DNA of 63,992 nucleotides, filler included, from Octopus bimaculoides (Eukaryota): the NCBI RefSeq assembly GCF_001194135.2. It is 6 parts of 6 records of this genome, joined end to end, with 100 filler letters (N's around TTAATTAATTAA, not from the genome) between each part and the next. Parts side by side here need not be neighbours in the genome. Positions count along the whole stretch, not along the records: positions 1 to 24,816 come from NC_068989.1; 5 more parts are not named here. One strand, given 5' to 3'. How positions within the stretch are numbered: position 1 is the first letter of the stretch; each line of letters opens with the position of its first letter. Both the position numbers and the translations under genes were made by a program. The notes below the pieces were generated by a model that saw only the letters and a program-made list of their open reading frames with translations, had not been told where the DNA came from and searched no databases. Shown here in pieces: positions 1 through 63,992 of the stretch.

Positions 1-181
1 TGGGCCCCACCTACGAAGTCATGCGCTGTTTACCTTGATATGAGATCACCATGTCTCGCACATATGGTTGTGATGCATGTGCCTGGTGTACCCTTATCAG
101 ACGGGTAGTCAAGATGGGTATAATGGGCTTCGTATATTTTATCCCAGTGTCACTTTGATGGCATGCTCTGCTCTCTCACTC
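1..181 (+). mobile_element. 3' part of a non-coding repeat ending in CTCTCTCACTC followed by (AAT)n (family D; putative R4/Dong 3' UTR or derivative)
   Basis: Near-identical to 12020-12200; both copies end at the same base and run into (AAT)n (182-222 here). Truncated by the window start. Confidence 0.7.
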
Positions 182-224
<43 letters not shown>

Positions 225-632
225 GTTTCAAAATTTGGCATAAGACCAGCAGTTTTGGAGGAGAGGATAAGTCGATTACATCGATCCCAGTACTCAACAG
301 GTACTTATTTTACCGCCATCACAAGGATGAAAGAATGTGTGTATATATGTATGCATATGTATGTATGTTTGTAAGTATCTCTCTTTCTAACTATCATCTA
401 TCTATATACATGTGTGAGTGTGTATGTTTGTGTGTGCGTATATCTGTTCTCATCCATCGCTTGACAACCTGTGCTGGTTTGTTAACGTCCCCGTTATCTA
501 ACAGCTGCGCGAGTAAAAAATAGACTTAAAAATATTATGTGAATAAATTTGTTCGACTACACTTTTAAAGGCGGTACCCCAATAAGGCTGCAGTCAAAGG
601 ACTGAATGTTGTAAAACAAAAAAAGTACTTTT

Positions 633-792
633 GGAGGCGTGGCTGTGTGGTAAGAAGCACGCTTTCGAACCACATCGATCCGGGTTCAGTCCCACTGCGT
701 GGCACCTTGGGCAAATGTCTTCTATTATACCCTCAGGCCGACCAAAGCCTTGTGAATGGATTTGGTAGACGGAAACTGAAAGAAGGCCATCG
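633..792 (+). mobile_element. tRNA-derived SINE family A, head module (followed by (TA)n and a gap)
   Basis: GGCGTGGCTGTGTGGTAAG (A-box-like), GGTTCAGTCCC (B-box-like), body ending GACGGAAACTGAAAGAAG; matches 3476-3625, 49467-49630 and 62385-62520. Confidence 0.8.
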
Positions 793-2036
793 TATATATA
801 TATATATATATATATATGTGNNNNNNNNNNNNNNNNNNNNNNNNNNNNNNNNNNNNNNNNNNNNNNNNNNNNNNNNNNNNNNNNNNNNNNNNNNNNNNNN
901 NNNNNNNNNNNNNNNNNNNNNNNNNNNNNNNNNNNNNNNNNNNNNNNNNNNNNNNNNNNNNNNNNNNNNNNNNNNNNNNNNNNNNNNNNNNNNNNNNNNN
1001 NNNNNNNNNNNNNNNNNNNNNNNNNNNNNNNNNNNNNNNNNNNNNNNNNNNNNNNNNNNNNNNNNNNNNNNNNNNNNNNNNNNNNNNNNNNNNNNNNNNN
1101 NNNNNNNNNNNNNNNNNNNNNNNNNNNNNNNNNNNNNNNNNNNNNNNNNNNNNNNNNNNNNNNNNNNNNNNNNNNNNNNNNNNNNNNNNNNNNNNNNNNN
1201 NNNNNNNNNNNNNNNNNNNNNNNNNNNNNNNNNNNNNNNNNNNNNNNNNNNNNNNNNNNNNNNNNNNNNNNNNNNNNNNNNNNNNNNNNNNNNNNNNNNN
1301 NNNNNNNNNNNNNNNNNNNNNNNNNNNNNNNNNNNNNNNNNNNNNNNNNNNNNNNNNNNNNNNNNNNNNNNNNNNNNNNNNNNNNNNNNNNNNNNNNNNN
1401 NNNNNNNNNNNNNNNNNNNNNNNNNNNNNNNNNNNNNNNNNNNNNNNNNNNNNNNNNNNNNNNNNNNNNNNNNNNNNNNNNNNNNNNNNNNNNNNNNNNN
1501 NNNNNNNNNNNNNNNNNNNNNNNNNNNNNNNNNNNNNNNNNNNNNNNNNNNNNNNNNNNNNNNNNNNNNNNNNNNNNNNNNNNNNNNNNNNNNNNNNNNN
1601 NNNNNNNNNNNNNNNNNNNNNNNNNNNNNNNNNNNNNNNNNNNNNNNNNNNNNNNNNNNNNNNNNNNNNNNNNNNNNNNNNNNNNNNNNNNNNNNNNNNN
1701 NNNNNNNNNNNNNNNNNNNNNNNNTATATATATATATATGTATGTGTGTGTATACAATGTATTTATATTATATAAATGTATGTGTATATATATATATATA
1801 TATATATACACAGACACACACACATATCCATTGTGGGGCAAAGAGCACACGCATGCACACACACACACACATATATATACACACACATATATAATGTAGT
1901 ATATATCATTATATTTGTATATGATTGTACATGTATATTTCTACACACACACACATATGCAGACATATCGTATTCATTGCACTTGACAACACTGTCCTCG
2001 AACAGTTATGAAATAATTAGTGATGCTTACCATTGG

Positions 2037-2075
<39 letters not shown>

Positions 2076-2245
2076 TACACACATACACACATACACACGC
2101 ACACATACACACACACACACACACACAGAGTAGAGTGACGAGATTGTCCTCGCATCAAATACATAACTAAACCCCAGGTACAACGAGCCAAGCAGTGCAA
2201 AATAGCTGACNNNNNNNNNNNNNNNNNNNNNNNNNNNNNNNNNCC

Positions 2246-2282
<37 letters not shown>

Positions 2283-2397
2283 CACATACACACACCAAAT
2301 ATTCACAGACTTGTATATGTTCTCTCATACATATTTACATACACATACACGTATTACCCAAACACAGGCATTGTATTTAATAATATATGTACTTCTA

Positions 2398-2441
<44 letters not shown>

Positions 2442-3475
2442 TTCAACCACGGTAGTGGTTGTATATATTCTTAAGTCCACCATTTCNNNNNNNNNNNNNN
2501 NNNNNNNNNNNNNNNNNNNNNNNNNNNNNNNNNNNNNNNNNNNNNNNNNNNNNNNNNNNNNNNNNNNNNNNNNNNNNNNNNNNNNNNNNNNNNNNNNNNN
2601 NNNNNNNNNNNNNNNNNNNNNNNNNNNNNNNNNNNNNNNNNNNNNNNNNNNNNNNNNNNNNNNNNNNNNNNNNNNNNNNNNNNNNNNNNNNNNNNNNNNN
2701 NNNNNNNNNNNNNNNNNNNNNNNNNNNNNNNNNNNNNNNNNNNNNNNNNNNNNNNNNNNNNNNNNNNNNNNNNNNNNNNNNNNNNNNNNNNNNNNNNNNN
2801 NNNNNNNNNNNNNNNNNNNNNNNNNNNNNNNNNNNNNNNNNNNNNNNNNNNNNNNNNNNNNNNNNNNNNNNNNNNNNNNNNNNNNNNNNNNNNNNNNNNN
2901 NNNNATTAGCGCGCCAGGTGAAATTCTTAACTGTATTTCGTCTGATTTTGAGTTCAAATTTCGCCGAGGTCGACTTTGACGTACAGATTCTTTCACTAAC
3001 TTTTTTTTTTTTTTTTTTAACTAAACCCTTTCAAACTTCCGATACTGGTAGAACGTGTCACACAGAACAGGCTTTACTCTTAACGTTTTTGAAAAAAATT
3101 CACATTTAGAAGCAGTGTTTCCTCTGTCTTTACGTTCTGATTTAAAATTCTGTCCCGGTCGACTTTACCTTACATCGATTTCGGATCTATTCAACTAGAC
3201 GTACAGATTATTTAATTAATTTTTAAAAAAACTAAACCCTTTCAAACTTCCGATGCTAGTAGAATGTGTCACACAGAACAGGGTTTACTCTTAAGGTTTT
3301 GGACAAAATTTTGTATTTTAGAAGTTATTTCGTCAGAAGTTACAGAGAGACAATGGACAAATTTGTGTTTGATAAGTGCCAATACACGAATCTCTCAGCT
3401 TTTGATTTACTCTCTGGAATGATATATATACATATTACATATATATTACATATATTACATATATGATATATATGT

Positions 3476-3897
3476 AGGCGTAAGAGTAGCTGTGTGGTAG
3501 CTTGCTTACGAACCACATGATTCCGGGTTCAGTCCCACTGCGTGGCACCTTGGGCAAGTGTCTTCTACTATAGCCTCGGGCCGACAAAAGCCTTGTGAGT
3601 GGATTTGGTAGACGGAAACTGAAAGAAGCCCGTCGATTATATGTATATATATATGTTTGAGTGCGTGTATGTTTGTATGTCTGTGTTTGTCCCCCAACAT
3701 CGCTTGACAACCGATGCTGGTGTGTTTACGTCCCCGTAACTTAGCGGTTCGGCAAAAGGACCGATAGAATAAGTACTAGGCTTACAAAGAATAAGTCCTG
3801 GAGTCGATTTGCTCGACTAAAGGCGGTGCTTCAGCATGGCCGCATTCAAATGACTGAAACAAGTAAAAGAGTAAAGAATATTACATATATGTGTAAA
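3476..3897 (+). mobile_element. Full-length bipartite SINE family A: tRNA head/body + internal (TA/TG)n microsatellite + second module with (AGTAAAAG)-type tail
   Basis: The same three-part arrangement recurs at 49467-49890, 23721-24088, 62385-62763 and 63330-63750; isolated second modules at 440-615, 18760-18960 (-), 22320-22535 and 31485-31675 (-). Confidence 0.85.
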
Positions 3898-5880
3898 GAA
3901 ATATCGTCACGCAATCGAACCAATGAAAGAGCCTCTACCTGGTCGCTCGACACAAAAAATAGCAGCCAAAGTATCCTCCTGCCTAAATCACACGCCCATT
4001 GTATGTAATATCCTAGATTATCCCTAAAAAGACGGTTTGCTGAAGGCTGGAATATCTTTGATGATACGTTTGCAGTATCAGAGTTTATTTGAGGCTAAAT
4101 AACAACATTATGGTCAATTTCTATATTTACACCCGTACGATTTTCACTAAGAAAAAAAAAATTGAGTTTTTGCGTGGANNNNNNNNNNNNNNNNNNNNNN
4201 NNNNNNNNNNNNNNNNNNNNNNNNNNNNNNNNNNNNNNNNNNNNNNNNNNNNNNNNNNNNNNNNNNNNNNNNNNNNNNNNNNNNNNNNNNNNNNNNNNNN
4301 NNNNNNNNNNNNNNNNNNNNNNNNNNNNNNNNNNNNNNNNNNNNNNNNNNNNNNNNNNNNNNNNNNNNNNNNNNNNNNNNNNNNNNNNNNNNNNNNNNNN
4401 NNNNNNNNNNNNNNNNNNNNNNNNNNNNNNNNNNNNNNNNNNNNNNNNNNNNNNNNNNNNNNNNNNNNNNNNNNNNNNNNNNNNNNNNNNNNNNNNNNNN
4501 NNNNNNNNNNNNNNNNNNNNNNNNNNNNNNNNNNNNNNNNNNNNNNNNNNNNNNNNNNNNNNNNNNNNNNNNNNNNNNNNNNNNNNNNNNNNNNNNNNNN
4601 NNNNNNNNNNNNNNNNNNNNNNNNNNNNNNNNNNNNNNNNNNNNNNNNNNNNNNNNNNNNNNNNNNNNNNNNNNNNNNNNNNNNNNNNNNNNNNNNNNNN
4701 NNNNNNNNNNNNNNNNNNNNNNNNNNNNNNNNNNNNNNNNNNNNNNNNNNNNNNNNNNNNNNNNNNNNNNNNNNNNNNNNNNNNNNNNNNNNNNNNNNNN
4801 NNNNNNNNNNNNNNNNNNNNNNNNNNNNNNNNNNNNNNNNNNNNNNNNNNNNNNNNNNNNNNNNNNNNNNNNNNNNNNNNNNNNNNNNNNNNNNNNNNNN
4901 NNNNNNNNNNNNNNNNNNNNNNNNNNNNNNNNNNNNNNNNNNNNNNNNNNNNNNNNNNNNNNNNNNNNNNNNAGATTCTTTATGTGAGTTCGTGTGTTGA
5001 AGCATATTCTGTTGTGTCTGGGGAGAGTCATTCTCTTTTGGTGCCTTATAATTTAACACACTCACCGGTAAAATTTCCACTTGTTTCTTTTTTATTTTTC
5101 TAAAATTTTCTTTGCGTCTTGCAACCTTTTTAATGTCTGATGATACGCTTGGTCAACCGGAGCTTCTGTGACATCCAGTTTAATAACACGGAAAATAGAC
5201 CTTGCTGTATCAATCGTCAGATGGACAACCAGCTTAAAGTTTAATAGTAAATATAGAAAGATGAACTGGTGAAATCAACTTTCGACTGTACATGTGTCAA
5301 GAAGATAATATAAAGTAGCGTAACTTTTTACTAATTACTTTCATAAGATCAGTTGCCTCCGTTAAATTATCTAAGACCGAAAAAATAGAAATATGGTAAA
5401 TTCTGAAACCGCACCCCACAAGCGAAAACAAAGACAAAACCAGAAATAATGTATAGAAGGAATAATGTATATATTTGTATAATCCCATGGGAAGTTACAG
5501 TAATGCAAATCTGTTTAAACTGGTGGTTTGATGTTTATTGTTGTAATGTTAGCTATCTTAGGTATTTCGGGTTGCCTGTTTGTTAGTTCTGTAATGATGT
5601 ATACATACATACATGCATAGATACATAGATACATACGTACATACATACATACATACAAGCATGCCCAAAGAAGTCGCACGACTCTACCGCAACGTATCAT
5701 CAGATGAAAGGATGAGCCTATATGAGCAGAAGACTATACATGGATAGCGATCAGAGTTTCATGTTCCCGTTCGTCGGACAGTTGCGATCATCTCTATGTA
5801 TGCATGTATGTATGTACACACACACACACACGTACACACAGAGACACAGACACAGACACACAGACACACAGACACATAAA

Positions 5881-5960
<80 letters not shown>

Positions 5961-6590
5961 ATTTTTCACACACATACATAATTTTTCATTGTGAAAACTT
6001 AGTTCTTTTCACAGTATCTGTTGCTTTCGCTCGTCAGTTTATCATTCTTGCTTATATTACTTTTCGCAACACGTATTATGAAATCGACAGTTATGCACCT
6101 AAATAATTTCTTTTTGTACACTTTGGCACCATCTATTACTCAACACACGCACTGTTCCTTCACATTTTTTCTATATCACATATATTGTTGGTTTAAAAAA
6201 ATTTTTTTTACATTATTTCAATCTCAGAACATTGTACCGGTTAACATTTTTCATATGAGAGATAATTATTACTTCTAATTATATGATATCTTTCATTTTT
6301 TCGATAAACGGACGAACACAGGCGTCGAACACAGGCGTCGAACACATGCAGCCAAGACGCCTCCTGTCAGACATGCATTACTTTTACAAATATCTTGAAG
6401 GTATTTCTACGTTGAACAATGACATTGAAATAAGCTAGCTTTCTTTTTTTTCTTTGTAATATTCTAATTAAAAAAAAAAAATGAAATCACATTCACTTAT
6501 ATATCAAGTGGAATCATCATCGACTGTGTACTGATGAACACCTTACTGTTGATGAGTCTTTCGCAATATTATACTATATATATATAGGCG

Positions 6591-7071
6591 CAGCAAAATT
6601 AGAAATATAATATTTCTAAATCTCTCAGAGAGATTTAAGCAGTAGTGGAGCGACAAAGTTGTAGTATATTGTCAACTTAATGTGACGATGACGAGTAAAG
6701 ACTCAGAAACATGTCCCTGAATGCTGCCTAGGCTGGGTGGGGGAGCTTGTCTCCCCTTCACAAACTTAAGGACACAGTAATTGTGTCAAGGCCGACAGGA
6801 AGCGGTCCAGCTTCCTAGGGCTAAACAGCAGTAGTGTATTCCCTTATTGGGATTGTCACATTAAGTTGACAATATACTACAACTTTGTCGCTCCACTACT
6901 GCTTAAATCTCTCTGAGAGATTTAGAAATATTATATTTCTAATTTTGCTGATCAGTGAATGAACTTCACTATGATTTACATAAGTTTGTGAAAGAGAAAC
7001 AGGCGTCTCTATCCAGCTGGAAAGCTACTTCAGGCTGATGACGAGCAAAAACTCAGAAACATGTCCCTGAA
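6591..7071 (+). mobile_element. Hammerhead-containing tandem element (non-LTR retrozyme-like): 350-nt monomer plus a 96-bp 5' inversion
   Basis: GATGACGAG..CTCAGAAACATGTCCCTGAA repeats at 6687 and 7037 (period 350). 6591-6686 is the exact reverse complement of 6855-6950. Right end is lost in a 100-N gap. Confidence 0.75.
7029..7071 (+). ncRNA. Minimal type I hammerhead ribozyme motif
   Basis: TTCAGG (stem I) CTGATGA CGAG-CAAAAA-CTCA (stem II: GAG/CTC with a C.A closing mismatch) GAAA CATG (palindromic stem III) TC | CCTGAA (stem I'). GUC cleavage triplet ends at 7065; 6-bp perfect stem I. Confidence 0.75.
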
Positions 7072-7687
7072 NNNNNNNNNNNNNNNNNNNNNNNNNNNNN
7101 NNNNNNNNNNNNNNNNNNNNNNNNNNNNNNNNNNNNNNNNNNNNNNNNNNNNNNNNNNNNNNNNNNNNNNNTATATATATATATATATACATACATATAT
7201 GCATACATATATAAATACATACATGAACACACGCACACGTGTCTGTTTGTGTTTGTGTGTGAGACCATGTATGTATAACATACATTACATTTACACATAC
7301 AATATAGCCTATGTATATATATGTATATATTCCTATATTTGACAATATATATACATATATTTATATATACATATATGTATGCATATATTAATTGACGGGC
7401 ATGTGTATCTAAGCATATATGTATGTATAATATAATATAATATGATATAATATATATTATATTAATAGATAGATGACAACATCAACATGAGGAACAATGA
7501 TGATAATGCGGTCAAGTAGTGGCCAAAATTATTTGTCCTCTACAAGGGGTCTGGCAGCTGCAAGCCCTTGTTAGGATAGGTTTAATTAAAGATGTGTCAA
7601 AAAATAGAAGAAAGAAAATGATTTTTAAACCAAAAGTCTGTCTGTCTGTATGTATGAATGTTTGCATGTATGTATTCAAGTATACTA

Positions 7688-7736
<49 letters not shown>

Positions 7737-7999
7737 TATTTGTATTACATGTATGTATATGTATGCGCGCGCGTGTGTGTATGTGTGTATAAGAGCGTTG
7801 TAGTTCGCTTGAAGCTTTATAGTATTGAAGAACGTAAAAAAGAGAAAAAACGGAAAGCTTCTGATAATGCGGTAAGTATTACAAAGCCATTATATTTCAG
7901 CTGCAACGGCCCATCTTCAGAAGAAAAACAGTCTGGAAAACATGTCCAGTTACAAAGATTCCGTTAACCCGTTCAAATCACCTAGCATTACGCTACGTA

Positions 8000-9030
8000 A
8001 CGTTAGAGGATCTGAACGGATTAACGGAATCTGCACAACTGAAAGCTACAAGTTCTCTACGGAGATGACACCATCAACAAAAGTATTGTGCACAGATGAA
8101 TAAAGAAGCTTAAAGTAGCGGGGAAACCAGCATTGAAAACAAACCATACAGCTGGAGGCCATCAGCTGCGACCACTGACTCGAATCGCCAGCGAGTGGAC
8201 GAATGAATATGCGTCTTCAGATGAGTCCCAATCTGTGAGCTTATTGCAAAGTCAAGCTTACTGCTTTGACTGTGGGGGTAATGAATTATAGAAAATGCTC
8301 GAACATTCGGGCATCGAAAAGTGTATGCAAATCGGCTACCTCGGCAATTGACAACTGATTTTGAAGGAGAGGTGGTTCGAAGTTTGCTCTGATCTGCTGG
8401 AAGCATTTGGAGCCAATGAAAACACGTTTTTGCTTTCAATTTAGTTATAGCAGATGAAATGTCTCCGTATCTTTATAATCTGGAAAGGAAATGGAGCTAC
8501 ACATGTGAAATGGAGCTATACCTCTTCTTCAGAGCTAAGAAATTCAGGAGCCGTCGATCGGCACAAAAAGTGAGGCTGACAGTTCTTTGGGGTGATAAGA
8601 ATATCATCGTCATTCTCCTTCATATTCTGGAACGTGGTTCTACCATAAACAGCGAGAGGTACACCGAAGCTCTCAAAAAGTTTTGAGAAGCTATTAAAGG
8701 GAAGACACCGGAGAATCTGAAAGACAACCCACATTCACCATGATAACGCCCGTCCAGTCCACACATTTTTGGCAACAAATCAGACAATCATCAAATTGGA
8801 CTGGTCACTGGACGTCCATCTACCATACAGCCAGGATTTGGTATGGTATCCTTTGATTCTCACCTGTTCAGTTCAATGAAGGTAAGTCTTCAGGGACAAA
8901 GATTTGATGACAAAAACAAGGCTAAAGTGGCTGTAAAAAAGTGGCTACAACAGTGCATACCTGAGTTTTTCAAAGAAAATTCGGGAGTTAAACGATAGCA
9001 TAAATGAATTGCTTGCGATTAGTTTAGTTG
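8000..9030 (+). pseudogene. Decayed mariner (Tc1/mariner) transposase
   Basis: Frameshifted pieces read YGDDTINKSIVHR, FGHRKVYA..LPRQLTT, KKFRSRRSAQKVRLTVLW..INSERYTEALKK, DNARP and LPYSQD: HTH and DD34D-region remnants. Confidence 0.75.
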
Positions 9031-10100
9031 TCCCTTTGTATAGAAGAGTTACTCTCCCAAATGTGCACCTTGAACGACTTATGTCAGTTAATAGAAAAAA
9101 ACGTCATGTCAATTTTCGGTTGAAAGTGATGCACAAGGGAACATGACTGTTTCCATTGGAACCACAAGGTAAATGATTTGGGGTAGGGGCCAGTCGTTTG
9201 ACTGGCTCTTAACCAAAATTAACTCAAACAGCTACAAAGTACATTATTTCATTGATCTCAAAAGGACGAAATGCAAAGTTGGCGACGAGGGGATTTGAAA
9301 TCAGAATCTAAAGAGCCGAAATAAGTACCATGAAGCATTTCATCTGACGCTCTAACGATTCTGCCATATCGCCGCCTTTAATTGTTTCTAACATCGAGAC
9401 AGGTTCCGAAATTTCGAGTGAGGGATTTATACAATGCTGTCGACTCCTGCGTTTGACTCGTACTTTATTTTATTGACTCTGAAAGGATGAAATTAAAACT
9501 TGAGTTTGGCGGGATTTGAACTCAGAACTTAAAGAGCAGGAATAGCAGCAATACAACAACGACAACAACGACAATGACGACGATGACGACGACGACGACA
9601 ACAACAACAACAGTAAACGAGCCAAAGATTTCCGACCAAGGGAACATAAACAGATCTTATAATAAGATCTGATGTAGAGTCGTTTATCCGTTTACCAAAG
9701 CCCAAAATTATGTAAGTAATGGATTCTATGAGAGTGGCGCCGGATTAAAAAATATAAATATATAAATAAAAAACAAGAACGTAAAAGAAACAACAACAAC
9801 AACAACATATATAACAACATGAACAACAGGGGATGTATGACACGGTTGACGTAGCAGCCGGCTTACGATACCAACCGCCATAGTAATAATAATTACTACA
9901 ATTATATTAATAATAACGATCATGGCAGGCATGCCGAAGTAAATTGAATTATTCCTATCCAGTCAGCCCAGTATGTATGTGTGTATGTATGTATGTGTGT
10001 GTGTATGTATGTATGTATGTATGTATGTATGTATGTATGTATGTATGTATGTATGTATGTTTGAATTATGTGTACATGTATGCATACATATACGTATGTG

Positions 10101-10131
<31 letters not shown>

Positions 10132-11242
10132 ATATATATATATNNNNNNNNNNNNNNNNNNNNNNNNNNNNNNNNNNNNNNNNNNNNNNNNNNNNNNNNN
10201 NNNNNNNNNNNNNNNNNNNNNNNNNNNNNNNNNNNNNNNNNNNNNNNNNNNNNNNNNNNNNNNNNNNNNNNNNNNNNNNNNNNNNNNNNNNNNNNNNNNN
10301 NNNNNNNNNNNNNNNNNNNNNNNNNNNNNNNNNNNNNNNNNNNNNNNNNNNNNNNNNNNNNNNNNNNNNNNNNNNNNNNNNNNNNNNNNNNNNNNNNNNN
10401 NNNNNNNNNNNNNNNNNNNNNNNNNNNNNNNNNNNNNNNNNNNNNNNNNNNNNNNNNNNNNNNNNNNNNNNNNNNNNNNNNNNNNNNNNNNNNNNNNNNN
10501 NNNNNNNNNNNNNNNNNNNNNNNNNNNNNNNNNNNNNNNNNNNNNNNNNNNNNNNNNNNNNNNNNNNNNNNNNNNNNNNNNNNNNNNNNNNNNNNNNNNN
10601 NNNNNNNNNNNNNNNNNNNNNNNNNNNNNNNNNNNNNNNNNNNNNNNNNNNNNNNNNNNNNNNNNNNNNNNNNNNNNNNNNNNNNNNNNNNNNNNNNNNN
10701 NNNNNNNNNNNNNNNNNNNNNNNNNNNNNNNNNNNNNNNNNNNNNNNNNNNNNNNNNNNNNNNNNNNNNNNNNNNNNNNNNTATGTATGTATGCATGTAT
10801 GTATGTATGTATGTATGTATGTATGTGTGTGTGTTGTGCGTGTGCGTGCGCATGCGCACACACAATCCTGTAGGTAATCTTATATTTCAAAGTGTGAAGT
10901 TTCGGGGGTTCATTAGGTTCTTAAGTCCTATAACTGTCAAATATCGCGTGGGTGGTGGGTGTAGCACGTCTATTTCGTGATTTAACTCCCCCCCCCTAAA
11001 TATTAACCCCACCACATATATATGTGTGTGTAAATGCATTCATAATTACGTTTGTGTGTATGTATACATGTGCGTATTTATATATGGTGTGTTTATTTTT
11101 ACAGTTTCAAACAATGCAAGACGTGATGATATAAAACTATTTATATTATGAGAGAAATATATTTATTAATATGAATACAGTTTGTATGGGAGCTTGGGAC
11201 CTCATAATAACATGCGCATTAGTAATGATAACAATAACAATG

Positions 11243-11285
<43 letters not shown>

Positions 11286-11611
11286 TTTCATTTATTTGCC
11301 ACAAGGGCGTTGGCTGAAGGAACAATACAAAGACAGACGTAATATTGTGGTTTACATATAACGAAATGATTAAAAAAAATTAAGTATACATGTTATACAT
11401 TGAAAAAGAAGGGACGTATATGGAACATACTAAAGCTAAGAAAAAAAAAAGTGTGGCGGAAAGGATGATAAAAAAATGGCGGAGAGAAGGCCCTCCTGAC
11501 ACAGGAAGGCCTCTAAGGATAATCGAGGAACCCCACTGTCCGAGATTTCCCTGAAAGCCCCAAAACAAGTACCCTCCCCAATTCCTTCTCTCCGACTCAC
11601 AGGTCTACACT

Positions 11612-11840
11612 TTTTTCTACTAAAGGCACAAGGCCTGAAATTTTGGGTGAGTGGTGAGTTGGGGGTGGGCTAGTCGATTTCATCAACCCCAGTGTTTCGC
11701 TGGTACTTAATTTATCGACCCCGAAAGGATGAAAGGCAAAGTCGACCTCGGCGGAATTTGAACTCAGAACATGAAGACGGACGAAATGCCGCTCAGCAGT
11801 TTGCCCGGCGTGCTGACGATTCTGCCAACTCACCGCCTTA
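11612..11840 (-). mobile_element. tRNA-derived SINE family B (about 220 bp, (ATT)n tail)
   Basis: Sense strand AAGGCGGTGAGTTGGCAGAATCG (A-box-like), GAGTTCAAATTCC (B-box-like), CTTTCATCCTTTCGGGGTCGATAAATTAAGTACCAG core. Many further copies, e.g. 12780-13001, 14682-14884, 58065-58280 (+), 59820-59984, 62121-62290. Confidence 0.85.
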
Positions 11841-11847
11841 CTACTTA

Positions 11848-11906
<59 letters not shown>

Positions 11907-11920
11907 ATAATAATAATAAT

Positions 11921-12200
11921 ACTATGGAAACATGGGTCTTTTGCTCAACATCCTTAAACAAACCTTATTCAGGGACCTTTTGAGCGGGATGGGCTACTCG
12001 ACCTGAAGAAAATTCTAACTGGGCCCCACCTGCGTGGTCATGCGCTGTTTATCTTGATATGAGATCACTATGTTGCGCAAATATGGTTGTGATGCATGTG
12101 CCTGGTGTACCCTTATCAGACGGGTAGTCATGATGGGTATAATGGGCTTCGTATATTTTACCCCAGTGTCACTTTGATGGCATGCACTGCTCTCTCACTC
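11921..12200 (+). mobile_element. Family D element, 280 bp, flanked on both sides by (AAT)n
   Basis: (AAT)n at 11906-11920 and 12201-12224; the 3' 180 bp matches 1-181. Confidence 0.7.
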
Positions 12201-12504
12201 AATAATAATAATAATAATAATAATGATTTCTTTATTAACCACAAGGGTTTACATTAAGAAAAACATTATGGACAGCACAGGACAAAACAAATCCTTTCTA
12301 TTGAAGGCACAAGACCTGAAATTTGAGGAGGGGGGGATAATCGATTACATCGACCCCAGTACTTAGCTGGCACTTGTCTTTTGCTGTAGCTAATCTTTTC
12401 TACCAAGACAAAGCATGTAGATGATAACACTTCCAATCATTTAAGATCAGAAGCCATGAGCGCCAGAGCCTGGTACTGCATCAGGACATATAGATAAAAA
12501 AATA

Positions 12505-12753
12505 AAATGCGTCCTTTTAAAGCCTAGCCAGGCTCATGGGCCCGGTTTCCCGGTTTCAATGGCGTATGCGTTCCCCAGCTGGACGGGACGCCAGTCCATC
12601 GCAGCGTTACTCATTTTTGCCAGCTGAGTGGACTGGAGCAACGTGAAATGAAGTGTTTTGCTCAAGAACATAACGTGTCGCCCGGTCCAGGAATCGAAAC
12701 CACAATCGTATGATCATGATGCTGACACCCTAACCACTAAGCCACGCGCCTCC
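12505..12753 (-). mobile_element. tRNA-derived SINE family C
   Basis: Sense GGAGGCGCGTGGCTTAGTGGTTAGG (A-box), GGTTTCGATTCC (B-box), then TTGAGCAAAACACTTCATTTCACGTTGCTCCAGTCCACTCAGCTG; related copy at 41391-41645 (+). Confidence 0.75.
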
Positions 12754-13672
12754 ACATCAGGGCATACAAGAATCATAATAATCCTTTCCACTAAAGGCAC
12801 AAGGCCTGAAACTTTTGGGGAGGTAAGAGCTAGTTGATTGCGTCAAACCCCAGTGTTTCGTTGGTTCTTAATTTATCGACCCCGAAAGAATGAAAGGCAA
12901 AGTCGATCTCGGCGGAATTTGAACTCAAAACGTAAAGACGGACGAAATGCCGCTCAGCAGTTTGACCGGTGTGCTAATGATTCTGCCAACTCACCGCCTT
13001 AACAACAACAACAACAACATACCTTTCTTCTATAGACACAAGGCCTGAAACTTTGGGGGAGTGGGGAGGGCTATTCGACTTTATCGACCCTAGTGCGTAA
13101 CTGGTATTTATTTCATCGACCCCGAAAGGATGAAAGGCAAAGTCGACATCNNNNNNNNNNNNNNNNNNNNNNNNNNNNNNNNNNNNNNNNNNNNNNNNNN
13201 NNNNNNNNNNNNNNNNNNNNNNNNNNNNNNNNNNNNNNNNNNNNNNNNNNNNNNNNNNNNNNNNNNNNNNNNNNNNNNNNNNNNNNNNNNNNNNNNNNNN
13301 NNNNNNNNNNNNNNNNNNNNNNNNNTATATATATATATATATATATATATATGACGGGCTTCTTTCAGTTTCCGTCTACCAAATCCACTCACAAGGCTTT
13401 GGTCGGCTCGAGACTATAGTAGAAGACATTTGTCAAAGTTGTGCCACGGTAGTGGGACTGAACCCGGAACCACATTGTTGGAAAGCTAGCTTCTTACCAT
13501 AAAGCCATGCCTGCACCTTGCACAAGACATTTCGTACTTCTCAAGTATATATAAGGGTTCTAGACAGGAAAACGTTAAACACTGATAGTCAGTCACTCGA
13601 TTAAATGAATTCTCTATTCACGGAATTATAGAATAAATGACTACAAATACCAAATATGTGTATCCTTTAGGT

Positions 13673-13947
13673 CAGGGGTTTTCAAACTTTTTGACTTGCG
13701 GACCCCTTTATATTTCAGGCTTTACCTTAGGGACCCCCTTATAAAAGCTTATGAAATTTATACATAAATATTTGCTTAAAATAACATATATTTTTACATT
13801 TATTTATTTAACAGTATTTAACAAATAGGTTTATTGTCGATTAAAAGATTTCGATTAAAAAACATATATAAAATCAAATTGCCCATAAAAAGTATTTGCT
13901 GTCCACGTACCCACTGTGGTCCGGATACCACAGTTTGAAAACCCTTG
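13673..13947. mobile_element. hAT-type MITE
   Basis: TIRs CAGGGGTTTTCAAAC / GTTTGAAAACCCTTG (14/15 match). Left flank CTTTAGGT, right flank CTTT then a gap, compatible with an 8-bp TSD. Confidence 0.75.
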
Positions 13948-14209
13948 CTTTNNNNNNNNNNNNNNNNNNNNNNNNNNNNNNNNNNNNNNNNNNNNNNNNN
14001 NNNNNNNNNNNNNNNNNNNNNNNNNNNNNNNNNNNNNNNNNNNNNNNNNNNNNNNNNNNNNNNNNNNNNNNNNNNNNNNNNNNNNNNNNNNNNNNNNNNN
14101 NNNNNNNNNNNNNNNNNNNNNNNNNNNNNNNNNNNNNNNNNNNNNNNNNNNNNNNNNNNNNNNNNNNNNNNNNNNNNNNNNNNNNNNNNNNNNNNNNNNN
14201 NNNNNNNNN

Positions 14210-14275
<66 letters not shown>

Positions 14276-14681
14276 CGTGTTTATTATTTCCGTATGTTTA
14301 ATTGAGTAATCTCGAACTGTCCAGATGTACGTCACGAGGAAAGTGGCACAGAGTTACAACAAGGACATAACAATCAGTCATGTCACGCTTGAGTTGCTAT
14401 TATTTTTAGTCATTTAGTGCAATACATTCTCACTACGACACGTTCATAGTAATGACTACAACGACAACAACCACAACACATTACTTCCTCACATCAACAC
14501 CATCAGCACCATCAGCACCATCAGCACCATCACCATCACTCGTAATAAACAGCAACACCACAAACAACAATAACCGTTACCACATCAAACAACAGCCATT
14601 TAATAATATAGCAAGAAATTATGACCGAGAATACAATAACAACAACAACAACAACAACACCAAAGTAATAATAATGATAAT

Positions 14682-14883
14682 AATCCTTTCTGCTGAAATT
14701 TGTGGGGAGGGGAATAGTCGATTACATCGACCCCAGTACTCAACTGGTACTTATTTTATTGACCCCGAAAGGATGAAAAGCGAAGTCGACGTCGACGCAG
14801 TTTGAACTCAGAACGTAAAGACGGAAGAAATGGCGCTAAGCATTTCGCCCGGGGTGCTAACGGTTCTGCCAGCTCGCCGCCTT

Positions 14884-14884
<1 letters not shown>
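14682..14884 (-). mobile_element. SINE family B copy
   Basis: Same consensus as 11612-11840; flanked by (AAT)n and (AAC)n(AAT)n. Confidence 0.8.
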
Positions 14885-14957
<73 letters not shown>

Positions 14958-14960
<3 letters not shown>

Positions 14961-16676
14961 GAGTTAGAACCAGCGGAGAGCTACAAATACCTAAAGGTAC
15001 TTGAAGGGGACGGAATCAGGCATTCAGTGATGAGGGAAAAGATCAGGAAAGAATGTTATCGCAGGGTGAGAGCAATACTCAAGACAGAGCTGAATGCAAG
15101 AAACAGTATCGAAGCGATCAATGCTTTAGCCATATCAGTCTTGACTTACAGTTTCAATATCATTAACTGGTCAATAACTGAAATGTGTAATCGTGACAGA
15201 AAAATACGAAAACTGTTGACAATGCATAAAATGCACCACCCCAAGGCAGATATAGAACGACTTTATCTGCCAAGAAAAGAGGGAGGCCGTGGACTTTTAC
15301 AACTGAAATTAACAATGAAGATTGCCACAATTGGCCTAGACACCTACCTGAAAAACTCTGATGACTGGATGTTAAAACTTGTCTCAAAACATGAACACAA
15401 GAAAGCATCATACTCATTAACAAAATAGGCAAAGGAATATCTAAGTGAATTCCAAATTCAACTAAGTCCGGAATTAGACATACGAGAAACAAGCGCAGAA
15501 AAAGCTAAGTGCATGAAAACCCGTGCTAAAACTGATTCCTTAGATATTCTGACTGATAAATGGCAGGAAAAAACCTCTCAATGGCAAATGCCCAAAGAGA
15601 GCGAATAATGCCGATGTTGACCTATCAATGGCTAATTTGTTAAATGCCGACCAAGTAACACCAGAGTGGTTGACAATGGGTAGGACAGTGCTGTGCTTGA
15701 AAAACATCGAAAAAGCAATATGGTAGACAATTACAGGCTGATATCCTGCTTGCCACTTATGTGGAAATTATTAACTGGAATAGTCGCAGAGTCAATGTAC
15801 TGACATCTGGAAAAAAATGGAGACCTGTTACAAGAGCAGAAGGGTGGCAAGCGTAAGTGCAGAGGTACCAAGGATCAACTCCTGGTAGACAAAACTGTAC
15901 TTAGAGACTGCAAGAGGAGGAAAGCTAACTTGGCTATGTCATGGCTCGATTATCGTAAGGCGTACGATATGACCCCACATTCTTGGATTATGGAATGTAT
16001 GAAGCTATTTGGTATTGCATCGAATGTTGAGCGATTGCTTGGAAAAAGTATAGCGAACTGACAGCATATGGAAGCAGTTTAGGGACAATAGAAATCAAGA
16101 GAAGCATCTTCCAAGGGGACTGCCTGTCCCCACTGATCTTTGTACTGTGCATGATACCACTAACAATGATTCTGAAGAAAGCAAAGGCTGGGTATGTATT
16201 CAAAAGCCGCCAACAAAAAGTCAACCATTTGTTATTCATGGATGACCTTAAACTTTATGGTAAAGATGAATCCCAAATGAGTTCCCTCGTTGATACGGTG
16301 TATACTTTCAGTGCTGATATCAGAATGGAGTTCGGATTGAAAAAGTGTGGTGTGTTAGTCTTGAAGAGAAGCATCATCGAAAATGATAATGCAAAGATCC
16401 TATGGGATTTTATGATTCAGTGCGACCATGAGATAGAGAATAGGAAGCCAGACATAGTGTTAAATGAGAAAGAAAGCAGACGATGCTGGATCATAGATAT
16501 AGCATGCCCAGCTGACAAGGTGTGCGATAAGGAAGAAAGAAAAGTCAAATAGATATGACAGGTTAGCTTGGGAGGTCAAGCAGTTGTGGTCAATGAAAAA
16601 ACTGGTAGTAGTACCAATAATTGTCGGAGTCCTGGGAACAGAGAGTAAAACTCTTGAGAAGTACTTGGAACAAATA
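14958..16676 (+). pseudogene. R4/Dong-clade RLE non-LTR retrotransposon fragments in scrambled order: post-RT/thumb piece (14958-15632), RT piece (about 15635-16369), RLE endonuclease piece (16370-16676)
   Basis: YKYL..KIRKLLTMHKMHHPKADIERLYLPRKEGGRGL; [41 protein letters not shown]; ILWDFMIQCDHEIENRKPDIVL..IIDIACP (PD..D RLE motif). Internal stops and frameshifts; begins directly after (AAT)n. Confidence 0.85.
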
Positions 16677-17323
16677 GGTGACGAAAAATGGTGCATGTAC
16701 ATCAATATGAAGCAGCGTAAGGAATGGCTTAGCCCCGGTAAACAAGCGACACCACGCGTGAAACAAGATCTTCATTCGCGTAAAACGAAGTTGTGCGTAT
16801 GGTGGGACTGGGATGGGATTATCTATTACGAATTGGTTGAACGGAACCAAACGGTCAACGCGGAACTCTATGTTCAACAGATGGAACGACTCAACACGGC
16901 TATTCAAGAGAAAAGACCTCATCGGCAGCATGGAGTTCTGCTGCACGACAACGTTCGCCCTTATATGGCCAATATGACCAAGGAAGCCATTCAAGCGCAT
17001 GGCTGGGAAGTGCTGCCACACCCGCCGTACTCTCCTGATTTGGCACCAACGGATTTCCACCTCTTTCGATCTCTTTCAAATGCTATGCGCGGAGTTTCGT
17101 TCAATACTGATGCAGAATTGAGAGCTTGGTTGGGTCAATTTTTCGAGTCGAAATTGGGTGATTTCTACCAACGAGGTAATGAAAATCTTGTTAAACGTTG
17201 GGAAGAAGCTGTAAACAACAAGGTTGAATACATTATTGATTAATTAGTTGTTATTTTTTATTAAACCTTTTAAAAAATTTAAATTAAAAAAAAAACGGTG
17301 GGAACTTAGTTGCCAACCCAATA
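16677..17323 (+). mobile_element. 3' half of a mariner transposon with an open DD34D catalytic domain and right TIR
   Basis: GDEKW..KLCVWWD..LLHDNVRP..HPPYSPDLAPTDFHLF (34 residues between the second and third Asp); stop at 17241-17243; ends GGGAACTTAGTTGCCAACCCAATA. Confidence 0.9.
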
Positions 17324-17478
17324 TATATATATATATATATATGTATTTATGCTCAAATGTTTATAGACTCATACTTACAGATATTCACGCACATGTGTGT
17401 TTAGTATGTATATATGCTATATACATGCATGTTGGAGTACCTATGTGCATACACATACATATATACATGCATGCATGC

Positions 17479-17569
<91 letters not shown>

Positions 17570-18193
17570 TTACACGTATACATGTGAATATAGATAGACT
17601 GTTAGACAAACAAACAGACGCAAACACAAATATATTTCTGCATACATTCCTGTGTGAAACAGGAGCCAATCATTTCCTTTTTAAGCTTCCCGAGTTAAAG
17701 TTAGGTGTAAAGAGCTCTAATTACAACTTGTATAACCAGATTTAGTCATATATTTTTTCTTCCTTTTGTTGTTAGATATGCCTTCACAGAAGAAGAAATT
17801 CCATTCTGATATAGATATTAAAAATAAAGTATATATTGCAATTTTATGCTGCTTATTTGTTCCCAGTGCCACAATATGACACCAGCACCATTCTTAATAG
17901 CATTTTGTAAAGAGAAAATGTGTTTTACTGAGATGCATGCAGAGTTTCCTGAAGAAACAGAAAATCTCTAAATTTATATCTTTTATATTTATTCGCCAAC
18001 ATCTCAAGTAAGACGGAAGAGATTTAAATTGTACATAGGAAAAGTGGATGATTGGGTTGGTTTGAATTATTCTTTATAGAAAATGTTTGGAAATATATCT
18101 AAATTTTCTAGAAATGTACTTCTAAGAATTTTGAAAGGTGGATCTGTATAAGGAGTGTCTCTTAATGTTTAAATAAAATAAGAACGTACTTAC

Positions 18194-18311
18194 ATATTCT
18201 CGATACGTTTCGGCTGATTGTCGCCATCGGAGAACACTTTCTCACTTTAAGATGATAAGGAGGTGTTCTCCAATGACGTAAAACAACAGCGATCAGATAT
18301 TCAGGTCCAAT
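18194..18311 (-). CDS. Candidate exon 3 of an unidentified gene (IGPEYLIAVVLRHWRTPPYHLKVRKCSPMATISRNVSRI)
   Basis: Acceptor TTCCAGCAG (NAGNAG; alternative start 18314), strong donor AT|GTAAGT; only one frame is open and it enters in phase 0. Confidence 0.5.
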
Positions 18312-19353
18312 CTGCTGGAACGTATTAAGAATAAATAGATACGTTATTGTTTGAGTTCTAGCTATCCTGCATGCATCTCATCAATTTTAATGAAAAGTTG
18401 TATGCAAATTATAACGTAAATAACTAAATCAAGTCATATTAAATTTTCTTTTATGGTTAGATATAGTCTCACCGAGAAAGAAATTCCACGCTAGTGTGAA
18501 TATTAAAATAAAATTGTGATTGAAATGTGAGAAGCATATGCTGAAATCCACAGACTACAGACGGACGAAGAGGATGAGGATGAATTGTAGTAGTAGTAGT
18601 AGTAGTAGAAAAAGAATAAGAAGGAGGGGTAGTCAGCTACTGCCTTTAAATATCTAAAACTGTTCGAGAGAACCTTTTTTTCTAGGAGGAAAAAAAAAAT
18701 CGTTTTTTCAACAAGAAATCGTTCTTACCAATATTCTTTTATTTTTTTTTCGTTTATTTATTTCAATCATTAGACTGCGGCCATGCTGGGGGAACCGCCT
18801 TAAAGAATTTTTAGACGAATGGATCGACCCCTGTACTTATTCTTTTAAAGCCTGTTACTTATTCTATCGATAACTTTTGCCGAACCACTAAGTTACATGG
18901 ACATAAACACACTAACACCAACATCGGACAAGCACAGACACAGACATACACACACTGATATATNNNNNNNNNNNNNNNNNNNNNNNNNNNNNNNNNNNNN
19001 NNNNNNNNNNNNNNNNNNNNNNNNNNNNNNNNNNNNNNNNNNNNNNNNNNNNNNNNNNNNNNNNNNNNNNNNNNNNNNNNNNNNNNNNNNNNNNNNNNNN
19101 NNNNNNNNNNNNNNNNNNNNNNNNNNNNNNNNNNNNNNNNNNNNNNNNNNNNNNNNNNNNNNNNNNNNNNNNNNNNNNNNNNNNNNNNNNNNNNNNNNNN
19201 NNNNNNNNNNNNNNNNNNNNNNNNNNNNNNNNNNNNNNNNNNNNNNNNNNNNNNNNNNNNNNNNNNNNNNNNNNNNNNNNNNNNNNNNNNNNNNNNNNNN
19301 NNNNNNNNNNNNNNNNNNNNNNNNNNNNNNNNNNNNNNNNNNNNNNNNNNNNN

Positions 19354-19410
<57 letters not shown>

Positions 19411-19439
19411 ATAGTTGAAGAAAAACTCACTGAAAATTA

Positions 19440-19788
19440 TGTTCTGATCATGTCAGAGATAGATTTGAACCCTATAAAGAACATTTGGTCATGTATTGAG
19501 CGCAAATTTGTTGGAAAAAAAATTTTGCGAGTTCTGATTAGCTCAGGGAAATTGTGAAAATTAAACGGGATGGTAGTCGCATTTCCTACTGTGGGAAACT
19601 ATGTGGTAATTTTCCGAAATATTGGGTAAGCAAAAGAAAGCAAAGGGGACATACTATTTCATATCAATATGTGGAGGCATTTTTACGTGTTATTTCGCTT
19701 TTTTATGAAATTTTAATATATAATAAAATTGTTATGACAAATAGTGTTTAAAAATTGATCGTGCCTTTTTTTTTTTGCGTAGTAGTGT
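19440..19788 (+). mobile_element. Tc1-like 3' fragment
   Basis: DLNPIKNIWSCIERK (DLNPIENxW motif), followed by a TIR-like end TTTTTGCGTAGTAGTGTA. Confidence 0.5.
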
Positions 19789-19905
19789 AAAGAAATTTTT
19801 TGCCTGGGAGAGTCAATAAATACTGTCTCTCTGTCTCATATACACGCGCGCGCACGCGCGCGCACACACACACGCACGCACGTACACACACATTCACTCA
19901 TTCAC

Positions 19906-19952
<47 letters not shown>

Positions 19953-20002
19953 CATAAGTGAATGAATATCTATACATATATATATATTTGAGTGAGTATC
20001 TA

Positions 20003-20070
<68 letters not shown>

Positions 20071-20131
20071 TAGATATATATGTATAGATGTCTATATCTA
20101 TATATAAATATAGGTATATGTTAAATATATG

Positions 20132-20176
<45 letters not shown>

Positions 20177-20177
20177 A

Positions 20178-20267
<90 letters not shown>

Positions 20268-20384
20268 NNNNNNNNNNNNNNNNNNNNNNNNNNNNNNNNN
20301 NNNNNNNNNNNNNNNNNNNNNNNNNNNNNNNNNNNNNNNNNNNNNNNNNNNNNNNNNNNNNNNNNNNNNNNNNNNNNNNNNNNN

Positions 20385-20436
<52 letters not shown>

Positions 20437-20535
20437 GGCATGCATACACACACATGTATGCCTGCACAAACAGACACATTATCAACACGCACTTGACCGT
20501 AACTGGCCTTCTCTACCTACCTTCCTACTACCAGA

Positions 20536-20583
<48 letters not shown>

Positions 20584-20770
20584 AATCCTATAGATGACAC
20601 TTAAAAATCGTCCAGTTTCCCAGAATAAATGAGATGATTTATAAAACTCCCTTTGGAATTTCTTGATAACGATGCAAAATGTCTGAGTAGAAGGAAATCG
20701 AAATAACTACTTGGTATAATAATTATCTAATTTGACATACAGCAGACTGAAATAAGCTGAGGCTAGCTAC

Positions 20771-20815
20771 CTCAGCATGTGAATAATATTCCTGTAACAT
20801 GCAAAACCATTGCTC
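20771..20815 (-). CDS. Candidate exon 2 of an unidentified gene (EQWFCMLQEYYSHAE)
   Basis: Acceptor CTGCTTTCCCAG|, donor GAG|GTAGCT; 45 nt, phase 0/0. Confidence 0.45.
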
Positions 20816-21206
20816 CTGGGAAAGCAGACGACCAAAATGGTTAAGTGCAAAATTCGATAAAACATTTATTTCTATTTAGTTACATTTATTGTTTAATGTA
20901 TTGTGAGGTGTTATTTTGTGTGTATGTGTGTGTGTGTTTGCTTCGTTTCAATATTGTTTTTGTTGTTGTCGTTGTTGTCGTTGTTGGTGGTGGTGTTGTT
21001 ACTGGTTTTGCTGTTTAGGTTGTTTGTTTGTGGTTGTTGATTGAGTTATTTGTTCCGTTGTGCTGTTTGTTTCTTTGCTAGGTAATGAAGATGCTCCTTG
21101 TTGGTTGGTGGTTGTTCTTAATGGAGACTACTATTCCTGTTGTTATTGCTAATGATCATGGCTACTGGTGCCAGTGTCATCGTCGTTTTGAATGGCTACA
21201 GTGGCC

Positions 21207-21274
<68 letters not shown>

Positions 21275-21349
21275 ATACATAAATAAATATATATATTTGG
21301 CAACTGTAACACACACACACATGTATGTATGTATGTATGTGCGTGCGTA

Positions 21350-21380
<31 letters not shown>

Positions 21381-21975
21381 TTGCGTGTATTGGTAAGCAG
21401 AAGTACTCATTAAAAGCGTTAAGTACAATAGTCTACTTAGGCCGATCCTATTGCCTGTTACACAGCATGTAGCAAGATTTTCGATCAAGTCGGTTATTGT
21501 ACGAACACACACACACACACACACACGCACACACACACACACGCTCACACACGCACACACACACGCACACGCACACGCACATATATGTATATACACACAG
21601 ACATATATTTACACACGCACGCACGCAGTTGTTATAGATTTGGTAATACTATTTGAGGTGGGGGCAAATATTCTGAATGGCGGGAGAAGCAAACAGGAGG
21701 CGGAGTGCAACAAGCTCCACTTCCTTGAACACCATTGACCACCGCTTTAGTAACTGCTAGTAACGTCATCATCATTATCATTGGACAGAAAACCCGCCCA
21801 TGATTCCAAAAGAGAAAGATCAGATCTTTCCACCAGCAGCACTACTACTCCATCGCATCGTAATATACATGAAATGGAAAGAGAGCAAGGAAAGGAAGAA
21901 GAACAAGAAAAGGAAGAAGAGCAAGAAAAGGAAGAATGTTTGCCTCTCAGCATACATTTAAGTATTTGGACTCAC

Positions 21976-22098
21976 ATGGACCGGTTTCTGGGCTGGCATT
22001 ATAGCCTCACCCTCCTCAGCACTCATTACCACGATGGAGAGCCCCAACCCATCACGTTGAAGTCTGCGCTGCAACTGATTCGTTTTGCGCCGACTCAT
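21976..22098 (-). CDS. Candidate initial coding exon of an unidentified gene (MSRRKTNQLQRRLQRDGLGLSIVVMSAEEGEAIMPAQKPVH)
   Basis: ATG in GCTGCC-ATG context, 41 codons, donor CAT|GTGAGT in phase 0; unique, GC-richer sequence amid repeats. Confidence 0.5.
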
Positions 22099-23141
22099 GG
22101 CAGCGACCAGTGTGAAAATAATTTCAATACAGAGCAAATATTTGCGAAGATATTATTGACTCTATTATTATCAAGTGTAACAATTAAATATGATAATAAC
22201 AGAATCAATAATATTGGCGATTGCAAGCTCAAAAAAGCATGAACTAGCTGAAGGATTAAAATTAATCAAAGGACATACTTAGTATGTCCTTTCATTAATT
22301 TTAGTATACATATGTATATGTATGTTTGTGTATATGATTGTGTGTCTGTGTTTATTCCCCCACCATCGCTTGACAACCGATGCTGGTGTATTTACGTCCC
22401 CATAACTTAGCGGTTCGGCAAAAGAAATCGATAGAATAAGTCCTGAGGGCGACTGGCTCGACTAAAGGCGGTGCTCCAGCATGGCCGCAGTCAAATGTCT
22501 GAAACAAGTAAAAGAATAAAGGAATAAAAGAATAATTTGGGAATGATATAAAGTTGTTTTGACCGATTGGAGCGTTTATTCATTGTATCTTTCAATTTAT
22601 TTCTCCTTTCGTCTCGGTGTCACCTGAGCACTTCCAGCTGCAGTCCTATTTTATTTTCATTCTTCGGTATAACGAAGTTATAGAATTATCCTCATATATA
22701 TATATATATATATATAGCAATAAGAAAATGGAGGAGAATATGCAGTATCCATTGACTTGCAGACAATGTATACCGTTGATTAATCTGTTTATTTTTTTAA
22801 CTAAATTGACAAAAACCACAATATACAGATACTTATGACATACTATGTCATATTAACAATTAAGGTTACAAATATAAAGGACATTTAGCAATTGGAGAAG
22901 GGACAGAAACTTACAGCTGTTTNNNNNNNNNNNNNNNNNNNNNNNNNNNNNNNNNNNNNNNNNNNNNNNNNNNNNNNNNNNNNNNNNNNNNNNNNNNNNN
23001 NNNNNNNNNNNNNNNNNNNNNNNNNNNNNNNNNNNNNNNNNNNNNNNNNNNNNNNNNNNNNNNNNNNNNNNNNNNNNNNNNNNNNNNNNNNNNNNNNNNN
23101 NNNNNNNNNNNNNNNNNNNNNNNNNNNNNNNNNNNNNNNNN

Positions 23142-23174
<33 letters not shown>

Positions 23175-23841
23175 TACATACACAATACACACACGTGTAT
23201 ATATGTACGTATGTATGTATACATGAATGTATGTATGAATGTATCTATCTAGATATTAAATCAATAATAAGTAATATTATAAGCTAACCTGTATGTAATT
23301 ATTTTGACAGTAATTCAATATTTATGTGGGTGGGATACTTCTCTTATCTTGCTTAGGTTTTGATGTTTGTTATAATATACTTTGCATTGAATAAAATGCA
23401 AACCTTAAACTAACCAAAGCACAACACCTCTTTTCAATTTGTTTTGACCGTGTTTCTTAGTATTTCGTTAACAATGCAGAATATTTCTTTGTCACATTTG
23501 TAGATGATATCCTCATTAGAAGGATCACACGCACGCACGAATACACATGAGCACACACGCACAAATAGACGAGCGCGCACACATATCCACACGCACATAT
23601 ACACACACTCAATTTCAATCACATTCTCTCACCCACTTACGCATACGTTTCATACATGTATATGACTATATACACAGGTGCTGACATTCAAAACTGTATA
23701 AAACATATATACATACATAGGTACAGGAGTGGCTGTGTGGTAAGTGCCGGGTTCAGTGTCTTCTACTATAGCCTGTTGCCGACCAAAGCCGTGTGAGTGG
23801 ATTTAGTAGACGGAAACTGAAAAAAGCCTGTCGTGTATATG

Positions 23842-23888
<47 letters not shown>

Positions 23889-24157
23889 NNNNNNNNNNNN
23901 NNNNNNNNNNNNNNNNNNNNNNNNNNNNNNNNNNNNNNNNNNNNNNNNNNNNNNNNNNNNNNNNNNNNNNNNNNNNNCCCCCCCCAACATCGCCTGACAA
24001 CCGATGTTGATGTGTTTACGTCCCCGTAATTTTGCGGTTCGGCAAAAGAGCCCGATAGAACAAGTACTAGGCTTACAAAGAATAAGTCCATCCATCCACC
24101 CACCCAAACACCAGCCCACCCATCCATCCATCCATCCATCCATCCATCCATCCATCC

Positions 24158-24670
24158 TACGCTGAGAATACCTTCGCTGAACTATTGAGAAATCTGCAGT
24201 TACTCCATCCAGATTACAAGCTCAAGTGTATACCTATAATCACTGGGGATCCTGGGATACGTAAAACACTGCCTAAATACCAATTTTGAGAAATTAGGCA
24301 TCTCAAAACCTGAAAGGAGAAAGCTGATTCGAAGACTACAGATCCATTCCATCACTGGAACTGTAAAAATCTGTAAAACTTTCCAGATGTTTATCATTCC
24401 AATATGTATGAGCATGATTAGATATCCAACTATATGCACGAGAATAAATACATAAAACAAAACATAAAATCCGCACATATACATACATATATACATACAT
24501 ACATACATACATACATACTTACATGCAAGCATGCATACATACGTACATACATACATGCACACACACATACATACAAAAATACCTTGTTGTTGATGTTGAA
24601 ATTCTAACGAAGGAGCCTCGGATCTAGGTTAGAAACCGGCTCTTTCTCTATGGGCAAGAAATCTTGAAAC
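24158..24670 (+). pseudogene. 3' end of an R4-clade RLE retrotransposon (second lineage), with 3' UTR interrupted by (TACA)n
   Basis: [52 protein letters not shown], homologous to the C-terminus at 28720-28960 (-). Shared 3' motif GTTAGAAACCGGCTC at 24628-24642. Confidence 0.7.
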
Positions 24671-24816
24671 AATGGCATACATGCATACATACATACATAC
24701 ATGCATGCATGCATACATACATACATACATACATACATACATACATGCATGCATACATACATACATACATACATGCATACATACATATATACATACATGC
24801 ATGCATACATACATAC

Positions 24817-24916
24817 NNNNNNNNNNNNNNNNNNNNNNNNNNNNNNNNNNNNNNNNNNNNTTAATTAATTAANNNNNNNNNNNNNNNNNNNNNNNNNNNN
24901 NNNNNNNNNNNNNNNN
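24817..24916. other. Artificial scaffold linker (44 N + TTAATTAATTAA + 44 N)
   Basis: Exact 100-bp unit; the 12-mer places stops in all six frames; identical units occur four more times. Confidence 0.95.
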
Positions 24917-26779
24917 TCACCACCTCCTCTTTCCACGGGACAAGGACAGCTTGTGGTGAGATGGAGGAAGAAGACAACAAGAAGCAAAAGGACAGAATGA
25001 AACGTTGGACCTTACCTTGCCGACCGCAGCGGAGTACACGATCGCTCCTGATCAGAACACGTCTTTCTCGTAACGTCGCTGTTTTCTGACTGACTCCACG
25101 GGCTAGCCTTCGACCGCGTGTCACCGACTTCCGATCTGACCCTTCCGGTCTGGCTTCACCTCTGTTTGCCTCACCCCTCTCCACCACAACACACAGCTCA
25201 TCACAACCCATAACACCACAAACCTCAAGTTTCTCTTGCCCTTCATCGAAAACATCTTTTCTAAACACCCTTCTCTCTGAAGTACACATCTCAGCTCAGA
25301 CGGTACCTATAGTTGAACATCCTGCTCAACTATAGACAGTGTCTGACCCATATTAGAATGCAATTCACTTATCTGGGCCTGCGATGCATCCAAAAGCACA
25401 AACATCCAATATTACATCAAACCAATAAGTTAGCGGTCGACGTATGTAGCTGATATTAATTTTTTTGTTTCTAATTTTGACACGAGGCCAACAGTTTGAG
25501 GGGCGGGAGAAAGTCTATTACACTGACTACAGTACTTATTTTTACCGACCTCGAAAATATGAAAGACAAAGTCGACCTCGATAGAATTTGAACTCAGAAT
25601 GCAAATAATCAGAAGAAATGCTGCTAAGCATTTTTTCGAACGCGCTAATGACTATGCCAGCTTGTCGTCTTATTGACTGGTATTTATTGTAATGACCAAT
25701 GAAAATTGGAAGATAAAGTCAACCACTGCGGGAATCGAACGTAGAATATAAGGCTTGTATCTAAATGCAGCAAGGGCATTGTGTCCAACGCTTTTCCTAT
25801 TCTTCAAAAACTAGAAATTAGATAAATGTTGAAGATAAGAACAGAAAATGAAAGCCCACAAAACTCCATTATTTTTCATAAAAAATGCTATCATAAAGAA
25901 TACTTTTAAGGAAGCAATCAGATAAGTGTTGTAAAAATAAGGGAAGAAACTCTTGAGGTAAAAAAAATTCTCAACTCAATCTTGATTGGGCAGAAGCGTA
26001 AAAACATCAAAAAGCAAGACATTTGAGATTTTTTATTCACATTTTTTACATTAATATCTATCAAGTTTCACACAGTATATCTTTTTACACTTAAAGTTTA
26101 TGTATGTTATCTTCCCTTGCAGTTTCCTATATTTATTCATTTATAATATTATTTGCATTAAAGAACGACAGATTGACGGAACAAGTAAAGAACGAGTAAC
26201 ATACAATACGCTGTTGAATTAAATTCCTTTACTTCTGAAGTTTAAATCACAGCGGCATCGACTTGCTTTTGATCTTCTGGTAGGCGATAAATGAAGCATC
26301 AGTAATACACTGCAATGGAATTAGTTGTCTATGCAGTCGCATAGCGGGTAGGTGGTGGAGATGGTGGTGGTAGTGGCAATGATGGTCCGCTTTGAGCGAT
26401 GCTTTTATGGGGCGACACTTTAAGGACTGCTGTCTAAGTCTGTATTGGTTTTGGGGCCCAAAAGGTGAGAGGGTGGAAAAATTAAGGGCTGCCCGGGCGG
26501 CACACACTTTAGTTGCGTCACTGCGTCCTCACAAATTTCTGATTGTGTGTCACTGTTTGAAATTAATATTCAGGATAGAGTGACAGAACTATTAGAGTGT
26601 CTGACAAAATACATAGCAAAGTTCAGTTAATACTGTTTTCTTTCTAATTTCAAACCCTACTGAAATCAACTTTGGTTTTCATCTCTCCAGAAGCGATAAA
26701 AAAAAACAAAAAACAAACAAACAAAGGGCAGGAGTTGATTTTATCGACAACATCCTCCCACAAATAATTGATGTGCTTA

Positions 26780-27760
26780 ATTTAGAAACGATAACAGGGC
26801 ACCACAGAATCGTTGCGGCAGTGGGGAAAACGGCTCGGGGTATTTATTACAGCTCTTTACATTCTGTCAAAGCGAACTTAGCTGTTCATTTTTTCGAGAT
26901 CGATAAAACAAAGTATCAGTCAAGTCCCGATGTCTTCAACTAACCCCTCTCTACAATTTCTGTAATAGATATAATCACCTGTACCTGCAATAGATATAAT
27001 CGCGGCTGAAGGTTAATTGGCAGAATTAACGGAACGTCGGGCAAAAATGTAGCATTTAATTGCGATCCTTTACGTTCTGATTTCGAATTGCACCGAGGTC
27101 AATTTTGTAACCCTTCTCCGCAATCTCTGGTCTTGTACCCGTAATAGAAACAAGCATGGCAGAAGGTTAATTGACAGAACCAGCAGATGGTCGAACGAAA
27201 AATGCCTTGTGGCATTTAATTCCGGTTCTTTACGTTCTGTTTTCGAATTCCACCGAGATGACTTTTGCTTTTCTCCCTTCCGGTGATCATAAAATAAAGT
27301 ACCAGTCAAGTACTGGGGTTGATGTATTTGATTAACTTCTTCTCTCTAAAAAATCGCTGGCTTTGTTCCAAAAATAAACGAAAAAACATTGTTATTATTA
27401 AGGCGGCGAGAGAGCGGAGTCGTTATCGCGCCGGCCAAAATGCTTAGCAGCATTTCTTCTGGCTTCTTGTATTTTGAATTCAAATGCCACCGAGGTCAAC
27501 TTTGTTTTTCACACTTTTAGGTTCAATAAAATAAGTAGCAGAGAAGTTCTGAGATCGATGTAATCGACTTGCCACCTCCTCTAAAAATTGCTGGTCTTGT
27601 GCCAAAAGTTGAAATCATTAATGCGGTAAAATTGTTAGCATGTAGGAAAAATGATTGAGTTCAAATCCCGCCGAGACCGACTTTGACTTTTGTTTGTCTT
27701 TAGTCAATAAAATAATATCTAGTGAAGTACAAGTATCAATATAATCGACAATTCCTTCCT
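26780..27760 (+). repeat. Cluster of degenerate SINE family B heads and bodies
   Basis: Repeated TTGGCAGAA..TTTACGTTCTG..TTCAAAT..CACCGAGGTC motifs at about 200-bp spacing. Confidence 0.6.
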
Positions 27761-28289
27761 ACCCTCAAATGTGTGACCTTCTGTGTATGTTAGAAATAAT
27801 CAATAATTGATATATATTATTACTTTCGGGACTAATAATGAAATCAACAGCAATCGATAATGTTATATTATTATTCGGCTGTTATACTACCTCAGGCACT
27901 CCTCATAATTATAACTGTTTCATACAGTGGTCAAGTTTACATTTGTTATAGGTCTCGGCGTAATAGCAATAGTGATAGAGACATTAGTCTTTCTCTATCT
28001 CATACAAATAAATCTATAATGAAAAAGAGAACAAACGCCGAGGTTAACGAATAACATCATAATAAATAAATTTTATTTTTTGGTTGCTTGGCTTTACATA
28101 ACGTAGTATCTGCTAGCAGGGTCGCCTCTGGGTTTGTGTGTTGTCAGCATAGGTGAAGTCGAAAGGTTGGTTAAGTCATCCCAGTAGAGTTGACGGAGTG
28201 GATCTCAGCAAGTTGTGTCTACCACAGCTCTGAGGCAAAGAGAGAGAGAGAGAGTGGTCGAATAAACGTGCGAAAGGCTTTAAATACTG

Positions 28290-28400
28290 GTTTATTACGC
28301 ATGCGCACTCAAGGGGCTTTCGGGAAGGCAAATCCCTTGCGCATACGCAGATCGCACTTTCTAAAATGGCGGCCATAATTTCGCGCCACTACGCATTTTA
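28290..28400. promoter_or_regulatory. Candidate CpG-rich housekeeping-type promoter
   Basis: ACGCATGCGCAC and TGCGCATACGCA (NRF1-like GCGCATGCGC) plus AAAATGGCGGCC (YY1-like) within 90 bp of unique, CpG-rich sequence. Confidence 0.4.
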
Positions 28401-28626
28401 TTCCTCTGGGGGTCGATGAAAAAAAAGAAATGCAGTTTGTATCGACTGAATCGTATTGATTGCACCTGTGCGACCTCCTACTCAAGTTAATAAACGTGCG
28501 CGCGGACAAACACACACACACACGNNNNNNNNNNNNNNNNNNNNNNNNNNNNNNNNNNNNNNNNNNNNNNNNNNNNNNNNNNNNNNNNNNNNNNNNNNNN
28601 NNNNNNNNNNNNNTATGTATGTATGT

Positions 28627-29652
28627 CTCTTCTATCTTTTAATTATTATAAATCTTCCACTGAGGAGGGAGCCGGTTTCTAACAAAGATACAAGGCTCTA
28701 TCTTTGGGATGTAGTTAACATAGACAAATTCGCATTTAGAACTTGAGAAAAGTCTTGCATATTTTTACTGTTCCACTCACAGATTGCGCTTGTAATATAC
28801 GAATTAGCTGGTCGATTTCTCTTTCTGAAAATCCTAGTTTATCCAGATTCTCCTTTCAGTATTTACTAACAAAACCTAGTGCTCCAATTATTATTGGTAT
28901 GAATATGAATTCATAGTCTGGATATAGAAGCTGGAGGTTTCGAGGTAGTTGGCCATAGATATCCTCTTTTTCTTTGATTTTCAAAGAGATATTTATATCT
29001 GCAGGGCAGCTAACCTCTATGATGGTACATACCTTTGTCCCTCTGCCCCAAACAACAATATCCCGCCTGTTACGTTTACATTTGACAGATGTTTTGATGG
29101 GAATATTCCATCAGTATTCCTTGGGTTGGTGTTTTTGAATGTATTCCATAACAGAGGGATTTTCAACGTTTATTTCAGGACAGTCTTTTTTGCGGATGGC
29201 ATTGTAAATTGTTTTAGCGACAACATCGTGCTGCATAGGGAGGTAGTACCGTGACGACATTTTTGGACAGCTGCTAATCACATGCGTGATGTCTTCCACA
29301 GAAACATGACATAGCCTACACATGCGGTTGCACCTTGGGATTACAAGAACGTCACAGTCTCTCTTGTTCACCAGATATATTGTGGCAATCTCATAGCCTT
29401 CAAAGTATGATGTGATGTAGTGGTCTTGTGTCCAAGAGAGGCTGCGCTTCGTGTCATTTCTACTGTCTTCTCCAAGCTTCCGGGCAACATACACATGCAT
29501 AGTCATTTTTTGTATGCTGAGTGCTTTTCATTCAGATCTTTTTTGAGATAAGAGAGCCCAGCTGTTTTGGGGCTGTATGGGAGATCATCAGGAAGAGAGT
29601 GCTTCTTGAGGAACTCACTGCCAACTCGCACAATGTTGCTCACTTCACTTCA
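28627..29652 (-). pseudogene. 5'-truncated R4-clade RLE retrotransposon (CCHC knuckle + RLE + 3' UTR) between (TACA)n tracts
   Basis: CRLCHVSVEDITHVISSCP (CCHC zinc knuckle), RRDIVVW..CTIIEVSCPAD (RLE), C-terminus GTVKICKTFLKF*; GTTAGAAACCGGCTC at 28669-28683. Confidence 0.8.
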
Positions 29653-29670
29653 TGTACGTATGTATGTATG

Positions 29671-29704
<34 letters not shown>

Positions 29705-30633
29705 TGTATGTATGTATGTATGTATGTATGTATGTATGTATGTATGTATGTGATAAGTATTGATCTATATATATATATATATATATATATATCATAAAGT
29801 TAGTTTCATAATAGCAGCAAATTTATGTCACTAATCGGTTTCATGTTGAGGATCTTCCAACTGTAGAAAGGCAAATTAACAATCATCGGACATGGCTGAA
29901 GGGAAAGTATAGCTAGGAGGTCTTTGTCACTACATCCGTTTTATGGGTCTTAGAAATGTAAAAAATGTAACGATACTCATGGATAAAAAAAAAAGCACAA
30001 TCAAAGAAGCCAGAGGCAAAAAAGAAAAGAACGAAAAATAGGCAAGGCGTGTTTTTAGGATTGGTTGTTCTCCCATTAGGACTACCTTCACAATAAAAGC
30101 CTTCATGTCTCCACAAACAGCACTTATTTTCAAGCATATATANNNNNNNNNNNNNNNNNNNNNNNNNNNNNNNNNNNNNNNNNNNNNNNNNNNNNNNNNN
30201 NNNNNNNNNNNNNNNNNNNNNNNNNNNNNNNNNNNNNNNNNNNNNNNNNNNNNNNNNNNNNNNNNNNNNNNNNNNNNNNNNNNNNNNNNNNNNNNNNNNN
30301 NNNNNNNNNNNNNNNNNNNNNNNNNNNNNNNNNNNNNNNNNNNNNNNNNNNNNNNNNNNNNNNNNNNNNNNNNNNNNNNNNNNNNNNNNNNNNNNNNNNN
30401 NNNNNNNNNNNNNNNNNNNTAACAAGAACAGGACAGTGAGAACAAGACAGTAAAAACAAACGGCGACGGCTGTTGAGCCAAGACGATAGAAAAATTGTTA
30501 TGAACGCTAGGTAGACGAGCCATGAGGAGACAGGAAAAGCACGTCTTTTCTTTAGCAAGGAAGTGGACAGAAAGAGAGATCCCCTTTCGTCACGTGTCAC
30601 GTGTATGTATGTATGTATGTATGTATGTATGTA

Positions 30634-30664
<31 letters not shown>

Positions 30665-30668
<4 letters not shown>

Positions 30669-30960
30669 GCGCATGGCCAAATGGTTAGTGTATTGCACTC
30701 ATGTTCGTGACCTTGTGGTTTCAAATCTTAAACCGGGTAGTGTCTTGTGTTCTTGAGCAAAGTACGTCATCATGCGTTGCTCTGCGATTACTTCGACACC
30801 TGACGTGTAGCACATCGTGCACCTATTCAGGTAACGTCGATATAATGGAAGGAGTGAGCTAATGTACAACACCTACATTGGATCACTATAAACAAATCAT
30901 TTGTGCAGATCGTTCAGCAAAAGCTGAACACTCATAAGTTATCTTCGATGGGAGACTCCA
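30665..30960 (+). mobile_element. tRNA-head SINE, degenerate
   Basis: GGCGCATGGCCAAATGGTTAG (A-box-like), GGTTTCAAATC (B-box-like), then GTGTTCTTGAGCAAAG as in family C. Confidence 0.5.
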
Positions 30961-31669
30961 TCGTATATATATATACATACACACGAACTCTCCGACCTCA
31001 CCCCATCTCGCTCTGTCTCCTCCATCGCTCTTTCTATTCTTATCTCACCCTTATCTCCTCTTCATCTTCCTATTACATATACAAACACTTTTAACAAGCT
31101 AACTGTTACTAATATATATTCTAAAAACTAGAATGGATTTGAGCTCATCAGAGTTGTGTCTAAGGGACGTAACTCTGATGGACTTAAGTCCCAGTATTTT
31201 TATCTTTGTTTTTATATTCTTTTTTTTTTTTACAGCCACTTGTTTTTACATCTCTGAAAGCCATAAATCGGATGCGGCAGCTTCAGGAACCCAGCAACGA
31301 AGAATTCAAACCATACTTTTTCATTCAGCCATGTCTAATGATTATCAATTTACTTATCCACTATTTCAGCATGAAACAGTTCGATAACATAAAATGGCTA
31401 TTAGATTAAATTCATTTACATTATACTACCAGAGATACCTGGCATTGCTCGGGATTAAAATAAACATAGTTTTTTTTTTGTTTTACTTGTTTCAGTCATG
31501 TGAGTGTGGCCATGCTGGAGCACCGCCTTTAGTCGAACATATCGACCCTGGATTTATTCTTTGTAAGCCTAGTAATTATTCTATCGGAGTCTTTTGCCGA
31601 ACTGCTAAGTTATGGGGACGTTAACATAGCAACAGCGGTTGTCAAGCGATGGTAGGGGTACAAACAAAG

Positions 31670-31734
<65 letters not shown>

Positions 31735-31852
31735 NNNNNNNNNNNNNNNNNNNNNNNNNNNNNNNNNNNNNNNNNNNNNNNNNNNNNNNNNNNNNNNNNN
31801 NNNNNNNNNNNNNNNNNNNNNNNNNNNNNNNNNNNNNNNNNNNNNNNNNNNN

Positions 31853-31943
<91 letters not shown>

Positions 31944-32023
31944 GATACATATATACATGTATATATATGTATATATATACATATTTATATATATATGTAT
32001 ATATATATACATATATATATATT

Positions 32024-32055
<32 letters not shown>

Positions 32056-32124
32056 TATACATACATACAAATATATATAAACACACACACATACACACAC
32101 ACACACACACATATATATAAATGA

Positions 32125-32431
32125 ATGTATATTTTTTCAATGTGTACAAATAGTAAGGGAAATAGTTACCAGGGTAATTCACATAAGTGCCAAGGATATT
32201 ACACCCTACTTATAAAGGTAGAAATTCCAGGGTTAAGTGAAATGTTTTTGTATAACACGGATAAATTAAGAAACGGAGTAATCAAACGCAGGTGTTATTC
32301 AAATCATTTATACTTCCAAAATATGTTTCGAAAAAAGCATTGAGTTTATTCCGGAGGGAATAATCTGAATGCTTTTTTTCGAAACATATGATTTGAACAA
32401 CATCTGCGTTTGACTCCATTTCTTAATTTAT

Positions 32432-32433
<2 letters not shown>
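32125..32433. repeat. Deleted copy of the foldback at 33286-33536 together with its left flank (local duplication of 33140-33536)
   Basis: Shared ATAGTTACCAGGGTA..TACACCCT.CTTATAAAGGTAGAAATT flank; shortened palindrome centred near 32353. Confidence 0.7.
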
Positions 32434-32509
<76 letters not shown>

Positions 32510-32590
32510 GTAGGGAAGAGGATTTGAAAATGCAGGGTCGTTTAAAGATGTTTATTGACTTGACCGATTTCTCATTTTTAAAAAAAGAAT

Positions 32591-33006
32591 TTCAAATATA
32601 AAGTGCAAGGCTTTGTGTAGCTTTTGTGGTGTTAAAATTTAGTCAACGTAGATGTATTAAAATACAGTGATAGCGTCTTTGACAAAGATAAGAAAAGATT
32701 AAGAGAGGCTTTGTGTCTAAACAGTTTGCATAAAAGTGTTCAAAATAAGCAGTGAAATAAGTTCATAATTGCTTATAAGTTCATCAAACAATTATGAACC
32801 TATTTTACTGCCTATATTGAACACTTTTATGTAAACTGTTTAAGCACAAAGCCGCTCTTAACGTTTTCTTATCATTGTCAAAGATTCCATTTCTTAACAT
32901 TTTCTTATCCTTGTCAATGACTCCATTACTGTATTTTAATAAATCTATGTTAACTAATTTTTAACATCACAAAGGCTACACAAAGCCTTGCACTTTACTT
33001 TTGAAA
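32591..33006. mobile_element. Foldback (long inverted repeat) element, arms about 180-215 bp
   Basis: Left arm 32591-32771 is the imperfect reverse complement of 32789-33006; loop of 17 nt; the right arm carries a short internal duplication. Confidence 0.8.
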
Positions 33007-33285
33007 ANNNNNNNNNNNNNNNNNNNNNNNNNNNNNNNNNNNNNNNNNNNNNNNNNNNNNNNNNNNNNNNNNNNNNNNNNNNNNNNNNNNNNNNNNNNNN
33101 NNNNNNNATCTATCTATCTATCTATCTATGTGTGTGTGTATGTGTACTTTCTTAATGTATACAAATAATACGGAAAAAAATAGTTACCAGGGTAGCAAAA
33201 ATTCAGTTAAATGCCAAGGGCATTACACCCTGCTTATAAAGGTAGAAATTTCATGGTTAAATGAAATGTTTTTGTATAACATAGA

Positions 33286-33536
33286 TAAATTAAGAAATGG
33301 AGTCAAACGCAGGTGTTATTCAAATCTTTATACTTCCGACATATGTTTCGAAGAAGACATTGATATTTTTCCGGAGGGAATAAAATGATGTAAAACAATG
33401 CAATCATCTCATCAGGGGAAAAAAATGATTGCATCATTTTATTTCCTCTGGAATAATATCAATGTTTTCTTCGAAACATATGTCGGAAGTGTAAAGATTT
33501 GAATAACACCTACGTTTGACTCCATTTCTTAATTTA
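33286..33536. mobile_element. Foldback/MITE, arms about 110-120 bp
   Basis: TAAATTAAGAAATGGAGTCAAACG..ATGCAATCAT / ATGATTGCAT..CGTTTGACTCCATTTCTTAATTTA. Confidence 0.8.
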
Positions 33537-33554
33537 CATATATATATCGATATG

Positions 33555-33602
<48 letters not shown>

Positions 33603-34594
33603 TATATATATATATCATGGGATATTGAGTTATATGGTGAATTAAATTACATTGCATATGTTATAAGCTATATGTTATGGTATGTGTTGTGCTATATGCT
33701 CTATGTAATTACTATCCCATGAAAACTCTGCCTAGTTAGTCTGACTTCATCATGTTTTTGGTGATTAAACTAGTTGTTCTTTTCTATGATGTTCTACCCT
33801 ACTGATCATATTATGTATATTTGTAATGGCTTTTATGTAAGTCAGTCTCCTAATCATATACCTCCTTGAAACTACAAAATCATATATGTAATAGTACCTG
33901 TAACACTGAAAATTATAAAATCTCTTCGGTCGGAATACCTCCAACTGCCTTCACTACTCCCATACCTACTACCTTCTCTTTTAGGGTTACTATTATCTCT
34001 TCACTACCTCAAATTTTAATACCCCGCCTATTTAAATGTAAGTTATATATATTTCTTATCATTTTCTATAAATTATTATTATTTTGTTTTCTTACATTGA
34101 TATTCTTACCTATTAACTTCTTGTCCCTTATAATTGTTACTGTTCTTAAATAGAGATTTTTCAGTTACTAGGTCTATGCGAGATGGTTATACTATATCTA
34201 TATAAACGTATAAATATTTGCATATATGTATATATGCATATATGTGCATAACCTATTAACCTCTTATCCCTTATAAATTGTTATCTTTCTTGTTCGTAAA
34301 TAGATAGATAAGTTTTAGTTACTTAAGTCTATGCGAGATGGTTATACTATATCCATATAAACGTATAAATATTTATGTATATGTGCTTGTGTGCACATAG
34401 GTAAATATGTGTGTATCTGTACACATCTTTATTTTTTCTGATTCTTGGCTTATAATTAATATATAGATAGCATGTTTATCTTTCCAGCATTCCATAAGTA
34501 AATGCCCAGAGAAGTTATTATAGAAACCACCTAATAAGTAAATAATTAAGTACATGAACGACTATTAAACTGATTCTATGGATTATTATTAATC

Positions 34595-34633
<39 letters not shown>

Positions 34634-34719
34634 ATAAGTAAATAATAATACTGCATGCTATAAAGATTGATATACCCACTCTGTTGACAAATGTACGGGC
34701 GCCTGCATTTTTCTTAGAC

Positions 34720-34796
<77 letters not shown>

Positions 34797-35852
34797 TATA
34801 CACATAACTTTTTAGGTAAGACTGCTGATCAGCCAAAAACATGCACACATTTGTATATATGATTTATTTTTGTTCTATAGTAGTAAAAAAAATTCTCTAT
34901 TTGATATGTATACAATGCCTTGTTTTAATTGTTGTTTATAGCAGACCTACTAACAAAGGCATTCCAGCCATGATCATCCTATCATTTATTTTCAGACCAG
35001 TCCTGTGAAGGTGTGCGGCTTAGTGGCTAATGTGTTGCACTCACCATTGTCAGATCGTAGGTTCGATTCCAGATTGGAGGGTGTGTTGTGTTCTTGATCG
35101 AAACATTTAATTTCACGTTGCTCTAGTACTGTGTGAGGACAGGCATACCAAAGAATACCTCCAACTTTTTCTCTGCGTGTCGTAAAAGGCGACTAAAAGA
35201 GGCTGAAGTAGGATTTGCACTCCGACTTAGTAAAACCCCCACCAGCAGAGATTATCCGAACAGACTCATGAGTTGGAAGGTTGTTGCCTGGGAGGTGCAA
35301 AGGAGTAGAGAATCACCAACAAATGGTACTTGCAGCAATGCGCTGTTACAGCAAATGCCCCCGTACTACTGCTGCTACTACTAGCCCTGTAACTTGGACA
35401 ATAATTACTAGGGCGTCCTTTGTATATTTTTAATGATAAGAAGTGATCCGAGGAAAATGTTGTTGCTTTTTCTATTTAATGGAAAGTTCATATAGATGTT
35501 CACTGATTGGCTTATTTTGCCTATATGCGTAAGAAATGGTGTTTTGGTTATGTATTTGTTTGCTTCGCTTTATTATTATACCCTAAGCGCCACTGTGGAG
35601 GTTGTTTCTGCTTTTAGTAACTACATTCTATTTCCAGATCTTTATATTTCCAGATATTTATATTTCCCATGTCGTCTAGTGATATATTGTTATTCAGTGG
35701 TATTGGAATATCGATTTGGTGACGTTTTATCCTGTTTGTATTTGATTATAATTTTTTAATTACTTATTCAGTGGATGCCTTTTCAGAATCTCCAAGGCTG
35801 GAGATAGGAAGAAGGCATTCTGAGACGGATGACCTGACTCAAATGTTTTATT

Positions 35853-36045
35853 ATACGGGGTGGTATCAAAAGGTTTCTAGATTAGATATGTTTAATACAA
35901 AATAACTTATTTACTTAAGTTTTAACGTCATCTCCTTCGAAATAGACACCTCGCGCAGCAATACACCGGTCCCAGCGTTCCTGCCACTTTTCGAATCCGG
36001 CCTGGAAGTTGTTTTCCGTAAGCAAGTCGATGTCAAAACGGCTGG
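35853..36045 (-). mobile_element. Mariner 3' end with TIR
   Basis: FQAGFEKWQERWDRCIAARGVYFEGD* (mariner C-terminus) and a TACGGGGTGGTATCAAAAGGTTT terminal repeat. Confidence 0.75.
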
Positions 36046-36831
36046 TAAGATGCCAAACGGCTGATAAGATGCCAAACGGCTGGTAACGAGTTAAGACTAC
36101 CACCTAAGTAGGTCATAGGATTTGAACGCAGAATGCAAAGAGATGGAACAAATACCGCATGGCATCCAGTTTGATGTGCTAACAGTTCTGTCAAATCACT
36201 ACATTGGTGTTTTTTTTATTAACTACAAAAGGACAAAAAGCAAAGTTGACCTCGTAGGGTTAGAACTCAGGGCTTAGGGAGTCAGAAAAATATCGTAAAG
36301 CATTTCGTCAGACTCCTATTGTAAGGCCACTTTGTCGCCTGCCAATAGGAATGCTGAAGGCACCAAAAGGACCAAATAGCGGTGTTAAATCGAGCGATGG
36401 AGGAAATCTATCACTCAAACGTAAGTACAAGGACCAATGTTTTTAAAGGGGGAAAAATATGGTTAACTGAATCAGCAAAAATACAGGTAGTTATTTATCG
36501 ACTCCATGGAATATGAAGGGCAAAGTCAACTGGTATGGGATCTGAAATCAAATTGTCAGGACATAAAAGTAAATAATGTCTAGATTTGTAGATTTCAATT
36601 CATAAATTTGTCTGTGTGAATCGGCACGTCCCATTGTTATACGATCCCATTGTTATTCTCTGGATCTTTTTGTGGCATATGTTTCTACTATCAACCGATC
36701 TTATCCATCGGTTTCGCACAGAAACAAAGTAATAAAGTGGATCAATGGATCAATAATACTACATGCTATAAAGATTGAATATACCCACTCTGTTGACAAA
36801 TGTACGGGCGCCTACATTTTTCTTAGACGAC

Positions 36832-36906
<75 letters not shown>

Positions 36907-36915
36907 GTGTGTGTA

Positions 36916-36952
<37 letters not shown>

Positions 36953-36973
36953 ATGTGTGTGTGTATGTGTGTA

Positions 36974-37067
<94 letters not shown>

Positions 37068-37572
37068 CATATCTTTTTAGGTAAGACTGCTGATCAGTCA
37101 AAAACAATATAGCTGATTTCATATCATAGCTCCTGTATATTCCCGCAGTTATTTTTGTATTTTGCATCATTATATGATTTGGTTAGTTTCTAGTAGGAAG
37201 GCTTTCATCTTTTACCGCGATCCTTCAGCATCAGCATTAAATCCTGCATTTCTCAGTCAGTTCTGATTTTATCTTTCGGTGAATTCTTTGGGCTTTTCTC
37301 TTGTAGAAGACTTTTTCTTTTGGTCAATATTTTAACATGACGTTTTGTGATCTCATTTTAAGTTCAGATTTTATTTTATGAATAGATTGTTGTTGTTTCT
37401 AATTATCCCAGCAGATACATGTTACTTCTGTATATATGCTTTGTGTTTGTTGGCTTCCCAGAAGACAGAAAATAGCTTTTGCATCTTTGCTAAATAGTTT
37501 TGTTCCTATTGCAGATAGTTTGTAAAAAAATTTTCAAGTTGCTGTAAAGCTAATAAAAATATATATACACTA

Positions 37573-37985
37573 TTCATCCATACATCCATCTTCTCAACTT
37601 ACTATTCCTGGGATGGTTATGTGGGTAGAGTACTACAGCACCTCCTCAGAAACAAACATTTTTGGACTCTCCAGCTGGATTTCTAAGCGTGACCAACTGA
37701 GACTATGGATATTATCCAACCATCTCGTTCTTCGTCTCCTGCCGATTGGCTCGGCTTGAAGAATCCGTCTTGTGATTCTTTCCTGTGACGTTCTAATCGC
37801 ATGTCTGTAGTACCAGAGTTGTTATCTCTTAATGCAGATGAGTAGCGGATCGAGTTGGAGAGACTCCTTGATCTCCGAGCTACGCACCCTGATATCCATG
37901 GAGGAACCCCATTTCAACCACTCACAATCCATTCGCGATCGTACTCTTTCGGTCACTACCCAACAATCATGATAGGCGAGGACAG
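37573..37985 (-). mobile_element. RTE-type LINE 3' end with (GGAT)n tail
   Basis: MDIRVRSSEIKESLQL..WY.RHAIRTSQERITRRILQAEPIGRRRRTRWLDN, then a short 3' UTR and GATGGATGTATGGATGAA tail. Confidence 0.65.
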
Positions 37986-38500
37986 GCGTAAAAACAGAAT
38001 GTGTATGAATGTGTGTATATACATAAGCTGTATATATACACAAGAATTTATAATAAATACAATCTTTCTTTGTAGGCTTTCTGGTGGTATAGTCGTTACT
38101 GTGTCTATTTTTGTATCCAGTTTTGCTAATTCATTTAGTTTCTATCTGAAACTTATTTCTAGCTAAGTTAGGATATGATATTTATCACTTTATTTTATCC
38201 ATTTAGTTCTGCTTCGAGTATTAATTTAATCCGACTATAATATTCCTTCCTAGCTTTCAGTTCGTTTGTGTGATCTAGTTCGTTAATTTCTAAATATTTC
38301 TATATGTATGTGTTTGGTATAATTCACTTATCTCTGTCATTTTATTTATCATGATAAGACTAGAGTTTATTAACATTTTTCTTCTCAAGGGGCCTTGATG
38401 TTTAATTTTCGAAGGCAAATTTCATACCAGTTTCTTCTGAGCGTCAGTTTCTAATTGCAGTAGCAGCAACAACAGCATTAGTAGTAGCAATAATGATAAT

Positions 38501-39358
38501 AATCCTTTCTACTAAAGGCACAAATTGAAATTTTTGGGGAGGGGACAAGTCGATTATATCGACCCCAGTGTTCTTCTGGTACTTATTTCACCAACCCCGC
38601 AAAAAAAACAAAACAAAAAAAACAAAGTCAACCTAAGCGGCATTTGAACTCAGAATGTAAGAAATGCCGCGAAGCATTTTTCCCGGCGTGCTAGCGACTC
38701 TGCCAGCCCGCAGCCTAAATAATAATGATAATCCTTTCTACTAAAGGCACAAGGCCTGAAATTTTTGGGGAGAGGACACACCAGTGTTTCACTGGTACTT
38801 AATTTATCAACCCCGAAAGGATGAAAAGCAAAGTCGACCTCGGCCGAATTTGAACTCAGACAGTAGCGACGGACGAAATGCCGCTAAGCATTTTGCCCGG
38901 CGCTAACGATTCTGCCAGCTCACCGCCTTAATAATAATACTATTAATAATCCTTTTTACTAAAGGCACAAGGCCTGAGATTTTGGTGGAGGAGACTAGTC
39001 GATTACATCGACTCCAATGTTTCACTGGTACTTAATTAATCGACCCCGAAAAGATGAAAGGCAAAGTTAACCTTGGTAGAATTTGAACTCAAAACGTAGC
39101 GACGAAATGTCACTAAGCATTTTGCCCGGCGCTCTAAAGATTCTGCCAGTTCACCGCCTTAATAATAATGTTAATAATAATGATTTCAAATTTTGGGACA
39201 TGGCTAGCAAGTTCGGGGGAGGGGGTAAGTCGATAACAACTGGTACTCATTTTACCGACCCTGAAAGGATGAAAAGCAAAGTCAATCCCGGCGGAATTTG
39301 AACTCAGAACGTAGCGATGGACGAAATGCTGCTACAATTCTGCCAGCTCGCCGCCTTA
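38501..39358 (-). repeat. Head-to-tail array of four SINE family B copies joined by (AAT)n
   Basis: Units at 38501-38717, 38730-38930, 38948-39161 and 39181-39358, each with different indels. Confidence 0.85.
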
Positions 39359-40030
39359 ATGATCATGATGATTTCTTTATTGAACATTAAGGGTTTACAA
39401 AGGGATCAAACACGGTACAGGATGATACAATACAGTGTGGAGTTACATAAGAGCATGCAATAGGTTAGAAGAAACAAACAATAGGATAGAAGAAACAAAC
39501 ATCTTAAACAAGAAATATTTCGCCGAAAGGAGTAGATTTTCGAGGGCTGTTCGTCTGAACAAAAACCATGGCCATTCTCTCCTCATCTTCCTTCCCCAGT
39601 CTAGAAGCACATGCTCAAAGCAAAACCCGTTCTTGACATTCTCATACGCCTTTCTACAAATTTGTTCTAGTCTATTAATTATCAAGCAATGTTTATGTTT
39701 TTAGCGCTATTGACATCACTGGATTGAATGGTACTGTCCAGGAGTCGAAACTATAATGCTATTCATTAGGTAGCTAATGAAAGATATACACGTTTGATGT
39801 GTTTGTTGACTGACTCTTTTGTATTTTGTGTTCACGTGGTTCTAAGTTGACCTTCATTGAAATTCTAGTCCTCGTTGGACTGAACTTGTTAAGGGTTCTA
39901 AGTTTCTTGCTTTATGGTGGTTTTGTTGTTTATATTATATTATACGGTGACGTATGATTGTCCTTCATAGGCATTCTAATTCCGGTAAGGGTAGTACTTT
40001 TGTAAGGGTTTCTAGTTTAGGGAGGTTTTG

Positions 40031-40073
<43 letters not shown>

Positions 40074-40307
40074 TGCATATACATATACATACATACATAT
40101 ATATATATATGCATATAAAAGCATTGAAATATATGCATATAAAAGCATAAATATATATGCATATACACATATACATATACACACGTATGTATGTTAATTT
40201 TATATGTTTGTATGCTTGCATGTATGTATGTTTGCATGCATGCATGCATGTATGTATGTATGTATCTATCTATCTGTCTGTCTGCCTGTCTGTCTATCTG
40301 TCTGTCG

Positions 40308-40369
<62 letters not shown>

Positions 40370-41104
40370 TTTTCTATTTAGAAAAATAGTGATGCATACA
40401 AGGGAAGGAAGACAGAGAAATGTCGCGGAAATACTTCGATGTTATACTTCTCAGGACTATGAAAAATATCGTCTTTGAAAGGTGAAATAGAACACTAGCT
40501 CATTATTCGAAGTCCAACATTGCACTATCGTTGAACTGTCTTTTCTTATTGTGTGCAATTCTAAATATCTATCGACTGTTTACGAACTGAATTTATGGAG
40601 ACCGATGTCATTATTATACGTTTCAAGAAATTCAACAGATTTATGAAAATATTTTGACTTCAAGCTACTAATTTAGGTATTTGTTTGATTACTAAGCAGC
40701 TTGCATGGCTAACATGATTTTCTCTGGAATTAATGGCTACGTACGAAGTGTAAAAACAGACTACATAGAACTACAACAGTTCTATATCTTAAAACACGTA
40801 TCAATCATCGCCATTTTAACTTTGTTACCCAGACATCTTCCCATCAAACAATTAGTCTCTAATTTCCTTATGTGTTCGCTACTATCAATGTTGGTTTTTT
40901 TATTAGTGTAACTCGATTCCAACCAATAAAGCGACTAATATGATATCTTAAATGACTGAAATACGAAAGTGAATATAATCTATTTGTTGTATATTTAATT
41001 TGGTTTCAGTACCTCATGTATCTCTGTTTCATATCATTCCTCACAACGTTTTTCATATCTATAGAAAAGTTAATCTGTTTTTAATGCCATTTAATTCAAT
41101 TCGT

Positions 41105-41210
<106 letters not shown>

Positions 41211-41390
41211 ACTCATATTCGCTCTAACTGTTGACTGTCTGTTGGCCTTAGAAGGTGTCTATATTTGCTCACGATAGAGTATGACGTGCTAGCAGGTCAA
41301 ACTCGCTTACGAGAGACGTGTGTGTATGTTTATGTGTATGTATGTATGTATGTATGTATGTATGTATGTATGTATGTATGTATGTATGTG

Positions 41391-41645
41391 ATGGTGCATG
41401 GCTCAGTGGTTAGAGCGTCGGTCTCACAATCGCGATGTAGTGAGTTCGATTTTCGAACCGGGCTGTGTGCAGTGATCTTGAGCAAGACACTTTATTTCAT
41501 GTTGCTCCAGCTCACTCAGTTGTAGAAATGAGTTGCGACGTGAATGGTACCAAGCTGTGTTGGCCTTTGCCTTTCCCTTGGACAACATCGGTGACGGGGA
41601 GAGGAGAAGCTGGTATGCATAGGTGACTGCTGGTCTTCCATAAAC
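41391..41645 (+). mobile_element. tRNA-derived SINE family C-related copy
   Basis: GGTGCATGGCTCAGTGGTTAGAGCG (A-box), GAGTTCGATT (B-box), TTGAGCAAGACACTTTATTTCATGTTGCTCCAG. Confidence 0.7.
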
Positions 41646-41899
41646 AAATGGTTTTCTGGTGCATAAATGCACATCACCAAAACAAAAAAAAGAAGAAAAA
41701 AAAGAAAAGGAAAAGTACCACATGAAGATTTTCCTCTCTTGGTAAATATCGCAGTATTTGTGTATTCTTACACAACATCCATTAAGTGGTAAACAAGCCT
41801 CGTAAAACTTTACCAAGGATCGTATTATGGTTAGAATGTCACTGAAGGTTTAAGAGTGCTGCTGAGATATCCTGCGAGTTTAGCTCCACTTCCGATGTC

Positions 41900-42500
41900 C
41901 ACGTATCGCACAAAACAGTTTCTCGAGGTTTCGAGGTTCTAGGTTGCTTGCTTAGGCACCGGCAAAGAAAACTCTGATCTCCAGGAAGAATCAAAGAGCC
42001 CGTCTTCGTTTCGCTCACGAACATGTTTGGACAGAAGAACAGTGGTCGCAGGTTCATTTTAGCGACGAATCGAAGTTTAATGTGATTGATTCCGATGGAG
42101 GGATGTAAGTCCGACGAAGAAGTGGCAAAAGGTTATCTCGTGCATGTGTGAAGAAGACAGTGAGATATGGAGGAGGCAGTGTAATGGTACCTGGAGTGAT
42201 TTCTGCTGCTTGTCCTGGTCCATTTCTTCGACTACAAGGGATTGTCAACGGTGAAATCTACAAACAGATTCTTAGACATGCCCTTCCACATCTCATGGAC
42301 TGGCCACCTCAAAATTCCGATCTCAACCCTATAGAAAACGTTTGGAAAATTATTGGAGATGGAGCGTGAAGGAGAAATCCGAATGGAACAATATTACTCC
42401 ATCATTTTGCAAGAAATTGATTCAGTCCTGTGATTTACCACAGGATTGAATTAACATGCCAGATGTCAGGATGTCATTGATAGTAAAGGGATGTTCACAA
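41900..42500 (+). pseudogene. Internally deleted Tc1 transposase relic
   Basis: FSDESKFN, KKTVRYGGGSVMVPG, VNGEIYKQIL, WPPQNSDLNPIENVW; the second catalytic Asp region is deleted. Confidence 0.75.
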
Positions 42501-42873
42501 AATATCAATAGTAAGGGTTTCTTTTTTGCTCTTTCTCCATTAACTTTTGGCCGTTGCAGCTTGGAAGATTATTTGTTTATTTCCTCATAACTTACGAAAT
42601 ATTTATTCCATTCACTTGAAATTTTCACGAATGATAGATATTAGATATATCTAAATATGTGTTAAATATCTTCTATAATAACTATTTCAATACACTTGTT
42701 CTTACTGACCCTTATATTATGGCTGCTATTGTGTATATATATATATATGCATACATAAGTATACATATATTGTATACGGATATGTTTATATATATATATT
42801 TATTTGTATATTGTATTTCGGGACGGTCATTTGTTTTCGCCAAATAAACGCACGCACTATATANNNNNNNNNN

Positions 42874-42912
<39 letters not shown>

Positions 42913-43154
42913 ATTTGTACATATATGTATGTATGCATGGATGCATGTGTTTATATATGTATGTATACTTATATATGTATATATATATATATGCATACAT
43001 AAGTATACATATATTGTATACGGATATGTTTATATATATATATTTATTTGTATATTGTATTTCGGGACGGTCATTTGTTTTCGCCAAATAAACGCACGCA
43101 CTATATAGTCCTTCTTCACTCATTTGTTACTGTTTTTATTTTAACTCATGTCCA

Positions 43155-43200
43155 TTGTCCGGAAATCTTTCGCCACACATCTGTGACTTCTTCAGTGACA
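43155..43200 (-). ncRNA. Degenerate minimal type I hammerhead motif (Penelope-LTR type)
   Basis: TGTCA CTGAAGA A GTCAC-AGATGT-GTGGC GAAA GATT TC CGGACA: intact core and 5-bp stem II; stems I and III imperfect. Confidence 0.45.
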
Positions 43201-43741
43201 CTTTCTGTCCTCGTGTGTGCTCCTGCTCCGCTTAGTCCACTCTGTTCTACTATGATGTGTATCCTTATATGCACATGCGTTTGTGTCTGTATTTTGTGTG
43301 TGTGTGTGTGTCGTTGTTCTTAGTAGCACTGTGACCCTCCCTTCAGCCCGTCCCCTCTCTCGGTGCCCCTGTTGCTACCCTTGACCCAACTTATGGTACC
43401 GCTCCTGTATCTCTCACTGTTTGTGTGTTCACACACGCTGCTGCCATCGTGGCAGTAGTTGTTTTGTTGCTGTTGCTGTTGTCATTGTTGGTCGCGTTGT
43501 TGATATTGTTTGTGTGTGTATATGGGTTCGCTTCCTATGTTGTTTGAATTCGAGCCCTTTATACAGTTTCCATTTCTTTTGTCTATCTCAAATTCATATA
43601 TTTGTCATAGGTATGTGCATATTTGTGTATTACAGTGTTTGCATCTGTTTTTTTCTCTCCCTTCTGTCTTTAGCCGTCATGTTGTGTGGTGTGGTAGCGG
43701 GTGTTATTGTTCTATTCGTGTAACACAAATTCATAAACGTA

Positions 43742-43782
<41 letters not shown>

Positions 43783-43882
43783 NNNNNNNNNNNNNNNNNN
43801 NNNNNNNNNNNNNNNNNNNNNNNNNNTTAATTAATTAANNNNNNNNNNNNNNNNNNNNNNNNNNNNNNNNNNNNNNNNNNNN
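43783..43882. other. Artificial scaffold linker
   Basis: 44 N + TTAATTAATTAA + 44 N. Confidence 0.95.
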
Positions 43883-44080
43883 TACAATATAAAATAAAAT
43901 AAAATAAAAATGGATGGCACCATGAAAGAAAGTATTGAATGTAGATGAAATATTGAGTGTTCAATATAAAGGATCAAATATATAAATATATAAATATAAA
44001 TATATATATATAAAGGCGACTCGAGTTTCAGGGCTATTTCCCTTCGTCATGGCCGGTATGACAGACTTTAACAGACTGTC
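43883..44080 (-). mobile_element. Hammerhead-like-bearing repeat, copy 1 (motif at 44015-44054)
   Basis: Reverse complement of 55157-55330, identical apart from an AT-run length difference; (TA)n on its 5' side; cut by the scaffold edge. Confidence 0.7.
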
Positions 44081-44515
44081 TATATATATATATATATATA
44101 TATAGGAAGGGCATCGAGCTGTAGAAACTCTGCCAAATTAGATTGGAGCCTGGTGTTGCCATCCGGTTTCACCAGTCCTCAGTCAAATCGTCCAACCCAT
44201 GCTAGCATGGAAAGCGGACGTTAAACGATGATGATGATATATATATATTTATATACATGTATATGTGTGTGTGTGTGCGCGTGCGTGCGCGCGCACACAC
44301 ACACACACACACAAATATGATATCTCACAATGGTCAAACATGTTATTTGTACCTTGTATTAAGCACTCTCCTTCATATATATATATTATCTTTATCTTTT
44401 GATATTTACTTTGTTTTATATTATACTCATTTATTGTGCTTTTAATTATTAATTTTTCTATATGTGATAGTGGATTTTCATTGATGAGTTCTTGAAACTT
44501 GGTTATTTTCCCTAA

Positions 44516-44589
<74 letters not shown>

Positions 44590-44727
44590 GTTCTAGTCCT
44601 GGTTACTTGTGTTTAGAAAGTACCTCATCATTAGAAGACATCCTGTATATATACACATGTGTGTATACATGTACATGCTTTGACACATTTGTATATATTT
44701 TACTAACTAATCCCCCTATCACATCAG

Positions 44728-44891
44728 GTTTACCTCAATGGTTACCATGGTGACGTTTCAGAGACTTACCTTATTGGAGATGTTGATGAAAGAGCTAAAA
44801 ATCTCGTTGAAACAACACGTCGTTCTTTACTGGAGGCCATCAAAATTTGTAAAGACGACGTTCCTTTCTCAGAAATCGGACGAAAAATTAA
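44728..44891 (+). CDS. METAP1D: Methionine aminopeptidase 1D (mitochondrial), internal exon
   Basis: CAG|VYLNGYHGDVSETYLIGDVDERAKNLVETTRRSLLEAIKICKDDVPFSEIGRKI|GTAAGT; contains the HGD metal ligand; ends in phase 2. Confidence 0.92.
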
Positions 44892-45310
44892 GTAAGTGAT
44901 ATTTTTATTGTTGTTGCTTAGGACTCCAAGTTCACCTCTGACCAAGAAAGCCCTTGACCAAAATTATGACATTGACATCCATCCCCAGGTCATGATGGTG
45001 TTGATACGTGATAGTGATGGTGGTGGTGGAGGCAATCGTTTTCCTAAGAAATACCTTCTAGTGTTTAGTCCCAGGATTTCTTCATATTTCACATTTTTAT
45101 GTCTGTACAAATATAAACTGGCATTGTGATTAACTTATAACCCTATATTTAGTTACTTATTTAGTTCTCACCACATTCAGCCATTGTCTTGTGGCCTAGC
45201 ATCAAGGAGCATCATTCTAAACATTTTACCTCAACAGTGAAGCCTGTACACTCACTTGACCTGCTTGAAATAACAACCAAATGTCTCTGAAATCACACCA
45301 TGTTTAATAA

Positions 45311-45678
45311 AACGAGCACTCAGGGAGCGCAAACCTCCGCCAAGGCAACACCAACATCCTCTCAACGATTAGCCAGAGATGATTTTTAAAATGAGAATAT
45401 CTGAAATAAACTTGACTGCTCTCACAAATGAGAATACTAAAAATGAATCTAACTGCTCTCAAAAGTTAAGTAAAAAAAACAGGAAAAATAAGCCAGAATC
45501 CTTGTCCGGTACCAGATCGATCCCAAAATCTAATCAGTTTGTGCCAGTCATAAGGCCAAACATCCCTGAAAGTTTCATTTGAATCCAACCTGCAGTTCTT
45601 GAGATATCTTAACCACAGACAAACAAACAAATGCAACTGAAAACAATACCTCTGCCTTTGCTAAGGTGGAGGTAATAA
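45311..45678 (+). mobile_element. Helentron-type non-autonomous element (HINE/DINE-like)
   Basis: 5' sub-terminal ACCTCCGCC, (CAAA)n tract, 3' hairpin ACCTCTGCC-TTTGCTAA-GGTGGAGGT; partial reverse copy at 58276-58470. Confidence 0.55.
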
Positions 45679-45899
45679 AATGAAGTCCACATTAAATAAT
45701 ATACTCTTTGACACATAAAAAGATGCAATGGTCTCAGCTGGGATGTCTTGGTCTGTCTTCTCAATCATAGCTGGGCTGAAGTTAAACAACTTTAAATGTT
45801 TTAATTCCTGTTTAAGTGGTTCCCAGTAGAGAGAGCAACCATTTGTTAAAAAATTGAAAAGATACAATTACTCCAATAAAAAGAAACAAAAAAAATCAT

Positions 45900-46152
45900 A
45901 GCCGTGGCCGTTGCCAGTGTCTTATAAATGGCATCTGTGAAGAAATTGTAGTCTTAGCCATTGCTGGTGGCACGTAAAATGCATCCACTACACTCTTGGA
46001 GTGGTTGGCATTAGGAAGGGCATCCAGCCATAGAAACCATGCCAAATCAGACTGGAACATGGTGCAGCTCTCCGGCTTACCAGTTCCAATCAAACTGTCT
46101 AACCCATGCCAGTATGGGAAGCAGATGTTAAATGATGATGATGATGATGATT
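45900..46152 (+). mobile_element. SINE-like element with (GAT)n tail
   Basis: AGGAAGGGCATCCAGC..AACCCATGCCAGTATGG..GTTAAATGATGATGAT; homologous 3' part at 44104-44240. Confidence 0.6.
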
Positions 46153-46272
46153 CCACAACACACAACATGGGAAAATGGCTGTAAATCAATGAAAAGCAAA
46201 AAAAAAAAAACAGTAAGATTACTGAAATTCCTAAATAATTTATTGTATTTCTCTTTTACCATTCTGTTCCAG

Positions 46273-46370
46273 TGATGTGGTGACAGCAGCTGATTTCCAA
46301 GTCATTCCTGATTTCTGTGGTCATGGAATTGGTCGATATTTTCATGGTTTACCTGATGTGTTTCACATTG
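46273..46370 (+). CDS. METAP1D: METAP1D internal exon
   Basis: CCAG|(N)DVVTAADFQVIPDFCGHGIGRYFHGLPDVFHI|GTGAGT; GHGIG histidine ligand motif; phase 2 in, phase 1 out. Confidence 0.93.
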
Positions 46371-46629
46371 GTGAGTATATTGTTGCTATATACAGCAGTG
46401 GTCCCCAAACTTTTTGAAGGGGCTGCTGCTCCCTTGGCACTCAGACCACATTCCTAGTGCCCCTTTCCTATGCACCACCACAAACATAAACCACCTCCTG
46501 AAGCAAATTCACAAATTCAAAGCAGCTGTGTTTCACAAATAAAACATAACCTAATTAACCCATTATTTTATTGTTTTTACATCTATCTGTCTTCTCCTCT
46601 CTGTCTTGTCCTCTCACCAACCTTAAAGT

Positions 46630-47040
46630 TTTTTCTCAAACCCTTCATTTTATACTGCATACATATTTCCCACAAAACATATTTCCCACAAAACCTGTTT
46701 CCCACAAAAACAGCATTTCTCTGGAATTGCTTCTTTGATTCCTGATTTTCTCGCAACCAGTGATCTTCAAAAGGTCAAACAGTGGATTAATGTCATCCAG
46801 CTATTGTTAATCCTTAGTCTGGGTGGAACTGACCAGTATAAAAGAAATATATACCTGCATTACTGTTGTTGTTGTTATTTTGCACCGTGTCAGACCAGAT
46901 TGTGTTGACTTCTGAGAAAATCTATATCTGCCAGAAAATCTATATCTGCCAGAAAATCTATATCTGCCAGAAAATCTATATCTGCCTTTTGTTTATAGTC
47001 ATGCATCTAGGACTTCATTCATCTTCTGTATCCTTCATTT
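46630..47040 (+). repeat. About 400-bp direct repeat, copy 1 (METAP1D intron); copy 2 at 48922-49315
   Basis: Long near-identical alignment including (TTTCCCACAAAAC)n sub-repeats and AGAAAATCTATATCTGCC (four times here, once in copy 2). Confidence 0.85.
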
Positions 47041-47621
47041 TGGCCACCCCATTATTGCCCCCATTTTTCTTCAATGCACCCCCTGGATCTTTCCACTGCT
47101 CCCAAGGGTGCAGCACCACCCACTTTATGAATCACTGGTTTCTAGTGAATGTAGTGTATACTGCGAGTGTATATTACGAGTGTATGTTAACCCTTTTGAT
47201 ACCAATATGCCTGACACCACCCCAGGTTCTAAGACATAAACTTGCTGTTTTAAAGTCGTCTAAATTATAATTTTGCCATCAAAATTTTATGCTAATTTGT
47301 TGCAGAGCCCGGCTTAATAATGAGAAAGTTATTTAACTAAATACTTCATTGTTTTAAAAATCAACTGAAAGACAGAAATATGGTAACAAAAAGGTTAATA
47401 ATAACACAGGGCCTTGTATTTTTTTTTACTGGTCTGTTCCAGACATGTCAGAAACAGTTGGGTTCTTCCATGGCTGTACTGTGAGTCTTCAGCATAACTG
47501 TAGCTGTACAATGGTATTTGAATACAGCAAACTCCAGTGTGGTACTTCAGTATGGCTGATACTGTATAGCTTTGCTATTGCATAACCAAAAGTGTACTGT
47601 ATTGCTCTCACATGTACATGA

Positions 47622-47660
<39 letters not shown>

Positions 47661-47840
47661 TATGAGTAATTGTGTATATTTAAATGCAATACTGACCTAA
47701 AACCCAGTGTTATGTTGTATTTTTTCCTTAACTTACCAGTCCAACAATTGATAAAATTGATAAAATAATTGTGATGGCGTTAACGTTGGGTGTTTATTAA
47801 TTAAAATGTCAAAGAACATTTATTTATTTTTCTTAATTAG

Positions 47841-47888
47841 ATTTGGGTTGTAAAACGAGGATGAAGGAGAATATGGTGTTTACAATTG
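47841..47888 (+). CDS. METAP1D: METAP1D short internal exon
   Basis: TTAG|(D)LGCKTRMKENMVFTI|GTGAGT; 48 nt, phase 1/1. Confidence 0.9.
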
Positions 47889-48557
47889 GTGAGTGGATAA
47901 TTGTTTGTTAAAATATTTAATTTAAATTTTATGCAGTTGTTATTTTCTTCTCATTGTTTTTTGCTGTGACCATTAACATAGAAATGGTCAACAGGGAGGA
48001 TCAAATACCACAAAGTATTTTTGTTCAGAATCTCCTGTTTATCCGTTTGCTTAGTGATGCTTACACGTCTTAGCAAAAAGCTATTGTGAAAGACATGCAC
48101 ACATACATACACAATTATATGCGACATGTGTGTATGTGGTATGTGTATGTAATGTATGACTGTGTGAATATATGTGTGTATACATATATATACACACACA
48201 TGTAAACACAGACATACACATGTATGTAGATATGCAAGTGTACTATTTGTGTGTGAGTCTATCTATCTGTCTGTCTGTCTATTTATTTAGTAATTAATAA
48301 GCTTGCTTCCAAAGCACATGGTTCTAGGTTCAGCCCCACTATGTGGAAACTACTGCTATACTCTTGGGCTGACCAAAGCCTTGTGAGTGGATTTGGTAGA
48401 CAGAAACTGAAAGAAGCCTGTCATATATGTGTGTATGTACATATATATATATATTTGTCTTTCATTTATTTTGGACTTATCCCCTGCTCCTGAAATTGTT
48501 GGCCTTGTGCCAAAATTTGAAGCCTTTATATAATGATTATATTATTTCTCATTTTAG

Positions 48558-48700
48558 AACCTTTGGTATGTGAAGGATCTTCTGCAATAAAAATTTTATC
48601 TGATGGCTGGACTGCAGTGACCAGAGACGGCAGCCGATCAGCCCAGTTTGAACATTGTGTTCGAGTAACACAACATGGGGCAGAGATTCTTACACAATAA
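48558..48700 (+). CDS. METAP1D: METAP1D last coding exon
   Basis: TTTTAG|(E)[46 protein letters not shown]; completes the TIEP and AQFEH glutamate ligands; stop TAA at 48698-48700. Confidence 0.93.
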
Positions 48701-49331
48701 CATATGGCATCTGTGGCTGTGGCTACAAATATGAAAACCCAATGTAAATTTTCTGATTTGAATCAAACATAATTTATTTTCAAATCCCTTGACTGTCCTC
48801 TCTTTCTGTTACTCCAACTGTACTACAACAACCCCTGCTTCACTCGATCTTTTTGACTGTAAACTGCCAATACTTAAACTCACTCAACACCTCTCTATCT
48901 TCTCCTCTAACCAACCTCACAGTCTTTTCTCAAACCCTTCATTTTATACTGCGTACATATTTTCCTCAAAACATATTTCCCACAAAACACGTTTCCCACA
49001 AAACATGTTTTCCACAAAAACAGCATTTCTCTGGAATTGTTTCTTTGCTTCCTGATTTTCTTGCAACCAGTGATCTTCAAAAGGTCAAACAGTGGATTAA
49101 TGTCATCCAGCTATTGTTAATCCTTAGTCTGGGTGGAACTGACCAATATAAAAGAAATATATACTTGCATTACTGTTGTTGTTGTTGTTATTTTGCACCG
49201 TGTCAGACCAGATTGTGTTGACTTCTGAGAAAATCTATATCTGCCTGAGCCATCCTGTCGTTTGTTTATAGTCATGCATCTAAGACTAGATTCATCTTCT
49301 GTGTCCTTCATTTTACGATGGTAGTATAGTG

Positions 49332-50028
49332 CAGTGCTTCTCAAACTATTTGATGTGGTGTACTAGCAGTTTTTTTTTTTCAAATGTGCCAGGGACTGGT
49401 AATATTTCTTAGTAATATTAATTTATGCCGTAAACAATATATATAATGAATATAATAAAAGTTGACAGGCGTAGGAGTGGCTGTGTGGTAAGTAGCTTGC
49501 TTACCAACCACATGGTTCCGGGTTCAGTCCCACTGCGTGGCACCTTGGGCAAGTGTCTTCTACTATAGCCTCGGGCCGACCAAAGCCTTGTGAGTGGATT
49601 TGGTAGACGGAAACTGAAAAGAAGCCCGTCGTGTAAAGATAAATACATGTGCATACGTGTGCGTGTGTATATGTGTGTGTGTCTGTGTTTGTCCCCCCAA
49701 CATCGCTTGACAACTGATGTAGGTGTGTTTACGTCTCCGTAACTTAGCAGTTTGGCTAAAGAGACCGATAGAATAAGTACTAGGCTTACAAGGAATAAGT
49801 CCTGGGGTCGATTAGCTCGACTAAAAAAAAAGGTGGTGCTCCAGCATGGCTACAGTCAAATGACTGAAACAAGTAAAAGAAAAGAAAGAATTGTTTTTTA
49901 TCTCATATTTATTTTGTAAACAAATAATACAATATTACATAAACATTTTATAATGTTTCTTTCTTTTCTGGAAACTCTCCGTGGACCAGCAGCTGATGGC
50001 TCGTGGACCACCACTTTGAGTAGCACTG
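49332..50028. mobile_element. hAT-type MITE with a nested family A SINE (49467-49890)
   Basis: TIRs CAGTGCTTCTCAAAC / CTTTGAGTAGCACTG (13/15); TSD GTATAGTG / GTATAGTA (7/8). Confidence 0.8.
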
Positions 50029-50562
50029 GTATAGTATAGTGTATTAGAGGTAGATTTGTGCTGTTTCTAGCATGTTGAGGTTCCTTCACTGATCTCAATT
50101 GTAATCTTATTCTTGATGATGACGATGAGGACTGTGGTAGTTTCTAATTTTGGCACAAGGCCAGCAATTTTGAGGGGAGGAGATAAGGTGAATATCATCA
50201 ACTACAGTGTTTGACTGATATTTTATTGACCCCAGAGAGATGAGAACGCAAGTTGAACTTGGCAAAATTTGAACGTGAAGTCACAAGAAAGACTGCAAAG
50301 CATTTTTTTCTAATGCTCTGATTATTCTGCTGATCCACTGCCATAATAACAATATAATAATTCTTCCTACAACAGGCACAGGGCTCGAATTTTCTTGTTG
50401 GTGGTGGTGGTGGTGGTGGGGATTAAGTCGATTACATCGATCACCAGTACTCAGCTGGTACTTATTTCATCGATCACGAAAGGATAAAAAGCTAAGTGAA
50501 CCTTGGTGGATTGTGAACTGAGACCGTAAAGCCAGAAGATAAACAATGATATTAGCAAACAA

Positions 50563-50946
50563 TGTTGTTGTTGGCACTCCTTCGCTTACAACGACGAGGG
50601 TTCCAGTTCATCCGATCAACGGAACAGCCTGCTCGTGAAATTAACGTGCAAGTGGCTGAGCACTCCACAGACACGTGTACCCTTAACGTAGTTCTCGGGG
50701 AATATTCAGCGTGACACATTGTGACAAGGCTGACCCTTTGAATTACAGGCACAACAGAAACAGGAAGAAAGAGTGAGAGAAAGTTGTGGTGGAAGAGTAC
50801 AACAGGGTTCGCCACTATCCCCTGCCGGAGCCTCGTGGAGCTTTAAGTGTTTTCGCTCAATAAACACTCACAACGCCCGGTCTGGGAATCGAAACCGCGA
50901 TCCTACGATAACGAGTCCGCTGCCCTAACCACTGGGCTATTGCATC
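50563..50946 (-). mobile_element. tRNA-derived SINE with (AAC)n-type tail
   Basis: Sense CCCAGTGGTTAGGGCAG (A-box), GGTTTCGATTCCC (B-box); body ends GGAGTGCCAACAACAAC. Confidence 0.65.
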
Positions 50947-51876
50947 TNNNNNNNNNNNNNNNNNNNNNNNNNNNNNNNNNNNNNNNNNNNNNNNNNNNNN
51001 NNNNNNNNNNNNNNNNNNNNNNNNNNNNNNNNNNNNNNNNNNNNNNNNNNNNNNNNNNNNNNNNNNNNNNNNNNNNNNNNNNNNNNNNNNNNNNNNNNNN
51101 NNNNNNNNNNNNNNNNNNNNNNNNNNNNNNNNNNNNNNNNNNNNNNNNNNNNNNNNNNNNNNNNNNNNNNNNNNNNNNNNNNNNNNNNNNNNNNNNNNNN
51201 NNNNNNNNNNNNNNNNNNNNNNNNNNNNNNNNNNNNNNNNNNNNNNNNNNNNNNNNNNNNNNNNNNNNNNNNNNNNNNNNNNNNNNNNNNNNNNNNNNNN
51301 NNNNNNNNNNNNNNNNNNNNNNNNNNNNNNNNNNNNNNNNNNNNNNNNNNNNNNNNNNNNNNNNNNNNNNNNNNNNNNNNNNNNNNNNNNNNNNNNNNNN
51401 NNNNNNNNNNNNNNNNNNNNNNNNNNNNNNNNNNNNNNNNNNNNNNNNNNNNNNNNNNNNNNNNNNNNNNNNNNNNNNNNNNNNNNNNNNNNNNNNNNNN
51501 NNNNNNNNNNNNNNNNNNNNNNNNNNNNNNNNNNNNNNNNNNNNNNNNNNNNNNNNNNNNNNNNNNNNNNNNNNNNNNNNNNNNNNNNNNNNNNNNNNNN
51601 NNNNNNNNNNNNNNNNNNNNNNNNNNNNNNNNNNNNNNNNATAAGAGTTCACTCCCTTGATACTTGGCGTGAACTATAGTTATGGTTTTAATACTTCGTA
51701 CAATTGCATAAGATCTAATATTTTGGTAGCAGGGACTCGACGTTTACATCGACACCAGGACTCAACTGGTTCTTATTTTATCGACCCCGAAATGAGGAAA
51801 TATATAGTTGAAATTTACAGAAAGACAAAAGACGAAGACAGGTGTATTAGTTTGATGCTCGGGAAATTGAGGATGT

Positions 51877-51912
51877 CTTTTACGTTTCGAGCCTACGCTC
51901 TTTAACAGAAAT
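51877..51912 (-). ncRNA. Hammerhead-like motif in the downstream Penelope pseudo-LTR
   Basis: TTT CTGTTAA A GAGC-GTAG-GCTC GAAA C GTA AAAG: stem II, palindromic ACGT stem III and GUA triplet present; core deviates from CUGAUGA. Confidence 0.45.
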
Positions 51913-54900
51913 GAATAAGAAAATAAAAAAAAAAAACTCGTAGATTTAGCGATCAAGCATGGCGGCTGGTTGGGGAAAAAACGGTTTGACTAGAGAGGCA
52001 GAAAGGAGGGGAGATAATAAAGTATTGACGATCCCAAAACGAAGGTGCGCGCGCGTGTGTATGTAAGAAAGTGTGTGTACCTGTGTGGATAAGGGCTAGT
52101 GACTGACGTGTGAATGTGTGCGTCTGTAATGTATGAGTGTGTGGGTGTGCGGATGATAGTGTGTGGATGTGCAGATGATGGTGTTTGGTGTGGGTGCTGG
52201 GAAGTGGTCAGTGCTAGTGGGTGTGGAGTGGTGTGATTGGTGTAGTGGTGTGTGGTGTGGTATGGGGGTGAAGATGTGGGTGTGGTATGTAGGAGTGAGG
52301 GTGGGGATGAGAGAGTATCAATGAAGAGAAGGTAAATAGGAGTGAAGAAAGGAAGTAGGTGTTAGAGCAAGAGAGAAGTGGGTAGGAGTGAAGAGAAGAA
52401 GTGTCAGATGAAGAGAGGAGAGGAAGGGAGTCAAATGAAGAGAAGAGGGAAGTTGAGCCCATGTTGTGCAAAGGAGCGAAGAGAGAAGATTAATTCCTGT
52501 TGACAGCGAAGACGAGAGTCCGGATGGCTCCTGTGCAAAGACAATCCGAACACAGACAGGTGTTGTAGTGAATGACCGGTAGAGCGGAAATGGCGCGAGA
52601 CTGGGTTGTCATTGCCGATTCTGATGTCTTGGAGGTGTTCCGCGGATCAGTCAGCCAAGTGGCGTCCCGTTTGATCTATGTACGGAGAAGGGTAGAAAGA
52701 GCAGGGGATGCAGTAAATGACGTTACTAGAAGTATCGGTGATATGACAGGGACGATGATGGGTTCCTGTGAGGATGGTGGTGTTAAAGAGGTAGGGACAA
52801 ATGCGGCAGCGTGGGTGGGAGCAGGAGAACCAGCCAGTTTGGGAGGTAGGGTTAAGGAAGAAACTGTGGACCAGGAGGTTACGCAGGTTGTGGGCTCATT
52901 TGAAGGAGGGAAGGGGTAGGTTTGAGAAGATGTGTGAGGTGGAGGAGTGGTTGGACTGGAGTCGTCGGAAGGCTCGGAGAATGGTGCGTTGGATGAGCAG
53001 GGTGGAGGGGTGATCGGTGAGGGGAAACGGGAGAGGTGCGGGGAGAGAGCAGAGGCACGGTCCACAGAACGTGCACTGGCAAGAGCTGCGTGGATAGTAG
53101 TGAAGGGATATCCACAAAAGATGAAGTGGCGAGCCATGAGTTGAGACTGAGTCTCAAAGTCATGGTTGTCACTGCGGAGCCTGCACAGACTGGGGAATTG
53201 GGAGTAGGGGATGGAGAGCTTGGTGTGGGTAGGGTGGGTGAAGGAGAAGTTAAAGTATGAGTGTGAGTTCGTGTGTTTGTAGTGGATGGAGGTAGTGAGA
53301 GCGGAGTGGTGTATGTTGACCGAAATGCCGAGAAATGCGACGGAAGCGTTGGAAATAGTGCAGGAGAATTCGAGGTCGAGATGGAAGGATTGGACAAAAG
53401 AGAGGAAGGAGTCTAGTTGTTCGCGGGAGAGTGAGGTAGCACAGATGCAGTTGTCAATATAACGACCATATAGTTCGGGAGTGGGACCAGTGAATCGTGA
53501 GAATATTTGGGCCTCAACGTAGCTAACGAAGAGGTTCGCATAGTTGGGACCCATTTTCGTTCCCATGGCCACTCCCGAGTTCTGGTGATAAAAAAACACC
53601 CGCAAACGAGAAGTAGTTGAGGGATAGAACAAGTTCGGCCAGACGAAGTGTGGAAGTGTCAGGTTNNNNNNNNNNNNNNNNNNNNNNNNNNNNNNNNNNN
53701 NNNNNNNNNNNNNNNNNNNNNNNNNNNNNNNNNNNNNNNNNNNNNNNNNNNNNNNNNNNNNNNNNNNNNNNNNNNNNNNNNNNNNNNNNNNNNNNNNNNN
53801 NNNNNNNNNNNNNNNNNNNNNNNNNNNNNNNNNNNNNNNNNNNNNNNNNNNNNNNNNNNNNNNNNNNNNNNNNNNNNNNNNNNNNNNNNNNNNNNNNNNN
53901 NNNNNNNNNNNNNNNNNNNNNNNNNNNNNNNNNNNNNNNNNNNNNNNNNNNNNNNNNNNNNNNNNNNNNNNNNNNNNNNNNNNNNNNNNNNNNNNNNNNN
54001 NNNNNNNNNNNNNNNNNNNNNNNNNNNNNNNNNNNNNNNNNNNNNNNNNNNNNNNNNNNNNNNNNNNNNNNNNNNNNNNNNNNNNNNNNNNNNNNNNNNN
54101 NNNNNNNNNNNNNNNNNNNNNNNNNNNNNNNNNNNNNNNNNNNNNNNNNNNNGAGTGCGGACAATGAGAATGGAGGCGGTGGGAGGGATGGGGAGAAGGA
54201 GATGAGGTCATGAATAGTGGAGCACAGTCTGTTGGTAGTTGAGCGTGGGGTTGGAGGGTAGAGGGTAATAGAAGGAGGTGTCTTGAAGTTGGCGGAGAGC
54301 TTCAGCCTTGTAGAGGTCTGTGTACCACACCACCACAGCTCCACCCTTGTCAGCTGGTTTTATGATGATGTCTTTGCGGCGTCGAAGACATCGAAGGGCC
54401 GAGAGTTCGGCGGAGAAGGTGTTAAAATGTCGGGAACGCCTACGAAAGTTGAACCGGCCCACAACACGTTGGCAGATGCTTGCAAAATGATCGACTGCTG
54501 GAAAAGGAGAAAAACAGAAAAAAAGGAAAATAGAAGAAAAGGAGAGAGAGAAAAGCAAAGTAATGTCGTACAGAGTATAAAAGTTCAAAAAATTCGAAAG
54601 TCGTGAAGAGAAGAAAAAAAGAAGAAGAGGAGAGAAAAGGAGAAGAAAAGAAGAAGAAAAGGACAGAGAGATGCAAAGTAACAACGTACGGAGTAAGAAA
54701 AAAAAAGAAAGTTCAAAGAAGTACAAACGTCGTCGAATATTGGAGCGAGTTTTCATTAACGGAAGAGTCCATTGAAATCCGTAAGCATACCCAGTGGTAA
54801 GCCGGGGTACATAGATGAGAAGAGGTGTAGAAGGTTCAGGCAGTAGTTGAGATGTGTAAGTCCAAAGTGTAGGAGGTTAAAGCAGGATAAAACTGGGGTG

Positions 54901-55008
54901 ACCACGTGAGCATATAATATATAGTTGAAATTTACAGAAAAACCAAAAAGAGAGGTGTATGAACAACAAGCAGATGTATTAGTTTGACGCTCGCGAAAGT
55001 GAGAAAGT

Positions 55009-55044
55009 CTTTTATGTTTCGTGCCTACGCTCTTCAATAGAAAG
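55009..55044 (-). ncRNA. Hammerhead-like motif in the upstream Penelope pseudo-LTR (degenerate)
   Basis: CTTT CTATTGA A GAGC-GTAG-GCAC GAAA C ATA AAAG. Confidence 0.4.
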
Positions 55045-55181
55045 GAATAAGAGATAATAAACAGAGACAGAATAAATNNNNNNNNNNNNNNNNNNNNNNN
55101 NNNNNNNNNNNNNNNNNNNNNNNNNNNNNNNNNNNNNNTATATATATATATATATAACAGTCTGTTAAAGTCTGTCATACC

Positions 55182-55221
55182 GGCCATGACGAAGGGAAAT
55201 AGCCCTGAAACTCGAGTCGCC
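55182..55221 (+). ncRNA. Minimal type I hammerhead-like motif (copy 2 of the 43883-44080 family)
   Basis: GGC C-A-TGACGA AGGG-AAATAG-CCCT GAAA CTCGAG TC GCC: 4-bp stem II, ACTCGAGT palindrome, GUC triplet; one extra nucleotide at the start of the core. Confidence 0.6.
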
Positions 55222-55514
55222 TTTATATTTATATATTTATATATTTGATCCTTTATATTGAACACTCAATATTTCATCTACATTCAATACTTTCTTTCAT
55301 GGTGCCATCCATTTTTATTTTATTTTATTTCATATTATATATTGTATATTATATTATATATTGTATATTCCATATTCTATACCCCACATTGGTTCTGCAG
55401 GAATATAAATAAAACATAAAAAACAGACAGTGTTGGAACTCTTTTAAACTAAATAATATATTCCTCTATACACAATCATACAAAAAACCCACCTTTTTTG
55501 TATTTATTTTTACT

Positions 55515-55546
<32 letters not shown>

Positions 55547-55549
<3 letters not shown>

Positions 55550-56815
55550 GTCGTCGTCGACTTACGAACACAATTGGTTCCGACTGATTGGTCGTAAGTT
55601 GGCCTATAGGCCTACATAGCTTTGTTTTATATTTTTACATTCTTAAGGTACTTGTCGGGTAAAAGTCACACACAGCATTCTATAACATACTACAACAGTG
55701 TTATTTGTTCATAGAAATATACCAAAGAATGAAAATACAAGAAACACAGAATATAAGAAACAGTTGCAAAACTTATATAAAAATTTATTGTAGGCTGATG
55801 CTTGGCTGTGGGTCTACAATGTCGTTTGCTGAGTTGGATTTTTGATAAACATGGTAAGATTTGTCTGAATTGTTTGTTTCTTTTTCTCTTTATAAATTTC
55901 ACGATATGGACGAAGCACATCGTGTGCCATCCGTTCAATCCTTGCAAATCGTTCGATATTTGGGTTCATAGCTTCAAAGTTGCAAGAAGTTTGTTCAGTT
56001 GAAATAAACCTTCTGATAATCCTTTTGTAGTGAAACTCCTTTCTGGCACCTGATCGTCTTTCTTCACTTCCTTCCTTTCTTTCCCCACGCTTTCTTTTTC
56101 CAATTCAATAATCCCTTCATCTGTTAGTTCTTCGATGTTTTCAACTTCAAACATCAAAGAAAGGTCTTTAGCCAGTTTTACTATTTTCCTGCGAATCATT
56201 TCAAGTTCATGTTTAATGTTAAATCCACCAAGAGTGTCAACAAAGTGCTTTCCAATACAATTTTTCCAGACGCCTTTCATGCATTTCTTTGTCACAACCT
56301 GCCAAGGGGTAGCGATATTCTTGATACACGTCATAATATTGTATTTTGTCTAAAATTCTCGCTGTGATAGTTCTTGGTCGGCGGTTATAGCTTGAGAGAA
56401 GGTAATTCGAAGATAGTTAACCTTCAGTGTAGCAATCGATCCTTGGTCTATTGGCTGGATGAGTGGAGTCGTGTTCGACGGAAAAAAAAACACCACTCTC
56501 ACGTCGGGAGGAAGATCCGATAGTTGAGATGGATGTCCAGGCGCATTATCCAGAAGAAATAAAATCTTGAAACGAATTCCTCTCTCCAAACAATATCCAC
56601 GAACTTGAGGAATAAAACAATTCAGAAACCAGTCTTCAAACAGTCCTCGTGTCATCCATGCTTTAGGCTGAGAACGAAAGTAGACGGGTAATGTGTGCTT
56701 ATCTACATTCTTAAACGCACGCGGGTTTTCTGAGTGGTAAATTAAGAAAAGTTTCAACTTAAACCCTGCGATATTCCCGTCAAGCAGCAAAATCAGCCTG
56801 TCCTTAAATGCTAGT
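55547..56815 (-). mobile_element. Tigger/pogo-family DNA transposon 3' portion (decayed DDE_1 transposase + TIR)
   Basis: YHSENPRAFKN..LPVYFRSQPKAWMT..KILFLLDNAPGHP..NTTPLIQPIDQG; TIR CAGGTCGTCGTCGACTTACGA at 55547, next to TA. Confidence 0.88.
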
Positions 56816-57446
56816 TAAAATATCTCTACGTGAGATATATTAACTATTTATATATCTTTGAGAAATAACTATTTGGATTGTCAATCATTGTTCAAAATAG
56901 TTTCAGAGGTGGCAGGAAAAGGTGTCCACCACAGTGATAGCAGCAGCAGCAGCAGACAATGTAATCATTAAAGAAAGTCTTAAGGACTTCTTTACAAATC
57001 AATTGTAATATTTAGACACAACTGCGGAATGGGAAATACAAAAAAGAATAAGTTTGAAGACATTGATTTGTAAAAACAAACAAAAATAGTTGAAACAGCG
57101 GGAGTAACGAAAACTGTGGAAGAAATCGTTGTAAACACAGTGTTAGCGGCACTAAGGGCCAATAACATGGTTTACGTTATTAAGGGCTCCTGTCACGATT
57201 ACTATGACACGAACCCCTTCTTATTATTTCCTAAACACCGCCAGAATGAACTCATTTCCTTTCATCTGCACCTTCTTATGTGTTGTTGCTGATCTCTTGT
57301 CGCTCTTCATAATCATCCTTTCGTCACAAGACGTTGGTGCGGTACTACACCTCTTGGCGTCTTGGCCATCGACTCCCAGCGATGAGGGTGGAGCCGTGAC
57401 TGGTGGAACTTCTGGAGTCAGCTGTTGCTTATGTTGTTATTGATGA

Positions 57447-57480
<34 letters not shown>

Positions 57481-57771
57481 ACCACAGATATTGCCCGTCA
57501 CTGTTCCACCTACTGCAACTACAACAGCTCTAACTGTTACTCCCACGTGTGTGTTGTTGATTCTAGTGGTGGTGGCGGTGGTGTTGATGGTAGTAGTATT
57601 GTTGGTGGTAGAGTTGAAAGTGTTTGTGGTGGAGGTGTTAGTTGTGGTAACGGTGTGGTGGTGGTGGCGATGTTGGCGTTGGTGGTGATGTTGGTGGTGG
57701 TGGTGATGTTGGCGGCGGTGGCAGTCGTGGTGTTGGTAATGATGATGAAGGTGGTGATGGTGGTGGTGGTG

Positions 57772-57871
57772 NNNNNNNNNNNNNNNNNNNNNNNNNNNNN
57801 NNNNNNNNNNNNNNNTTAATTAATTAANNNNNNNNNNNNNNNNNNNNNNNNNNNNNNNNNNNNNNNNNNNN
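57772..57871. other. Artificial scaffold linker
   Basis: 44 N + TTAATTAATTAA + 44 N. Confidence 0.95.
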
Positions 57872-58020
57872 ACTTTTTATTTCGTACCTTTTTTGTACCT
57901 AGATTCACCAAATGCCATTTTTTGCAGATTTCTGTCGACTTGTTGTCGTGGGATTTTACAGTTATGACGGTCGGGGATTCCAATATCACAGGACCCCCTA
58001 AGGTATGTAATGGATGCCTA

Positions 58021-58060
<40 letters not shown>

Positions 58061-59157
58061 GGCCACAAACTGACAGAACCGTTAGTGCACCAGGTAAAGT
58101 GCTTAGCTGTATTTCGTCTGTCCTTACGTTCTGAGTTCAAATTCTGCTGAGGTCAACTTTGTCTTTCATCCTTTCAGGGTCGATAAATTAAGTACCAGTG
58201 AAACACTGGGATCTATGTTATTGACTAGTCTCCTCCCGCAAAATATCAGGCCTTGTGCCTTTAGTAGAAAGAATTATTATTACCTCCACCTTAGCGAAGG
58301 CGGAGGTATTGTTTTCAGTTGTGTTTGTTTGTTTGTCCGTGGATAAGATATCTCAAGAACCACTGGATAAATTCGGATGAAACTTTCAGGGATATTTGGC
58401 CTCATGACTGGCATGAACGGATTAGATTTTGGGAGCGATCTGGTACTGGACAAGGATTCTAGATTATTTGTTATATTTACTTTATTTTACAAGAAGTATT
58501 ACAATCTTACGTTCACTTTCAAGTCTTTCTCTAATTATCTCCCTTAACAGCACACTTATTCATTTTCGTTTCACTTCTTCTCCTCCCCCTCCTCCTTCTT
58601 CTGCTCCTGTTATACCATAAGACAAATGATGATATTTTATTGCAACATTTCCAAACCAAAGATGTAGAATGAACCAGCTGTCTGTACCACAGTAAGCGTG
58701 CTAAGGCAAAAAGAGTAAATCCACGGCAACAAGTTGATGTACACACTAGCATAGCTTGGGGGAAGGTACTTGTAAAGGGGCAGCACTTTTGGGTCTGCTG
58801 ACAAGATGGAAATTTCAACTAATTTTTCTTAGTTATTATGGATTGACTTCGTGCTTTTTTATTACTGTATTCTATGCCCCGAGTGGCACACACTCTAGCT
58901 ACGCTACTGGATGTACATATAACATCACCTGGTTGAGTCAATAAAGTGTCTCCTCTGTTTATTAATTAAGCTTACATCGATTCATCCAATGTTGGAGTGA
59001 AAACTGTCACATGACAGAATCGTGTCCACTGATTGGGTGACACTTAATAAACAATGTTTTGTCAAGACAACTAGAGTTGTCTCACCACCTCCTTCTCCTT
59101 CTTTTTCTTCTCACTCCACTTCTTCTTCTTCTTCTTCTTCTCCTCCTTCTCTTTCAG

Positions 59158-59308
59158 GATGGTGTTTATGTGAAGGGCTTATATTTGCAAGGAGCAGGAT
59201 GGGACCAGAGAAATGCCTGTCTAGTTGAAGCTTTGCCCATTCAGTTAGTGTGTCCCATGCCATCAATTCACTTTAAACCTGTAGAAAATAAGAAAAAGAG
59301 CTTAAAAG
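59158..59308 (+). CDS. DNAH2: Axonemal dynein heavy chain C-terminal exon, most similar to DNAH2
   Basis: Long pyrimidine tract, CAG|DGVYVKGLYLQGAGWDQRNACLVEALPIQLVCPMPSIHFKPVENKKKSLK(G)|GTGAAT; closely matches the recalled vertebrate DNAH2 tail DGVWVRGLYLEGAGWDRKNSCLVEAEPMQLVCLMPTIHF. Confidence 0.82.
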
Positions 59309-59632
59309 GTGAATATCTTTATTTTTATTCTTTAAATTCCTTAATGTATATACCTCATTAGTACTCATGCCTCATTAGTATTCATGTCTCATTAGTATTC
59401 AAACTTCATTAATATTCATTCCTCATTGTTTAGCAACAAACATACCAAAGAAACTACAACTTTGAAACACATTTACTCTGTTTACAACAGTATCGGTAAA
59501 TAAATTCAATAAGTAAATTAACAACCGAATCCTAAATATGTAACTAAACAGTGACCAATCCTTGAAGTCATACAAAAATTATATTCCCTACTGTCTTCCA
59601 TAGTATGTGTGTGTGTGTGTGTGTATAAATAG

Positions 59633-59670
<38 letters not shown>

Positions 59671-59681
59671 ATATATATATA

Positions 59682-59719
<38 letters not shown>

Positions 59720-59819
59720 NNNNNNNNNNNNNNNNNNNNNNNNNNNNNNNNNNNNNNNNNNNNTTAATTAATTAANNNNNNNNNNNNNNNNNNNNNNNNN
59801 NNNNNNNNNNNNNNNNNNN
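59720..59819. other. Artificial scaffold linker
   Basis: 44 N + TTAATTAATTAA + 44 N. Confidence 0.95.
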
Positions 59820-60241
59820 ACGATTAGATCGACCCCAGTACGCAACTGGTACTTAATTTATCGACCTCAAAAAGATGAAAGCAAAGTCGACCTCGGCAGA
59901 ATTTGAACTCAGAACGTAACGACAGACGAAATACCGCTAAGCATTTCGCCCGGCGTGCTAACGTTTCTGCCAGCTCCCCGCCTAATGTAGTTATTTATTA
60001 ACAGTGCAATGCATTCTTATTTTGTTTACTAAATGATATTTTGTGTAATATGTACCAGTTATGTCATTGATACATATATAGATATACAGGACGCCCGAGA
60101 GCATTAAACCACTGTTTTACTTTGCTTGGACTACTATAATGACCAGCTAAAGGGCCTAGAATATTTACTTGTTCTTTTGGAGTAACCTGTCAGCTTAAGA
60201 TACACAGATGTGCTTCTAAGTTAACTTGGCATGATCCGTTT

Positions 60242-60282
<41 letters not shown>

Positions 60283-61069
60283 TAACATCACACATACATC
60301 TCGCGAGGTTTTGCTCTGATTCTCTTCGATTTGTTTTCAAATTCCGCAGACATCAATTTTTGCTGTCATCCTTTCGAGATCAACGAACAAAGGCAGTGGA
60401 TTGGTGGAACTGCAAAGACTTCGGACCGGATTCTTCTTAGTATTTGTTCCCGTTCTTTGCGTTCTGAGTTCAAATCCCGACCTGACGTATTTGGGTGATA
60501 GACTTAATATGTCGCTCAGTTTAATATCACCACCTGGATCATTGATGCCTTTAGAGAAATCCACTTTGGTGCAAACATTCGGGCAAGGTCTCTAGTTTGA
60601 GGATACTTATCTCCCACCTTTTCCCCAATCTCTAAGGTCCTGAGAAGGGCCATAGGCACTGCCTGTGTTCTTAACTAAAAGATATTGAAAAGAAATATCC
60701 ACTGAGTTAATCTGCTAGAAATAGCAGTCAAAATATCACTCAGATCACACTTTTTCGAGAAGCAGACCGCTTGAGACATGACGTCTTCATCAGGCGGACC
60801 ATACTACTAAGAAAAGAACAAAACATTGAAATTCATTTTTCGTTGGTCTGCCATTTAAGAAGTCCAGCAAGCGGCACTCTGCCCATGACTGCTCAACAAA
60901 TTACACATTTAAAAACAGGAAGGTAGTACGGGGATATTGTAGGTCTAGATGCAAATATGTCTGCTAAAATATGGAATAGTCATGGTTGGAATGTCTTCGT
61001 CCATTGCTGATCAGAGGCGAAAACAACAACAACAACAACAACAACAACAAGCGCTCCAAAAATTCTCAC

Positions 61070-61233
61070 CTTTGTTACAGACCCAAAATGTTGGGTGGAT
61101 TGCACTCCGGAAGCATCTCCATTTCCATCCGATGTCTGACCACAATTCCTGTCTTTCGTAACCTTTGTCAGTGACAAATTTCAGGAATTCTTCATTGGTT
61201 ACCAAATATTTTGTAGCTTCGAAATCTGGGACG
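61070..61233 (-). CDS. ovoA: Exon of a formylglycine-generating-enzyme (FGE/sulfatase-modifying) domain protein, most likely ovothiol synthase OvoA
   Basis: TTTTGTTTTGCTGCAG|(x)VPDFEATKYLVTNEEFLKFVTDKGYERQELWSDIGWKWRCFRSAIHPTFWVCNK(G)|GTGAGA; the KYLVTNxEF..GY..W..GWxW..HPxFW pattern is typical of the EgtB/OvoA FGE domain. Confidence 0.72.
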
Positions 61234-61376
61234 CTGCAGCAAAACAAAATATTGGTAATTTAGCGAAATCTTGTTTTGGTCTATTCTACAGCAAAAACTA
61301 TTTATATGCTGGTACACACTACAGTAAGACGTTACATCAAACGTTATCAGGTGACTTAAATTTGTACAAAGTTGTG

Positions 61377-61418
<42 letters not shown>

Positions 61419-61995
61419 CATGCATACATATGTATATTATTTCTTTACTACCCACAAGGGGCTACACACAGAGGGGACAAACAAGGACAGACAAACGGAT
61501 TAAGTCGATTACATCGACCCCAGTGCGTAACTGGTACTTATTTAATCGACCCCGAAAGGATGAAAGGCAAAGTCAACCTCGGCGGAATTTGAACTCAGAA
61601 CGTAGCGGCAGACGAAATACCTATTTCTTTACTGCCCACAAGGGGCTACACACAGAGGGGACAAACAAGGACAGACAAACGGATTNNNNNNNNNNNNNNN
61701 NNNNNNNNNNNNNNNNNNNNNNNNNNNNNNNNNNNNNNNNNNNNNNNNNNNNNNNNNNNNNNNNNNNNNNNNNNNNNNNNNNNNNNNNNNNNNNNNNNNN
61801 NNNNNNNNNNNNNNNNNNNNNNNNNNNNNNNNNNNNNNNNNNNNNNNNNNNNNNNNNNNNNNNNNNNNNNNNNNNNNNNNNNNNNNNNNNNNNNNNNNNN
61901 NNNNNNNNNNNNNNNNNNNNNNNNNNNNNNNNNNNNNNNNNNNNNNNNNNNNNNNNNNNNNNNNNNNNNNNNNNNNNNNNNNNNNNNNNNNNNNG

Positions 61996-62037
<42 letters not shown>

Positions 62038-62763
62038 CATGCATACATATGTATATTATTTCTTTACTACCCACAAGGGGCTACACACAGAGGGGACAAA
62101 CAAGGACAGACAAACGGATTAAGTCGATTACATCGACCCCAGTGCGTAACTGGTACTTATTTAATCGACCCCGAAAGGATGAAAGGCAAAGTCGACCTCG
62201 GCGGAATTTGAACTCAGAACGTAGCGGCAGACGAAAATACCGCTAAGCATTTCGCCCGGCGTGCTAACGTTTCTGCCAGCTCGCCGCCTTAATATGCATA
62301 TATATGTATATGTGTGTGTTTAGATGGGTGTGTGCGTATGTATGTGTGCGTGTGTGTGTGTGTGAGTGTGTGTGTTGCCTTTTGTGGTAAGAAGTTTGCT
62401 TCCCAACAACATGGTTTCAGGTTCAGTCCCACTTTGTGACACTTTGAACAAGTGTCTTCTACTATAGCTTCAAGCCTTGTGAGTGGATTTGGTAGACGGA
62501 AACTGAATGAAGCCCGTCGTATATATGTGTGTATGCGTGTGCGTGTATGTAAGTATGTATGTGAGCGTGTGTGTTTGTGTGGGCGGGTGTGAGCATGCGT
62601 GTGTCTTTCCGTCTGTGTTCACGACCGGCGTTGATGTATATACATCCCTGTAACATAACAGTTCGGTAAAAAGAACCGATAGAATAGTACTAAGCTTTTA
62701 AAATAAGTACTGGGGTCGATTCATTCGACTAAAATTCTTTACGGCAGTGCCCCGGCATGGCCA

Positions 62764-62863
62764 NNNNNNNNNNNNNNNNNNNNNNNNNNNNNNNNNNNNN
62801 NNNNNNNTTAATTAATTAANNNNNNNNNNNNNNNNNNNNNNNNNNNNNNNNNNNNNNNNNNNN
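62764..62863. other. Artificial scaffold linker
   Basis: 44 N + TTAATTAATTAA + 44 N. Confidence 0.95.
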
Positions 62864-63992
62864 AAGATTTTCTCTTCGCAGTTATTCCCCTTGATACGTA
62901 TTAACATTTCGTGTTTTTCAGTTATCTCCCTTTATTATTATTTTTTTTGGTTTCTTTTTTAATCAAAATGTTAGTTCCTTAATTTCTTCTGCAAATTTTA
63001 ATGTCTTATAACTTTAGTTCTGTAGAAGACAACAATGTCTCTGTAAAAACCATCCTTTTTGCAACTCATTATACTTTTGAAATTTCTCTCTACTTAAATG
63101 TCATTTTTATAATGTCTTTGTTATATTTAAGAACAACATTTCATGGTGTAATAATGAATATCTCGGAATCCCGTTCAGCTTATTTCTCCAGTTTTAGAAT
63201 TTAATGATAAAGTCCCCATGAAAAATTCGTTACCTGTATCTCTCGTGATGAATATGTTAAGAATAAATCCCTGTAAAGGGAAGAATTTTTAAAAATCGTT
63301 CTATAAATTTGCCTCCGGAATTCATTTTCAGCAATGGTAGTCATAGCTTCCCAACTCAGTCCCACTGCATGGCACCCAGGACAAATGTCTTCTGATATAG
63401 CCGCGGGCTGAGCAAAACCTTGTGAGTGGAAGAGAGTCAGCCTCGATGAGATGGAGTTTGGTTTCGTGCCAGGGAGAAATACTAGTGAAGCTATTTACCT
63501 GTTCAGACCACGATTTCGTGGATGGAAGCAACATTTATTTGGGTGTTTGTGTCTGTGTTTGTCCCCCAACCGTTTGAGAGCCTGTTTTGGTATATTCATG
63601 TACCTGCAACTGAGTGGTTCAGCGAAATAGACAGATAGAATAAGTCTCAGGATGAACAAGAAAAATAAATTATCAATTGTGTCGATTCTATCGACTAAAA
63701 TTCTTCAAAGCGCTGCCCCAGCATGGCCACAGCGAAATGACAAAATCTAGAAAAAGATTTAAAAAGTGAGTGTGTGTGTATGTGCGTGCATGCGTGTGTG
63801 TGTGTGTTTGGGAACATGTCCATGTTTATACTGTGTAAATTCAAACACGACTCTACAAGCCACAACTTAAAAAAAAAATAAGAGACAGAGACGGAGAGAA
63901 AAAGGGAAAATGTCCGTTGCATTTGAAAACTATGGAAATAGTTTTTTTAAAAAACATTTCATTGAATTTTTCCACAATTTAATTGTTTTTCA

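What the first reader, a model, noticed from the sequence alone, without database searches (positions are those of the whole stretch)
6591..7071. Candidate octopus retrozyme: 350-nt hammerhead-to-hammerhead monomer, extensively self-paired, with a perfect 96-bp 5' inversion
Seen: two hammerhead motifs exactly 350 nt apart, with predicted GUC cleavage after 6715 and 7065. The second has a complete type I fold with a 6-bp stem I; the first lost its 5' arm exactly where a 96-bp inverted copy of internal sequence begins (6591-6686 = reverse complement of 6855-6950). The released 6716-7065 RNA is full of hairpins (GGGGAG/CTCCCC, GACACA/TGTGTC, GGAAGC/GCTTCC, TAAATCTCTC/GAGAGATTTA, AGAAATAT/ATATTTCT, AGTGAA/TTCACT) and has a 12-bp long-range helix (TTCACAAACTTA near 6757 with TAAGTTTGTGAA at 6981). 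It has no ORF. Known: non-LTR retrozymes, tandem few-hundred-nt units with type I hammerheads that form circular RNAs, are described from other animals such as mussel, coral and axolotl; Penelope-like elements carry minimal hammerheads and give 5' inversions. Inference: a non-autonomous, circRNA-producing retroelement of octopus copied by Penelope RT. More monomers may be hidden in the 100-N gap at 7072. Caveat: stem II closes with a C.A mismatch in both copies.
Basis: partly seen in the sequence, partly recalled or inferred. Interest (0 to 1): 0.88.

Follow-up and report, generated by a model that had tools for sequence, protein, structure and literature searches.

The report
Hammerhead-ribozyme retroelement copy, Penelope-style insertion
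This is one partly broken copy of a short, non-coding mobile element with a self-cleaving hammerhead RNA motif; the host genome holds thousands of copies, so it adds a member to a known class rather than a new kind.

Summary
Two hammerhead (HHR) motifs lie exactly 350 nt apart. The one at 7029-7071 is complete. The one at 6687-6715 is cut between U4 and G5, exactly where a perfect 96-nt inverted copy (6591-6686 = reverse complement of 6855-6950) begins. The 350-nt unit has no ORF and folds far better than shuffles (z about -7 to -8).

It is not single-copy. Reads from the same coded organism give roughly 2,400 HHR copies. The catalytic core is invariant. Two helix I base pairs switch G-C to A-U and U-A to C-G at matched frequencies of 25-32%. 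Many copies abut (TA)n, as this one does.

The layout matches published Penelope-like element (PLE) insertions: more than one unit, an inverted 5'-truncated piece, and a microsatellite target. The unit matches non-LTR retrozymes, for example the 350-390-bp mussel ones.

Not shown: self-cleavage and circular RNA. RNA reads are few, fall equally on both strands, show no pile-up at the cleavage site, and give only two back-joint reads. This locus alone cannot release the 6716-7065 RNA, because its first ribozyme is broken. "Octopus" could not be checked, because the organism is coded.

Verdict: a real new member of a known kind, of moderate interest.

The parts
6574..6587 (.). (TA)n microsatellite on the left flank, the presumed target. 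It is followed by GGCG before the element starts.
   Evidence: Read. Many other family copies abut (TA)n (loose ends).
6591..6686 (-). Inverted 5'-truncated piece of the element: the exact reverse complement of 6855-6950. Its outer end corresponds to unit position 6950.
   Evidence: 96/96. Contigs from other runs join the left flank to it up to 6620 (X3 and X13 records of 683 nt).
6687..6715 (+). 3' part of a hammerhead (G5 to C17). C3, U4 and the 5' strand of helix I are missing, so it cannot cut after 6715.
   Evidence: It carries T6696, a variant present in only about 5-6 copies of the genome.
6716..7065 (+). One 350-nt unit counted from cleavage site to cleavage site. It has no ORF, GC is 42%, and it is strongly self-paired.
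6716..6768 (+). 5' arm of the long imperfect helix that extends hammerhead helix I. It pairs with 6981-7034.
   Evidence: (I2). Family variants at 6716/7034, 6720/7030, 6727/7021 and 6760/6989 are compatible with compensatory change.
6855..6950 (+). Direct-orientation counterpart of the inverted piece. It contains the two near-perfect hairpins 6904-6924 and 6922-6942. Common genomic 3' ends of family copies lie at about 6883 and about 6938-6950.
   Evidence: Boundary loose ends.
6981..7034 (+). 3' arm of the long helix. It ends in the 5' strand of helix I (7029-7034).
7029..7071 (+). Complete type I hammerhead: helix I 7029-7034/7066-7071, CUGAUGA 7035-7041, helix II 7042-7055, GAAA 7056-7059, palindromic ACAUGU 7059-7064, cleavage after C7065.
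7072..7171 (.). 100-N assembly gap. It hides the right end of the insertion.
   Evidence: Other copies continue after the HHR with the start of the unit (loose ends at 7065-7069).
7172..7189 (.). (TA)n on the right side of the gap, continuing the target microsatellite.

Best explanation
The locus is a young, partial insertion of a short non-autonomous retroelement into a (TA)n microsatellite. The element has a 350-nt unit, no ORF, and carries a type I hammerhead ribozyme.

Proposed life cycle (inferred by analogy with retrozymes and PLEs):
1. A transcript with at least two units folds into a rod-like structure.
2. Two hammerheads pair through the palindrome ACAUGU to build a stable helix III. 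Each cuts after GUC.
3. The 350-nt monomer, with 5'-OH and 2',3'-cyclic phosphate ends, can be circularised by a host RtcB-type ligase.
4. The RT-endonuclease of an autonomous Penelope-like element nicks (TA)n and copies the RNA. This yields copies of more than unit length, 5' truncations and inverted 5' pieces.

How this copy would have formed:
- First-strand synthesis ran through one whole unit and stopped 29 nt into the preceding one, between U4 and G5.
- A second, inverted cDNA covering unit positions 6950 to 6855 was joined to it. That geometry fits twin priming, and equally a PLE-type inverted 5'-truncated copy.

Consequence: only the downstream ribozyme is intact, so the locus as seen cannot release a unit-length RNA.

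Shown: the anatomy, the copy number, the (TA)n flanks, conservation and covariation of the ribozyme, and the presence of transcripts.
Inferred: cleavage, circularisation and the PLE partner.
For: Anatomy.

Strong self-pairing of the unit, with helix I continued by a long helix.

Dimer pairing of ACAUGU is favoured in cofolding (-26.8 kcal/mol against 2 x -10.4).

Copy number:
- DNA reads of organism A at roughly 0.7x coverage give depth 0 on the flank.
- Depth is about 1,700 on the HHR and about 2,000 just downstream.
- About 250 reads are at least 99% alike, which indicates a young subfamily.

Continuity:
- Continuity from the pre-HHR region through the HHR into the unit start: 86 reads.
- Continuity across 6883 and 6950 in DNA reads and RNA contigs.
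- So continuity around the whole unit is seen in the family.

(TA)n flanks at different element boundaries in many copies.

Other inverted junctions at other breakpoints.

HHR variation:
- Core, helix II and helix III show less than 5% variation over about 1,700 reads per run.
- The 38 nt upstream have about 20 variable sites.

Matched frequencies at paired positions:
- 7034 G>A 27-29% with 6716 C>T 25-27%
- 7030 T>C 28-32% with 6720 A>G 25-27%
- 6727 G 86% / A 12% with 7021 C 83% / T 15%

Literature:
- PLE insertions show partial tandems, an adjacent inverted 5'-truncated copy, a 30-40-bp tail, a (TA)n bias, and assembly problems (PMC8557442).
- Mussel retrozymes have 350-390-bp units and about 5,000 HHRs (PMC7229834).
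- Retrozymes have been proposed to be PLE derivatives (10.64898/2026.07.22.740005).
Against: - No Rfam hammerhead hit, even at E<=10.
- The base of helix II is a C.A mismatch. Read another way, it is an extra C after A9 plus an extra A before G12, and I know of no description of that extra A.
- No cleavage assay was possible.
- RNA reads are sparse (depth about 50-150 in 6% of each run) and equal on both strands. About 40% come from one variant copy. None pile up at 6716 or 7066. Only 2 RNA reads show the 350-nt back-joint, against 86 in DNA.
- No autonomous PLE with the same 3' end was found. No PLE RT lies in the window.
- The covariation rests on matched allele frequencies, not on linked reads.
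- Array length at this locus is hidden by the gap.
- The two HHR copies differ at 2 of 35 positions while the inverted repeat is 96/96. That speaks weakly (Fisher p about 0.07, my arithmetic) against a monomeric circle as template for this insertion.
Confidence: 0.75

Rival explanations
1. It is a hammerhead-bearing satellite. The 350-nt units are amplified at the DNA level by unequal crossing-over or replication slippage, not by reverse transcription. The ribozyme is a passenger.
For: Head-to-tail continuity is seen in DNA reads. Classical HHR satellites such as newt satellite 2 and Schistosoma Sm-alpha look similar (PMC4209133). The gap at 7072 could hide an array.
Against: Copies are dispersed, with many different flanks. 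Their 5' ends vary (for example 6762, 6782, 6688), their 3' ends recur near 6883 and 6938-6950, and they abut (TA)n. Inverted junctions occur at several breakpoints. This locus is bounded by (TA)n on both sides and holds only a little more than one unit in 481 nt.
Confidence: 0.08
2. It is not a separate non-autonomous family. It is a fragment of the pseudo-LTR or 3' UTR of an autonomous Penelope-like element whose terminal region happens to contain the HHR twice.
For: PLE HHRs sit in pLTRs near the 3' end. Most HHR copies have an upstream region too divergent to align with this one: depth falls from about 1,700 to about 430 at 7023. Several families therefore share the HHR and the downstream part.
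Against: The HHR-to-HHR distance is 350 nt with no ORF. Continuity around the whole 350-nt unit is seen in other copies. No RT or EN coding sequence adjoins it here.
Confidence: 0.1
3. The HHR-like motif is a decayed or never-active relic. The element is an ordinary short retroposon whose spread does not depend on self-cleavage or circles.
For: There is a C.A at the base of helix II, no Rfam hit, and no RNA ends at the cleavage site. Naiad PLEs thrive without HHRs. Metazoan PLE HHRs cleave poorly in vitro.
Against: The core is invariant over about 2,400 copies while the flanks vary. Two helix I pairs change in a compensatory way at matched frequencies.
Confidence: 0.2
4. The locus structure is an assembly artefact of a short-read draft. 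Dispersed repeat copies were stitched together at the shared HHR.
For: The contig ends in a gap. In contigs of the 2015 sample, one path runs 6660-6719 and then into unrelated sequence (CATTCGCAGG...). No contig at 98% identity or more covers 6996-7016.
Against: The CATTCGCAGG path belongs to a separate locus that holds a solitary 32-nt fragment, 6688-6719, inside a 2,448-nt unique contig (X10). A contig with T6696 followed by AAT exists in X2. Raw reads from 2026 runs carry this copy's private alleles at 6993, 7005 and 7021, about 5 reads each. The left junction is present in independent runs. Contigs show presence, not absence.
Confidence: 0.07

Closest known systems
Non-LTR retrozymes of metazoans (Cervera & de la Pena 2020, PMC7229834), especially the Mytilus galloprovincialis family
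   Same: Unit of a few hundred nt: 350 here, 350-390 bp in mussel. No ORF and low GC (42%). One type I HHR per unit. Thousands of HHR copies per genome. A highly self-paired predicted RNA in which helix I continues into a long helix. A helix III that is too short to be stable alone.
   Different: Circular and linear unit-length RNAs are demonstrated for coral, mussel and axolotl, but not here. This locus shows only about 1.1 units. The HHR here has a C.A mismatch at the base of helix II. No cephalopod case is in the searchable literature.
Penelope-like element insertions (Craig et al. 2021, PMC8557442; Cervera & de la Pena 2014, PMC4209133)
   Same: Partial tandem (pseudo-LTR-like duplication). 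An inverted 5'-truncated copy abutting the 5' end. A short extension of about 30 nt: 6687-6715 is 29 nt. Insertion into (TA)n. HHR near the 3' part. Palindromic 15.2-16.2 and loop 3. An extra nucleotide after A9. A tendency to break short-read assemblies.
   Different: No RT or GIY-YIG ORF, and a unit of only 350 nt. The clades reported with (TA)n preference (Naiads) lack canonical HHRs, and in cephalopods are reported only as old remnants. The partner clade is therefore unknown.
Non-autonomous PLE derivatives such as MRC1 of Chlamydomonas (described in PMC8557442), and the Xenopus retrozyme families related to PLE pLTRs (10.64898/2026.07.22.740005)
   Same: Short non-coding elements that make pLTRs and multicopy head-to-tail insertions, thought to borrow a PLE's RT.
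   Different: For those elements, sequence similarity to an autonomous family's 3' end was shown. Here that test could not be run.
L1 5' inversions by twin priming
   Same: The inverted segment (6855-6950) lies 5' of the start of the direct segment (7037-equivalent) in the template. Its outer end is the more 3' coordinate. A short stretch is missing at the inversion junction (6951-7036, 86 nt).
   Different: The element family and the enzyme differ. No microhomology is visible at the junction.

Membership tests
Hammerhead ribozyme, type I | Conserved core C3 U4 G5 A6 N7 G8 A9 / G12 A13 A14 / A15.1-U16.1 / H17, with three helices and helix I open | tested here: met
   7035-7065 with helix I 7029-7034/7066-7071. 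It is the only site in the window, with 0 in 300 shuffles.
Hammerhead ribozyme, type I | Match to the curated Rfam covariance models | tested here: not met
   No hammerhead family was reported at gathering score or at E<=10. The 3' context is cut by the gap after 6 nt of helix I.
Hammerhead ribozyme, type I | G10.1-C11.1 closing pair of helix II | tested here: inconclusive
   C7042 lies opposite A7055. If C7042 is the extra nucleotide after A9 that is typical of PLE HHRs, then G7043-C7054 is the G10.1-C11.1 pair, but an unpaired A7055 remains before G12. About 10% of copies have U7042, which gives U-A.
Hammerhead ribozyme, type I | Self-cleavage after H17 | not testable with these tools
   No assay was possible. 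RNA reads show no excess of ends at 6716 or 7066, but power is low.
Hammerhead ribozyme, type I | Helices supported by covariation | tested here: met
   Helix I: G-C to A-U at 7034/6716, and U-A to C-G at 7030/6720, all at 25-32%. This rests on frequencies only; linkage was not observed.
Non-LTR retrozyme | Short non-coding unit (about 170-400 nt) of low GC with one type I HHR | tested here: met
   350 nt, GC 42%, longest open frame 48 aa.
Non-LTR retrozyme | Head-to-tail tandem copies, from dimers to multimers | tested here: inconclusive
   The locus shows 1.1 units and then a gap. In the family, continuity around the whole unit is seen, but array lengths could not be measured. No long-read run was available.
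Non-LTR retrozyme | Accumulates as unit-length linear and circular RNA | tested here: inconclusive
   Transcripts exist. Only 2 RNA reads carry the back-joint, coverage is equal on both strands, and the libraries are of unknown selection.
Non-LTR retrozyme | Highly self-paired RNA | tested here: met
   z -6.8 linear and -8.2 circular.
Penelope-like element insertion (architecture) | Partial tandem plus an adjacent inverted 5'-truncated copy | tested here: met
   6591-6686 is inverted; 6687-7071+ is direct and longer than one unit.
Penelope-like element insertion (architecture) | Microsatellite, (TA)n, insertion bias | tested here: met
   Both flanks here are (TA)n. There are many (TA)n loose ends at element boundaries in other copies.
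Penelope-like element (autonomous) | ORF with a telomerase-like RT and a GIY-YIG endonuclease | tested here: not met
   There is no ORF in the unit. The only RT fragment in the window (16151-16552) is 9 kb away, below the Pfam cut-off, and unrelated to this locus.
Non-autonomous PLE derivative | 3' region shared with an autonomous PLE of the same genome | not testable with these tools
   No access to the genome or a repeat library. The protein-based route to other copies failed.

The most novel reading that the evidence does not exclude
Its recurrent DNA breakpoints between U4 and G5 of the ribozyme (6686/6687 here, 6688 in solitary fragments, 7036 in about 24 reads of X24) would mark where the Penelope RT stops or switches template. 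That would give a sequence-level handle on the poorly understood PLE integration mechanism.
Probability: 0.25. Interest if true: 0.6.

Novelty: new member of a known kind. Interest (0 to 1): 0.42.

Why it matters
Retrozymes and PLE hammerheads are documented in many invertebrates, including a mussel. I found no description for a cephalopod in the searchable literature.

If the organism is an octopus, this family of about 2,400 ribozyme copies, with a young subfamily, would extend the class to a lineage known for unusual RNA biology. It would also offer a compact case in which three things are visible together: the ribozyme, the PLE-style insertion scars (inversion, tail, (TA)n target), and the population variation. 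That supports the recent proposal that animal retrozymes are non-autonomous PLE derivatives.

For genome annotation, it explains an assembly gap. It also flags a repeat that standard RNA-family scans miss.

Tried and rejected
- Rfam scans at gathering score and at E<=10 gave only noise, with no hammerhead.
- An exact-pattern scan of JGI metagenome contigs for the HHR gave 0 hits.
- I tried to collect family copies through 'proteins' called on repeat contigs, using the 48-aa open stretch. No hit.
- I tried to reach a better assembly or the organism name through a mariner ORF in the window. It is not on record.
- Long-read runs to span the gap: none are served for PacBio or Nanopore.
- I considered that the assembly is chimeric, because contigs of the 2015 sample run from 6660-6719 into CATTCGCAGG. 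I rejected this as the main reading. That path is a separate locus with a solitary 32-nt fragment sharing the two 31-mers, and other evidence supports the reference path.
- I looked for microhomology at the inversion junction. None is at the breakpoint: the 'AT' at 6688-6689 lies beyond it.
- I used the 2/35 versus 0/96 contrast to argue against a monomeric circular template. It is only weakly significant (p about 0.07), so I kept it as a hint.
- I considered A-to-I editing of the 96-bp double-stranded hairpin. The RNA variant spectrum shows no A>G excess at the arms.
- tRNA-derived SINE origin: no tRNA-like gene is found in the window.

Full report

Yes. The segments 6687-6721 and 7037-7071 are direct copies, 33 of 35 identical, with a start-to-start spacing of exactly 350. 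The 29-nt core pattern occurs nowhere else in the piece, and none is expected in shuffles. The stretch 6591-6686 is the perfect reverse complement of 6855-6950.

Read from the sequence, the downstream motif is a complete type I hammerhead:
- helix I: UUCAGG (7029-7034) pairs with CCUGAA (7066-7071)
- core: CUGAUGA (7035-7041)
- helix II: C.A, G-C, A-U, G-C, with a 6-nt loop (7042-7055)
- GAAA (7056-7059)
- helix III: only A-U and C-G around AU, so 7059-7064 reads ACAUGU, a palindrome
- cleavage after C7065

A descriptor I wrote for such motifs finds only this site in 24.8 kb on either strand, and none in 300 dinucleotide shuffles.

The upstream copy begins at G5. It lacks C3, U4 and the 5' strand of helix I, and the break coincides with the end of the inverted piece.

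The 350-nt unit has no ORF. The longest open stretch on a tandem copy is 48 aa. GC is 42%.

It folds at -128.9 kcal/mol against -87.8 +/- 6.0 for shuffles (z -6.8). As a circle, z is -8.2. Neighbouring windows give z between -2.8 and +1.7. In the fold, helix I runs on into a long imperfect helix, 6716-6768 with 6981-7034.

One negative: Rfam reports no hammerhead, even at E<=10.

**2. Is it a family?**

The organism is coded (organism A), so 'octopus' could not be checked.

DNA reads of two 2026 runs were read to about 1.9 Gb each. I assume a genome of about 2.7 Gb, which gives roughly 0.7-fold coverage. Depths at 82-90% likeness were:
- 0 on the unique flank 6200-6589
- about 1,700 over the hammerhead
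- about 2,000 over 6716-6755
- about 2,100 over 6800-6829

That is on the order of 2,400 hammerhead copies.

About 250 reads are at least 99% alike, so a near-identical young subfamily exists.

Contig word depths tell the same story: up to about 5x10^5 against about 48 for unique sequence.

A second coded species holds about half of the sampled words. Two others hold none.

**3. How are copies built and where do they sit?**

Reads and contigs show continuity along three stretches:
- from the pre-hammerhead region through the ribozyme into the unit start (86 DNA reads with the '350 back' joint; loose ends after 7065-7069 read as the unit start)
- from 6806 to 7049
- across 6883 and 6950

Continuity around the whole 350-nt unit is therefore a family property.

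At the same time, many copies end near 6883 or 6938-6950, or start at various internal points. These boundaries repeatedly abut (TA)n. Inverted junctions at other breakpoints also occur.

The locus itself has (TA)n at 6574-6587, and again directly after the gap at 7172-7189.

This is the architecture described for Penelope-like elements: 5' truncation, partial tandems that make pseudo-LTRs, an adjacent inverted 5'-truncated copy, a 30-40-bp 'tail', microsatellite targets, and frequent breakage of short-read assemblies (PMC8557442). The 29 nt at 6687-6715 fit the tail.

The inverted piece has the geometry of twin priming. It covers unit positions 6855-6950. In the template, these lie 5' of the point (7037-equivalent) where the direct copy stops. 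Its outer end is the more 3' coordinate, and 86 nt are missing between the two.

**4. Is the ribozyme under selection?**

About 1,700 reads per run cover the HHR. Among them, no position of the core, of helix II (other than G7043>A at about 5%, listed below) or of the palindromic helix III varies at 5% or more.

The variable positions are:
- the C after A9 (7042 C>T, about 10%, which would create a U-A pair with A7055)
- G7043>A (about 5%)
- two loop II positions, 7049 and 7050. At 7050 the locus carries the minority A.

In contrast, the 38 nt upstream carry about 20 variable sites.

In helix I, frequencies at paired positions match:
- 7034 G>A (27-29%) and its partner 6716 C>T (25-27%)
- 7030 T>C (28-32%) and its partner 6720 A>G (25-27%)

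These correspond to G-C to A-U and U-A to C-G.

One pair further along the helix, 6727/7021 is G/C in about 85% of copies and A/T in about 13%. This locus has C/A. 6760/6989 also shifts A-U to G-C.

These are allele frequencies, not linked reads, so the covariation is suggestive rather than proven. Together with the invariant core, it argues that source elements need a working hammerhead.

The C.A at the base of helix II can be read as the extra nucleotide between A9 and G10.1 that PLE hammerheads conserve (PMC4209133). The unpaired A before G12 has no precedent I know of.

The architecture is the common metazoan type I form, which is expected to act as a dimer: 6-bp helix I, 4-position helix II, and a 1-2-bp helix III with a small palindromic loop. 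Cofolding two copies does pair ACAUGU with ACAUGU (-26.8 kcal/mol against 2 x -10.4).

**5. RNA**

The element is transcribed: contigs appear in several RNA runs.

In three 2026 RNA-seq runs (X37-X39), the picture is weak:
- Depth is modest.
- Coverage is equal on both strands.
- In the two runs (X37, X39), about 40% of reads covering 6728-6756 come from one variant copy (6728G/6749C, and a shared loose end after 6756).
- No excess of molecule ends is seen at 6716 or 7066.
- Only two reads carry the back-joint.

So neither self-cleavage nor circles are shown. The libraries may well be unsuitable for the test.

**6. What this locus can do**

Only the downstream ribozyme is intact. Cutting after 7065 is possible in principle, perhaps helped by pairing with the truncated copy's ACAUGU. 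Cutting after 6715 is not. The 6716-7065 RNA therefore cannot be released from what is visible.

Any read-through transcript would also form a perfect 96-bp hairpin.

The two hammerhead copies carry different minority alleles: T6696 in about 5-6 genomic copies, and A7050 in about 11% of reads. The inverted repeat, by contrast, is 96/96. This hints that two different template units or molecules were copied, rather than a monomeric circle. The contrast is only weakly significant.

**7. Assembly check**

Contigs of the 2015 sample run from 6660-6719 into unrelated sequence.

A 2,448-nt contig explains this. A solitary 32-nt fragment, 6688-6719, sits in unique DNA elsewhere and shares the 31-mers.

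Several results support the reference path:
- The left junction is present in independent runs.
- The inversion junction k-mers exist.
- A T6696-AAT contig exists.
- Raw reads carry the copy's private alleles.

I rate an artefact as unlikely, but it is not excluded.

**8. Comparison and novelty**

The unit matches non-LTR retrozymes (PMC7229834). Mussel units are 350-390 bp, with about 5,000 HHRs.

The insertion matches PLE architecture.

A 2026 preprint argues that animal retrozymes are non-autonomous PLE derivatives.

Octopus genomes are reported to contain PLE families.

No paper in the searchable library mentions hammerheads or retrozymes in cephalopods beyond a remark on Naiad remnants.

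I therefore class it as a new member of a known kind.

**9. Verdict**

- Interest is moderate.

Noticed in passing
window 6686/6687; also 6688 and 7036 in reads: Breakpoints recur between U4 and G5/A6 of the ribozyme core. Three cases: this locus's inversion junction; solitary 32-nt fragments 6688-6719 embedded in unique DNA at two or more loci (preceded by ...AAAAGTCGA, followed by CATTCGCAGG...); and about 24 reads in X24 that leave the element right after 7036. This may be an RT stop or switch site. It remains unexplained.
   Followed up: partly
reads on window 6718-6782: In one subfamily, the segment after the cleavage site is replaced by a perfect palindrome, AGGTTCGTCCATCGATCGATGGACGAACCT. 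The window has a related GGACGAAC motif and a 13-nt tandem repeat (CGAACACAGGCGT x3) at 6313-6351.
   Followed up: no
window 6904-6942 (and inverted at 6599-6637): There are two adjacent near-perfect hairpins, TAAATCTCTC/GAGAGATTTA and TTAGAAATAT/ATATTTCTAA. In RNA they are over-represented relative to DNA. Many RNA reads leave the element at 6942 into one fixed sequence (AACATTTTTCTGATG...), and read ends pile at 6904. This is probably one expressed host transcript that carries a fragment.
   Followed up: no
window 16584-17243 (+): A mariner/Tc1-type transposase ORF: Pfam Transposase_1 E 4e-24, DDE_3 E 4e-8. It lies just downstream of the two reverse-transcriptase-like ORF fragments (14802-15428 and 16151-16552; RVT_1 E 2.5e-5, below the cut-off).
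   Followed up: partly
window about 594-760, 2900-3000, 11597-11800, 13093-13400, 14802-14860, 23766-24029: A short repeat recurs on both strands, next to (TA)n or (CA)n tracts and assembly gaps. In translation it shows up as ...RPRKDERQSRPRRNLNSE... or ...GFFQFPSTKSTH.... It is probably an abundant SINE-like element. ARAGORN finds no tRNA-like head.
   Followed up: no
whole window: There are thirteen N runs in 24.8 kb, and most are bordered by microsatellites (TA, CA, TCTA-like). The draft assembly breaks at simple repeats. The gap at 7072 therefore need not hide a long array.
   Followed up: no
window 21979-22019 (-): A weak hammerhead-core-like match (CUGANGA...GAAA) with only a 3-bp helix I. 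It is of the kind that shuffles also produce (mean 0.12 per shuffle), so I regard it as chance.
   Followed up: yes
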